DNA of 62,208 nucleotides, the filler included, from Asterionella formosa (Eukaryota): NCBI GenBank assembly GCA_002256025.1. It is 24 parts of 24 records of this genome, joined end to end, with 100 filler letters (N's around TTAATTAATTAA, not from the genome) between each part and the next. Parts side by side here need not be neighbours in the genome. Positions count along the whole stretch, not along the records: positions 26,031 to 28,526 come from NKIB01015192.1; positions 28,627 to 31,122 come from NKIB01015193.1; 22 more parts are not named here. One strand, given 5' to 3'. Position numbers and translations under genes: made by a program. Shown here in pieces: positions 1-62,208 of the stretch (positions are counted from its first letter, which is position 1; each line of letters starts with the position of its first letter). The notes under the pieces are model-generated. The model made no database searches, was not told where the DNA came from, and saw only the letters and a program-made list of their open reading frames with translations.

Positions 1-1
1 T

Positions 2-1519
2 AATGAAGCTTTTACTAAGGATCGTGACTCCATATTCCTTGATAATGGTACTCTTGGAAGTGCTGCTCATCGATACTGTCAACAGCTTGTTGAACTTCTG
101 GCAGGTCATCATGACGAAGTTCGACAATACTGTCGTGCTGAGCGAGTGAAAAGCCATGGTCTCAGGAAAGGGTCTGCTACCCATGCAACAAGTGGAACCA
201 CTGTTCCTCCACCACTTCCATCAGTGGCTAGACGAGGTGAATGGAGCCAAGGAACTATCTTTGACATATATTTTTTGTTTGCAGAACCTGGTGATCAATA
301 CCTTGGGCGATGTCTTGCAGGCCTCCCAGCACCTAATGCAGTTGATTTCGCGGTTCTCCCACCACATTTCATTTATGGTATGGAAAATGATGATGTCAAG
401 CAGGCATTACAGATATGTTTTGGTTGCATCATTGACTTGTATGAGGAGAGACAAAGTGGGGGTATAATTGGTGTTTTACTCTACTTCCTTGCATCAGTTG
501 TTTATCACATGGATGCCTTTGTTAAACCTGTAATTGAGAAACAACCAAACCACCCATTTTCAGCAATTCCACTATTGCAATATCCTGGCCTCCTTCAGCG
601 CTTGCAAAAATTTGTGACACTTGATAGAACTGACAACGTGCCCCAAGCCACAGGGATCCCACCACATATTGATCACTCACAAAAATTGAGTGAGATTCTT
701 CTAAAAGTCACTCAGATAACATCAATGATGATGCATCAGACAGAGGAAATCAAAGCTTCTGTAGTTCAAGCAATTGAAGAGCATGACATCTGTGGTGGTG
801 TCATTACAATCGATTTTCTAAACAATCGGTTGAAAGAGCATCACAAACAGCTTGAACAGGTGCTTTGTGATCAGCTTCAACAAGGTGGAATAACAAATGA
901 TCAGGTAGCTCGACCACTCCCTGAACAAGAACACCAACAAGATCAACAGAAGGGGATAGATCATACTTTGTACTGCTATGATGGAAAGTTTTGGCAGGTC
1001 CCAAGGGGTTGGCAGTTTCCTGAAAAGATTCTCCGCCGGACAGGGTGGAGTCTATGGCTAAATGGACAAGCAGGCATTGTCAGACCATTTCGCCTTCTTG
1101 ATCCACCGTCACTATCCCCTGACAAGAAGCTCCGGGATAGACTGAAATTAGAGTGGAGACCATTTTTCCAAATGATGGAACAAGCACCAGACATGGAGAT
1201 TCCAACAGGGTCACACAATGTTACACCAGAATTTGTTGAGCAATCATTCCTGCAGGGAACTTATTATCTCAAGGCAAGAGCTGGATATGTTTGGGAGCGT
1301 TCAACAAGACCTGAAGTTCTTACTATCAGCTCATGGTCTAAACATGTTCAGCGGAGTAACATTGAGAAGTTGGGGAATGATACTAATGACCGTGCCAATC
1401 TTCCACCTCCAGATCGGCACAATGCTCCCCACAGCAATATACGGCAGCGGCGGCGCCAGCTTGCACCTAAGGTACTTGATCAAAGAAGAAGAGTTTGTCA
1501 GAGACACAATTCTCCTTGA
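2..1519 (+). CDS. Crypton-like (CryptonS-type) tyrosine recombinase, 5'-truncated
   Basis: The frame is open from position 2. It has YR catalytic motifs SHGLRKG (HxxR), RGEWS and DIY, then GDQYLGRCLAGLP..FAVLPPHF and a C-terminal DGKFWQVP..FP..W.LW..G..PFRLL block typical of stramenopile Cryptons. Confidence 0.8.
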   Translation, partial: NEAFTKDRDSIFLDNGTLGSAAHRYCQQLVELLAGHHDEVRQYCRAERVKSHGLRKGSATHATSGTTVPPPLPSVARRGEWSQGTIFDIYFLFAEPGDQYLGRCLAGLPAPNAVDFAVLPPHFIYGMENDDVKQALQICFGCIIDLYEERQSGGIIGVLLYFLASVVYHMDAFVKPVIEKQPNHPFSAIPLLQYPGLLQRLQKFVTLDRTDNVPQATGIPPHIDHSQKLSEILLKVTQITSMMMHQTEEIKASVVQAIEEHDICGGVITIDFLNNRLKEHHKQLEQVLCDQLQQGGITNDQVARPLPEQEHQQDQQKGIDHTLYCYDGKFWQVPRGWQFPEKILRRTGWSLWLNGQAGIVRPFRLLDPPSLSPDKKLRDRLKLEWRPFFQMMEQAPDMEIPTGSHNVTPEFVEQSFLQGTYYLKARAGYVWERSTRPEVLTISSWSKHVQRSNIEKLGNDTNDRANLPPPDRHNAPHSNIRQRRRQLAPKVLDQRRRVCQRHNSP

Positions 1520-2385
1520 AATTACTAGTGAATATTTATATAAATATATATCATATTATGTATATACTATACAAAGCAAGTAACTGGTACACAAGAGGTG
1601 TAGCCAGAGATGTTCTAGTTAAAAGCAAGTGAGAAGTACAGCAGAGTTTCAGCAGGCACTACTGGCTGGCTGATGGGTTTTTTTAAAGGCTTTTTATGGA
1701 TTACAAAACACACCACTGTTGCCTCTCCTCAGCCAGTGGAGCTGCTTGCTTTCGAGGTCAGCAGTGTGCAAACCACCAGTCAGCAAATTATACAATGCAA
1801 TGGTGAGTTTCTTCTCTTCAATTGCTGGGATGTATATTAGATTATCTAGGTGCAGATGGGTTAGGTGTGTATTATATATCTGGCTGGATACCCATACTTT
1901 TCTACACATTTGCGAGACTAAACAATACTGGTTGCTCCGTCTCATATCCTACAGTCGTAACTGTGTTCGTACCAGGTACCAGGTACTCCGAGTACCTGGT
2001 ATTTCATTTTACATGGTGCGTGCATATGATGCTGTGTATCATTGGATGCATATTGCCGTAGCACCACAGCAGTGGAATATTCTCACCAGCATAATACCCG
2101 GTAGATACTAAGATTATAAAATGAATACCGGTACATATGATGGCTCGACAGCTGCATATAACGGACTGACGTACGGACATTCTACAGGAACATCTAAGCC
2201 GCGTATTACGTGAAGTGACCATCACGTAAATAAGCCTAGTTGATTTTGAATGCATCACATGAATTAGTTGAATACATCAAAATACGTAGTTGAACATGTC
2301 TATATATTATCTGAATACATCACGTTAAATATTTGATCAAAGTATCATGCATGCATTCCTGATCATCACTATATTATGTGATCAC

Positions 2386-2512
2386 CTTCACATAATTATT
2401 TGAAATACTTCACATAATTATTTGAAATACTTCACATAATTATTTGAAATACTTCACATAATTATTTGAAATACTTCACATAATTATTTGAAATACTTCA
2501 CATAATTATTTG
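2386..2512. repeat. 22-bp tandem repeat (CTTCACATAATTATTTGAAATA), about 5.8 copies, running into the contig end
   Basis: Perfect copies are directly visible. The unit contains the near-palindrome TTCACATAATTATTTGAA. Confidence 0.95.
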
Positions 2513-2612
2513 NNNNNNNNNNNNNNNNNNNNNNNNNNNNNNNNNNNNNNNNNNNNTTAATTAATTAANNNNNNNNNNNNNNNNNNNNNNNNNNNNNNNN
2601 NNNNNNNNNNNN
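2513..2612. other. Artificial contig linker (first of 23)
   Basis: N44-TTAATTAATTAA-N44, with stops in all six frames. The same linker starts at 5121, 7726, 10331, 12935, 15538, 18139, 20737, 23334, 25931, 28527, 31123, 33719, 36315, 38911, 41507, 44099, 46691, 49279, 51870, 54456, 57041 and 59625. Confidence 0.99.
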
Positions 2613-3164
2613 ATCCTGGACTCGGAGTAATTTGGTGCGGCGTTCTCCAGTGATCGTCAGGTATTCGCAGGAGCGCATTGCGAAGAAAAAGGCTAGGATG
2701 GCTAGAGGACCCAGGCAAACATCAACCGGTGTAGCTTGGTGAAAATACAATTTTAAAATAAAGTCAATTGTTAACGCCCGCTGGTGTTTGACGGCTGGAT
2801 CGGTGTGTCTGTAGGCCGACAGCTGGAGGCGTAAAATTCGGTGAGTTTTGCCGTGTATGTTGATAGTGGGGTCGGGTCGGTCATGCTCCACAAAGGTCGC
2901 CGAAAGAGATGCGATGGTATCGCGGACTGTTGCCGATGCGAGAGGAGTGTCTCGATGTGCGCTGAACTCGGCTTGCAGGATGGCGTGCGCGAAGGCTCCG
3001 ATGAGTTGGGTGCGGTTTTCTGGGGAGAGGTGGACGAGGAAAGGGTCAGTGGCAGCGCAGAATCCGATGGAGCCCAAGAATTCTTTCCAAATGCGGAAGA
3101 CGTGAGTGTACTTCGCTTTGGTATTAGTTTGAAGCCCTTGGTAGCGCGCTCTCTCTGCGTCCAT
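2613..3164 (-). CDS. Tyrosine recombinase of the DIRS/Ngaro element (N-terminal part, cut by the contig end)
   Basis: A core-binding-like N-terminus (W..FL; ATVRDTIASLS) is followed by LAILAFFFAMRSCEY, containing the catalytic Arg. Confidence 0.85.
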
Positions 3165-3241
3165 AAGGTAAGTCTGGAGGCGATTTCGGTGGGAATCGGC
3201 GAGATGTCGAAATTCGTGAGAATCTGATGGGCAGCAGAGGA

Positions 3242-4723
3242 TTAGAGGAGGTGTGTTAGTTGAAGCGGCGAAAGGTGGTGGTCGCGTGAAAGGGAGTCGG
3301 CGATGATGTTGTCTTCTCCCGGGATCCAGTGACTGAAGCTACAGGCTTGTGCTGTGTCCAGTATGTCAGCGAGCCATCGTGAGATGGCAAGGTGGGTCGA
3401 TTTTTCGTGTCCCTGGAACCTGGCTCCGCCGCGATGGAGCCAATAATCTGCCGTGGAGCTGTCGAGTTGAGAGAGAATACAAGCATCGGGTTGAATGTTC
3501 CCTGCCGCAGCCTCCATCGCGATGGTAGTGATTGATGCGAGATATTCTAGGAGGTTCAGGGACAATTTTCCGCGGTCAGCCATCGGAATTTCCCACCTCC
3601 AGGCTTGGACGGTCGTCAGGGAGAAACCGCCTATGCCGTGTTGGCATGCGTCGGCTCGGAGGAGAATTGTGGGGACGCGAAGAGTCAGCCTGTTGAGGCT
3701 AATGCCTCTTCGAGCGCTGCGGAGGAAACCAATGCATTGCCGCGCTTCATCCGTTTGTAACTCGTTTAAAATCACGCTCTTGCCGCTGGCCCGTGCTCGA
3801 CGTTCCACTCGTCGAAGGTGACACAAAAAGGCTCGGGCTGTTGGAATGACATAGGAGGCGTGATTCAGTCTGCCAATTGTTGTGGCTAAAATTTCACAAT
3901 CAACTGAGTGTAGCTGCAGGATTCGATCTATTTCTGCATTCCAGGATTTGAGTTTTTCCTGTGGCAAGTGCAGCCGAAGGGTGCGTGTGTTGACCTCCCA
4001 CCCTAGAATGATCTTGGATTCTTCAGGGGAAACTTCGGCTAACATCTTGTCAAATGCTAGAGGGTCATCGCGTTGAAGGGGTTCAGTGTCGGCCATCGGG
4101 CGACCCAGTAGGTGTAGCGTAAGTAGTGTAATTCGGGAACCCTTCCATATTGGTGTAGGTAGGTCAAGAAAGCAGGTGAAAAGGACGTCTAGATAGCAGT
4201 CGGTGAATGGTTCGAGGTCGGGGTAGGTCGAAATGAGTGTGGGTAGTGCGGGTTGACAGGGCGATTTGCTGCTGAGATAGCACGGTTTCCTAACATATTT
4301 GTGTTGGTGTGGGGATTCCAAGTTAGGAGTGGAATCCGGATTCCATGAGGTGTCACGTGTGATGAGGTTGCACGTGTTGCAGGCGATTTCGGATACGTCG
4401 CTCCACATGCTTGGGTTTGGTGCTCCGCCGAACGTCATGCGTAGTGCGAGCAGGGTAATGTCATCTACAATGACAATCGCTTGTGAGGCTGTGGTACCGG
4501 ATGTATGTAGGCGACGATATGCAGCTTTGATGTCTAATTTAGTCATTAGACTCCGAGTGTCTGGATTGATTTGTCGTAGTTTCACAATGTAGTGGATAAA
4601 TCGCCGTAGAGCTGTGCCATAGCGACATGGTGTCAGTCTGTCGAATATCACTCATGAGTTTACGGATGTCCCTTTCGAGAACTCAAATGACTGGTCGTGT
4701 GTCAATCGGTCTTTTGGGATTAT
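3242..4723 (-). pseudogene. Reverse transcriptase-RNase H of the DIRS/Ngaro element
   Basis: RT motifs are KDRLTHDQSF, KLDIKAAYRRL, MTFGGAPNPSMW and YLDV (degenerate YxDD). RNase H motifs are DACQHGIGG, NLLEYLA, DSSTA and HWIPGEDNIIADSLSR. There is an in-frame TGA at 4652-4654 and a probably premature TAA at 3242-3244. Confidence 0.88.
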
Positions 4724-4926
4724 TCTATGCACGCAAAAAATTTTGAGCTTGATGTGGGAAGTAATGATTGAGACATATTGGCAACAATAAGAATATTTGT
4801 TGCATCGACAATGGTTAGTGCTGGAATGGAGAGTGCTGTGCGAGCTACGAGTGATGACGAGGAACCGCAGTAGGCTGTTAATTGCTTCGAAATAGAATCA
4901 TTTACAGTTACTCGGGCCTGCCCTAG

Positions 4927-5118
4927 TTAGTGTTGCGGATTCGAGTTGCGGATTGCTGGGGATAAGTCGCGAATTGCCTCGTTCAAAAATTTCGCAAAGG
5001 CTTTCTTGTTTTCCCCTGTTAACTGAACGTGTGCATCTTTCTGTTCGCAGTTGTCGATGCAGATCCCCGAAATCTGCCAGCGACAGCAGTTTGTGGCTCC
5101 GTTGACCTTTGGTGCTCG
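4927..5118 (-). CDS. C-terminus of gag-like ORF1 with a CCCH-type zinc finger (partial)
   Basis: Manual translation gives RAPKVNGATNCCRWQISGICIDNCEQKDAHVQLTGENKKAFAKFLNEAIRDLSPAIRNSNPQH*. Confidence 0.6.
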   Translation of the reverse strand, partial: RAPKVNGATNCCRWQISGICIDNCEQKDAHVQLTGENKKAFAKFLNEAIRDLSPAIRNSNPQH

Positions 5119-5392
5119 ACNNNNNNNNNNNNNNNNNNNNNNNNNNNNNNNNNNNNNNNNNNNNTTAATTAATTAANNNNNNNNNNNNNNNNNNNNNNNN
5201 NNNNNNNNNNNNNNNNNNNNTTTGCAAATTTCCACTGATTTAAATATTTCAAATGGAATCACGTCATTCAAAAATAGCTAATTAAATCCTTAATTCCAGG
5301 GAATTTTGGCAACCCTAAGCAATATTTAAATTTTTGCCTAGGGTTTCGAATGCAGCAACCTTAAGGGAAAACCTTTTATATATGAAAATTTT

Positions 5393-7510
5393 TGGTACGA
5401 CGAATATTAATTCGTTTTTTAATATGCATAGTGCGTTGAAAAGTTACTGTACCATTGGTATGTACTTGAATAATAGTACAAGAACCTCGTCTATGCTCAT
5501 CCAAAGTAGTAGGATTATCCAATAGTATTAAAATCTCATCACCCACTTTGTAATCATAAGATCAACGACGGAAATTAACACGACGTAAACGTTCGTCAAT
5601 TATCACTTGTCGACGTTGATATGTTACTTGTAAATCTGTAATCAAAGGAATATTTCATATCACATCACGTTGAAAAACACCTGGTGAAATACTTAATATA
5701 CTATGAATAGAAACTCTAGCTGCGTATGATGCAGCTGCAGAACATGTATCCACAGTGTTCTGGGCTTGAAATTCATTCATTGGAGGATGAGCCTTAAACA
5801 TAACTCGTAGACAGACTATTACTGATAGATTGATGTAAACGTTCACAGATAGCATTTGCTTGTGGATTCTTGACTGTAGTAGTCACATCTTTAATTCCAT
5901 TCAACACTAACATGTGTAAGAAAGGAACATTAGTGAATTCACCTCCATTGTCATGTATACAACGTTCTGGACGGGGATATCTGGCTAACCAATCATTTTC
6001 AAATTTCATCGCAATATATTCTGATGTTTTATTATTGATACGTGAAATTTCTGCTAAATTGGTGACTGTGTCAATACAAGTTAGAGCACGAAATTCAATT
6101 GCTTGATCAGCCACTGTTATCTTCCATGGACCAAATAAATCTACTGCGACTTCTGACCATGGTAATAACAATGCACTCCTGGGTGGCAGTTCACCAAAAC
6201 CAGTACCAGGTAATTTTGTACGCTGACATGCTTCACATACTCTTACAATATGTTCCACTCTTGCTTTCAATGTAGGGTGATAAAAAATGTGTAGCAATTG
6301 TTGCATTTAATCTTGTCATACCCAGCACATGAGCTAACATGTGATGATACCAATTAATAAAAGGATCTAATAATGATGTAGGAATAGCAATACGCCAAGT
6401 ATCTCCTGGATTCTTCACAAAACATATTAAAAATACATCATGAAAATTGATAGGGGGAATTTTTAACGGATGTGTTTGTTGATTGAGAATCAATTGTGTA
6501 TCCAGCAATTGTCTATCATGTATTAAATCATACTCCAGAGGATATTGAATATTGTCTGTCAAGATTGGATGATTAAGGAAACAGGTAAGCAAAGGTTCAT
6601 CATCTAATTCAATTGAAAAGGTAGAAGTGGATGTTGATGCTGGAGATTTCGGTCCAATATCATCCCCCACCAAAGACTCAAGCCTCGGGAGGCGAGAGAT
6701 GGAATCTGCAATAGCATTGTCAGTCCCTTTCACATAATGAAAAGTAGGATGATATTATTCAATATAAAGTCTCCGTCTTAGAACACGTTGAGTATGTAAA
6801 GTATTATAAATATGATTTCGATGATCAGTATGAGCATGTAGAACTGCACCCAATAACATAGAGCGAAATTCTTTGAAAGTTTCTACCACAGCAAGTAATT
6901 CTTTTTCAATAGCAGTTTAATTCTTTTGAGCAGCAGATAATTTGCGAGAATAATAAGCAACTGGGAGATCATTTTGCATAATGACCGACCCTAATTGATA
7001 ATCAGAGGCATCAGTAAAGATATGAAAAGGAAGATTATGATCAGGATAACGCATGAGTGTATCTGCAACCAACAATATTTCATTTCTTCAAAAGCTTGTT
7101 AATGTATAGCTAACCAGACAAATGGACTAGTTCCAATTTATATTTAAGTGGTCCAAGAACATGAGATCGTCTAGGAGACATGTCTCGATAGTACGTAACA
7201 GCACCAAGAAATGATCTGACTTCCTTAAGATTGGTAGGTGAAGACATATTAATCAATGCTTGGACCTTTTTAGACCAAGGTTTCAGTCAATTAGGAGTTA
7301 ACCAATAGCCTAACCAATATGTCTCTTGGACTGCCCATTCACACTTAGATGGATCAATTGTAAAACCATTTGCCTGTAAAAGATGTAAAATAGTGTATAA
7401 TAAATGAAGGTGATCCGAAAAATTCATTGAAAAACAACCCACATCATCTAAATCACCAAGAACCTGTTCCATAGCTTCTTGTGCAATGTCGGATGATTGT
7501 TTCACCCCAG
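5393..7510 (-). mobile_element. Ty3/gypsy pol remnant (RT C-terminus, RNase H, integrase), frameshifted
   Basis: Motifs include [36 protein letters not shown], the HHCC region CEACQ, VAVDL.GPW, IHDNGGEF, NPQANAICERLH and terminal VHTNGTVT..RINIRR. It is near-identical to 50407-51869 where they overlap. Confidence 0.92.
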
Positions 7511-7825
7511 TCAGTATATCACTTGATGATGTAGCGATATATATAAGAGATTGAGTCTTAAATGGAAGGTAATGAAAACTAGAAATTTCATATACCATCA
7601 TTGCTCCTAGTAGCTACTACTAGTATACAAATGACCAGTATACTGACTCTCCCTCTCATCCGAAGATACCAACTGAAAGAAGATTGAGGAGTGAATGAGA
7701 CAAATATTATTGGTATCACAGGGGGNNNNNNNNNNNNNNNNNNNNNNNNNNNNNNNNNNNNNNNNNNNNTTAATTAATTAANNNNNNNNNNNNNNNNNNN
7801 NNNNNNNNNNNNNNNNNNNNNNNNN

Positions 7826-9031
7826 CAGAATGGGGAGAAGTATGGTTTAACGAAAAGGCAATTACAAACATCTTCAGTTATGCCGAAATGGCAGATAGGT
7901 ACAGAATTACCTATGACTCTGAGAAAGAAGATGCATTCATTGTTCATTTGCCAGACAAAACAGTTCGATTTGAAAGAATTGGGATGAACTTATATTTTCA
8001 AGCCAACTACAAGGATTAGAGCGGAGAATGCTCAAATGTTAAATACACTTGAAGAAAACAAAACATTTTACACTGAACGTCAATTTCAGAGAGCTAAGCG
8101 AGCTCGTGATCTATTTCATGCCTTGGGTACACCATCAATTAATGATTTCAAGGCAATAATTCGTATGAATATGATCAACAATAATCCAGTGACTACCGAT
8201 GATATCAAAATTGCAGAGAAAATTTTTGGACCTGACATCGGAACACTAAAAGGCAAGACAACTCGTCGCAAGCCGCTGCCAGTCGTGAACGACTACATCG
8301 AGATTCCTAAGGAGCTTATTCAAGCTCAACGCGAAGTGACTCTTTGCATGGATGGAATGAAAGTGAATGGACAATCATTTCTCACAACAATTTCTCGAAA
8401 CACTATGTATAGGACAGCGCAATGGGTCAAGAATCAGACAGCTGAAGTCTATCGAGATGCTTTGATTCAAGTATTCCGTGTTTATAATACCGGAGGATTT
8501 AAAATTATAACAATCCACTGTGACAATGAGTTTCGACCTTTGATGGAACAAATTTCTAATGAATTTCAAGTCACTATGAACTACGCAAGCCCACAAGAAC
8601 ATGTTCCCGAAGCGGAGCGAAATAATCGAGTGATTAAAGAACGCGTGCGCGCAGCTTATCATCAATTACCTTTCAAACATTTGCCGCGACTGATGATTAA
8701 GATTCTAGTGACAGAATCTGCAAGGAAACTGAATTTCTTTCCGGTAAAGAACGGGATATCCCCGTATTACAGTCCTTGTATGATTTTACATCAACAAAAC
8801 CTGGACTATGCTCGACATTGCCAGTAAACATTTGGCACTTATGTCCAAGCATATGAAGAACCTGTGTTTTCAAACACTAATGCACCTCGCAGCCTAGATT
8901 GCATTTTTCTACGCTACAATGACAATGTGCAAGGAGGTCATGAATTTTTACACCTACCTACAAATTCATTGATCACTAGACGAACAATTACTCCTCTACC
9001 ACTTACCCCAGCAATCATGAATCAAGTATAA
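7826..9031 (+). mobile_element. Ty1/copia (diatom CoDi-like) pol fragment, protease-downstream region and integrase
   Basis: Motifs are GEVWFNEKAITNIFS, LCMDGMKVNG, IHCDNEF and EHVPEAERNNRVIKER. After the stop at 8825-8827 the frame continues as FGTYVQA..PRSLDCIFL..QGGHEFL. Confidence 0.88.
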
Positions 9032-9800
9032 GTCCAATGACAAGAGCACTTACCAATTTTGTCTTGTTTTACATTGGTGCTCCCCAACAAGCGTAACAAG
9101 CTGTTGATTCAACTGAGAAAAAAGGAAATGTGCATTTAGTTTACAATTTGTTGTTGTCCTGCTTCCCAACGATTGTCATCCAAGTACCACATTGATGGCT
9201 TCGTTACCTTAAACATACTCCATCCTTCGAAGGCGCAATGTGTCGAAGCCGCAGTTTTTTTCGTTATTGCGTTTCTTGTCATGTGCTTTACGATATTTCT
9301 TTTCATGAAGCAGGCATTGTTTGTTAACATGACAGAACGATTTCAAATATATTTGCCATTCATATAGTTATAAAATTTGTAAATATATAAATAGATCAAG
9401 TGTCGTACATTTATAGAAATCAAGGTACTCTCAATATGGAACATCTAGTATTGCTGAAATGATTATATTTGCATATAGATAATTCGAAAAGATTCAATGC
9501 ACAATTTGTCCATTGTTTTCCATGACTTCGTGTACCGGTACTTTTTTTTTGAAATTTGTTTGCATCAATATTTTCTACATCCATTGGAACTAATTATTTA
9601 GACCATTCAATTGGTGTACTAAGTCATAACCCATTTGTATCATTATTTATATGCAAGGATTTTGGTAGCAAATTGTTTAAGCTCCTTTTTTGGGCGGGAG
9701 TTCTTCATGTGTACCAGTACATCATATGACAATAACATTTTATCATATATATATATATATATATAAAGAGTACCAGTAGCAGTTAGGAAGTGATATACTG
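9032..9800. repeat. Copy 1 of an unclassified dispersed repeat family
   Basis: Colinear with 15906-17042 and 46976-48612, sharing for example ACAAGAGCACTTAC, CAACTGAGAAAAAAGGAAATGTGC and CATTGTTTTCCA.GAC. Confidence 0.9.
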
Positions 9801-10636
9801 GGCTGATATTTGCTAGATTCATGAGCTGCAAGGACTTCATTTTATTTGCTTCCTTCTTCGCTTTTCGTGTATCACATTCTCTAATAGTGCTGCCTTGTTT
9901 GTCAATCTTTGGTGGTAAAATGCTATCCATGATATTTACTTTCACAAATACTACTATACCCTTCTCTTGTCCTTGATTGGAATCATGTCTCCTCTCTTCA
10001 TCTTGTTGTAGTTGTTGCAATGCAGTTGCATCATGTGGATCCATCAGGACGCGACCAACCTTTTCATAGGAAGAATGGAAGCATGTTGTTTTGAACTGAA
10101 TATCTGCTTCTTCATGCAAATGACTGCAAAGAGCACGAATGCTAGTATACCCACATCCAGGGCTTATGTGCAGTTGACCTTGGAAGCTCCTTCACCATGC
10201 CTCTCTCTTGAGATGCACAAACTATTCCTTCATTGTCTGACATGATGTTTTGATGTGGCAGTGGGTCGCTTCCATAGGTATATTGTTGATTGTTGTTGTT
10301 TGTAATTGATGTTCATATTTGGCTGAGTCGNNNNNNNNNNNNNNNNNNNNNNNNNNNNNNNNNNNNNNNNNNNNTTAATTAATTAANNNNNNNNNNNNNN
10401 NNNNNNNNNNNNNNNNNNNNNNNNNNNNNNCCCGTAATTCAATCAGTTGCGTAGAATTCTACGACAAGTGGTAGAAAAACTACTTTGGCAGAAGGGCACA
10501 ACAAGAATTACTTTTCAATCACCACAACGACAAGAAAAGGAGTTTTAACACGAACAAGAAAGTTGCTCGAATAAACCAAAGAAGTATCTCGAATAAACAA
10601 TAGACAACTTTCATTACATTCAAGAGGACATTGACA

Positions 10637-12211
10637 ATGCTAAGAGCATTTGGTTGGAAAAAGGAAACAGAATGTTTGAATCTCGGAGTTGATTCATTTC
10701 CTGGTCCTGGTGCGTTTCAGGGATTATGGACATCTTCACAGAACTATTCCTTTGTGAATGGTCATGTTGATTCTGATTTTGACACCAACGAGATTAGGAG
10801 TGAACATGACCAGCTAGAACGTGCAACACTATTCAATGCTGAGCTAGTGCTGGTTGATCCAGAACTTGCCAGTGCCTCTGTTGTTGACATTAAAGCAGAA
10901 GCAAGGGCTCAATGTAAACGTCAAGTGCGGACTGCCTTGGTGCTATTTTTGGTAATTGGCTTGTTAGTAACCATCATACTTCCAACAGAGACTGGATGGG
11001 AAGAAGATGTCAAACGGTTGAAAGCGAATGATCCCAGTTTGACTACACTTAGTCTCTCTTATCATTCAATTGGTGATGACGGAGCCAAGGCCATTGCAGA
11101 GGCTCTCAAGGTCAATACTGTCTTGACTACACTTGATCTCCGTAATAATTCAATTGGTGATGACGTAGCCAAGGCCATTGCAGAGGCACTCAAGGACAAT
11201 ACTGTCTTGACTACACTTTATCTCTATGAGAATTCAATTCGTGTTGACGGAGCCAAGGCCATTGCTATTCAAAAACTGGTTGATGGAAACAAGAACCGCA
11301 AACCAAAAGCAGCCAACACAACTCAGCCAACATTGACTATGTCTTCCTGGGATTATAATTTTTCATGGGAAGAACATGTCAAACGGTTGAAAGCGAATGA
11401 TCCAAGTTTGACTAAAATTGTTACACTTGGTCTTAGTCGCAGAGTTAATCCATTTGGTGTTGACGGAGCCAAAGCCATTGCAGAGGCTCTCAAGGACAAT
11501 ACTGTCTTGACTACAATTGTTCTCTCTAATAATTCAATTGGTGTTGACGGAGCCAAAGCCATTGCAGAGGCTCTCAAGGACAATACTGTCTTGACTACAA
11601 TTGTTCTCTATAATAATTCAATTGGTGATGACGGAGCCAAGGCCATTGCAGAGGCTCTCAAGGTCAATACTGTCTTGACTACACTTCATCTCGGAAGTAA
11701 TTCAATTGGTAATGACGGAGCCAAGGCCATTGCAGAGGCTCTCAAGGTCAATACTGTCTTGACTAAACTTTATCTCCGATGGAATTCAATTGGTGACAAT
11801 TTACTAAATGATATAAACAAACTCGTTGATGCAAACAAGAACCGCAATGCGATTGCTGCAATTCTTTCAAAGATGCAAATGAATGAACAGAATGCTGACA
11901 TTCAAATAAAATGTTGTTCAGAACTTTGGGACTTGGCTTTGAATGAAAACAACAGGGTGACGATTGCTGAAGCAGGAGGTATCACTACCATTCTGTCTGC
12001 AATGAAGAATCATTCATCCAATGCTGATGTGCAAGAGAATAGTTGTGGAGCACTTGTGAACTTGGCTTTGAATGAAAACAACAGGGTGACAATATCCAAT
12101 GCTGATGGAAAAGCCGTAATTGAGTCTGCTATGCAAAATTACTCATCCAATGCTGGTGTTCAAGAAAATGGTAAAGCAGCAATTCGCAATTTTACCCATT
12201 GTGGCAAATGA
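10637..12211 (+). CDS. Membrane-anchored leucine-rich repeat (RI/NLRC3-like, 28-aa) protein with C-terminal ARM repeats
   Basis: It has a PGAF motif and a hydrophobic segment TALVLFLVIGLLVTIILP. Eight LRRs of the form IGDDGAKAIAEALKVNTVLTTLxLxxNS occur in two capped blocks, followed by ARM-like LALNENNRVTIAEAGGI..ILSAM repeats. Confidence 0.85.
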   Translation: MLRAFGWKKETECLNLGVDSFPGPGAFQGLWTSSQNYSFVNGHVDSDFDTNEIRSEHDQLERATLFNAELVLVDPELASASVVDIKAEARAQCKRQVRTALVLFLVIGLLVTIILPTETGWEEDVKRLKANDPSLTTLSLSYHSIGDDGAKAIAEALKVNTVLTTLDLRNNSIGDDVAKAIAEALKDNTVLTTLYLYENSIRVDGAKAIAIQKLVDGNKNRKPKAANTTQPTLTMSSWDYNFSWEEHVKRLKANDPSLTKIVTLGLSRRVNPFGVDGAKAIAEALKDNTVLTTIVLSNNSIGVDGAKAIAEALKDNTVLTTIVLYNNSIGDDGAKAIAEALKVNTVLTTLHLGSNSIGNDGAKAIAEALKVNTVLTKLYLRWNSIGDNLLNDINKLVDANKNRNAIAAILSKMQMNEQNADIQIKCCSELWDLALNENNRVTIAEAGGITTILSAMKNHSSNADVQENSCGALVNLALNENNRVTISNADGKAVIESAMQNYSSNAGVQENGKAAIRNFTHCGK

Positions 12212-13743
12212 TCATCATGGTAATAATTAGGAGGATCATTTAGTTTATATTATTGTAATTACGGAACAGTTATGTTTTGATTATCAATTAGTAGGGTACG
12301 TTTTTGTTAAACTGTTAGTTGAAATTTACGTTTACACTCTTCTTTATGGATGTTTCCCTGATTTTGATACATTCATGGTGAGCGATGCTCGTTTTGTAAA
12401 CACGTTCATTTTGCATACAGAAGGATCCATCAACATGGACATGGAGACGGAGATGAATATACGTACCGGTAGTTAAGATATGAACAGGCTACATACAATA
12501 TATTCCACACACGATTGTAGCACAGGACGGAATCCAGAATCCGTTCGTCTGCCATCCTTGATGTCGAAATCAACAGAAAGACATGATAAATAATATTTAT
12601 TATATAGTTATTGGAAAAAGATATTTCGTCCCCCTCTTTTTGATAAACCCTTAAACCCTACTAGCCTACATAATCTTCGTATAAACCACCAATACTTTTT
12701 TGCCACACGAATCTTAGTTGACTCCTCCACGACACTGCCGTGCTAACGCATGCACATCATTGCGTTCGAATTGACTCTGATGCCTCCTCAACCAAAGCTG
12801 TCAGAACCTATTGGGGACAATACAGAGGAGGGAGATGAAAATTTATCCGACATCAATCTAATGGATCAAGTCACATTTGATTCTCGGGAAAAATGCATTG
12901 AAGCTGTTACCAAGTATTATAAGGATATGAACGTNNNNNNNNNNNNNNNNNNNNNNNNNNNNNNNNNNNNNNNNNNNNTTAATTAATTAANNNNNNNNNN
13001 NNNNNNNNNNNNNNNNNNNNNNNNNNNNNNNNNNCTTCCCATTGGAAAACAGGCAGCATGAACTTTGGGACTTTTCATGCTATGGGATACTAACATAGGC
13101 TAGTGGGTACATCAGTCTACAATCAGTTTGCTAAGAATAGCTAGTGAGTCTTGGCCCTATGGTAGTGTAGAAGCAATATTTTAAGGATCCAGTTATCAGA
13201 TTGCAATTCATCCAGTTGAGACTTAAACCCACCATTGATCATTCCTGGTTTATGAATTCAGAACTAATATAAATAAATTTTTTTTAAGTGCCTGAAGAAA
13301 CTCAATTGTTAAAAGGGTAGCCCATATGGTGTAGTGAAAGAGGGAATGATAGCAAACAAGAACAAAGGAGGAGGAGAGTAGTGTGAGTCATTTAAAGAAC
13401 CTGACAAGCTCAATAGGAGTTTGGAAGGGAGTATGTTAAAATAATGATTAGAGTATATTTAAAGTAGTTTTTGCATAGATAGAGAGTAGAGCAAGAACAC
13501 TATACAATAGTTCACAGACAAACAGACAGACACATGACGCTACATCATGATAGAACAGTGATTTATAATATCCACCCTATCTCATGAAATAATGAGATGT
13601 GCAGAGATAGGTGCAACTACAATTGTTTTGGAAGTCAGATGAAGGAGTACCAGTGATCAGCATTGGCATAGGTAAGTTCTGCAGCTGAGAATGAAGCAGT
13701 GTGATCTGCACAGCAATGGGAAAATGGGAGAAAGCAAAGAGAC

Positions 13744-14067
13744 GCAAATTGAGGTTTTGCAAACATGATCTTGGAGCAGAAGAGTATCCTGAATGGAGTA
13801 GTGCAATCTTCACAATCAGAGGGTGGGAGAAATGAAATGCAAATTGAGGTTCTGCAAACATGATTTTGGAGCAGAAGAGTATCGTCCTTATCGCTCAGGC
13901 AACTTAGATATTGCATAAGTCTATGATGATCTGTAATCAACGATTTATCAGCAATGTAGTCAGCTTTTTTTTGATAAAGAGACAAGGTAAAAGAAATATT
14001 GATCTTGGAGTAGAAGCTTAGGCCCATCAGCAGTTTCGCAAACATGATCTTGGATTAGAAGAGTACC
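13744..14067. repeat. About 45-bp imperfect direct repeats (2 full, 1 partial)
   Basis: GCAAATTGAGGTTYTGCAAACATGATYTTGGAGCAGAAGAGTATC occurs at 13744 and 13839, with a partial copy at about 14037. Confidence 0.8.
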
Positions 14068-14216
14068 ACCAGTAGTAGTTTTGCAAAGCCAACCTTGGAA
14101 TAAACAAAGGATATCTCCATCAGGCCATGGAGAGATATCATAATTGAAGAGATATCATAATTGAAATTTGGCATGATTCTTTGGAGACATACAATCAAGT
14201 TGGAGAATCAATGCTC

Positions 14217-14960
14217 CTAGTGAAATACACATGTACTATGAATAGTAGCTTGAGCTGCATATGATGCAGTTGTAAAGTATTTATCTACAATATTCTGAGC
14301 TTGAAATTCATTAATAGGAGGATGAGCCTTTAACATGACCCATAAACTGTTACTGATGGATTGATGTAGAAATTGATGTAGACATTCAAAAATAGCATTA
14401 GCTTGTGGATTCTTGACTGTAGTAGTAGTGACATTGTTAATTCCATCCAACACTAATATGTGAAGGAAAGGAATATCAGTAAATTTGCCTCCATTGTCAT
14501 GTATACAATGTTCTGGATGGGCAAAACCGGCTAGCCAATCATTTTCAAATTTCTGCTAAATTGGTAACAGTATCATCACAAGTTAGAGCATGAAATTAAA
14601 TTGCTTAAGCAGCCACTATTATCTTCCATGGATCAATTGAATCCACTGCAACTACTGCCCATGGTAATGACAATGCATTCCTATGTGGAATTTCACCATA
14701 ACCAGCACAAGGTAATTTTGTATGTTGACACACTTCACATATGCTTACAGTATGTTCCACACTTGCTTTTAATGTAGGGTGATAAAAAGGTGTAGAAATT
14801 GTAACATTTATTCTTGTCATACACACATGAGCTAACATCTGATGATACCAATTAAAAATAGGATCAAATAATGACATAGGGATAGCAATATGCCAAATAT
14901 CCCCTGGATTCTTCACAAAACATGTTAAATGTATATCAGCATGAAAATTGAAAGAAGGAA
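14217..14960 (-). mobile_element. Heavily decayed Ty3/gypsy integrase fragment (same family as 5393-7510)
   Basis: FVKNPGD.W.IAIP, FYHPTLKA.VEH.V..CE.CQ.TKLP and TTVKNPQANAI are colinear with the contig-3 copy. Confidence 0.88.
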
Positions 14961-15905
14961 AATTAAAAGGATCTGATTCCATATTGTTCCCTTGTAAAGA
15001 CAATGGACCAGTGATCCATGCTCACCAATTTTCAGACCACAATAATCTTAGCTATAAGAATACTTTTGGATGCTCATATTGGCAGGGTTGTCCTGTAGAT
15101 TGGCACAACTACTAATGCTTCATTAGAAATTAACCTGCCTTATCAAAATGGCCACCATTGCATTCCTCTGGGGCTTCAGTGGCTTTGCAGCTCCTTGTGT
15201 TTTCCTTGTTATTCATTGGCAAGCACCAGAGGAGGAGGAAAGGGGAATGTTTGCTTCCACTAAGCACCTTTGTATGTAAAACTAGTGCTTGCTTAGCGTT
15301 GGGACTTAAATAACACAGCTACAATTGAGTTACAGTGTCCTGCGAAATCATGATTATTGCAATGTTCAGCCTTCGTAAGTCAACTAGTTCCCATTCTGCG
15401 CTCATGCACGATGACGCATGGTTGAGATGGTGAACTATTGCAAAGATAATTTCACTTGATCCATTGAGCATGTTTTCTCTCATTCCTCGACCAATTCGCA
15501 TGTGTATCCTTGATCGTGCAGTGCCTTTTGGAATTGANNNNNNNNNNNNNNNNNNNNNNNNNNNNNNNNNNNNNNNNNNNNTTAATTAATTAANNNNNNN
15601 NNNNNNNNNNNNNNNNNNNNNNNNNNNNNNNNNNNNNGCATTTAGGTACACAACAAGAACACACTCACCATTCAACTGTATTGCAGAGTTCTTTTGGATT
15701 TCATCCGAATGCTCCTGAATTGAAAGGGTTTGCTGCAATGTCAATTGAATGTAGAGGAAGATCAGTGTGAGTTATCAGTAGCGTTGCTCATATAGCCGTC
15801 AAAATAGCGCAGTAATCTTACCAGAAAAACTTCCATTCCGGACCTCATTGTCCCTGCCTGTTGTCAACAACAATGCGTGAGCTGACAAGCCATACTAGCA
15901 TTTTT

Positions 15906-17042
15906 CGCCGACTATTCCGTTGTTTGATTGGTTTTATGGTCCTATGCAGTTACAGAAACAATGAGAAGGAATGATTTGTTAGCTAGTAGTCATGATAGCT
16001 TTGTTCCAACAGAAGTGAATAGGTCCAACGAGCGACAAGAGCACTTACGCAATTTGGTTTGGTTTTGTTTGAGCTGTTGAATCAACTGAGAAAAAAGGAA
16101 ATGTGCGTTTAGTTAACAATTTGTTGTTGTGCTGCCTGCCTGCCTCCCAACGATTGTCATCCAAGTACCACGCACATTGATGGCTTCATTACCTTAAACA
16201 TTCTCCATCCTTCGAATGCGCAATGTGTCGAAGTCACAATGTTTTTCGTTATGTATTGCGTAAACTTTCTTTGCTGTCATGTGCTTTACTACGACGTATC
16301 TTTTCATGAAGCAGCAGGCATTGATTGTTAACGTGACAGAACGATTTGAAAAATATATTGGCCATGAATATAGTAATAAAATTTGTAAATATATATATAT
16401 ATATATAGTAATACATTTTATAAAATTCAAAGGCGCTCTCGATATGGAACATCTGATATGGTTGAGATGATCATACTCGCATATACATAATTCGAAAATA
16501 CTCAATGCACTATATGTCCATTGTTTTCCACGACTACGTGAACCGTGTAAGTCATAACCGCCAGGGTTATGGTGGCAAATTGTTTAAGCCCCCTTTTTGG
16601 GCGGGAGCTCTTCATGTGTACCGGTACATCATATGACAATAACAATATATCATATATATATACAGAGTACCAGTAGCAGGTAGTAAGTGATATGCTGGTG
16701 GGGGTAGTCGGAGTAGTAAACTAGCAACAGAACACCATATGTTCAGGACTGTTGCTACTGCAGTGGGACAGTAAATCATCATAGTTTTAGGATCATATGA
16801 TCGTAAAACTAAAAACAAATAGAACACGAAATGTCTATGACTGCTGCTACTGCAGCGGGACAGTAAATCATCATAATTTTAGGATCGTATGATCGTAAAA
16901 CTAAAAACCAATGGAATACCAAATATTCAGGACTGTTGCTACTACCGTGGGACAATAAATCATCATAGTTCTAGGATTGTATGATCGTAAAACTAAAAAC
17001 CAATAGTCGGAGTAATAAGCGAGCAACAGAACACCATATGTT
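15906..17042. repeat. Copy 2 of the unclassified dispersed repeat, ending in a palindrome-containing tandem array (16700-17042)
   Basis: Colinear with the other copies. Three units contain TAGTTTTAGGATCATATGATCGTAAAACTA or variants. Confidence 0.9.
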
Positions 17043-18788
17043 CTGGCATACCTACCCGGTAGTTATCATGATATTGCTTTTATGAATTTAACTGGCGCGA
17101 TAATTAGCCAGGCTGACGAGTTACTACCGGTACCAGGTAGTACGTCTACATCTTTTATCAGCACCTACGGTTATGGTGGTACTATGTTTTTCCCTATTAT
17201 TTTCTGTCGCAGCTCTGTACAGAGGCTGTGAAAGTCAAAGCGCTGCCCCCCGCCCCCCCTCTATTATACCGGAAAAATTTGGTACATCACCCATTATCGT
17301 GCGTTGCAACGGCCCGCGACAGGGTGGCTGTGGTTATGGAGCAGGGGGTAGAACGCCACAACATTCTTCCTACGAGCAAACAACAGTGAAAAGAGCCACT
17401 TGCTTTCGCTCTCTTGATGGTATCAAAGATGCGGACAAGTTCAATAGTTAATTAAAGTACAGTATGCCAAATGCAGAAACGAGCGAGCGATATGAAAATG
17501 AAATGCGTTCTAATCAGAATCATTCTATAACTATAGCTATGTGGACAGTAGTCTGTTACGCACATTTTCGTATCTCCTTCTATGCTGAATCTCAATAGTA
17601 GATGTAGTATCTGTTGTAACAACTACCGTATTCGACCGTATCGTAGGCCTTGAAACTAGTACTGTGTTAATCGAATACAGTTGATGAAATTGATAGCAAC
17701 GAGGAAGTTGTCAAACTTAAACTTTCACATTACTAACTGGATTGTTTCGAGATAATGGTCTCGAAACACTCTTATTACTCACACTGCATTTTAACATTTT
17801 TTCTTGACCTCTGATTGCTTTTCCTTGCGTTGTGCCTTTTACCACGTCAGCCCAGGTAACTCTTGGTAGCGGCTGTACGGTTTTAACTGTAGTACTGTAC
17901 TCTCTCGTGTCCACTATACCCTTCACTCCTGTCCTGTGGCAGTCAGCTCGAATTTTTTCAACAGTATCATGTGAGAATTGAAAATGTCAACGAGAACAAG
18001 TAGAATGTGTTTGTTTACGGGTTGATTGGCGAGATTGTCATGCTGAAGTGGACGAAACGGATATACTTTGTGCGCAAAATCGGAAGTTGGTAGGGTTTAT
18101 AATGTCGTTTATTTCTCCGTTCTGAATGATTGGACCATNNNNNNNNNNNNNNNNNNNNNNNNNNNNNNNNNNNNNNNNNNNNTTAATTAATTAANNNNNN
18201 NNNNNNNNNNNNNNNNNNNNNNNNNNNNNNNNNNNNNNATCCGAAATAGCTTGCCAGAGATTTATAGGAATTGGATCTCGAACAATCACTGATTGATCAC
18301 CCATTTATTCGCAAAAGTGGACATTTTCCCTTTGCAAATGGCCATTGTTGCTGGTCTACCGGTCTACCGGTAGTCTGCTACACTAATAATAATCAAGCAT
18401 CATCACCTTCAAAATTCAACAGTTACTGAATGGCGCGATAGTAAAAGTACTTGCTAGTACTAGTAGCTACTAGCAGCGATTCAGGGAAATTATACGAACA
18501 AACAAGGACCAGGTATTCTATATAGTACATCCGAGTATTCGTACGTCTTGTACTATTTATCTAGTAGGTACTAGATGCAGGTGCTAGGATTCGGACACAA
18601 AAACATTGCAACTAGCTACTACTGGCTTCCTGCCTGTTTGTCGGAACAGAAAAACTGCCAGCCATCCTCACGTGACTCTATATTTCTCAAATAATTACAC
18701 TTTTTCGCAACAATTGCGTTACTCTCCTCTTCTCTCTTTCCTTTCTCCCTTCGAGACTTCTTTCTCGCTCAAGAACAGACCAGCCAAG

Positions 18789-20736
18789 ATGTGCGATGGT
18801 TTCTGTCCTTTCGAGGATCACAGGGCTCAGTATGGTGATGATGATACTATGTATCCTCATTACCACATCAAGACGAATTTCAGTGTTCCTTTCACTACTG
18901 ACCAGTTTAAGAGTACTTGCGACAGTATAGACAAGTTACTTGAGATTGGCATGTTCAAGGATTTCCAGAGAGATCCTGAATTTTCCATGAAGAAACTCTA
19001 TCGATTGATCAACGCGTATGAGAATGAGTCCTTTCTCCCTCAACGCTATTGGTTGGTCCCTTTCAGTCCTGAGTCTATGAGTCTGATCCGTGAGGGATAC
19101 AGGACTCATGTGGATTATCCACTGCTCTATTTTCTTGCTTTTTTCACTCATGTGAGCAAAAAGTCTTGAGGCTCTAGGAAGATTGTACATTGGTCGCATC
19201 AGTGTACGTGACCCTAATGCTGATGATAGGCAGTACAAGTGGAAAGTTAGGATCACCCAAATTCCCCTTGACACCTTCGCCACCTCTAAAATCCCTTTGG
19301 AGATCAATGAGATTATGACATTCTTGTCCAAAGCTTTTGGTAACGATTGGAATTCCGTTGTTACCAACCAAGCTCTATACGCAAATCAGCTCCAGAAGAA
19401 GCTTCATGGCAACTTTGTCATTACCATTGAAGAGAGGGAGAACTTGGAGAAGAAGTTCAAGCCCGTAGCTATGGTTGTTGTGGAGCAAAAAGAGTTTCCA
19501 ACTCCTATTGCTTGTATTCACTATCTGGTGACAAGTAACCATAACTCAACCCATGATTTGCACAAGTACAAAGAACGTGGAATGGGTCAACTGCTGATCC
19601 AAGCTGCTACTCGTCTTCGTATCGATGAGGAGGCCTGAAACTGTGCATACCCAGGATGTCCTTCCCAACATCAACCAGTTTTTGCGCAGGTGCTGGGGAA
19701 TGCGGTTGAGTGGTATAAATCCTTGGGATTTGTACACTGCAATCCTATTCCTTGGATGGACAGGATCAATCATCCTCTTGAAAACCTTCTTCATGATGAG
19801 AAGAACAAGAACAATGGCGATGTTGATTCATACAATTATGGACCTGATATGCCAGAACCAGCAAATTTCGAGACGTTTCCTATCGTGCGTTTGCGAACAA
19901 ATATAGCTGGGAGTCTTCTTTCAGCCACTCATTAGGATCTTCTTGATCATCAATTGGAAGAGCAAGCCTATGTGTACTCGATATTTCTTCCCATTGGGGG
20001 TTTCATCTACAAGCAACCAAAAGGTATGTTCGTTTACTATATATGCTGTATTCATATTCATTTATTCATTCACACATTTCTTTTTTTGCATTCATCGCCT
20101 GACAGAGGAGGTGATGAATGCGAAGGCAGCTATCAGGTCAGAGTATGCCCGCTTGGAAGTTCCTTCTTGTGCGCTCGGAAAGCGTGCGAAGAGAGGCACT
20201 TTGCAGAAGGCTGCTTCTATAGTTACAGCAGGATCAACACAGGCCCAATCCCGAGTGTTGCAGAAGAGTGTTCCAAAGAAAGCTGCAAAGACGAGGATGA
20301 AAGCTCCTCCAAGAACTGTTGCTGCGAAAGCTGTTGCACTCAAGCCTTCTGCCAAGGCTACTCCCAAGCATGATGCTACAAAAGCCATCACATCCAAGGC
20401 AGGTGCTTACAACGCTGCGAAGTCAACAGCCAGGAGCCGAGATGTTGCATCAATGGCTGTAACTAATCCTTACGAAGAATCTGAATCGGACTGCAAACCA
20501 GCCGCGATTCCCAACAAAACATAATCGAAACCAGACTCTAAACCAGCTGCCATAAACAGGAAAAAAGTATCCAAACCGGATTCCAAATCAGCTGCCACCT
20601 CCAGCAAAATGGTCTCCAAACCGGAGTCCCAACAAGTTGCTGTGCCAATAATCAAGAAACGATCGAAGGCTACCTGGCCCCCTTCTAGTTCTATTTCCAA
20701 GAAATCACGAATTTCTTCCAAGGACAATGATGTGAT
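18789..20736 (+). pseudogene. Frameshifted gene with GNAT acetyltransferase-like motifs and a K/A/S/T-rich tail
   Basis: The ORF pieces join across a frameshift at about 19160 (THVSK/SLEALGRLYIG). YKERGMGQLLIQAA resembles motif A and NAVEWYKSLGF resembles motif B. A probable GT..AG intron lies at about 20025-20105. Confidence 0.5.
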
Positions 20737-20836
20737 NNNNNNNNNNNNNNNNNNNNNNNNNNNNNNNNNNNNNNNNNNNNTTAATTAATTAANNNNNNNN
20801 NNNNNNNNNNNNNNNNNNNNNNNNNNNNNNNNNNNN

Positions 20837-21394
20837 AACCCAAAGAGGAACGGGCAATCAACAAGGCCCAAGGAAGCCATGCACAGGCACAGGCTACTAC
20901 ATCGGACACAAGTACGGTTACCTCTGTTACTTCCAATAGCCCACAGTCATCACAAGCATCACAACAAGCAAATCTCAATCAAGTTGGATTGGAAGGAGCT
21001 AACATGAACTACAGCAATTCTATCAAGCATCTGAGATGCATGACTGGATACTATTAGGCAATCCATCAAGTGTCACAGTCTTTTGCAATCCAAAAATGGT
21101 TGAAAAAAATCGAATGTCTAACAATGGAAGCATGCATCTGGCCACAAAGACAATGGTGGATCCATGGGCACTAATATCAAGGCTGATCTTCCACAATGGG
21201 GAGAAGTATGGTTTAATGACAAGGCAATCACCAACATCTTCAGTTCCGCCGAAATGGCAGATAAGTACAGGATTAGCTATGACTCTGAAAAGAAAGATGC
21301 ATTTATTGTTCATTTGCCAGACAAACCAGTTCGATTTGAAAGAATCAAAATGAATCTTTATGTATTCAGGCCTCCTAAATTCTATGAAGGCTGA
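20837..21394 (+). mobile_element. Ty1/copia gag-protease fragment, degenerate (same family as 7826-9031)
   Basis: DWILLGNPSSVTVFCNP is a decayed protease motif. GEVWFNDKAITNIFS..YDSEKKDAFIVHLPDK is shared with contig 4. Confidence 0.85.
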
Positions 21395-21454
21395 AATTGC
21401 AATTAAACTACTCACTGCCTTTTTCAGTGTATGATGCAAAGAATAGTTTATTGT

Positions 21455-22408
21455 CTATAAAATTACTGTTGTGGATGTGTCAGGTGAGCAATCTTCCTCA
21501 TGGTTATTGTCCTCCTCCTCAAGAATGACTCTTGTGGCCAAAAATCGAGCCCCATTTCCAACAAATTCACAATACCTTGGAAACAAGGTGAGTTTCCAGA
21601 TTGCTATGTTGAATACTGCCAGATTACATAATAATAGCATAGTTCCAAACCAGGCACCAGGGTTTATTTTCCCTGCATAGTGAATGAATGCAATAATAAT
21701 TGCATAATACAGCAAGGAACTGGGAATTGTCCACAAAAGCCAAAGAAGCACACCTCGTTGTGGCTTCCACTCGATTTCTTTCATTTCCTTTTCCAACAGA
21801 ACTTTCGGATACCCTGAAGATTTCTCAGTAGGTATGCATACAAGGTCAATGTGTCCCCCAATAATGGCATTCCTTTCATCACCATTGCGCATGATACAAG
21901 GTGCTGTCTCAAACACTTCTCCGCAAGGAGTTGAATACTTGATAACTAAATAGTATGCATCCTTCGAATATTCAAATGCAGCCAATCGCTTGGATACAGT
22001 GCCGTGAATGACCTCACCCTCTTGCTCCAAGCGAAGGTAGTTGCGTTGGAGCGAGCCCTGTTCGAGAGTAGCGGTGAGAAGCGTTGGCCAGACTAGTCGG
22101 ATCGGATCGACAATGGGGATAAGAATGAGAAAATTGAGGCACACTGAAAAGAGAATCAGGGGAGAAAGGCACAGATAGAGAGGCAAGGCGATGACATGCT
22201 TGAGAGGTCCTACCGGTACTTTTTGGAGGCAGCCCGGAACAAGACATCGAAAGTAAAGAACAGCAGAACACATGAAAAACTTATTGAAGCGAGACGACCA
22301 GTTCTCAAACAACAATGGACTTTCTTTATCTTGTTCTGCGGCTCTTCCAAATTCCATAATAGAAGTGTAGGATGCATTTAGTTGCTCGCTACAAGCGCGG
22401 AAAGCCAT
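21455..22408 (-). CDS. Hypothetical multi-pass membrane protein (possibly DUF3592-like)
   Basis: A 317-aa uninterrupted ORF. Hydrophobic segments flank a soluble EGEVIHGTV..YYLVIKY beta-rich region. Confidence 0.65.
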   Translation of the reverse strand: MAFRACSEQLNASYTSIMEFGRAAEQDKESPLLFENWSSRFNKFFMCSAVLYFRCLVPGCLQKVPVGPLKHVIALPLYLCLSPLILFSVCLNFLILIPIVDPIRLVWPTLLTATLEQGSLQRNYLRLEQEGEVIHGTVSKRLAAFEYSKDAYYLVIKYSTPCGEVFETAPCIMRNGDERNAIIGGHIDLVCIPTEKSSGYPKVLLEKEMKEIEWKPQRGVLLWLLWTIPSSLLYYAIIIAFIHYAGKINPGAWFGTMLLLCNLAVFNIAIWKLTLFPRYCEFVGNGARFLATRVILEEEDNNHEEDCSPDTSTTVIL

Positions 22409-22625
22409 TGCATTGATTTGCGAGACGACCTACGTGTATCTATCGTCTTTAATATTTTGGATCAGTAACAACACCGCGTATTTTGTCCGTTCGCTTTAGT
22501 CGTGGGAGGAGGACCGGTGGTATGAACATACATTTTAGGGTTAGAAATACATACCCAGTACTGAACTTATTGTCTTGACGTTTTACTAAAATTGTTGAAT
22601 TCAATTGGTGACATGATTCATCACC

Positions 22626-23147
22626 ATGAGTGAGGAGGAGCCAAGGATAAAGAACAAGGATGAAACCAGAGTTGTTGGTTTCTTCATTCCTGTAGATGTC
22701 AAGTTTATAAGTGACGAGATTGGGCATGGCGTCTTCGCCAGAGAACACGTGTCGAGAGGAACTCCTGTTTGGACGCCCATGTTGGTTACAACGTTGACCT
22801 GCGAGGAACTTGCCATGCAATTGAAGGAAATGACAGCAAGCAAGGCACACGAGTTTTTGAGACAAGGCTTTGTACTTGAGACTGACGACAATCATTTTTG
22901 TGTCAACCCCAATGATGAGGGCCGATTTATGAATCATTCGTCCGATCCGAATGTGGGGTATGCCAAATTTGACTCAGATCTTAATAATACAAGTAGGTCG
23001 GGCATGTCCTGTGCCTTGAGAGATATTTCGGCTGGAGAAGAAATGAGTTGCGATTATAGTGGATTGGGAAGTCCGCAATGGTACAAGGATCTATGTTCTC
23101 AATACGGAGTCATACCCACAGATGAAGTTGCAAAACGATATGGTTAG
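22626..23147 (+). CDS. Small stand-alone SET-domain protein (lysine methyltransferase-like)
   Basis: GHGVFAREHVSRGT, RFMNHSSDPN and ALRDISAGEEMSCDY are SET motifs. Confidence 0.88.
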   Translation: MSEEEPRIKNKDETRVVGFFIPVDVKFISDEIGHGVFAREHVSRGTPVWTPMLVTTLTCEELAMQLKEMTASKAHEFLRQGFVLETDDNHFCVNPNDEGRFMNHSSDPNVGYAKFDSDLNNTSRSGMSCALRDISAGEEMSCDYSGLGSPQWYKDLCSQYGVIPTDEVAKRYG

Positions 23148-24660
23148 TTCAAGAGAAAAATCGTCAGAACAAACTCGACGCCAATCACAAAACGAGCAAG
23201 CTTCAAGGCCATGAATTATCATTGAAGACATGGAAGATGCATGTATCATCTGTTTCAAAGTATGAATCAAGGGGGTGTCAAATGGAACCATGTTGCTTTG
23301 TTGAGAATTTTCAACAATCCTTCACAAGATTCTNNNNNNNNNNNNNNNNNNNNNNNNNNNNNNNNNNNNNNNNNNNNTTAATTAATTAANNNNNNNNNNN
23401 NNNNNNNNNNNNNNNNNNNNNNNNNNNNNNNNNGCTGGACAAGAGAGTTGATTGGAGGTCCAAGGCTGGACCCTAGAGCGGGTCTCTTTGTAGCATGTGG
23501 AATGCATCAATTAGCGGATCCAATGTGTAATGCATAGTTGTTTTTCTTTGCTTGTGATATGATGCTGCCAATTGTGGAGAAAATTATTTGTATTTTGGAA
23601 TACAAGTTGCTTCTGGCTTCCACTTCTTTCCAGTTGTTGCACTATTAACAAATACTTTTTCAAATGTTTTGATTTGATCAAATCTTGTCTCCTTGTTTTA
23701 CTAGTATGCATGACAAACAAATATTGCTTCCTCAATGGAACAATTTTCATTATACCTTCTGGGGTTGCGGACTTGGCAAGAATTGAAATCCATTTGTAAA
23801 TGTTCTCCATTCATAACCAGCTCCTCGGAGTTTCTGTTCTTACCATGAACCCAAAAACTGCATCAAACATTTTGATAGACGAGAGGTTCCCTAAATCTTG
23901 ATATAGACTGGTAGATACTCAAATCTGGCATATACCACCCAGACTGCGGTCTACTACCTGAACGTACCAGGTTCGGGGGTAATGTAGTAGACGCAACCGT
24001 ATTCCTACTATCGGGTATGAAAACGACACAGATGCATGCATGCATGCATGATAGCGGGTTGATCGTGAGACAGAAACATGGTACCAGTAAGCAAGTCTTC
24101 TCACTTTCCACTTTGTCTGGGAGTTTTTTGTACCAACATTTTGTCAGTAGGAGTCGAAATGGAAAAATTCTCAATCCATTTCCAGAATTTTGCTTAGCAG
24201 AATACTGGGTAAGCTAAAATGACCCTCGGGGTTATTAATATATGTTAAATACTAATAAATGTACCTGTTGTACTGATACCGTTGTACCAGTACTGGTACA
24301 CTGTTAGTATAAAAAGTGTAATTAATACTAGCTTGTCATTTCTCAAAATGTCCTCATCAGTCATGAAACGTTTTCATACAAGAAGATCCATTATATGTAT
24401 TCAATATAAGTATATATTCCGATATGAGATATTGATAAATATCGGTAGATGATATGTGTGAATCATATACACAAAGCCCCTTTCAACACCATATTTATTA
24501 CTTACATGTATAGCGTAATGGTGTATATACAATGCAGGGCATATGTACAAACCTATTTTATGATGGACAAAAGTTCCGGCATCATCATGGTGATGATTTC
24601 ATGTAGAACTCAGCGACATCAGTTGGTAGAGAAATTATTTCGGGTACTAACTGTGATATG

Positions 24661-25715
24661 ATGGACAAGAGTCAAGAATTACAAACACGAGCGACTACAG
24701 GGCCCACCATTATCCTTGACAGTGATGACACACGGACAGTCTCAACAGAGGACGCTCCAACTGCCACCCCTAATGTACCTCCAACTCTGGTTGAAGATGT
24801 AAAGCCTCCAACAACAACAACAAATGACGCTCATCTTCCTTCCCCCGCAACTCCATCACCAAGCAGTAGCGTACCAACTGATCCCTTTTCTGATGTTTGG
24901 TTGAAAATGGAGAAAGCAATGAACGATGTAAAGTCAAGACCAATCGAGCTTCCTGTGGAATTCATTATTAGTTGTACAAACAACTTTGATAAAGACAGAA
25001 AAATTGGTGAAGGAGCTTTTGGTGTTGTCTACAAAGGCGAGTATGACAATCGGGTTTTTACTGTTAAACACATCGCTGATGATATTGCTGTGAAGAAAGA
25101 TGAGTTGCAGGAAAAGACCGTCTCTAACCTTACAAATGTTAAAACTGAATTGGAGGTGAGCTCATTCGTGGTTTCAAATATTGCATGTTTTTAAGACTTT
25201 ATGTTCCTCATTCTGCTGTCATACTGTTTTAGGCATTAAAGAGATTCCGACACCCCAATATTGTATCCTTGTATGGATATCATTTGTCCCCTGATTCGTC
25301 TAATCAATATCTGGTGTATGAGTATGCATCCAAGGGTTCTCTTGATAAATTTTATGCGAGTGAACGAAGGAGAGCAATTCTCTCAAGTGAGATCCGACTT
25401 CGAATCATGTTTGACATGATTCGTGCCATCCACTTCCTTCATACTGAGAAAAGTGACAACTTCATTCTTTTTCATCATGACATAAAATCGGCTAACATCT
25501 GGCTTTTAAACAACTATACTTCCAAGCTGATTGATTGTGGCCTAGCCAAGTTTGTGCCTGTCGATGACTCAATTTCTACCGATGCAATTTAGAGCGCAGT
25601 TCGGAATTCATCCAATGGTGTAGTCTTTGGGACACCTGGCTACATATGTTCATGGTATTCGACGGGAAATAAAACATTTGAAGCATCATGTGATGTTTAC
25701 TCATTTGGCATTGTT
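24661..25715 (+). pseudogene. IRAK/Pelle-like (TKL) protein kinase pseudogene, 2 exons (intron 25156-25232)
   Basis: Motifs are IGEGAFGVVYKG, spliced ELE/ALKRFRHPNIV, HHDIKSANI, DCGLAK, GTPGY and DVYSFGIV. There is a premature TAG at 25590-25592 and truncation after subdomain IX. Confidence 0.85.
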
Positions 25716-26528
25716 GATAAATACGGGAACGAGATTGCTCGGGTTCTCCGGGTAATTGGTGACTTACTGCTTACTGCAACTGATGAATCAGATATCCACA
25801 GTATTGATGGGTACTGGTACAACGTGGTTGTACCATCTACGTAGATACATACTAACCTAGTAAAAAGTACTGCTGGAACGGCCTCAAGTCACAACTTGTT
25901 GGACCTACCATTACAGCAGGGCACTAACAGNNNNNNNNNNNNNNNNNNNNNNNNNNNNNNNNNNNNNNNNNNNNTTAATTAATTAANNNNNNNNNNNNNN
26001 NNNNNNNNNNNNNNNNNNNNNNNNNNNNNNCCAGCATAAATATACCGGTAACAGTCAAGTGTTTTTGGTTCCGCCGTCGTATGTACCGTTAGACCGTTTG
26101 TGAGGATGCATTTTGTATGAACGACCATCAGGTAATCAGCCATCCTCAGGAAAGCAGCAGCCAACAAGACAATGAGTTGCCATGTTATCGCCCGTCCGTC
26201 GCTCCACCAAAGTTCAATGAGCTGACGTCACTGGTACCGCCAAAGATTTCGTGGCTATCCATGAGTCTTTTGGGGTTTGAATGATGTTGCACTGTACCAG
26301 TCAGTACCGTGCCTGGTGCCTGGTACCTAAGGGCCTGTCGGTATGTACCTGATTGTACTGTGCCGGTGCGTAGATGTATGTACAGGCTATACTGTTGAAA
26401 CTTTCGGCAGATTCGCTCCAGTTGGAATGGTTGCGGTCAGCCTTCAGCCATTCATCGTCTGTTCACTCCTGCTCGCCCCTAACGGTACTCATCACCGTCA
26501 CAGTCTGCTATAAATTAACCTATCCACC

Positions 26529-28484
<1,956 letters not shown>

Positions 28485-28769
28485 AACATTAACATTTAAT
28501 TTATAAAAGGCGAGGTAGAGATATACNNNNNNNNNNNNNNNNNNNNNNNNNNNNNNNNNNNNNNNNNNNNTTAATTAATTAANNNNNNNNNNNNNNNNNN
28601 NNNNNNNNNNNNNNNNNNNNNNNNNNGGGGGGGGTCCAGCAGGACAATGAAGTATACGGTATTCTGGTAAGCCTTGGTAGTCTTCTACTGAGGACAGATA
28701 ATGCCTCCGAGGTATTGGCAAATATTTACGTGGTCAGTATTAGATATGAACCAGCTCAAAATTCTACCA

Positions 28770-29959
28770 GGTAGAATTTTTTGTCTTGTTTTGGTAGTAT
28801 ATTCTACGAATCATAATAACTAGGTTAGGGTTAACAGTGATATTTTATTTTCAAGAAAATTCTTTGCTCATGAGTGGTTCACTTGGAGCAGTTTTATTGG
28901 TCTTTGCTGCACTTAACAATGCTATTTTACTTCACTTCAAGATTAGCGATTGGAATCTTCAAGTATGGTTTGTTGGTGTGCTGGGTATAATTTAGTACTC
29001 AACAGGAAAGGCTATGCTCCCAGATCCAAAGATTCACCCCTGATACACTCGCAACCTCTTTGCCAAGGTTGAAAACTGCCTTGCTTTCGTAGTTTGCAGT
29101 TCATATCCATTTCTATCCTGATATTTGGAATGGGTGTGGTTAGGGAAAAGTGTGTATAACCATGTACCATGCAAAACTATTAGCTTGTCCATGAAGGTTT
29201 AGTGGTGATGGCGTTCCTCCAGTTGTGGTGGTTCCAATGGACATAACAGCACCATGTACAGTTGGAAGTTGTGTTAATGTTGAGGGGAAAATTCAACAAT
29301 TAACAAGCAGGCAACAATTTGCAAATAGAGTTGGACCTCATTATGGTTCTGGCCTACAAGCAAATTTATGTAGTCCCAGCAAGGCTCCAAAGTCACAAGG
29401 ACTTTGTGAAGTTGGAATTGCAGAGAGAAAGTCCGCCAGGCTATTTACAAGGCTTGAGAGGGGGAATAAATGCTATTATTATCGGGTAAGTTACAGAGCA
29501 GATTACCGGAAGTTGTGGTTACAGTGCTCATACAATGATCAACAGAATATATGAGGCATATTGTCAAGAACTTTCAGCGACCCACATTCTCAACAAAATG
29601 CTTATTGATTGATGCACTGGTGGAAATCCACAACTACGTATCTAGTTTATTACTACCACATTAAGTAGCATGCACACTATTACTTTCTCATTGTTTCCAT
29701 GTAATGTCATTCATTTGATTTGATTTGATTTACCCATGTGTTAATATGTATTGTAGCTAGGAGTACCATGTTATGATAGCCGAAACAAACTAAATGATCA
29801 CTGTACATATACAACAAATATTGCATTGCACGACGAAGTACCTGATACCAGGTACCTGATGGTCGTGCTGATGATATGCAAACATTCATGATCAGGTACT
29901 GGCTTTGTACACGGTGATAGTAAACTACTAGTGCACTGGCTTCTACTACGGGTAGCATT
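28770..29959 (+). mobile_element. Internally deleted, non-autonomous copy of the GCR1_C-type Crypton-like family
   Basis: The 5' motif matches 33093-33133 (reverse complement) and the 3' block matches 34731-34764 (reverse complement). The decayed coding remnant SKAPKS..EVGIAERKSARLFTRLERG..SAHTMINRIYEAY..ILNKML..GGNPQLR matches the ORF at 34974-35735. Confidence 0.8.
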
Positions 29960-30536
29960 TTCTATCGAATAAAAAGTGAATACCTATATAGTATTTGTAT
30001 GCATAATACCAATGACCATACTACCTGGTAGTAGTGTAAGGCATTACCAGGAGTACCTGGTACACCACACTCATTGCTCTGTTCACCACAGTTTCCTATA
30101 CACTGCTGTTTCACCAGATTTTAACATGAAAAAAAATCATATGAAAAAGTATTTTTACCTAATAATGACTTATAATTGTTTATTAAATTCGTTCATACAT
30201 TTTGCAGAACATTTGCAAGACACACTGCAACCATCATGAAATTTCCTTAAAGCATCCACAAGCATTTGTGCATTCTTTCAGATGCTTACACCTTCATTTT
30301 GACTTGCTATCTTGAGGATAACACAAAGCATGAGCTTGCTGCATACTTATTTTTCAATAATTTTCACTAACGAAAGTTCCATCAAGGATTGCTTGTCTCT
30401 TTTCATTCAAATACAGTGAAATGACTGCCTCATTTGGATGAACAATGTATCTTTCTTGAGATATAGTAATCAAGAATCAATTAACGCTCTTCTTTTGTCA
30501 AATTACACTTGTTAAGATTAAGCTGTGGCAAAAATT

Positions 30537-30613
30537 GGGGGGGGGNNNNNNNNNNCCACCCCCCCGCCCCCCCCCCCCCCCCCCCCCCCCCCGGCCCCCC
30601 CCCCCCCCCCCCC
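30537..30613. other. Poly-G/poly-C tract with an internal N gap (low-quality region)
   Basis: Homopolymer runs flank 10 Ns. Confidence 0.8.
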
Positions 30614-31222
30614 CTCAGCAGGCATCTGCATGATTCTTGAGACGGGCAAAAGTGAAAATCGAAAGGCCCAAAACATTTTTTAAACTTTGTTGCCAATTTT
30701 GAATTAACAAAATTCATAGGTCGAAACCTTCTTGAATGGCGCACATTCCCTGAGCCAGAGAAAATTGTAAGAGTCGAAATGGCCCCGGAGAAATTTCAAG
30801 ATTTGACGCGATTGTTTTCGCCCAGCAGAGGAAGTATCTGGCACTCCATAGTGAGAAAGATCTGGCAATTGAGAAATGTAGCTGTTGTTTTCCAAGAGTA
30901 AAAACCTTGATTTTACTTGACTTAAATTCCCTGGTCCTGATGGTACCTAGTGTCTGGAACCATTTCAAAATATATGCAAAATTCTAGTATATATATGTTA
31001 AAGTATTACCTTTTGTATAGATCTATATCGTTAGACAAAGAAGACTATAGATAGAGACGTTCGTTTCTCTTTCCGTTTCTATATTCTTATTGTGAGTTTA
31101 CTAATCTAGTTTAGGTTGTTCTNNNNNNNNNNNNNNNNNNNNNNNNNNNNNNNNNNNNNNNNNNNNTTAATTAATTAANNNNNNNNNNNNNNNNNNNNNN
31201 NNNNNNNNNNNNNNNNNNNNNN

Positions 31223-31540
31223 TTATCTTTCATTTCAGGATCATGTGGTACCGGTAGGCATAACAAGGAACCTCTAAACATGATTTCAAATGTATAGGCT
31301 ATGTATACATTTATAAAAATTTGAAAACGTATAAATATATAGACATAATTTTTATACTATCATCAATTAAGCTTATACATAATTCAAATATATACAATGC
31401 ATAAGGATATCATTGTTTTCCACGACCTGATGTCCTGTCTTTGAATTTTTCCGCATCAATTCTTGTACCTACAAGTAATTAATTTAATTAAGCCCCTCAA
31501 ATAGCGGGAGTCATACGAAATTTTTCATATGGTACAAATC
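31223..31540. repeat. Diverged member of the unclassified dispersed repeat family
   Basis: Shares ordered anchors TATACATAATTC, CAATGCA, CATTGTTTTCCACGAC, GCATCAAT and TAAGCCC..GCGGGAG with the other copies. Confidence 0.65.
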
Positions 31541-31605
31541 ATAAAATATTAACTGGTAGATGAATCGCTCAAATCAATCTTTATGATTTACAGATCATAC
31601 CTCCT

Positions 31606-32170
31606 GGTTAGAAATGATTGCCAATAAATAAGATCACAGATGACAATTTTTAGCTTTTTTGATCTCACTTTTAACATGAATATATCTTACTACTAAAAAA
31701 TTACAGATCATTCATTGGTTAGATAAGATTGCCAATAAATAAGATCACAGATACCAATTTGTAACTTTTTAAATCTTACTTTTAACATGAATATATCTTA
31801 CTACTTATCATACTTTCTGGTTAGATATGATTGCCAATAAATAAGATCACAGATAACAACTTTTAGCTCGTTTGATCTTACTTTTAACCTAAGTACGAGG
31901 TGACAATAGCTAGATATCAATGTCACCTTGTTTGTACGAGAACAACGTGTTATTGCGTCCCCTCCATCACCAATAGACGATACCAATGTCATCACCTTGT
32001 TGTCTGTACAAGAACATGTTGTAGCCTGAGTACGAGGTGACAATAGATACCAATGTCACGTTGTTTGTACGCAAAAGTGTTATTGCGTCCCCTTCATCAC
32101 CAACAGATACCAATTCCACATTGTTGTACGACTACGTGATATTGCGTACCCTCAATCACCTTTAGATACC
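31606..32170. repeat. Two adjacent imperfect tandem arrays
   Basis: Three units of about 100 bp (GGTTAGA..GATTGCCAATAAATAAGATCACAGAT..CTTTTAAC) are followed by units built on GTACGAGGTGACAATAG, GATACCAATGTCAC and TATTGCGTCCCC. Confidence 0.85.
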
Positions 32171-32719
32171 GGTATACCAAAGTCACTCCCTAACCCTATT
32201 CCTATCATGGGCATGATTCAAATTCAAATCAATCGTATGCATACTGGTATGTACATTTACATGTAAAAATATGTATGCTACATATATACTGGTAGGTATC
32301 CCGGTGATGGGCATGATTAAAATTAAAATCAATCGTGTACATACGTTTACAAACAAAAATATGTCCAACATATTGGTACTACCAGGGTACCAGGTAGTAC
32401 AATAGATGATACAATAGACAGTAGTACCTGGTACCAGTACTCACCCACAAATCAACTCGAACATGCATATGCATATATGCATATCTATAATGTCTTCTAA
32501 ACTATAGATTGCTACAGTAGATATGTATACATACCAATGTATGACTGTCTTACTCATGCAACATGCATTCAGATTGGGCGGTTGTTGATGTTTGCAGCCA
32601 GTGATGGTATACATACAAAAATACATGTATCAATATCGATATATATATACATACAATAATCGAATTTATATGATCATATGACTGCCATTATAAGATGCAT
32701 CACACAAATTAGATGTTTT

Positions 32720-33133
32720 CTATTTGCAGACGTAGTATTCCAGGGAAGAAGACTGGCCATGTGTTGGATTGTCATCATTGTTTGGATCAGGATGGCCATA
32801 GACTTTCATAGCCATCCATTTGTAGACATCCTCAGGTGTAACTTCCCCAAGTTCCTCTCGACTAAACTCATAGCTTTTAGAATATTCTATGCCATCTCTG
32901 TATGACATCACAGCAATTAGGACACTCTTGTAAACAGGGGATTGTGTAGGTTCATTCACTCTTCTTGTTGGCATTGTCGCCATATTGATATTTAGTTTAA
33001 TTTTTTTACTTCAATCCCATTTCATACCATGTTGTATCATGGTAGAATTTCTTGGACAATACCATGGCATACTGCAGGTTTTCATCGGTCCATTGGTAGA
33101 ATATTCTACCAAAATGTGAAAAAAAATTCTACC
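32720..33133 (-). mobile_element. 5' end and truncated N-terminal ORF (32720-32983) of a Crypton-like element
   Basis: YKSVLIAVMSYRDG..Y..FSREELGEVTPEDVYKWMAMKVYG.PDP..D.P..SSSLEYY resembles the N-terminus of stramenopile Crypton-like YRs. The upstream terminal motif is shared with 28770-28810. Confidence 0.7.
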
Positions 33134-33141
33134 CCCAGTAC

Positions 33142-33718
33142 TGTCAGAGTGTATCTGTTAGGCTGTTGATGTCGACAGGTGTCCGAAGACTAGGTAGTCT
33201 GAGGAATGTCTAAACGGAAATAGACAGGATTTATATAGCAGAAGAATCTGCAGACGAGCGGCGTGAGAAAGATCTTGACCGGTCATTCCAGGGCAGTACT
33301 GGAGCGCGCTAGAGTAGCGCCATATATTTCAACATGGTAGCGGGCTCGTTAGTACAAGTGGTACGAGGAAGAACGTGAAAACCACAGGTCGACAGTTCGA
33401 GTCCATCAGCAAGAACAGAAAGAAAAAGAGAGAAGAGAAAAAGAAAAACAGAGACGTAGAAAACGAGAAGGCACTATGAGAATTCCTGTAGGAAAGGATG
33501 TGTCGAGCATACACATTAGGATGATGTGGTATGTCGAGCATCAACAGGGGAGGGTGTCAGAGTGTGTCTGTTAGGCTGTTGATGTCGACAGGCGTGAGAA
33601 AGATCTTGACCGGTCATTCCAGGGCAGTACTGGAGCGCGCTAGAGTAGCGCCATATATTTCAACATGGTAGCGGGCTCGTTAGTACAAGTGGTACGAGGA
33701 AGAACATGAAAACCAGAG
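33142..33718 (+). mobile_element. Tandem TRIM-like miniature LTR retrotransposon (LTR-internal-LTR-internal, cut by the contig end)
   Basis: LTR1 33142-33334 (TGT..ACA), PBS-like TGGTAGCGGGCTCG at 33335, non-coding internal region of 220 bp, PPT AGGGGAGGG 33546-33554, LTR2 33555-33665 (internally deleted), and the same PBS again at 33666. Confidence 0.85.
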
Positions 33719-34973
33719 NNNNNNNNNNNNNNNNNNNNNNNNNNNNNNNNNNNNNNNNNNNNTTAATTAATTAANNNNNNNNNNNNNNNNNNNNNNNNNN
33801 NNNNNNNNNNNNNNNNNNCGAAGCAATGAAGTACAGCGAGGTGAACGCACATCATGTCATTTCAATATAATGTATGTAAGATAATATTTTATCCATTTCC
33901 AAAATGCACTGATGCCCACATCCCCCTTTGCTCTCGAAAAAGCTACTGCGAAACTTAGTCGTGACTGAATACAGATAGAAAAATGACCAGGGACTAAGTT
34001 CTCTTGGAGAATAATATAGCATACATTGTCCCTTCATGTTGCGTCACTCATCATCTTGTGCATCAGAGGTCGCAGCGCTGTGTAACCGGTAGGTGAAAGG
34101 TGCGAGAACTATCTACCGGTATGCTACATCAACAGTACCGCGGTACACCTATACCGGGTAACTGTACACGTCTATAATCATTTTTATATAACAGTACCGG
34201 CAGTCATCTTCACAAACGCCAATTTCAATCGAGGAGACATATCAGTTATTACAGTCATGTCCGTGACTGGCAGTTGTAATTTGCTCCTCCTCTGCCTTCC
34301 TTTTCTTGAATCGCCAGCCCAGCCACAACAAATTTGAAGGACTGTCAACTGCTGATCTGCCTGATATACTTTGCAAGTAGCAATGATCTTTGTTAGAAGC
34401 TGGCTGTCCACAGCCACATCGAGCGCGTTGGTGTGACATTAACAGTAGCTGTAACAGTAGCTATCATGACGATTGTGATCTTGCTTGCTTCCACGAAGTT
34501 CAAATGATAATGGGTGATAATTGAGTTGTGATACGTATAGGTACGAATATTCAAAACAAATGAATCGGTTATTTTACAATAGGTTGCTATTTCCTACTCA
34601 GATATTATGTAATATTTAGGGTCATACAACTCTGTTCATCGGTTTATGGTTACTGTAGATTGTAGATTGTCGAAGTGTATACTGTGCCAGTATTGACAAT
34701 TAATTCTACCCCCAATACTACCATTTTTTGCCGTAGTGAAAGCTAGTGCACTAGTAGTTTACTAGCATGACATTCAAAGCATGCACTGGAGTATGGTCTC
34801 GATCATTTTTGGCTTGGCAGTACATGTCAAATATTGCCTGTATGTAAATAGCCACAATATACCGGTTTATGCATGCTATCACATCATGCATGCGAAAATA
34901 AAATGAAGTCAGAATGTAAATTGTAAATCAAAGGAGAATGGAATGTAAGGATGTAGTAGTTTCTAAATAGTCA

Positions 34974-36313
34974 CTATGTAAATCTAGTTAGACGTAGTTG
35001 TGGATGCCCACCATTGTGGCGATCTTTCAACATTTGGTTGAGAATTTGAGTAACAGTCTTCTCTGGACCATATGCCTCATAGATTCGGTCGATTGCAGCA
35101 TGTGCAGTGGACCCAGCTCGAACAAGACCTGCCACTGTATCCCAGAAAACCTTGCGTCGATAATAGATAAATTTTGTCCTCCCCCTCTCTGCCCTTGTAA
35201 AAATTCTTGCTGGTTTTCGTCCTGTAATTCCAACTTCCCATTCTTGCCAAAGAACAAATAGTGTTTTTGGTGTCTTGGAAAGGCTACTATTGTAAACAGG
35301 ATCCAAAGCCATATTTGTTTGTTCGTTGTCGTTGCTTGCTTGGCTGTTGTTGTTGGTTCCTATGACAGCAACATTTTCGACATTTGAATTCGGGTTGTTG
35401 TTGGAATTTGTTATGCCGAAAGCAAAATTAGAAACACTGCCCCTGAGCATTTGTGCCGGCATCCGGGAAAGTCGATTCAAGCTTGTCTGCATCTTGCCCA
35501 TCCCTTTGGTCACGGTGCTTGTAAGGATGGAAATCTGGCTTTGAATCTCCTTCACCTCTCGTTGAATCTCCCTTTGCTGTGAGTACAGCCCAAGGAATTC
35601 GTTCTTGTTCCGGTTCCTCTGAATAAATGCATTGACGGCTTGTTGTTGTTGGTGCTGCTGTACGCCGCCTCCTCCATTATTTACTGTTGAAACTGCAGCT
35701 ACTCCTGTTGACACTTCAGCGACTTCTTCACCCACATCGTTCGAAAACTCATCTGGATCCCAGATCTCGTCAATGTAGAGTTCCGCCTCGCTCCATTCAC
35801 AACAATTAGCCGTTTCCCCACAGGATTTGTACCTGGTGGTAGATTACGTACAAGTGCGTATGCCATCTGGATCCGCTGTGTCAGCTTGCCTGGTAAGAAA
35901 CCCAGTAGACTTGGCTCAAAAGCCGCCCAAAGGAGTGGACGTGCCAGCGTTAGTGCCACATTACGCGGAAACTCCATGCATATATTTGGCACTACATATT
36001 GCAGAAGCCAATCATCAGACACACCGCTTTCTTCATTCAGAACATACTTGCATGGGCCGCCAATACAAAGGGCTGCCGCAACCTTGGCGTCTGGATAAGG
36101 TAGCTCAACATCAATGTAAGTGTCAACTTGTTCTGTGCGCCGTTTCCAGCGTCCACGGAAGGCAACATCATCCCGGGAGCAGCCATTTCGACGTGCATGT
36201 GTTGATGGGTACTTCCGAAGGCTGTGTGTGCCAATCAAACCATTGTTCATTCGTTTGAACTCACTACTTTCCCATACATCATCACGCAGAATTGTATAGG
36301 CCTTTCTTTTTGC
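34974..36313 (-). pseudogene. Crypton-like tyrosine recombinase, C-terminal half with a GCR1_C-like domain; one frameshift at about 35790
   Basis: YR motifs are GTHSLRKY (HxxR), RGRWK and VDTYID. The tail LSKTPKTLFVLWQEWEVGITGRKPA..ERG..YYRRKVFWD is GCR1_C-like. The frames join as IVVNG/EAELYIDEI. Confidence 0.82.
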
Positions 36314-38399
36314 ANNNNNNNNNNNNNNNNNNNNNNNNNNNNNNNNNNNNNNNNNNNNTTAATTAATTAANNNNNNNNNNNNNNNNNNNNNNNNNNNNNN
36401 NNNNNNNNNNNNNNTCCATTTGTGTGCCCGTTTGTTGAGTGCTCTGATCGCTTGCACCTCGTTCAATGTTGCTTTATAATCCATAACTTTCTTATTCGCT
36501 TTCTCACTCTCCTTCTACTCTGCTCTTCTTTTCTCCTAGTCTTATCGTCCAGTGCTTCCGTTCCCAGTTTAAAGCGTCCAGCCACCACATGAACCATTTA
36601 TTTTGCGCGATCGCCAATAGCGCCAACTGGCAAGTCATCTTATCAAGATTGATGCCCACCACATGCTTGTGGTGCTGGAGCAAGTTTCATGGTCTCAATG
36701 GAACACTTTTTTCGTTTGTATTTGTTCCCCCCCTTCTCACCGGAAGGTTGTGTTTGTTGAGTCTCATGCTGTTCCGGTCTATCGGCTAGATTATTGTTTC
36801 TCTCACTGCTGTGTTTATCTGCATTACATGTATCTGGTGTCAAAGTGGACGATGCAGTAGTGGTGGCTCTGGTTCCAAAGGTAAGTGTACTGCTAGTTTC
36901 GATTCGTTCTGCTGGGGAACAATCCAATAGCACTATAGAATTCAAACCCCCTACTACTAGATCTTTGCTGTCATTATTCAATTTCTTCAAAGGGTACTTC
37001 ACCATGTCTTTTGTTAGCCACGTTATTGTGTCAACTTTGTCTGCTACTAATAATCTAGATAGCAATAGCGCCACTTGGTAAAACAACTCCTCCACCGCTA
37101 GCCTTTCCAACATCTACTTCTCTGACATTGTTGTTTAGAACAAGCTTTACTAAATCCTTATCTAGAGACTTACAAATAACTCTGTACTTGCTCGAGGTTT
37201 GGTACTTCTTCGGTTCATTATACTAAGTTGTAACATCCGGAGAAATGAAAATGTGGTATATTGTGATGGTCTCGAGAGCATTTCAGGATGCATCTATGTT
37301 GACAGTACAAAATCACTAAATTGCTATGGTGTGAACTAGTGTGCATGTTTACATTGGGATGTCGCACACAATCGCGCCGTAATTATAATCCACCTCAAGA
37401 AAAGCGTTAAAGGAAGCTATATTAATTTGGAGTATAAAACATTATATGATATCGTATATGAATATAAAATGTCGGCCCAGCGAAACGAGGTAATTTTATT
37501 TTCTTCCGATGTGCCTCACTCAACATTTTCGCAGTCGTTTATCTCACCAACTGGAACACAACATCGATCGGGCGTTAAGACATCCTATATGTAGATGCGT
37601 GAAACAAATGACTTGTTCATAGTAAATATTGTCGTATTGCTAAAATTGAAAAAGTTTGTAGTACAAAATGTAAGATTACCCCGTTATAGTGGTCTAAGCA
37701 GTTCATAGTGGTCTTAAGCAGTTTTTGACTGGTACCAGGTACTTGTTGGTTATCCATACCGCATACTCCGGAGTTCACCACCTGGTACCAAGCGTGTAAA
37801 TCCCCGGAAACCCGGTGCAACATTGGTATCCTTTTAATATATTAATCACTCAGTTACTTGTAAATCCGTCAGGGACGACTTGATTGCAAGCACTCATTCC
37901 TCTCTCTCACCAGTAGGTTATTGATCCCTCCTGAATCATCAGGAACTGGATGTGCTCACCATTGCAAACTGTGGAACTCGATCTGGATGATGGGGGATTA
38001 TCGATTTGATGAAATGAAATTTTCGGATCTGCCTATTGATTTTGTGAGGAGGTGAAAAAAAATTTCGAAGTCGCAACTGTTGAAGGGCTCCAAAGACTAG
38101 ACCACCTTACTCAAGTCAAGGTTTCTCAGATTGTAAACTACCGGAAATTGAAATTATTTCTATATTATCAATTTTGCCAGCCAGTGGTCCTGCCAAATTC
38201 GATTCAAGACTTATACCGGCAGGTAACTGGTACCTGGTACCGGGCATCAAGTACCGGTACTCGCGCTAATTTCGATCCCATTTCCAGTCACTTAAGTCAT
38301 TTCACGACTTGACTCATTAGACTTGCAATATCAACCAAAGTCTTTATAACCTCACCATACAGCAAGCAAGCTGGTGTACCATGATGGACAGTGGTATGC

Positions 38400-38535
38400 A
38401 TTTATATAGCAGGATACCGGTACCTGGTAATATGCTTACGAGCGGTACGGCCGAGATACTGGTACTAAATCTTGACTGGTCATTCCGGGGCAGTACTCTG
38501 GAGCGCGCTAGGAAGAAGCTCCATAAATTTCAACG
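38400..38535 (+). repeat. Degenerate solo-LTR fragment of the TRIM family
   Basis: ATTTATATAGCAG, ACGAGCGG, TCTTGAC.GGTCATTCC.GGGCAGTAC..TGGAGCGCGCTAG and CCATA.ATTTCAAC match LTR1 in order. Confidence 0.75.
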
Positions 38536-39012
38536 CTGTTGGTACTGGTACCAGGGTACCGGGCGGTAAATTCGAACAAGCAAATATCATTACCGGTGGT
38601 CATCAATATGTACGCATCTGTGCCTGTTTCATCCGCAAATCCTTATTCCCATCCTGTACACCATCCTTCATCACGGTGTGGCATTTTCGTTCCCTTCCAC
38701 CACGCACCATCACAATAATCATCAGCCATTATCATATACCGTTGCCAATGATTTTATGATGTTAGCTCCCCGAAAGACACTGTGGTCGACACCAGCAACG
38801 CCAGTCTTGCAACTACTAAAGAATGGATCCCATTGACATCTTCTGATGTTGGTTGTGGCGATGCTTCACTCTTGATCCAATGGCAAGCCATGATTTGTTC
38901 TGACAACATTNNNNNNNNNNNNNNNNNNNNNNNNNNNNNNNNNNNNNNNNNNNNTTAATTAATTAANNNNNNNNNNNNNNNNNNNNNNNNNNNNNNNNNN
39001 NNNNNNNNNNCC

Positions 39013-41506
39013 ATGATACCACCAGATGGCTGTGGGGCACCACTGGTGGTGGGCACCCTTAACATCAACGGGCTGCAGCGGAAAAAAACCGATCTTCGGT
39101 TTCTGTTGCAACAAACCCGGTGTGATGTTATGGCGGTGCAGGAGACGCTGCTCCGATCAACGGATTGGCAGCTTCGTTTGCCAGGTTACCATTGCCTCAC
39201 AGCAATGGGGGACCTGACAGCGTCGCAGCGAGGTGTGGCAATACTGGTGTCGACCAAATTCAACTGTACCCCAGTTGGTAAGGCCACACCATTTTGGACT
39301 TTTGCGAGAGTCTATGGGGCCACGCTCTTGAGGCCTATTCTTGTGGGAACAATCTATGTCCCATGCAGAGTGGATCGCATCCGAGTGCTCAGGGCCCTGC
39401 CCCGAGCCTTGGACGCTCTGCATCGGGAGTTTCCAGAAGATCCCATTGTGATGATGGGAGACTTCAACATGAAGATGACGGAGTTGCAGATTCTGATGGG
39501 ACCGTGGCGGCTTCCCTTTCGGGTGTTACCCATCCGAGGGGGGGCCTCCACTCGCCAAAGCCGGCGGGAGGGACAGCCAACACCTGCCATTGATTTCATC
39601 ACATATTGTGGTGACACAGTGGCGGCTGTCCCCCCTGCCAGGGTCCTCGACACATGGGATATTTCGGACCACTTCCCAGTTGTTGCGGACCTACCTGGGC
39701 TTACCAGAATCCCAGAGATGGGGATTGCCCCACCACGGCCGGAATCACTGTACCGGCGGATTGTGATGGAGGAGAAGGAACTCAAAGTAACCGTGGCTAG
39801 TAGTAACTATTGGCAGCCACTAGCTGACTCGCTGGAGGAGGACCTGGAGGATGTAATCGAGTGTTCACATTCACTCGAAAACCCCACCAGTTACCACCAG
39901 GAAAGGTTGGATGGTATGGCCAAGAAGTTCACTACAACATGTCACCAGGTGGCAGAGGACCTGAACCTCCACCAACGGGTGGCGGGACAAAACCCACCAA
40001 GAGTGACAGAACAGAGACCCGAAGGAGGATCTTCCGGGAAACCCGGAGGGCGGAGTCGCGAGGAGACCGTGAAGATGTAGCACAGCTTGGGGACATGTAC
40101 AAGACTGCCAAAGAAAGGGCGCGGAAGGTGATCCGCCTCTCGGGTAGGCGGGCATGGTATAAGGCAATTAGGGAGGCTCACGTCAATATGCGCAAGAAAC
40201 CTCGCCACTATTGGCGGTGGGCCTCAGCGACGGCAGGATGGCGCCAGAAGAGCAGCATCGACTGCCCTTTACTCGGACCCCTGCAGACTGTTGCGAGGTG
40301 TGCGGCAGGGTTGCTCTCTTTCGCCTATACTGTTCAACATCTTCATTGATGACTTGGCAGTGGGGACGGAGGAGAGCGGTGCCCTGGTACCAACTGGGGA
40401 CAGTCGCACATGGCGGAACTCCACACCCACACTGACAGTGGGATGTACCCTCTTTGCTGATGATGCGGCCGGAATCTGCCCCTCCCTGGAGGCGGCCAAA
40501 CGGTTCTGTACGCACGTTACCAACTGGGTTACAGCTAACGAGATGAGTGTGGGCATAGGGAAGTGCGGGCTGATGGAATTCCTACCGCCAGACCCAGGTT
40601 CGGCCACCGAACCGCTTGTCCCTGGACAAGATGTGGCTGGACTGGAACTGGAGGGACTTCCACTCCCTGTTGTGGACAGATATATGTATCTGGGTGTCCT
40701 CATGACACCAGGTCTGTCTATCTCGTCTATGGTGGACCATAGAGTCAAGCAAGGGCGGGCCACAGTTGCCACCTTGGTACCGTTTCTACGGTGCCCGGTG
40801 GTACCAATGGCCATGCGTTTGCTGACTGTTGCAGGAGTAGTTGCCCCCCGCCTCCTTTTTGGGGCTGAGCTGTATGGTATGAACCGTCACCTTACGGACA
40901 AAATGCAGGTTCTTCTGAACCGATGCCTTAGGGCTAGCATTGGAGCCAGGAGGGCAGGGGGTGTGCCATCAGTAGGCCTTTGGAAGGAGGCACGGATGTT
41001 GCCAATGTGTGCCTTGGCGGGTGCCCGACGGGCCAGAGCTTATGCCAAGGCCTCGGGTCTCAAAACCTGGCTTCAGGAATTGGTCCTAAGACCATTCCGA
41101 AGTCAGAAATGGACATGGTGCTCAGGGGGTCCGCGCTGGCTGAAACGCTATGCGCTCCCCCATGCACCGGTGTCTATTGTGGAGAGGTACTTGGGTGCTG
41201 GATGGCAGAGCCTGGAACCAAAGGTACTGGCTGAGGTAGTGAAAGCATGCATCTTGGAGAGAGAGTGTGGGATCCGACGGAACTTGACTCGTCCGTCGGG
41301 GGCCCGCACAGTGTGGTATGAGGGAGCCGGATTTGACAAGCATCCACTCACACGGTCACGTGTGGGGGGCAGTCCCAACGACCAAGCAGGACTGGCTTTG
41401 ATAGTTCGGTGTCGGATTGGGGCATTTGTAACTGTCCCCACCTTGGTGGGGTGGAAGCGAATGCCTCATAGGTATTTGAGGAAGTGTCCATTTTGTGGTA
41501 TGGATG
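39013..41506 (+). mobile_element. Non-LTR retrotransposon (LINE) ORF2 with APE endonuclease and RT, frameshifted and internally deleted
   Basis: APE motifs are GTLNINGL, AVQET, MGDFN, IDFI and ISDHFPV. RT motifs are GVRQGCSLSPILFNIFIDDL, LFADD and YMYLG, with a terminal CPFC. The N-terminal RT domains are missing at about 40260. Confidence 0.92.
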
Positions 41507-42042
41507 NNNNNNNNNNNNNNNNNNNNNNNNNNNNNNNNNNNNNNNNNNNNTTAATTAATTAANNNNNNNNNNNNNNNNNNNNNNNNNNNNNNNNNNNNNN
41601 NNNNNNCATCCTGCCCGCTGGTCTTGCCTGGTGTGCAAGAAATAGTGGGTTGCCACCATGAAAGCAGTGTGCCGCCTTCCTAGGCAGGCATTCGGAGTTT
41701 CCCTCAAGAATGCTGCAGCTACAACAAACACCATTTGTGAAAGTTGGTTGGGGACTCACATGCGCTAACAAAACTAGGGATGAAGCACAGATCTTGTTGG
41801 AAGGTAGCACAATGAATTCTTGCCTATAGAAATATGGGAGTATGAATGGGCCATAAAACTGACTACCTTTCAGAAACTCTAAAAAACCACCAGGCATCAA
41901 TGCCTTACTACTTATTGGCAGGACCACTGCCCCCAGCTGCCACTCTGAACACATGTCAATCCACCACTCGGGCCTGTAACTGATATCTCATTTCTGTTTC
42001 TGCTCCAAGTGTCTTTAACATTGGATGAATAACTTTCAAGCC

Positions 42043-42530
42043 TCATGGAATACACATTGATTCGCTACTTACCTGAAACTTGTTACCCAATGGGGTTGCA
42101 CTCGGAATTTTTAAAGGGGAAAACATTTGATCAGTCACAATGGTTGGATCCAATACTTTCAAAAGCGCTTTGACAGTATTGGAATGGGCAGCCACGATAA
42201 CTGTCGCTCCCTGTAGCAACCTCGGTGCCAAAGCGCGCTCCCAAAAGGCATTAGTACCTGCGGGCATGTTTGTTCCAACGATTCTGCCAGTGGCATTTCT
42301 GCATTCCATCCACACCACAAATGAGCTTTTCCTGGCTTTTCGAGAATCGTTACATCATCGCATCAATTATGAAATGTTGTTACTATTTGATAATGCAATT
42401 GTTTTTCCCGCTTTGTTGCCAGGTCCGTTTGAGGCCGAGCTGTGCTTCAAGAATGGCGCCATACATCTAATAAATTCTTCCCATAAATGCGTTCTCCTCC
42501 AGCTTTACTCAAGCCCACAAGTGCTCCATG
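42043..42530 (-). pseudogene. Cofactor-dependent phosphoglycerate mutase (histidine phosphatase) fragment
   Basis: HGALVGLSKAGGERIYG..VWRHS* and FWERALAPRL..VIVAAHSNTVKALLK..LKIPSATPL are recognisable. It has a stop and frameshift, and no RHG N-terminus. Confidence 0.75.
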
Positions 42531-43198
42531 CAAGATCACCGAATTAGTACAAACAAACCGTCAAAGCTGCAATTGCATGATTCTTTACAAACCTTGCTCT
42601 CGTCGCTCGTCTTTGTGACAGTGAGGCTGAGCACCGTTGTTGTTGTATCAATCGGGCAAACAACATTGTGGTTTTGCTCTTTGTTTGAGAATTTAGTTTA
42701 GTTCTTTAGATAGAAAAAAATAGCTTTGTGGTTACCACACCTCATGAAGTGGCGGGTTCTATTCCTGCATTTTCCATCTGTCGTTCTTTTATGTACTCCT
42801 TTGGGTTCCGGGATGTGTGTCTGACAAGGAGGCAGGTCCCGTTGTACTTGACAGACGAATAAAACCGGTACTAATTGTGTCGATTTATTTGGGCATGAGT
42901 GCGATTATTGGATAGCTTTAACATAACTATGAGATTTGATTGACAATTTAATAATTTTCGGAATCTCAGTTGGCTGGATAACACTGAATATGGTGCATGT
43001 AATTTCGTTCACTTACATGTTAATGAAAATATTTTTTCTCGCATTCCCCAAGTTTCATTATGTTAACATGGAAGTTACGTGAAGCTCCAGGGTAATGGAT
43101 GTATAGACAACAATGAATGAAATTAATTTAAGTTCTACTTCGGCGTATTTTCAGGACGGAAAAGTGCCGGCTTGGCAATGTTTGGTGGTCAGCATTTA

Positions 43199-44020
43199 CT
43201 ACAAATAATAAATACATGTAGTTATGTGATCTAAATCTTTCGAGTTATGTGTAGCTTCTGAGCACGAACAAGAGGAGGCGATTTTGTTCCTAGTTGCCTC
43301 CTTGAAGCGACACTTCATTATGATGTTTTGAAGGATCACGTTTTGGGAGTCCCCCCTGGCTGCAACCTCATCGGCCTTGGCAAAGACCCAAGCCAAACGT
43401 TTGGACAAAAGAGTCATTTGCTCCGATTCATGTCGAATTAACAGCGCCTTTTCCTCACAATCAAAATTTTCGAGGTCCTTACATTGTTGGAGAGCCAGTA
43501 CTCGTGCAATGGTGCTGCGAACGCGTGACAACCTATCGTTGCCGATTTCAATCATGGACCAGCGCTCCAATCCTCGGCGAGACACTCCAACTTGGTGCCA
43601 ATGTGCAAGGTCGTTCATTGTCTTAGGTGGTAGAGATTCTTCAGACACACATGCTCTGTATACTTTTGTATGGACACTAACGTAGCTCAATGGATTCAAC
43701 TTTTCAATACTTTCCGTTCGATGTTGAATAACAGAGGCAACTTCCAAAGCTCGCTGCCGACACTCACGAGCTTCGGCCCCTGTGTACCATTGCTCAGATT
43801 TTTCATTCTTAGTCAATGCGGAGGCTGGTTTGAGTAACGGACCAAGCTGTTGCACAACAAGTGGACGATTAAAGACATCATCAATGCTTTGGGTTTCCGA
43901 GAAACGCACTCGTTGTTTTCGACCACGAAATGAATTGGTTGGTACTATTGTCGTCACAGCCTTCTCGTCTGGATATACTACGAGCATAGAGTTCTCGAAC
44001 TGTCTTGTTAGGGTGTTCAT
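43199..44020 (-). CDS. Diatom-type hypothetical protein (VRF...WY...RGLE motif family)
   Basis: A 273-aa ORF with RVRFSE, EQWYT, RRGLE, VLALQ and A..DE..A motifs typical of an expanded diatom family. Confidence 0.7.
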   Translation of the reverse strand: MNTLTRQFENSMLVVYPDEKAVTTIVPTNSFRGRKQRVRFSETQSIDDVFNRPLVVQQLGPLLKPASALTKNEKSEQWYTGAEARECRQRALEVASVIQHRTESIEKLNPLSYVSVHTKVYRACVSEESLPPKTMNDLAHWHQVGVSRRGLERWSMIEIGNDRLSRVRSTIARVLALQQCKDLENFDCEEKALLIRHESEQMTLLSKRLAWVFAKADEVAARGDSQNVILQNIIMKCRFKEATRNKIASSCSCSEATHNSKDLDHITTCIYYL

Positions 44021-44263
44021 TCTAAATTTTATGATAAAATCTTCCAGTATTCGAAGTAAGTGAGATGAAAGTGATGAGGAATTGGATCACCGGCAGATNN
44101 NNNNNNNNNNNNNNNNNNNNNNNNNNNNNNNNNNNNNNNNNNTTAATTAATTAANNNNNNNNNNNNNNNNNNNNNNNNNNNNNNNNNNNNNNNNNNNNGA
44201 GTGGATAAAATACATTGGCTTTCATTGACGTCGTCTGCCTCAACATTGACTCAACAAATCCTC

Positions 44264-45737
44264 ATGATGTTCGCTGCTTCTTTCTGTCTCTCCCTCGCCG
44301 TCTCGGTTTCTGCCTTTACTTCCCCGACAAAGCAGCATGGTACTAGCACAAGTACTGCCTTGCCGATGAGTGCGGTTGCTCGGAATCCAAATTTTGCCAA
44401 GCTCGCAGGCGGATATTTGTTTCCTGAAATTGGGCGTAGACGAACGGCATACCTTGCAGAGCATCCTGAAATGGCCAGCCGCATCATTTCGCTCGGAATC
44501 GGTGATACAACCCAGCCCATTCCTGAACATATTCTTAACGGGCTCATTACTGGCGCCACCAAACTAGGTGTGAAGGAAACGTACACTGGATATGGGGCCG
44601 AGCAGGGCATGACGGCTTTGAGAGAAAAGATTGCCTCGACTTTGTACAATGGATTAATCAAGGCCGACGAAGTCTTTGTCAGTGATGGGGCAAAGTGCGA
44701 TATTATGAGATTGCAGCAAATGTTTGGCTCTGATGTGGTGTCGGCAGTCCAAGATCCTAGTTATCCTGTTTACGTTGATACCAGTGTCATGATGGGACAG
44801 ACTGGACAGATTGATTCGTCGACAAATCAGTATGACAAAATTGTGTACATGCCTTGCAATTTAGAGAACGGATTCATTCCAGATTATGCCGCTGGACCAA
44901 GAGCTGACATTGTCTATCTTTGTTCGCCCAAGTAAGTTGCTATTGATGTATTTTGACTTTTGCTCCCGAAAAATAAAATTTCTTCCTTGAGGTGTATAAT
45001 ATGAGTATTTCCATACCTTTTTTTTCTCATCTAATGTGCATTTTTTTTTTAAATATAATTTCAAATCTTGTCACAGCAACCCAACTGGTGCAGCAGCCAG
45101 TAAGGAACAACTTGAAGCCATTGTTGCAGTTTGCAAGGAGCGTGGGTCTATTCTTGTTTTTGATGCTGCCTATGCTCCATTCATTCGGACTCCTGGTGTT
45201 CCAAAGTCAATTTTTGAAATTGAGGGTGCTCGTGATGTTGCCATTGAAGTAAATTCTTTCTCAAAGTATGCAGGCTTTACTGGAGTGCGATTGGGATGGA
45301 CTGTCATTCCAGACAATCTTAAGTTTGCCGATGGAAGTTTGGTCAAGACAGACTTTAATCGTGTGATGACAACTGCCTTTAATGGAGCATCCAACATTGT
45401 CCAATCAGGTGGTTTGGCAATTTTGGATCCAGAAGGTATGAAAGAGATTGATGTCCTTATTGATTACTATTTGGAAAATGCCAAGATTTTGAGGGATACG
45501 ATGCAGTCGATTGGGTACACTGTCATTGGTGGTATTGATGCCCCATACATCTTTGTACAAATGAAAGGTATTGGTTCTTGGGATGCTTTCACCATGATTT
45601 TGGAAAAGGCTCAAGTTGTTACAATTCCTGGAGCTGGATTTGGACCTGGTGGAGAAGGATTCTTGCGACTGAGTGCATTTGCTCCTCGCCAAAGCATTTT
45701 GGAAGCTTGTGAGCGGTTGAAGGTGGCCTTGGCCTAG
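44264..45737 (+). CDS. dapL: Plastid-targeted LL-diaminopimelate aminotransferase; exons 44264-44931 and 45077-45737
   Basis: The presequence is MMFAASFCLSLAVSVSAFTSP. Motifs are GYLFPEI, ISLGIGDTTQP, SDGAKCDI, spliced CSPNNPTG, DAAY and the PLP lysine motif SFSKYAGFTGVRLGW. Confidence 0.96.
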
Positions 45738-46975
45738 AGGTTAGTATTGATGTTGATGCAGAGTTTGATGGGAGGTGAATCGAGTCATTACACACACACA
45801 CATGACAACAGACAGCACTCACTGCCAATGATGAGTGATGGGATTTTTAAGAAACGGAAATATAATACATTATATAATATAATAGTACAGTATTCTGTTA
45901 CAGTTTATAATGGACAACCGACTTGGGCCATATGAAAGAGGAGGCAATGGTGTGTCGAATATATGCACAATGCAAAATGCAGAACAAATCAGTAGCGTTC
46001 CCTAAAGCGCTTAGTACTGGGTGCGTCAAGTTCGCTTCTCGTTACGATAGACAAGTGGAGTACTGGCTAGAACAGTGCCATGAATCCAAAGACATCTTGC
46101 CCTTGGACAAGTTCCATTCATAAACTGCAGTCAGGTGTTGTGTCTTTGTCCAGAATGCGCTCCTATCAACCCAACGCAGAAGATGAGTGTCCCATCCGCC
46201 AATCTGCCAAACAAGATACTTGTACAAGCTTCCATTTTGGACCAAGAACAATTCTTCTCCCAATGAATTGGCTCTAATGAATTGGCCGCAGTTGTTTCGC
46301 AGCTGCTGCAGTATTTCCAGTCAAGTCGGTTGCTTTTTTCTTGTGGACGTCACCTTGTTTGTTTCAGCAAAGAAGAGTAAGTTTTATTGTTACTGGTTCA
46401 TACTTGTAATGTTGTTGTCAGGGGTGTGTTTGAGACCACAGTGTCTATCTACAAATACACCTCCGTGTCAATGAAAACAACGGCAGTGGAGATACTGGGC
46501 GCACTGTGATAAGAAAAAATTATTATATCAAGTATATTATGACACAATTTTTTGTACCCATAACCCCAAAATTTGTGTTTGTGTTGACCAAATTTGGTAA
46601 ACCTGGTAAGCACCTCCAATACAAACACAATTTTTTTACAGTTATAAATAACAGTGCATTTTATAAAAAGATGTTTTGGCATGAATGACTNNNNNNNNNN
46701 NNNNNNNNNNNNNNNNNNNNNNNNNNNNNNNNNNTTAATTAATTAANNNNNNNNNNNNNNNNNNNNNNNNNNNNNNNNNNNNNNNNNNNNAATTTAACTA
46801 TCAAGTTAAGCAATGCTATCTATTAATCTACATGCCAGCGACCCAACGTTTCTCTCTCTACTCGGCTCAATGTATATTCCTTTCTTGCTCTTTCTTCCTC
46901 TGATCTGAATCGTGTGCGAGGCAGTGCCTTACTGATGCTGCGTCTCTTTCCCTGTTGTAAGTGTCATTCTGAACT

Positions 46976-48612
46976 TGCCGAGTATTCCGTTGTTTGATTG
47001 TTTTTATTGTCCTATGCATGCAGTTACAGTTACAATGAGAAGGAATGGTTTGTTAGCTAGTCATGTTACATTGACACAAGAATACGCAATTCCATCGTAT
47101 CCTCTTGCTTCAATTACCACAAATCAATGCAACTGAAGCATAAGCCTGCATGTAATAGTAACTTGTCAGTAAATTCTTAAATAAGTAAGTTTCGGGTATC
47201 CAATGTTGTCGAATAAACTTACCGGTTCATTTTTGTCATCTTAACTTTGAGAGAAGGTAAACGTTTTGATAGTTTTGTTCCAACAGAAGTGAATAGGTCC
47301 AACGAGCGACAAGAGCACTTACGCATTTTGGTTTTGTTTTACATTGGTGCTCCCCAACAAGCGAAACGAGCTGTTGAATCAACTGAGAAAAAAGGAAATG
47401 TGCGTTTAGTTAACAATTTGTTGTTGTGCTGCCTGCCTCCCAACGATTGTCATCCAAGTACCACATTGATGGCTTCATTACCTTAAACATTCTCCATCCT
47501 TCGAAGGCGCAATGTATCGAAGTCACAATGTTTTTCGTAATGTATTGCGTAAACTTTCTTTTCTTGTCATGTGCTTTACTACGACGTTTCATCTTTTCAT
47601 GAAGCAGCAGGCATTGTTTGTTAACATGACAGAACGATTTCAAAAATATATATGCCATGAATAAAGTAATAAAATTTGTAAATATATATATATATATTAA
47701 GTGTTATACATTTATAAAATTCAAAGGCTCTCTCGATATGGAACATCTGATATGGTTGGGATGATCATACTCGCATATACATAATTCGAAAATACTCAAT
47801 GCACCATATGTCCATTGTTTTCCACGACTACGTGTACCGGAATTGTTTCTGAAATTTGTTTGCATCGATATTTTCTACGTCCGTTGAAACTAATTATTTA
47901 GACCGTTCAATTGCCAAAAGGGTTTTGGTAGCAAATTGTTTAAGCCCCTTTTTTGGTAGGGAGCTCTTCATGTGTACCGGTACATCATACCGGTATGACA
48001 ATAACAATATATCATATATATATACAGAGCACCAGTAACAGGTAGGAAGTGATATACTGGGGGTAGTCGGAGTAATAAACTAGCAGCAGAACACCATATG
48101 TTCAGGACTGTTGCTACTGCAGTGGGACAGTAAATCATCATAGTTTTAGGATCATATGATCGTAAAACTAAAAACCAAAAGAACACCATATGTTCATGAC
48201 TGTTGCAATTACAGTGGGACAGTAAATCATCATAATTTTAGGATTGTATAATCGTAAAACTAAAGACAAATCAAAAATCATATGTTCAGAACTGTTGCTA
48301 CCATAGCACACTGCAATGGGACAGTAAATCATCATATTTTTAGGATTGTCTGATTGTAAAACTGAAAAGCGGTAGTCGGAGTAGTAATAAGCAAGCAATA
48401 GAACACCATAGTAAATCATCATAGTTTTAGGATTGTATGATCGTGAAACTGAAAAGCGGTAGTTGGAGTAATAAGGAAGCAATAGAACACCATAGTAAAT
48501 CATCATAGTTTTAGGATTGTATGATCGTGAAACTGGAAAGCGGTAGTCGGAGTAATAAGCAAGCAATAGAACACCATATGTCTATGACTGCTGCTACTAC
48601 AGCGGGACAGTA
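46976..48612. repeat. Copy 3 (longest) of the unclassified dispersed repeat, with a tandem array at 48060-48612
   Basis: Colinear with the copies in contigs 4 and 7. It has five palindrome-containing units. Confidence 0.9.
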
Positions 48613-48695
48613 CCGGTACCGGTAAATGAATTTAAGATCATCGAACTTTAAGGAAGACAACGACAACAGCTGGTCGTGTTGCTGGTCCACTTTTA

Positions 48696-49278
48696 ATGGC
48701 CGAAGAAGGAAGCGACGAAAAGATCACCAATACGAGCGGAACGAGAGAAATCGCTTACGCCGCCAAGTCTGGACGATTCTTTGAGACTAAGCAGGAAGAA
48801 GAATGCATTCCTGACGAGGAATACTGTGTCGTCGATCCGGAAAATGGGGAACTCATTCGTCTCACAGTAGCCGAAAAGGAGCGTATCTTTCTGGACGCGC
48901 TTCAGTCCTACTATGCCACTGGAAGGCAAATGCTCAAGGATGACGAGTTTGACCTATTGAAGGAAGATTTGCAAACCGAAAGGAAGCCACATATCTCGCC
49001 GCCATGCAGGCATACTTGAAAGGTGAACCGATGATGCCAGATGCTGAGTTTGACGCATTGAAGACGGAGCTCAAGGAAACTGGATCGAAGTTTGCAGTCT
49101 CAACATCTCCAAAATGCTAGATCGACACTGGAATTTGCACTGTCACATTGAAAGAAGACCAATTCAGATCAAATCTTCTCTACCTTCCCGCCATTATTGT
49201 TCTCACAAGTGTTTGGCTTGGTATTGGTTTCGAACTCTTGTCGACTGTGTTGAGAATCAACCCGTTGTTCTTCCTCCT
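48696..49278 (+). pseudogene. PGRL1: PGRL1 (PGR5-like 1) pseudogene or gene fragment
   Basis: EKERIFLDALQSYYATGRQMLKDDEFDLLKEDL is followed, after a deletion/frameshift, by NRKEATYLAAMQAYLKGEPMMPDAEFDALKTELKETGS..PKC*IDTGIC and a TM segment. No signal peptide is present upstream. Confidence 0.8.
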
Positions 49279-50406
49279 NNNNNNNNNNNNNNNNNNNNNN
49301 NNNNNNNNNNNNNNNNNNNNNNTTAATTAATTAANNNNNNNNNNNNNNNNNNNNNNNNNNNNNNNNNNNNNNNNNNNNTACAACAAATACCTGTGCAAAT
49401 ACTATTGACTATAGTAGTCCATATACATAATTCGCGTGCTGGTAGAATTCTTGCATGCTTTGAGGACTGGTTTGGTCTGTATCATTGCATAAGGTGTCTC
49501 CTCTTGCAAAAAACATACGTTTATGAATTTTCATTTCAGTTGAACTTTTCAAGGAACGAATACACGCCAAGAGAATGGTTAATGTGTTGGAGAAAATAAC
49601 ATTTCCCCAAAGAAGTAGTTTTGCAGGAACTGTGTAGGAACTTGATCCATCTCCCTTCTCCAAGTTCAGCATAGCAGGCGATATGCACAAAGAAGCATGG
49701 CTGAGACTGTCTATTTATAGTAACAGAGTGATTCTGGTTTCGTAATTTTCATATCTCATCAGATTCACTTTGTCATCGTACTAGTTCTTTACCTTTGACA
49801 ACAGGAGCGTATTCTTTGATGTACCTGGAATGGTTCAATGGATGGCCGCAGTTGGATTTAGACACAAACCTCGACAAAAGCACTAGTACTTTGTAGATGT
49901 TCATGAAAAGCCAGACACTTTGGCCTATCGACCACCAGCCAGTCTATACTGCAAAAATGCAAGAAGCACAAGTTGAATGCCCATTTATGGATTCAAGTTT
50001 CAGTAGTGCAACAATGTAAAATATTAGAAACCGGAAGTCACATTTCCTCTAATTACGGTTTTCATTAGCTATACTAGAGAGGAAGCAATGGTAGAATGGC
50101 TACCAAATGGGCGGGGGGGGCAAACACAGAGAATCCTACTAAGTTTTCTCCCCAATGATCCCAGATCCCAGACCCTTCTTGAATTTCACTTGCTACAGAA
50201 AATGGAGAACGGCCGCCATGATCTGTTGATTGTTGCTGTATGGCTGGTGCCACTGACCAAGCAAAACCTCCAAAAATCTCAATGAGTTGCTTGTTTATTG
50301 ACTTGAATGCAAAAGGGATCGAAACCAGTGGAAAAAGCAAAAAGGGTTTGTCCCTACTACACAACAGCATTCGACAACAATACAACGATCGTGTTTACGA
50401 ACTATA

Positions 50407-51869
50407 TTGGTTAAATATCAAACATTATTTGATGGAAAATTAAAAGTCTATCCTCGTAAACAGGTACATTTGGAATTATTATCAAATGCTGTCCCTCGTC
50501 ATCAACGAGCATATCCGGTCGCTCATATTCATTTAGAAGTTTTCAAAACAGAATTACAACGATTATGTGATATTGGAGTCCTACAAAAGTTTGGTGCTTC
50601 TAAATGGGCATCTCCCACCTTCATTATTCCAAAAAAGGATGGAAGTGTCCGATGGGTATCAGATTTTCGTGAACTCAATAAAGTCATCAATCGCAATATA
50701 TACCCTTTGCCTCGAATACAAACTATTCTCTTTAAACGTGTTGGATATGTATTTTTCACCAAATTGGATGTTTCCATGCAATACTATACTTTTGCATTGG
50801 ATGTGGAGAGTCAAAACTTGTGTGTTATTTCAACTCCATTTGGTTTATATAAATATTTACGTCTCCCTATGGGGGTGAAACAATCATCTGATATTGCACA
50901 AGAAACTATGGAACAGATCCTTACTGATTTAGATGATGTGGAAATTTATATTGATGATGTTGGTTGTTTTTCAATGAATTTTTCGGATCACCTTCATTTA
51001 TTGGACACTATTTTACATCGTTTACAGACAAATGGTTTTACAATTAATCTATCTAAGTGTGAATGGGCCGTCCAAGAGACAGATTGGTTGGCTTAGGCTA
51101 TTGGTTAACTCCTAATGGACTGAAACCTTGGTCTAAAAAGGTCCGAGCATTGATTAATATGTCTTCACCTACCAATCTTAAACAAGTTCGATCATTTCTC
51201 GGTGCTGTTACTTACTATCGAGACATGTTTCCTAGATGATCTCATGTTCTTGGAACACTTACGGATTTAATTGGAACTAGTCCATTTGTCTGGTTACCTA
51301 TCCATCAACAAGCTTTTGAAGAAATGAAAGCATTGTTAGTTGCAGGTACACTCATGCGTTATCCTGACCATAATATTCCTTTTCATATCTTTACTGATGC
51401 CTCTGATTTTCAATTAGGGTCGGTCATTATGCAAAATGATCTCCCAGTTGCTTATTATTCTCGCAAATTATCTGTTGCTCAAAAGAATTATACTACTATT
51501 GAAAAAGAATTACTTTCTGTGGTAGAAACTTTCAAAGAATTTCGCTCTAGGTTATTGGGCGCAGTTCTACATGTTCACACTGATCATCGAAATCTTTTAT
51601 ATAATACTTTACATACTCAACGTGTTCTACGATGGAGATTTTACATTGAAGAATACCATCCTACTTTTCACTACGTGAAAGGGACTGACAATGCTATTGC
51701 AGATTCCATCTCTCGCCTTGGGAGGCTTGAGTCTTTGGTGGGGGATGATATTGATATTGGACCGAAATCTCCAACATCAACTTCCACTTCTACTTTTTCA
51801 ATTGAATTAGATGATGAACCTTTGCTTACATGTTTCCTTAATCATCCCATCTTGACAGACAATATTCAA
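50407..51869 (+). mobile_element. Ty3/gypsy pol (RT-RNase H), degenerate
   Basis: Motifs are WASPTFIIPKKDG.VRWVSDFRELN, KLDVSMQYY, YIDDV, TDASDFQLG and YTTIEKELL. There is a frameshift near 51090 and a TGA at about 51237. Confidence 0.94.
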
Positions 51870-51969
51870 NNNNNNNNNNNNNNNNNNNNNNNNNNNNNNN
51901 NNNNNNNNNNNNNTTAATTAATTAANNNNNNNNNNNNNNNNNNNNNNNNNNNNNNNNNNNNNNNNNNNN

Positions 51970-54455
51970 TGTTGAACAACGGTGTCCTTTAGAGTATTGG
52001 CAGATTTCGCATTTTAGGTCCAATGCATTGCATTTGGATGCTGAGGCAAATCGATTGGCGGTGAATGGGAATGCACGCAGTATTCGTTGAACTGCTGGTA
52101 AGTTTAAGTGTCCAAAGCGAAAATGCCAGTTTAAAAGAAGTTTTTGACCAGCACTATTGTTTTGATTTCCCTCGTTGGTTAGGGCAAAGTTCATCTGCGG
52201 TAACATTCCCAATACAATCCTGGCTTGTCCAATTGGGACGTGATTTCTGGGGTCATACTCAACAATCAGACAAGGACACCCATCGAATTGAAGCCTGAAT
52301 GATTCTTCATCACCCTTGTACCATCCACTTACTCCTTTTTCTTTATTGAACAGACGTTGTGGACTAATCAGTCTCATTTTAGATTGAGGGACATAGTAGC
52401 ATTGGCTGCGAATCTGCACTTCTGTGCCATCTTTGTTGCTGAATGTCCATGTAACAACTGGTCCAACTCCCTCTAATTTTAATCCGTTGGCCATACCCCC
52501 AAGTCGAAGATCATAGTCTGGAATGGTAAGTGGCCCATCAAAGTCTTGTATGTCATGTGTAATTCCCAATGATGCTCCTGTATCGAAGATTACTGCTGAC
52601 GTTGTGTTTGCCATTGTGAACAAAGAGTATGGGTCATGCGCTAAGATATCGATATCGGTAAGAACATCCATCACTTGGGTCGTTGAGTGGTTGCATTTTG
52701 GTTCCTCCTTAGTATTTGTTAATACAGTTGCATTCGAGTCATATATGCAGTCAACACAGTGGCGGGTAGCACAGAGGTCATGAAAGTGAAATGGATCATT
52801 TGGTGTCTGAGGTGTTGACGCATTCACAGATGTGGATTAAAGAACACATGGGTTGAGATCATTGTGAATACTTTCCCATTTTATTTGGTTGAAGTTCCAA
52901 AGAGCTGTCCAATCCAGGTCAATCATCGTTTCAAGTTTTGTGATTCTGTCATACATAGCAGCCGATTGAGTGTTGAAAAGATCCTTGACATTGTGGAAGG
53001 TTGGAAGGTTCTTGTGACCATAAAATATCCCAGGCAAAAGTAGATTGGAATGTGTCAATATCATCCATGATGCTGGTGCAAAAATGAAAGGTACAGGAAC
53101 ATTCTTCTGTTTGCATCGTTGCAGTGTGCGAGCAGGAGTATCAGATGGGGAAGAAAGGATAAAGAATGCTACTGTATCCCGGAATATCGCACTAAACCAA
53201 AATAGGATTTTCATGATAAGGTATGTTGTCCTCTGGATCGAATCACTTGGCAGTTTCAGGTCCTCCCCAGCAATTTCATTGTTTTCGCACTCCAGATTTG
53301 CATGTGTCTCACACGCATTGTTATTTTTATTGGTATTCTCCTCTCAATGACAGAAGTGTGCACGTTTGTCTCTCTCCTTCTGAAGGTACTTGGAATAGGA
53401 GTATATCCGCAAACATACACATCGACATCAAGTGGATGGATAACAGGAGCACACCATGCCCCAGAAAAGGTCATATCGTCGAGTGGTTCAGTGGTAGTGG
53501 AAGGAGCAGGTGTAGTGATATCAGGAGGATCGGCAGGAATGGGGTTAGGGTTGGCATCTCCTGACAAATTACTCTTTGGAGTGTCTGGTGGAGCAGGTTC
53601 GTGCGATGTGGGACCACTGGTGGTGTCCAAAAGGTAACTGGCAGGTCCAAAAGGTAACTGGCAGGTCCAAAAGGTAACTGGCAGGTTGATTGGTTGCGGC
53701 AGCTCGCTGATGAGCACGATAGTTATCAAGGTGAGCCGAGTCCAAGTGACTAAGCTGATTATATCCAATCTTGTTGATGGCCCAACACTTACACTTCGTG
53801 CAGAATTTCCAAACACGTCCAAGGTCATCAGTTTTGGTGGTAGTAAGGTTAGCTGGTTTGATGTATTTCCAATCAGCCAGAGCAGCAGAATGTTTACGAG
53901 TGTTGGATCCGCCAGCAGGTTGAGGACAGTCGCGAGAGAGATGATCACCACTTCCACAGCGATAGCAGGTGCGGGTGGTTGCACTGGTGTTCATCAAGAG
54001 ATTGGCTTATGGGAGTTTGGTGGCCAGAGCAGACCAATCAAGTTCAGATAGAAGTGCTCCATGAGCTGCTTGCAAAGTTGCAATGACTCCCAGTGGGCCA
54101 AACTTGGCGTATTTTGAGTCCTTGGTGAGTGTCTTAGGATCGGACAGTTTGTACTCATGCTCAAGTGTTTTGACTTCATCAAGGAGGATGTACATTTTAC
54201 GATTGAAGTACTCACACAAAGTTTTTGTGACCTTCTGAATCAATTTGGAACCAGTATTGACAGGCAATGCGTAGTCACCTTGCATGATTTTGATAAGACG
54301 TTGTGCTTCAGTGGTAAAATCCGTCACATTTTCACCTGGATAGGAGTCAAGAGTGAGGCCGTCAAGTTGGTTGCGTGCCCCTTCCACATCATGGGCAACG
54401 GAAGCATTACAGGTTTCTAAAGCCATCATGAATAGACAAGCACCGGAGAGGTACT
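51970..54455 (-). mobile_element. Ty1/copia gag-protease-preintegrase fragment, frameshifted
   Basis: Zinc knuckle CYRCGSGDHLSRDC, protease VIFDTGAS, and GAG-pre-integrase LLNWHFRFGHLN..CEICQYSK. Confidence 0.88.
53625..53684. repeat. 20-bp tandem repeat x3 (GTCCAAAAGGTAACTGGCAG) inside the copia element
   Basis: Three exact copies. Confidence 0.95.
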
Positions 54456-54555
54456 NNNNNNNNNNNNNNNNNNNNNNNNNNNNNNNNNNNNNNNNNNNNT
54501 TAATTAATTAANNNNNNNNNNNNNNNNNNNNNNNNNNNNNNNNNNNNNNNNNNNN

Positions 54556-55559
54556 TTTTTTTTCAGAACACACCATTTTGTCTGAAGAAGACCAAATGCC
54601 ATTTCTATTCTTATCCTTAGCTGTGAAAGGAAAAAGTTAAATGTATCCTGTGTTGGATCATCACGTTGTGAGCCAACAAAGGGAACAAGCATTACATCAG
54701 ACAATGTGTAAGCTGCATCGCCGACCAGATAAAAACCTGTGTTGAATGCTGCAACTTGATCGAAAATGGAAGTTTTTTCAAAAGCTACTTGGTCACTGCA
54801 TTTTCCCGGTGCAATTACACCAAAATAAATAAATCTTGAGTCAGCATCACAAACAGCCTGGACATTGATTCCATAAGTCATGTAGTGACCGGAAAAAAAT
54901 GAACCAGGGTTGTTGCCACTTTCAACTATAGTCGGGCGGTTGATGGTGGCAAGGAAGCCGTCAATAGCACCAACACATCCTCTCATCACGCCCTCTGAGC
55001 TTTTGCATTCAAAGCTGGAAGCCAATTTGATAAATTCTTCTTTTTCTTTTGGAAAAATAATTTCGAGTTCTTCACAGTTTTGTACAGCATCAATGAACAA
55101 ATCACGACATCGATAAAGTGAAGCAATGCTACAACCGTAGGCATGACGAATGTCGATGTAACTGCCACCAGCCAGCCATCGCAAACCAATGGCTACCACA
55201 ATTTCGGGAATTATGGGCTCAGAAGTGCCACATTTGGAATAATTCCCTGCAATCTGAATTTCCAGCATGGAGGTGAGTTTTTTGAATGCTCTGTGTGACA
55301 TTCTGTATGTCTTCTCGAAAGCAATCTCGTGATTGAGTTTCTCGACATGTGATTGCCAGGAGATTCTTTCGTGGTGCCACTTGTGCCTTCGTTGTCGTCG
55401 TCGTTCAGATGACTGAAGCTGCCGTTTACAGCGTCGCCTTTGTCGTTTGGATGAGTGTTCTTTTTCCTCTGCTTCCTTAGTTAAATGACAGAGGAAGAAG
55501 AAATCAAGATCACTACTGTCATCGTCATTATCATCAAGTAAATCAAATGGCGACGACAT
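54556..55559 (-). CDS. PIF/Harbinger (HARBI1-like, DDE_Tnp_4) transposase, 3'-truncated by the contig end
   Basis: LRWLAGGSY (HTH region), GCVGAIDG, NVQAVCDA, LVGDAAY and RIRIEMAFGLL..KW. Confidence 0.92.
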
Positions 55560-55702
55560 GATTCATGCAAATGTGTGTTTTTAATATTATATTTAGTTTC
55601 CCGGTAATTATATTTTGTTGTTGCTTGATATCAAGACCATCATTATATTCTGGAGGGATATACACATGATCTTCGCCAGCCTGTTGCCGTTGAAGATTCA
55701 TT

Positions 55703-56064
55703 TTACTCCATGATACAATGTGATCACAAATTAGTGATACAGTGACACTTTTGGAATGAATGAAATTCAGTTCAAATCGAGTTACCGTTGCTGATACATT
55801 TTCAAAAAAATTCAAATTCCGTGATACACGAAAAAAAATGATAAGAACGACCCTTAAGCTACGCATATGCATGCTAATTTTTATCTAGATGCTCGTAGCT
55901 GGCCTGTCACCGTTGACAGTCCTTGTTACTCCACGATACACTGTGATACAAATTAGTGATACAGTGTCACTTTTGGAATGAATGAAATTCAGTTCAAATC
56001 GAGTACCGTCGCTGATACATTTAAAAAAAATTCAAATTCCGTGATAAACGAAAAAAAATGATAA
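55703..56064. repeat. About 140-bp direct duplication (55703-55844 and 55926-56064) upstream of the Harbinger ORF
   Basis: Both copies run TTACTCCA.GATACA..AAATTAGTGATACAGTG..GAAATTCAGTTCAAATCGAGT..AAAAAAAATGATAA. Confidence 0.9.
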
Positions 56065-56472
56065 CGGTACGCGGATGTCCAGTGATTATAATCTACTGGT
56101 ACCTGGTATCCAGGTACCCGTCGAGAATATAGAACCGGACTGTCAGTACACACAAGAAAATATTACATGTTTTTACAATGTGGCCGGCGTGGGTTTGCAA
56201 GACATCGCAAACCAGGCCAATCAAACAGAGGAATGCAATTCACGTTCACCAATCATATTATATATGTGGAAGCGGGCACTTACAATGGATTTTTTAGACA
56301 GGAGATTTTAGGACTAAAAATTCCGGCACACGACTACCATTCCGATGATGACGTTTCGGCACTTAATAATTCTGATTCCGATGTTTTTGCGACCGTAGAA
56401 AAGGCCGATTTTGTCGAGTTTTTGGACGACGATAGCTAAACGTTGGCTGGGTCTGACGGCGATTTAGATACA

Positions 56473-56667
56473 TAGGTAACTTTCAAATAGCATCAGTATA
56501 TAACTTCTGGCGAGAAACTGCAGAAAGGAACTTCGGTTTTTTTACTATGCCAAATAAACAGATTTCCCCCGAGTTTTCGAGTCTATTTAGCATAGTTAAA
56601 AAATCGAAGTTCCCTTCTGCAGTTTCTGACCAGATCCTTTATACTGACGATATTTAGAATGGACCTA
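56473..56667. mobile_element. MITE-like fold-back element of about 195 bp
   Basis: Imperfect inverted arms of about 85 bp (TAGGT..AGAAACTGCAGAA.GGAACTTCG..ACTATGC and its reverse complement) surround a short spacer. Confidence 0.7.
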
Positions 56668-57140
56668 CACCCCCTACTTTGTCCGAAGACTGTATGTAAG
56701 CATATGGAAAGGGTGTGTATTGGTGAAAGCTCCTTTGAGCGTTATACATATTTGATTTATATCACGAGAGTATGTGTTTGATTAGTCTGACTCAATATTA
56801 TTTTATAAAACCTACCTCGAGCTAGGGGTTCAAATGCAACAACCTTAACCCTGAGGTTATCCAAATATATTGCGGTTGATGTTGCTTCCATTTCCTTTTC
56901 CTTCATCATCACTTACGCCATCGCTCATGACAGTCTTTTATCAGCCAGTTACCCTTTCTTTCCTTGTCGGGCAAGTATTCAGTTCTCTCATGACTTGCGT
57001 CATTGTCTCTGCCGCCTTGAAGTTTCGCAGTGTTGAGTCANNNNNNNNNNNNNNNNNNNNNNNNNNNNNNNNNNNNNNNNNNNNTTAATTAATTAANNNN
57101 NNNNNNNNNNNNNNNNNNNNNNNNNNNNNNNNNNNNNNNN

Positions 57141-57885
57141 TCAAAGCTATGATACCAGGGAGTTTGTGGACATTGACCTTGCCCGAAATGGCATGCTCGC
57201 AGCAAATAGGGTTTGCATTATGATCATAAGACATGTCAATCATCCTAAAGCAAGGTATACCGGTTTATGTATATGTTCACCAATTGTTGTCCATTTATAT
57301 TGCAATCCTGTTTCCATCCTATTCCGGTCAAAGGAGACCAGCCAGATACTGCGTCCCATCCTGCAACAAGAACGGCAATGACTATGTCAAGAATAAGCAG
57401 CCGATCTTTTCATTTTGTCCTGGTGGCCTCGACAAGCGGTCCTAAGCAAGATAATGGATATACATGAATGACACCTGTAACATCGCCCATACCACCTCTC
57501 CAATCGATACTGATATTGCCACCAACCATTTGTCGAGGAGGACCCAGCTTTGATGGAAACGGCATCGGCATCTGAAGCAAGTTACAAATCGAATCCAACA
57601 ACAACAAACGAAAACAAATCCGGAAACCCATCAGATAGTTTCATACAGGGATTGCACGACTACGGTAGTTACCCGTAGGACATTCGAATGTTCTCACACT
57701 CCCTTATTCGAGCAGACAACTTGCGCATCATACACGTGATGGTCACCAGCGCTGCAACGATTTGCGATGACGCAAAAAAGTCATCAGGGGGAGTGGTTTG
57801 GTGAACATATCAGCCCCCTGATCCTCCGTGTCGACATGCTCAATGCGGATAATTTTGCGCCACACATGATCACGAAAATGATGAT
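57141..57885 (-). mobile_element. Ty1/copia 3' remnant: RNase H end, PPT and probable 3' LTR (LTR end uncertain)
   Basis: YHHFRDHV..IEHVDTEDQGADMFTKPL..W* is followed by AAGGGAG|TGTGAGAA at 57705-57691. Confidence 0.7.
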
Positions 57886-58160
57886 ACCCTGGTACCCTGG
57901 TACCCTGGTACCAGTTTCCCAGATATCGGTACCTTCTACCAGGTACCAGTACCAGGTAACTGGTCGTACCAACAGGAATTGGAGTACTGTACCTGGTTCC
58001 AGGGTACCTGGTACAGAACCAGTGCAGTATCATTTTATACTTCCTGATGGATCCGGCGTCTAGACCGGCACAGGTACTTGAGCGCTTGGTCGTCTAGAAG
58101 ACTTACCAGTACGTAAATACTACCGGTAAGAAGCACTTACATCGACTACCGGTACATTAA
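57886..58160. repeat. Low-complexity cluster of GGTACC/TACCAGGTA/TACCGGTA micro-palindromes
   Basis: For example CCCTGGTACCCTGGTACCCTGGTACC and ACCAGGTACCAGTACCAGGTA. Confidence 0.8.
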
Positions 58161-58717
58161 GGTTGCGGCCCCGCAGTTACAAAATGCGAGGTCCGTTTTT
58201 TCCCAAAATATTTTTATGAGGTACGTCCATCCACACATCACGTACAAGTAAATTTAATAGTTAAAGGAAAAATTAGCTTTCACCATTACGACCACTTTGC
58301 ATATGCTTAGATACTGTCATTGCACGCCTTAGTAGGGGTATGATCTATACATATTCTGATTGGTTTGAATTGCATTTACTCACCTGCTCCAGATCAGCTG
58401 GAGTATCCCGGTCTTGTAAAAGTACGCCTGCCATACTTGAGCCACATGTATTAAATTGAAACTTACGGTGCACGAAATACGAAGATCGAATATTGCGAAG
58501 CTATCGCGGCAAAATCTTCGATCTTCGTGGCCACCTTACGGTCCCAAAGATTAAATAGTATGTCAATCCATACGTCAAATGACCGATCTCGTGAATTGAA
58601 ATTTATTTCCTACATGAAAATTAGTAGTCTCGTCCGCAGGAATATTATAGTAATTAATTATTTACTATGAAAATTATCAACACTCAATGCTCCATCATCA
58701 TCGTTTCTGTTGTTGTT

Positions 58718-59415
58718 TTAAGGTGATCGGCCTTCACATTGTTCTATCTCCTTTCTCCTAATTCCTGTTGCCAGGTGCTCCTCTGTTGTAGTAGTGATCA
58801 ATGCCACTCCGGTTGCACCCTTGTGACTAATAGAACCCAGATATCCATTCGGAACGGTCGGACGTCCATGCTTCGCAGAGCTTCTTGCATGGCCAGCCTT
58901 CCCAGGAAGAAGGACGTCCGAGCATGATGCGATGGCTGAGCTACTCCAAAGGACACTTCTTGAGGATGCAACGTGTCATGAATCCAATGCTTGGCATGAG
59001 CAATCCCCTCCGGTTTCAAGGCATCTGCGTGCGACAGGTCAACATCTGATAACACAAGGCCGATGCACCGCCCTTCTGGCAGCTGCAGATCAAAGAGTCT
59101 TTCCCACCACGTTGTCGCTATCGGCTTGGTAGGAAAAGGATCCCACGATGCGACAATGGAATCTGGACTGGCCAGAGTCTCGAGGTACTTGAAGTTCTGC
59201 GGAGTGCAAACATGCAATGGTCTGATATGGAACAGAAATGACGACAGTTTGCTCGTCCTTGTTGTTGGATGGCAATTGCTGTTGGACGGTGATTGCTGAT
59301 TCCCTCTTTCAGATTGAGCTTCCAAATGGAACTGAGAAACCAGCTCATTTCGCAACGCAGCTGGCAAGGCTGCTGGTAGTTGCCATGACAACCGTTGTTG
59401 CTTCCATGGCTGCAC
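58718..59415 (-). pseudogene. 4'-phosphopantetheinyl transferase (EntD-like) pseudogene fragment
   Basis: LHPQEVSFG..RTSFFLGRLAMQEAL is followed, after a frameshift, by KHGRPTVPNGYLGSISHKGATGVAL. The C-terminal half is absent. Confidence 0.75.
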
Positions 59416-60430
59416 ACAATGTTGATAATGTGCCAGTAAGGTTGATGATAGCGTTGGTGGATGTTGGAGAAAATATTTTAGGAAAGAAAATCCCGGTATA
59501 AATTACCTACTACATATTGAATCGAATGAATCAAGAAAGAATATGGTACCAGAGAATTCGAAAACAATCTACGCCAACAGTAAAAACCCATAATTCTATT
59601 AAAACTCTTAGGAACGATTACAATNNNNNNNNNNNNNNNNNNNNNNNNNNNNNNNNNNNNNNNNNNNNTTAATTAATTAANNNNNNNNNNNNNNNNNNNN
59701 NNNNNNNNNNNNNNNNNNNNNNNNTGTGTGTTTGCATTTAATTTTTGTACTCATAATTCGGGCGCACCAGGAATTCCTATTTGACGTTTTCCATTAATGA
59801 ATTTATCTCTTTATTATGGCGCACGAGCGAAAGCGCAATGCCGTCGTAGTCATATTAAATAAATTTTAGTGGATACTAAATTAGTTTTCTAGAGGAGGAA
59901 TATTCTCATACCTGAATACGTATATAAAAGGTGATGCTTGCTCAATCGAGTAAACGTGAAAATATCCAATTTTCGCAATTTCACGTCGACAGCAACCTTT
60001 GGGCGATAATACCTAATTAACAATGTACACAATGCAACAATACAAGTACGGAAGTATTTACTCGCTATATAAATCTGAACAACTCGTTCGTGACAATAAA
60101 TAGCGTATCTTGTAAACTAAGTTCAAACCGTGCGTTTACTCCGTTTAGCGGTGGCTTACAGTTCAAAAGTCGCCGTAGCGGTGGCTTACAGTTTTTAAGT
60201 GGTACAGTAGATAGAAAACTATAGATCCTTTATGTATGGCACGGAATTATGTTCAAGGAATAAAATATACCGGGAATGCAAATTACTGGTACATAGCATT
60301 TTTGGTACTCGTTGTCACACCATGCTCAATGCATTGTTCTTGGTTTCAAAAAAGCATTCATTATCCATATGACCAGTGGATGATAATGACAAGTATTTAA
60401 CACACTGACGGAGATCGAACGACAAGGCCG

Positions 60431-60536
60431 CAAAAGAACGCGAAGTTCGCAAAAGACCGCAAAAGAACGGAAAGCCCGGATATACGACGTTTTTCTCCGG
60501 TCTTTTGCGATCTTTTGCGAACTTCGCGTTCTTTTG
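60431..60536. repeat. 41-bp near-perfect inverted repeat with a 24-nt loop
   Basis: CAAAAGAACGCGAAGTTCGCAAAAGACCGCAAAAGAACGGA pairs with TCCGGTCTTTTGCGATCTTTTGCGAACTTCGCGTTCTTTTG, with 2 mismatches. Confidence 0.92.
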
Positions 60537-60759
60537 AGGTCTTTTGGGAAAACGTGATTCGAGGTCGATTTTAGATAAAACACCGTTTTTGTACGTGACT
60601 TTTCGTACTCAAGAGTTTCCGTCAACTCCGAGTAAAAACTGCATTGACCCACTGTTTTATCCCATTCGTTTGATTAATTCAACTAATACTGAGCTTCGCC
60701 TCTCTCTGAAATTTGTTCGGAAGTATGACTGTAGGTTCACCCAACCACGGAGCAGCTTG

Positions 60760-61580
60760 ACTGATATGTGAAACCGAAACCATGGAACCCCTACTAGATA
60801 CATTTCTGTTGAATGCAAGTGGAATATCCGGATATTGACGCAGGTATTTTGCAATTTGTAGTAGCGCATCAAAATGTAATGATCCAGGAGCATTTTGATA
60901 TTGAGCCAGCATTTGTACAACTGTTTGTATATCAAGCCTGGTCTTGATAGTGCTTACGTCATTTCCGTTAATCTGTAACAGCACTCTACCCTTTAATATT
61001 TTTATAGGGCCTTTCGTCATACGACGCCCGAAAGCACTATTGGGTTCGATCCCAATTATCTCACATCGTGCAAGGTCGGCATGGTAATGGAGAAGTAAGC
61101 CATGTCCCTCATCTGGTAATAGATCAGAAATTTCTGTTACGGACATGTCGTGATTTAGCCATGGTGAACAACTTGGGACAAGATCAGAGATTGCTGTTTT
61201 CAAAGCGGCCGTGTGTGTTGAAATAGAAACATCAACAGCTGAGTGATTCAGGAGAGCTTTTGCTGCTAGAGAACGATCACTAGGAAGTCTGTGAACACAA
61301 AGTTCATCAACAACAGCATGATGAGCATATTGAACCTGGCCGGAATCCCCATTATATTGGTAGATATGCGCAGTCCCTTGGAAACCAACAAAATTCCCAA
61401 GAAGTGTATTAGAATCAGTATGATGCCGACTGGCGCGTCGATTCTTGACATGGAGTGGAGAGCCAAAAAAAAGGCCATTGATACATTAGGTGCATGTTTG
61501 TGGAACACTTCATGAGGGGTGCGACCATTATGGGCATCACTAGGCCAAACATTAAGAAGAAAAGTGGCATACATCTAAGA
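60760..61580 (-). mobile_element. Decayed Ty1/copia pol remnant (integrase C-terminus joined to RT C-terminus)
   Basis: YATFLLNVWP..RTPHEVF...PNVS, G.FVGFQGT and TRLDIQTVVQMLAQYQNAPGSLHFDALLQIAKYLR. Confidence 0.7.
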
Positions 61581-61623
61581 CGCCGTTTACGGCACTTTTT
61601 CGAATTTATGTCTAAAGTGACGT

Positions 61624-61700
61624 ATTTATGCTACTTTTTTAAAATATTATGTTACTTTCTAAAATATTATGTTACTTTTTTGAAATATTATGCTACTTTT
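61624..61700. repeat. About 20-bp AT-rich tandem repeat (AAAATATTATGYTACTTTYT), about 4 copies
   Basis: Directly visible imperfect copies. Confidence 0.85.
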
Positions 61701-62208
61701 TCCCTAATTTATTCGGGTTAAACAAAAATTTATTTCACTTATCGAATAATTATGTGATCACACCAATAATTATGTGTGTTTGTGACAATATATGTTGACC
61801 AACTAGCCATCGCAACAGTTTAAAAGCAAAATAATGCTGCTCTGCCGCAATATTATGCTGCTTTCACCATATAATAAACGAAAGAGTCGCCAATTCCGAT
61901 TCACTTATTATTTTTTCCGCTCCGACATGTTTCTTTGATCTGAACTGGCAAAGAATAAAACATGCAAGAGGAAGATTCACACAGTAGAATTCAGCACACG
62001 TAGTAGTAGTTGATGTTGTAGACACATTATTAAGTCATTGTTGATTGTAGAGATTACAATAGCCTGCCAGATTGGAAATATAGCACCGTTGGTACTCGTT
62101 GAGCATCGTTGAGCATTGCATGTCTCCGTAGTGAATCGAAATTGAGATGTGCCACAATGGCCTTCTCCGTTTCGGAGCAGCTACAAATAGTCTACAGCGA
62201 TAACTCTA

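Follow-up and report, generated by a model that had tools for sequence, protein, structure and literature searches.

The described systems closest to the locus studied here are Cryptons of the CryptonF type, and the passages of PMC3212892 that deal with them describe elements that are alike in having one open frame for a tyrosine recombinase (YR) with a C-terminal GCR1_C domain, a length of 2.5–3 kb, short imperfect terminal direct repeats and no terminal inverted repeats (TIRs). Those passages list CryptonF from fungi and oomycetes, with a CryptonS as the sole diatom element, and report non-autonomous derivatives from other Crypton groups. For CryptonF they set out the repeats only; no arm-spacer-arm site, triplet rule, subterminal box array or host-gene capture appears there. 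Since 2003 Crypton movement has stayed at the stage of a model, and that model did not account for the sole active case, in which clean excision goes together with copy gain (PMC9977147). This element, CryptonF-1_cRei of Chlamydomonas, is comparable in that a short terminus motif matches the target, excision is clean and copy number rises, but its motif is CACCG/CAYCG and the relevant sections of PMC9977147 give no spacer or strand model.

Among more distant systems, IntDOT of CTnDOT is alike in its 7-base overlap, imperfect inverted core sites, identity at one edge and arm-type sites; it differs, according to the parts of PMC2817482 on this enzyme, in being bacterial, in sharing two bases, in its varying coupling sequence and in completing both exchanges. 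Strand-biased circularizing elements (SEs; PMC9345347) and CTXphi (PMC3442271) are alike in that the YR makes a one-strand product and replication completes the reaction. As described in the pertinent parts of these papers they are, however, bacterial multi-gene or host-Xer systems, and SEs leave no empty donor site, in contrast to the clean excision reported for a CryptonF. Our literature search, outside which lay Repbase, Goodwin 2003, figures and bioRxiv supplements, found no published description of an arm-spacer site, a diatom CryptonF or a gene-capturing Crypton.

The window, a 62,208-nucleotide stretch of Asterionella formosa DNA, consists of 24 concatenated contigs of ~2.5 kb each, and the copy under study lies within contig 12 (28627–31122, G000:C15193). 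When the genome was searched with this copy, 139 candidates came up, and the 40 of them that were scored yielded 49 matches. Nine loci start aligning exactly at 28662, 96 bases to the left of the start at 28758 proposed in a preliminary description of this DNA, and intact copies of the family (family A) reach ~30 bases further left, an end that contig 12 is without. On the right, alignments to other copies end at about 29984–30001, typically near 29990–29994, which passes the proposed end at 29966 by 24–28 bases; the right end of the copy is 29990. Alignments running past the proposed ends had been named in advance as refuting them, and were observed on both sides. Compared with the copy L002, ~670 internal bases (L002 element positions 241–911) are absent. 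What had been called a complete miniature copy thus lacks its left end and these internal bases; the stretch belongs, as a truncated and internally deleted member, to a ~2.0-kb family of non-autonomous Cryptons, which we term A-N1. Its features are as follows.

28627–28661, plus strand: left flank up to the contig start, 8 G followed by 27 bases; neither the true left crossover site nor the first box is present.
28662–28863, plus strand: family A left subterminal remnant, with 84–85% identity to both L002 and L114, the latter a recombinase-bearing copy.
28758–28780, plus strand: inverted GGTAGAATT box pair flanking one base; subterminal, candidate arm-type protein-binding sites.
28791–28810, plus strand: imperfect 20-base palindrome, with a perfect counterpart in family B at 33093–33112.
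28863–28865, plus strand: junction of the ~670-base internal deletion, with short A/T microhomology.
28871–29165, plus strand: decayed captured fragment of host ATG9 (host codons ~489–585), oriented like the recombinase gene.
29194–29642, plus strand: 3' portion of the family A recombinase gene in decayed form, with the GCR1_C end; 74% identical to L114 and matching the intact family C protein by tblastn.
29915–29959, plus strand: conserved right subterminal block, comprising a TAGTGCACT palindrome core and a GGTAGCATT box (29951–29959).
29981–29993, plus strand: true right crossover site, with TAC at 29981–29983, spacer CTATATA at 29984–29990 and target-derived GTA at 29991–29993.
29991–30468, plus strand: right flank, part of an unrelated ~1.07-kb repeat that was the insertion target.

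The right crossover site is corroborated by 17 distinct family A right junctions that diverge beyond it, and blocks related to the right subterminal block occur in families B, C and D. The left flank has no match to intact family A left ends; 41 bases there match another locus, C9676, at 88%, and the C9676 sequence is not the right-flank repeat. Searches of the flanks of the contig 12 copy found neither an empty allele nor an intact left junction. As its left site has been lost the copy is probably immobile, and its value as a dead fragment is as a pointer to its family. A family A copy at L142 (G000:C480), compared with L139, has lost its left end at almost the same position. The ~1.07-kb flank repeat (L311:1091–2160) contains a cysteine-rich stretch and adjoins a B-like right end in L311.

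Several points of the preliminary description were borne out. All four motifs that it quoted are present in the window and the matches among contigs 12, 13 and 14 exceed chance: the 41-mer at 28770 has a counterpart at 33093–33133 (minus strand; 36/42 identical, E 1e-7 within the window) and the 34-mer at 29918 has one at 34731–34764 (33/37 identical). The 23-bp spacing of GGTAG motifs holds in contigs 12 and 13; the decayed GCR1_C-end remnant is present (tblastn, 29273–29485 and 29514–29642); the copy is non-autonomous as claimed, with the recombinase region replaced and the 3' gene remnant decayed; and the shared motifs do represent conserved cis elements, the order of the boxes being the same in families A–D.

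The proposal that contigs 12–14 belong to one family stood in part. Contigs 13 and 14 go together, as both map into single B copies (e.g. C12387), but contig 12 is family A: identity to contigs 13/14 is ~72–74% for DNA in the coding parts and 61% for protein over 140 amino acids, and the termini differ. Mapping and protein identity thus exclude a single family in favour of two, and contigs 13/14 are a sister family, B, with the same subterminal boxes; the earlier link from contig 12 to contigs 13/14 arose because A and B both carry the GGTAGAATT box. The family B features are as follows.

32732–33142, minus strand: family B fragment in contig 13, with boxes at 33133–33093 and the first ~84 codons (ATG at 32983); the true left end is absent.
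34683–36314, minus strand: family B 3' part in contig 14, a frameshifted YR C-terminal half and GCR1_C followed by the right end.
34692–34680, minus strand: contig 14 right crossover site, with TAC at 34692–34690, spacer TGGCACA at 34689–34683 and GTA at 34682–34680.

Adjoining the contig 13 fragment, ~150 bases inside its left end, is an LTR-like sequence (33143–33718) that has internal direct repeats and ends in CA; its relatives occur in contig 15, L014, L018 and L019. Two more families, C and D, were found by protein search, and A, B, C and D are 61–68% identical in protein. The loci with both ends measured 2033, 2054, 1704 and 960 bases for family A (n = 4), and 2640, 2282, 2728 and 2714 bases for family B (n = 4). 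The recombinase-bearing form of family A is ~2.75 kb (L114/L022), its gene being broken in every copy fetched, so that no intact family A recombinase frame was found among them. Subterminal boxes lie at conserved distances inside both ends, and their core letters are family-specific at both ends (B TCTA, C TCAA, D TAAA). Family C copies at L146–L149 are not alike in how long the stretch from stop codon to right end is or in what it contains, possibly through further cargo; it measures ~1.0 versus 2.0 kb in the two copies with a located end. At nine loci (L131–L137, L141 and L143) the left end of a family A element is found 10 bases past a family D right end, as a composite or in redundant contigs.

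The recombinase is best preserved in family C, in which a 650-amino-acid open frame runs off the contig start in four contigs; in family B a 313-amino-acid frame runs to the contig end in eight contigs, with 100% identity to the query over 43 matched residues. A homologue search with the family C frame gave 231 matches at E ≤ 0.001 among 7998 scored candidates, and L102 (family C) was aligned with 94 near-full-length homologues among 120 matches listed (95 rows). The R-H-R-Y residues of tyrosine recombinases were found in L102 and these 94 homologues: R137, K167, H255, R258, W281 and Y291 are kept in 93–95 of the 95 rows, and by motif analogy we take them to have the corresponding catalytic roles. 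The predicted structure (mean pLDDT 86.9) matches Cre and Flp (Foldseek E 2e-4), with Ndc10 just behind. The Pfam YR domain gave no hit on L102 and one below cut-off on homologue P0006, and a PDB sequence search with the homologue alignment returned nothing below E 0.6. GCR1_C lies C-terminal in the same frame, scoring 23.6 bits in L102 against a Pfam cut-off of 23 and 22.4 bits, slightly below cut-off, in the contig 14 frame; the contig 12 remnant has no Pfam hit, yet aligns by tblastn. The Crypton-like identity first proposed is thereby upheld, with GCR1_C above cut-off in family C and the YR residues conserved. The architecture of A–D is of the CryptonF type; CryptonS, which has no GCR1_C and mostly TATGG termini, was considered and rejected on the presence of GCR1_C and on the different termini. 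GCR1_C likely reads the subterminal boxes.

The Atlas clusters that neighbour the recombinase, used as a lead only, are of GCR1_C and NDC10_II from diatoms and fungi; the nearest cluster is eukaryotic and most commonly Bacillariophyta, with phylum known for three members only. All seven scored silicon-transporter matches in the genome pass the Pfam cut-off. YR+GCR1_C Cryptons are thus placed in a diatom-like host.

The true ends were read from a series of junctions. Junction loci were the best-scoring hits, 40 being scored out of 87–236 candidates in each DNA end search, a choice biased towards young copies. They were clustered by flank to count distinct sites, a procedure that may lump sites together or divide them; L070 fell into one cluster with L051 and hence went uncounted as an own-spacer left junction. 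Left junctions read TAC-NNNNxyz-element and right junctions element-TAC-own spacer-RTA. Here xyz is a family-specific triplet that the element has in common with its target, ATA in A, ACA in B, CTG in C and CCG in D; the element's own spacer is CTATATA in A, TGGCACA in B, CACCCTG in C and GTTCCCG in D. The family C triplet was read from left ends first and then matched at the C right end. Left junctions carried the own triplet in 16 of 19 cases for A, 16 of 16 for B, 26 of 27 for C and 18 of 21 for D (76/83 overall). TAY stood exactly 7 bases upstream at 72 of the 83, versus 21 of 393 xyz-RTA sites in the window (Fisher p ~1e-53, with sites that are not fully independent). For spacer positions 1–4, a background drawn from element loci was discarded as contaminated by element ends.

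The first four spacer bases behaved differently at the two ends, the element's own being present at 6/83 left versus 32/41 right junctions; at 77 of the 83 left junctions the target's were kept. Three of the six left junctions with the own four bases are head-to-tail joints, and the 9/41 right junctions without them include some TA-CCGG-type insertions and two with a TAGC variant. For family A, three of 19 left junctions carry the own four bases and position 4 matches in 14 of 19. Target arms conserve just three bases on each side, and the core arms are strongly symmetric in B (7/8), moderately so in A (6/8) and weakly so in C and D. Full copies have terminal direct repeats of ~6 bases (ACATTA/ACAGTA in B, ATARTA in A); there is no TIR and there are no long repeats, just short imperfect inverted arms and boxes. 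The crossover lies inside the shared triplet or at its right edge.

The preliminary description had advised a search for empty sites, and for copies other than that of contig 12 three uninterrupted paralogous sites were found, each reading TAC/CAC-N4-xyz-RTA with no extra bases.

L112, compared with L065/L069.
Window 59565–59582, compared with L040 (family B).
Window 56254–56269 and L036, compared with L024 (family A).

A definable recombination-site architecture, as anticipated, therefore exists, but it consists of TAC-N7-RTA sites and not of GGTAG repeats. In a metagenome set of 80 loci kept from 415, families E (CCG) and F (GTA), both multi-copy, obey the same rule; in a subfamily of F, CTA stands at either end. 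Family E has three flanked left sites, one reading TCG, and two flanked right sites; the family F arm is TAC in five and TAT in one of 10 distinct flanked or joined left sites, the others lying in TAC/TAG repeats.

From the way in which the 7-base spacer is inherited at these junctions we infer an exchange of one strand resolved by replication; judged from sequence, the one-sided inheritance would fit the single-strand-exchange YR systems (SEs, CTXphi). TAC and RTA/TTA would form the inner side of inverted core arms that enclose an overlap of 7 bases, and the recombinase would cut at the right edge of the overlap, where three shared bases would permit re-pairing. A second exchange would be blocked by the four unmatched bases and would add nothing to the product, and the junction would be resolved by replication or host repair. 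The presumed outcome is a circle with the element's own spacer and a clean empty site on one chromatid, the donor being retained on the other. One exchange followed by replication would account for the clean excision with copy gain described for Chlamydomonas in the relevant sections of PMC9977147. We consider it probable that contig 12 holds a damaged A-N1 copy with ATG9 whose intact relatives move by YR crossover at 7-base sites, probably with one strand pair swapped. Speaking against this reading are the T at +1 on the right junction L222, a spacer similarity that is greater in family A than in the other families, the mere three bases conserved per target arm, the weak arm symmetry of C and D, the nine right junctions lacking the own four bases, the absence of an intact family A recombinase frame among the copies fetched and the weighting of the loci towards young copies. 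The junction series gives exact donor and target sites and, together with a near-full-length open family C frame, a strand-specific prediction that can be tested.

More tentatively, and short of an even chance in our estimation, CryptonF may comprise eukaryotic copy-out recombinase transposons that combine a fixed protein-read TAC-N7-RTA site, a family-specific 3-base pairing code, a one-strand swap and host-gene packaging. If this copy-out reading is true, a single eukaryotic recombinase of ~700 amino acids would integrate cargo without a footprint and would be retargetable via three donor bases.

An exchange of both strands between the same elements and ends, across a 3-base overlap or, as with IntDOT, across 7 bases that are resolved to or selected for the own spacer, is an unlikely alternative even though it predicts every junction and empty site seen, with the 3-base overlap fitting equally well. 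IntDOT does complete both exchanges over a 7-base overlap with two matching bases (PMC2817482, in the parts cited above). Very short overlaps, however, stand against the 6–8 bases of known YR overlaps (PMC3212892, in the passages on this subject), and the CTnDOT coupling sequence varies by site whereas the right spacer here is fixed per family, so that a bias would be needed. Were both strands swapped, segregation of the 4-base heteroduplex would randomise the spacers over generations, and such randomisation was not seen.

We consider it improbable that the overlap is that of a classical Crypton, i.e. the 6-base terminal direct repeat xyz plus NTA, with the upstream TAC a mere target preference. 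This would match the 6-base repeats of CryptonF (e.g. TTGRTA) given in the part of PMC3212892 supplement 1 that lists them, and a B right junction in a C site from the metagenome (L222:2612–2640) does have T instead of G at +1; this exception can be explained if a tandem pair collapsed within TATTGAC, which is shared. A mismatched fourth base should, however, segregate both ways, and left junctions have T in 15/15 cases for B and 27/27 for C, while 12/13 B right junctions have G or A and the remaining one is a head-to-tail joint. The +1 base in family A mostly tracks an internal subfamily variant (15/20), and a classical overlap yields no symmetric arms. Finally, a miniature of the contig 13/14 family that is complete at 1.2 kb and has GGTAG(A/C/T)ATT direct repeats as its recombination sites can be dismissed almost outright: the GGTAG boxes are real, common to A and B and in direct orientation at 28770 and 29951, but as subterminal boxes, ~150 bases inside the left end and 32–40 inside the right, and present 4–5 times in the left end in both orientations, they are excluded as element ends by this multiplicity, by the multi-copy alignments that pass both proposed ends and by flanks that diverge elsewhere, and the termini of A and B differ.

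Returning to the one-strand exchange that we favour, and to the circle that it would produce, head-to-tail joints were found in families B, C, D, E and F, those of family B (L051, L070) being the expected joined site with 8-base inverted arms. Circles have been reported for Starships, and Crypton circles are cited as hypothesised, in the relevant part of a preprint (10.64898/2026.09.21.753150). The L070, L300 and L301 joints were rejected as proof of circles, as each combines an older B-like right end with a young B left end and so represents a genomic tandem; L051 and L223 are ambiguous (tandem or circle). Terminal overlaps among the 80 metagenome loci were likewise set aside, as L275 alone had one, within repetitive sequence. 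All 24 public runs listed are contigs, which drop rare variants, and X1 may be the source sample and not independent. At L036, some of 15 of 65 joints listed skip approximately the element length (1505 to 4221 in four contigs of X1 and one of X2); these resemble empty paralogues of the flanking repeat and are not base-exact. No go-back joint was seen among the same 15 of 65 in contigs with rare variants dropped, and the L051 joint was bridged with 31 bases on each side by 0 of 32 pieces listed of 944, also contigs.

A B-type right end also occurs within an internal site of family C at L302:1500–1522, L306 (minus strand) and L305 (G000 C4514, C12564 and C11331), where perfect 10-base inverted arms enclose the 7-base spacer in exactly inverted form; L299, L303 and L304 show the normal orientation. 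The inversion would be a recombinase error or a hairpin-loop flip, and it probably goes back to a single inherited event. This internal site is nearly identical to the B joined site (L065, L069, L178 and L181 versus L112), and gave 6 filled versus 28 empty hits, not deduplicated, as a hotspot or an amplified composite.

The ATG9 fragment in the interior of the contig 12 copy had no place in the first reading. Members of the 2.0-kb family have ~1 kb in place of the recombinase region, and two pieces of this cargo match, at 78% and 84%, a 958-amino-acid host frame in G000:C12814 (L190) that is identified as ATG9 (Pfam E 5e-116). The first piece covers the upstream region and roughly the first 100 codons and the second codons ~424–585, joined by a deletion; both are decayed by stops and frameshifts. 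The piece in contig 12 is 85% identical to L190 over 296 columns. When the genome was searched with the cargo, with all 26 candidates scored, C12814 was the only match identified as the host gene; C14808 represents an older derivative copy and the C6306 match spans 36 bases. Thirteen loci, chosen from 30 for holding cargo, are 77–85% identical to the host gene and 88–100% to L002; capture therefore preceded amplification. Neither piece shows an intron difference, and DNA and RNA capture are thus not told apart.

A-N1 is a Crypton derivative that spread fragments of a host gene, and in this it is alike to Pack-TYPE transposons, which the pertinent parts of PMC8903248 and PMC13317346 describe as non-autonomous elements whose interior consists of host gene fragments that are then amplified. 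Several A-N1 copies hold a host gene fragment between the element ends, as Pack-TYPE elements do. Pack-TYPE elements have TIRs, a DDE transposase and target duplications, whereas A-N1 has YR crossover ends and its empty sites show crossover, not duplication, with neither TIRs nor a target site duplication; it works like a Pack element, yet is not to be filed as one.

Short TA-CCGG-TA and TA-CCWGG-TA expansions break conserved blocks genome-wide, at many loci (e.g. L025, L034 and L072, and window 29840–29860), and look like excision footprints of a TA-targeting transposon. Elsewhere in the window, an open frame of 505 amino acids at positions 2–1519 has a YR-like H-x-x-R motif; the family C protein gave no tblastn match to this frame, which belongs to a different recombinase family. 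At positions 2613–4651 (minus strand), frames of RT/RNase H-like and YR-like type stand side by side, as might be expected of a DIRS/Ngaro-type element.
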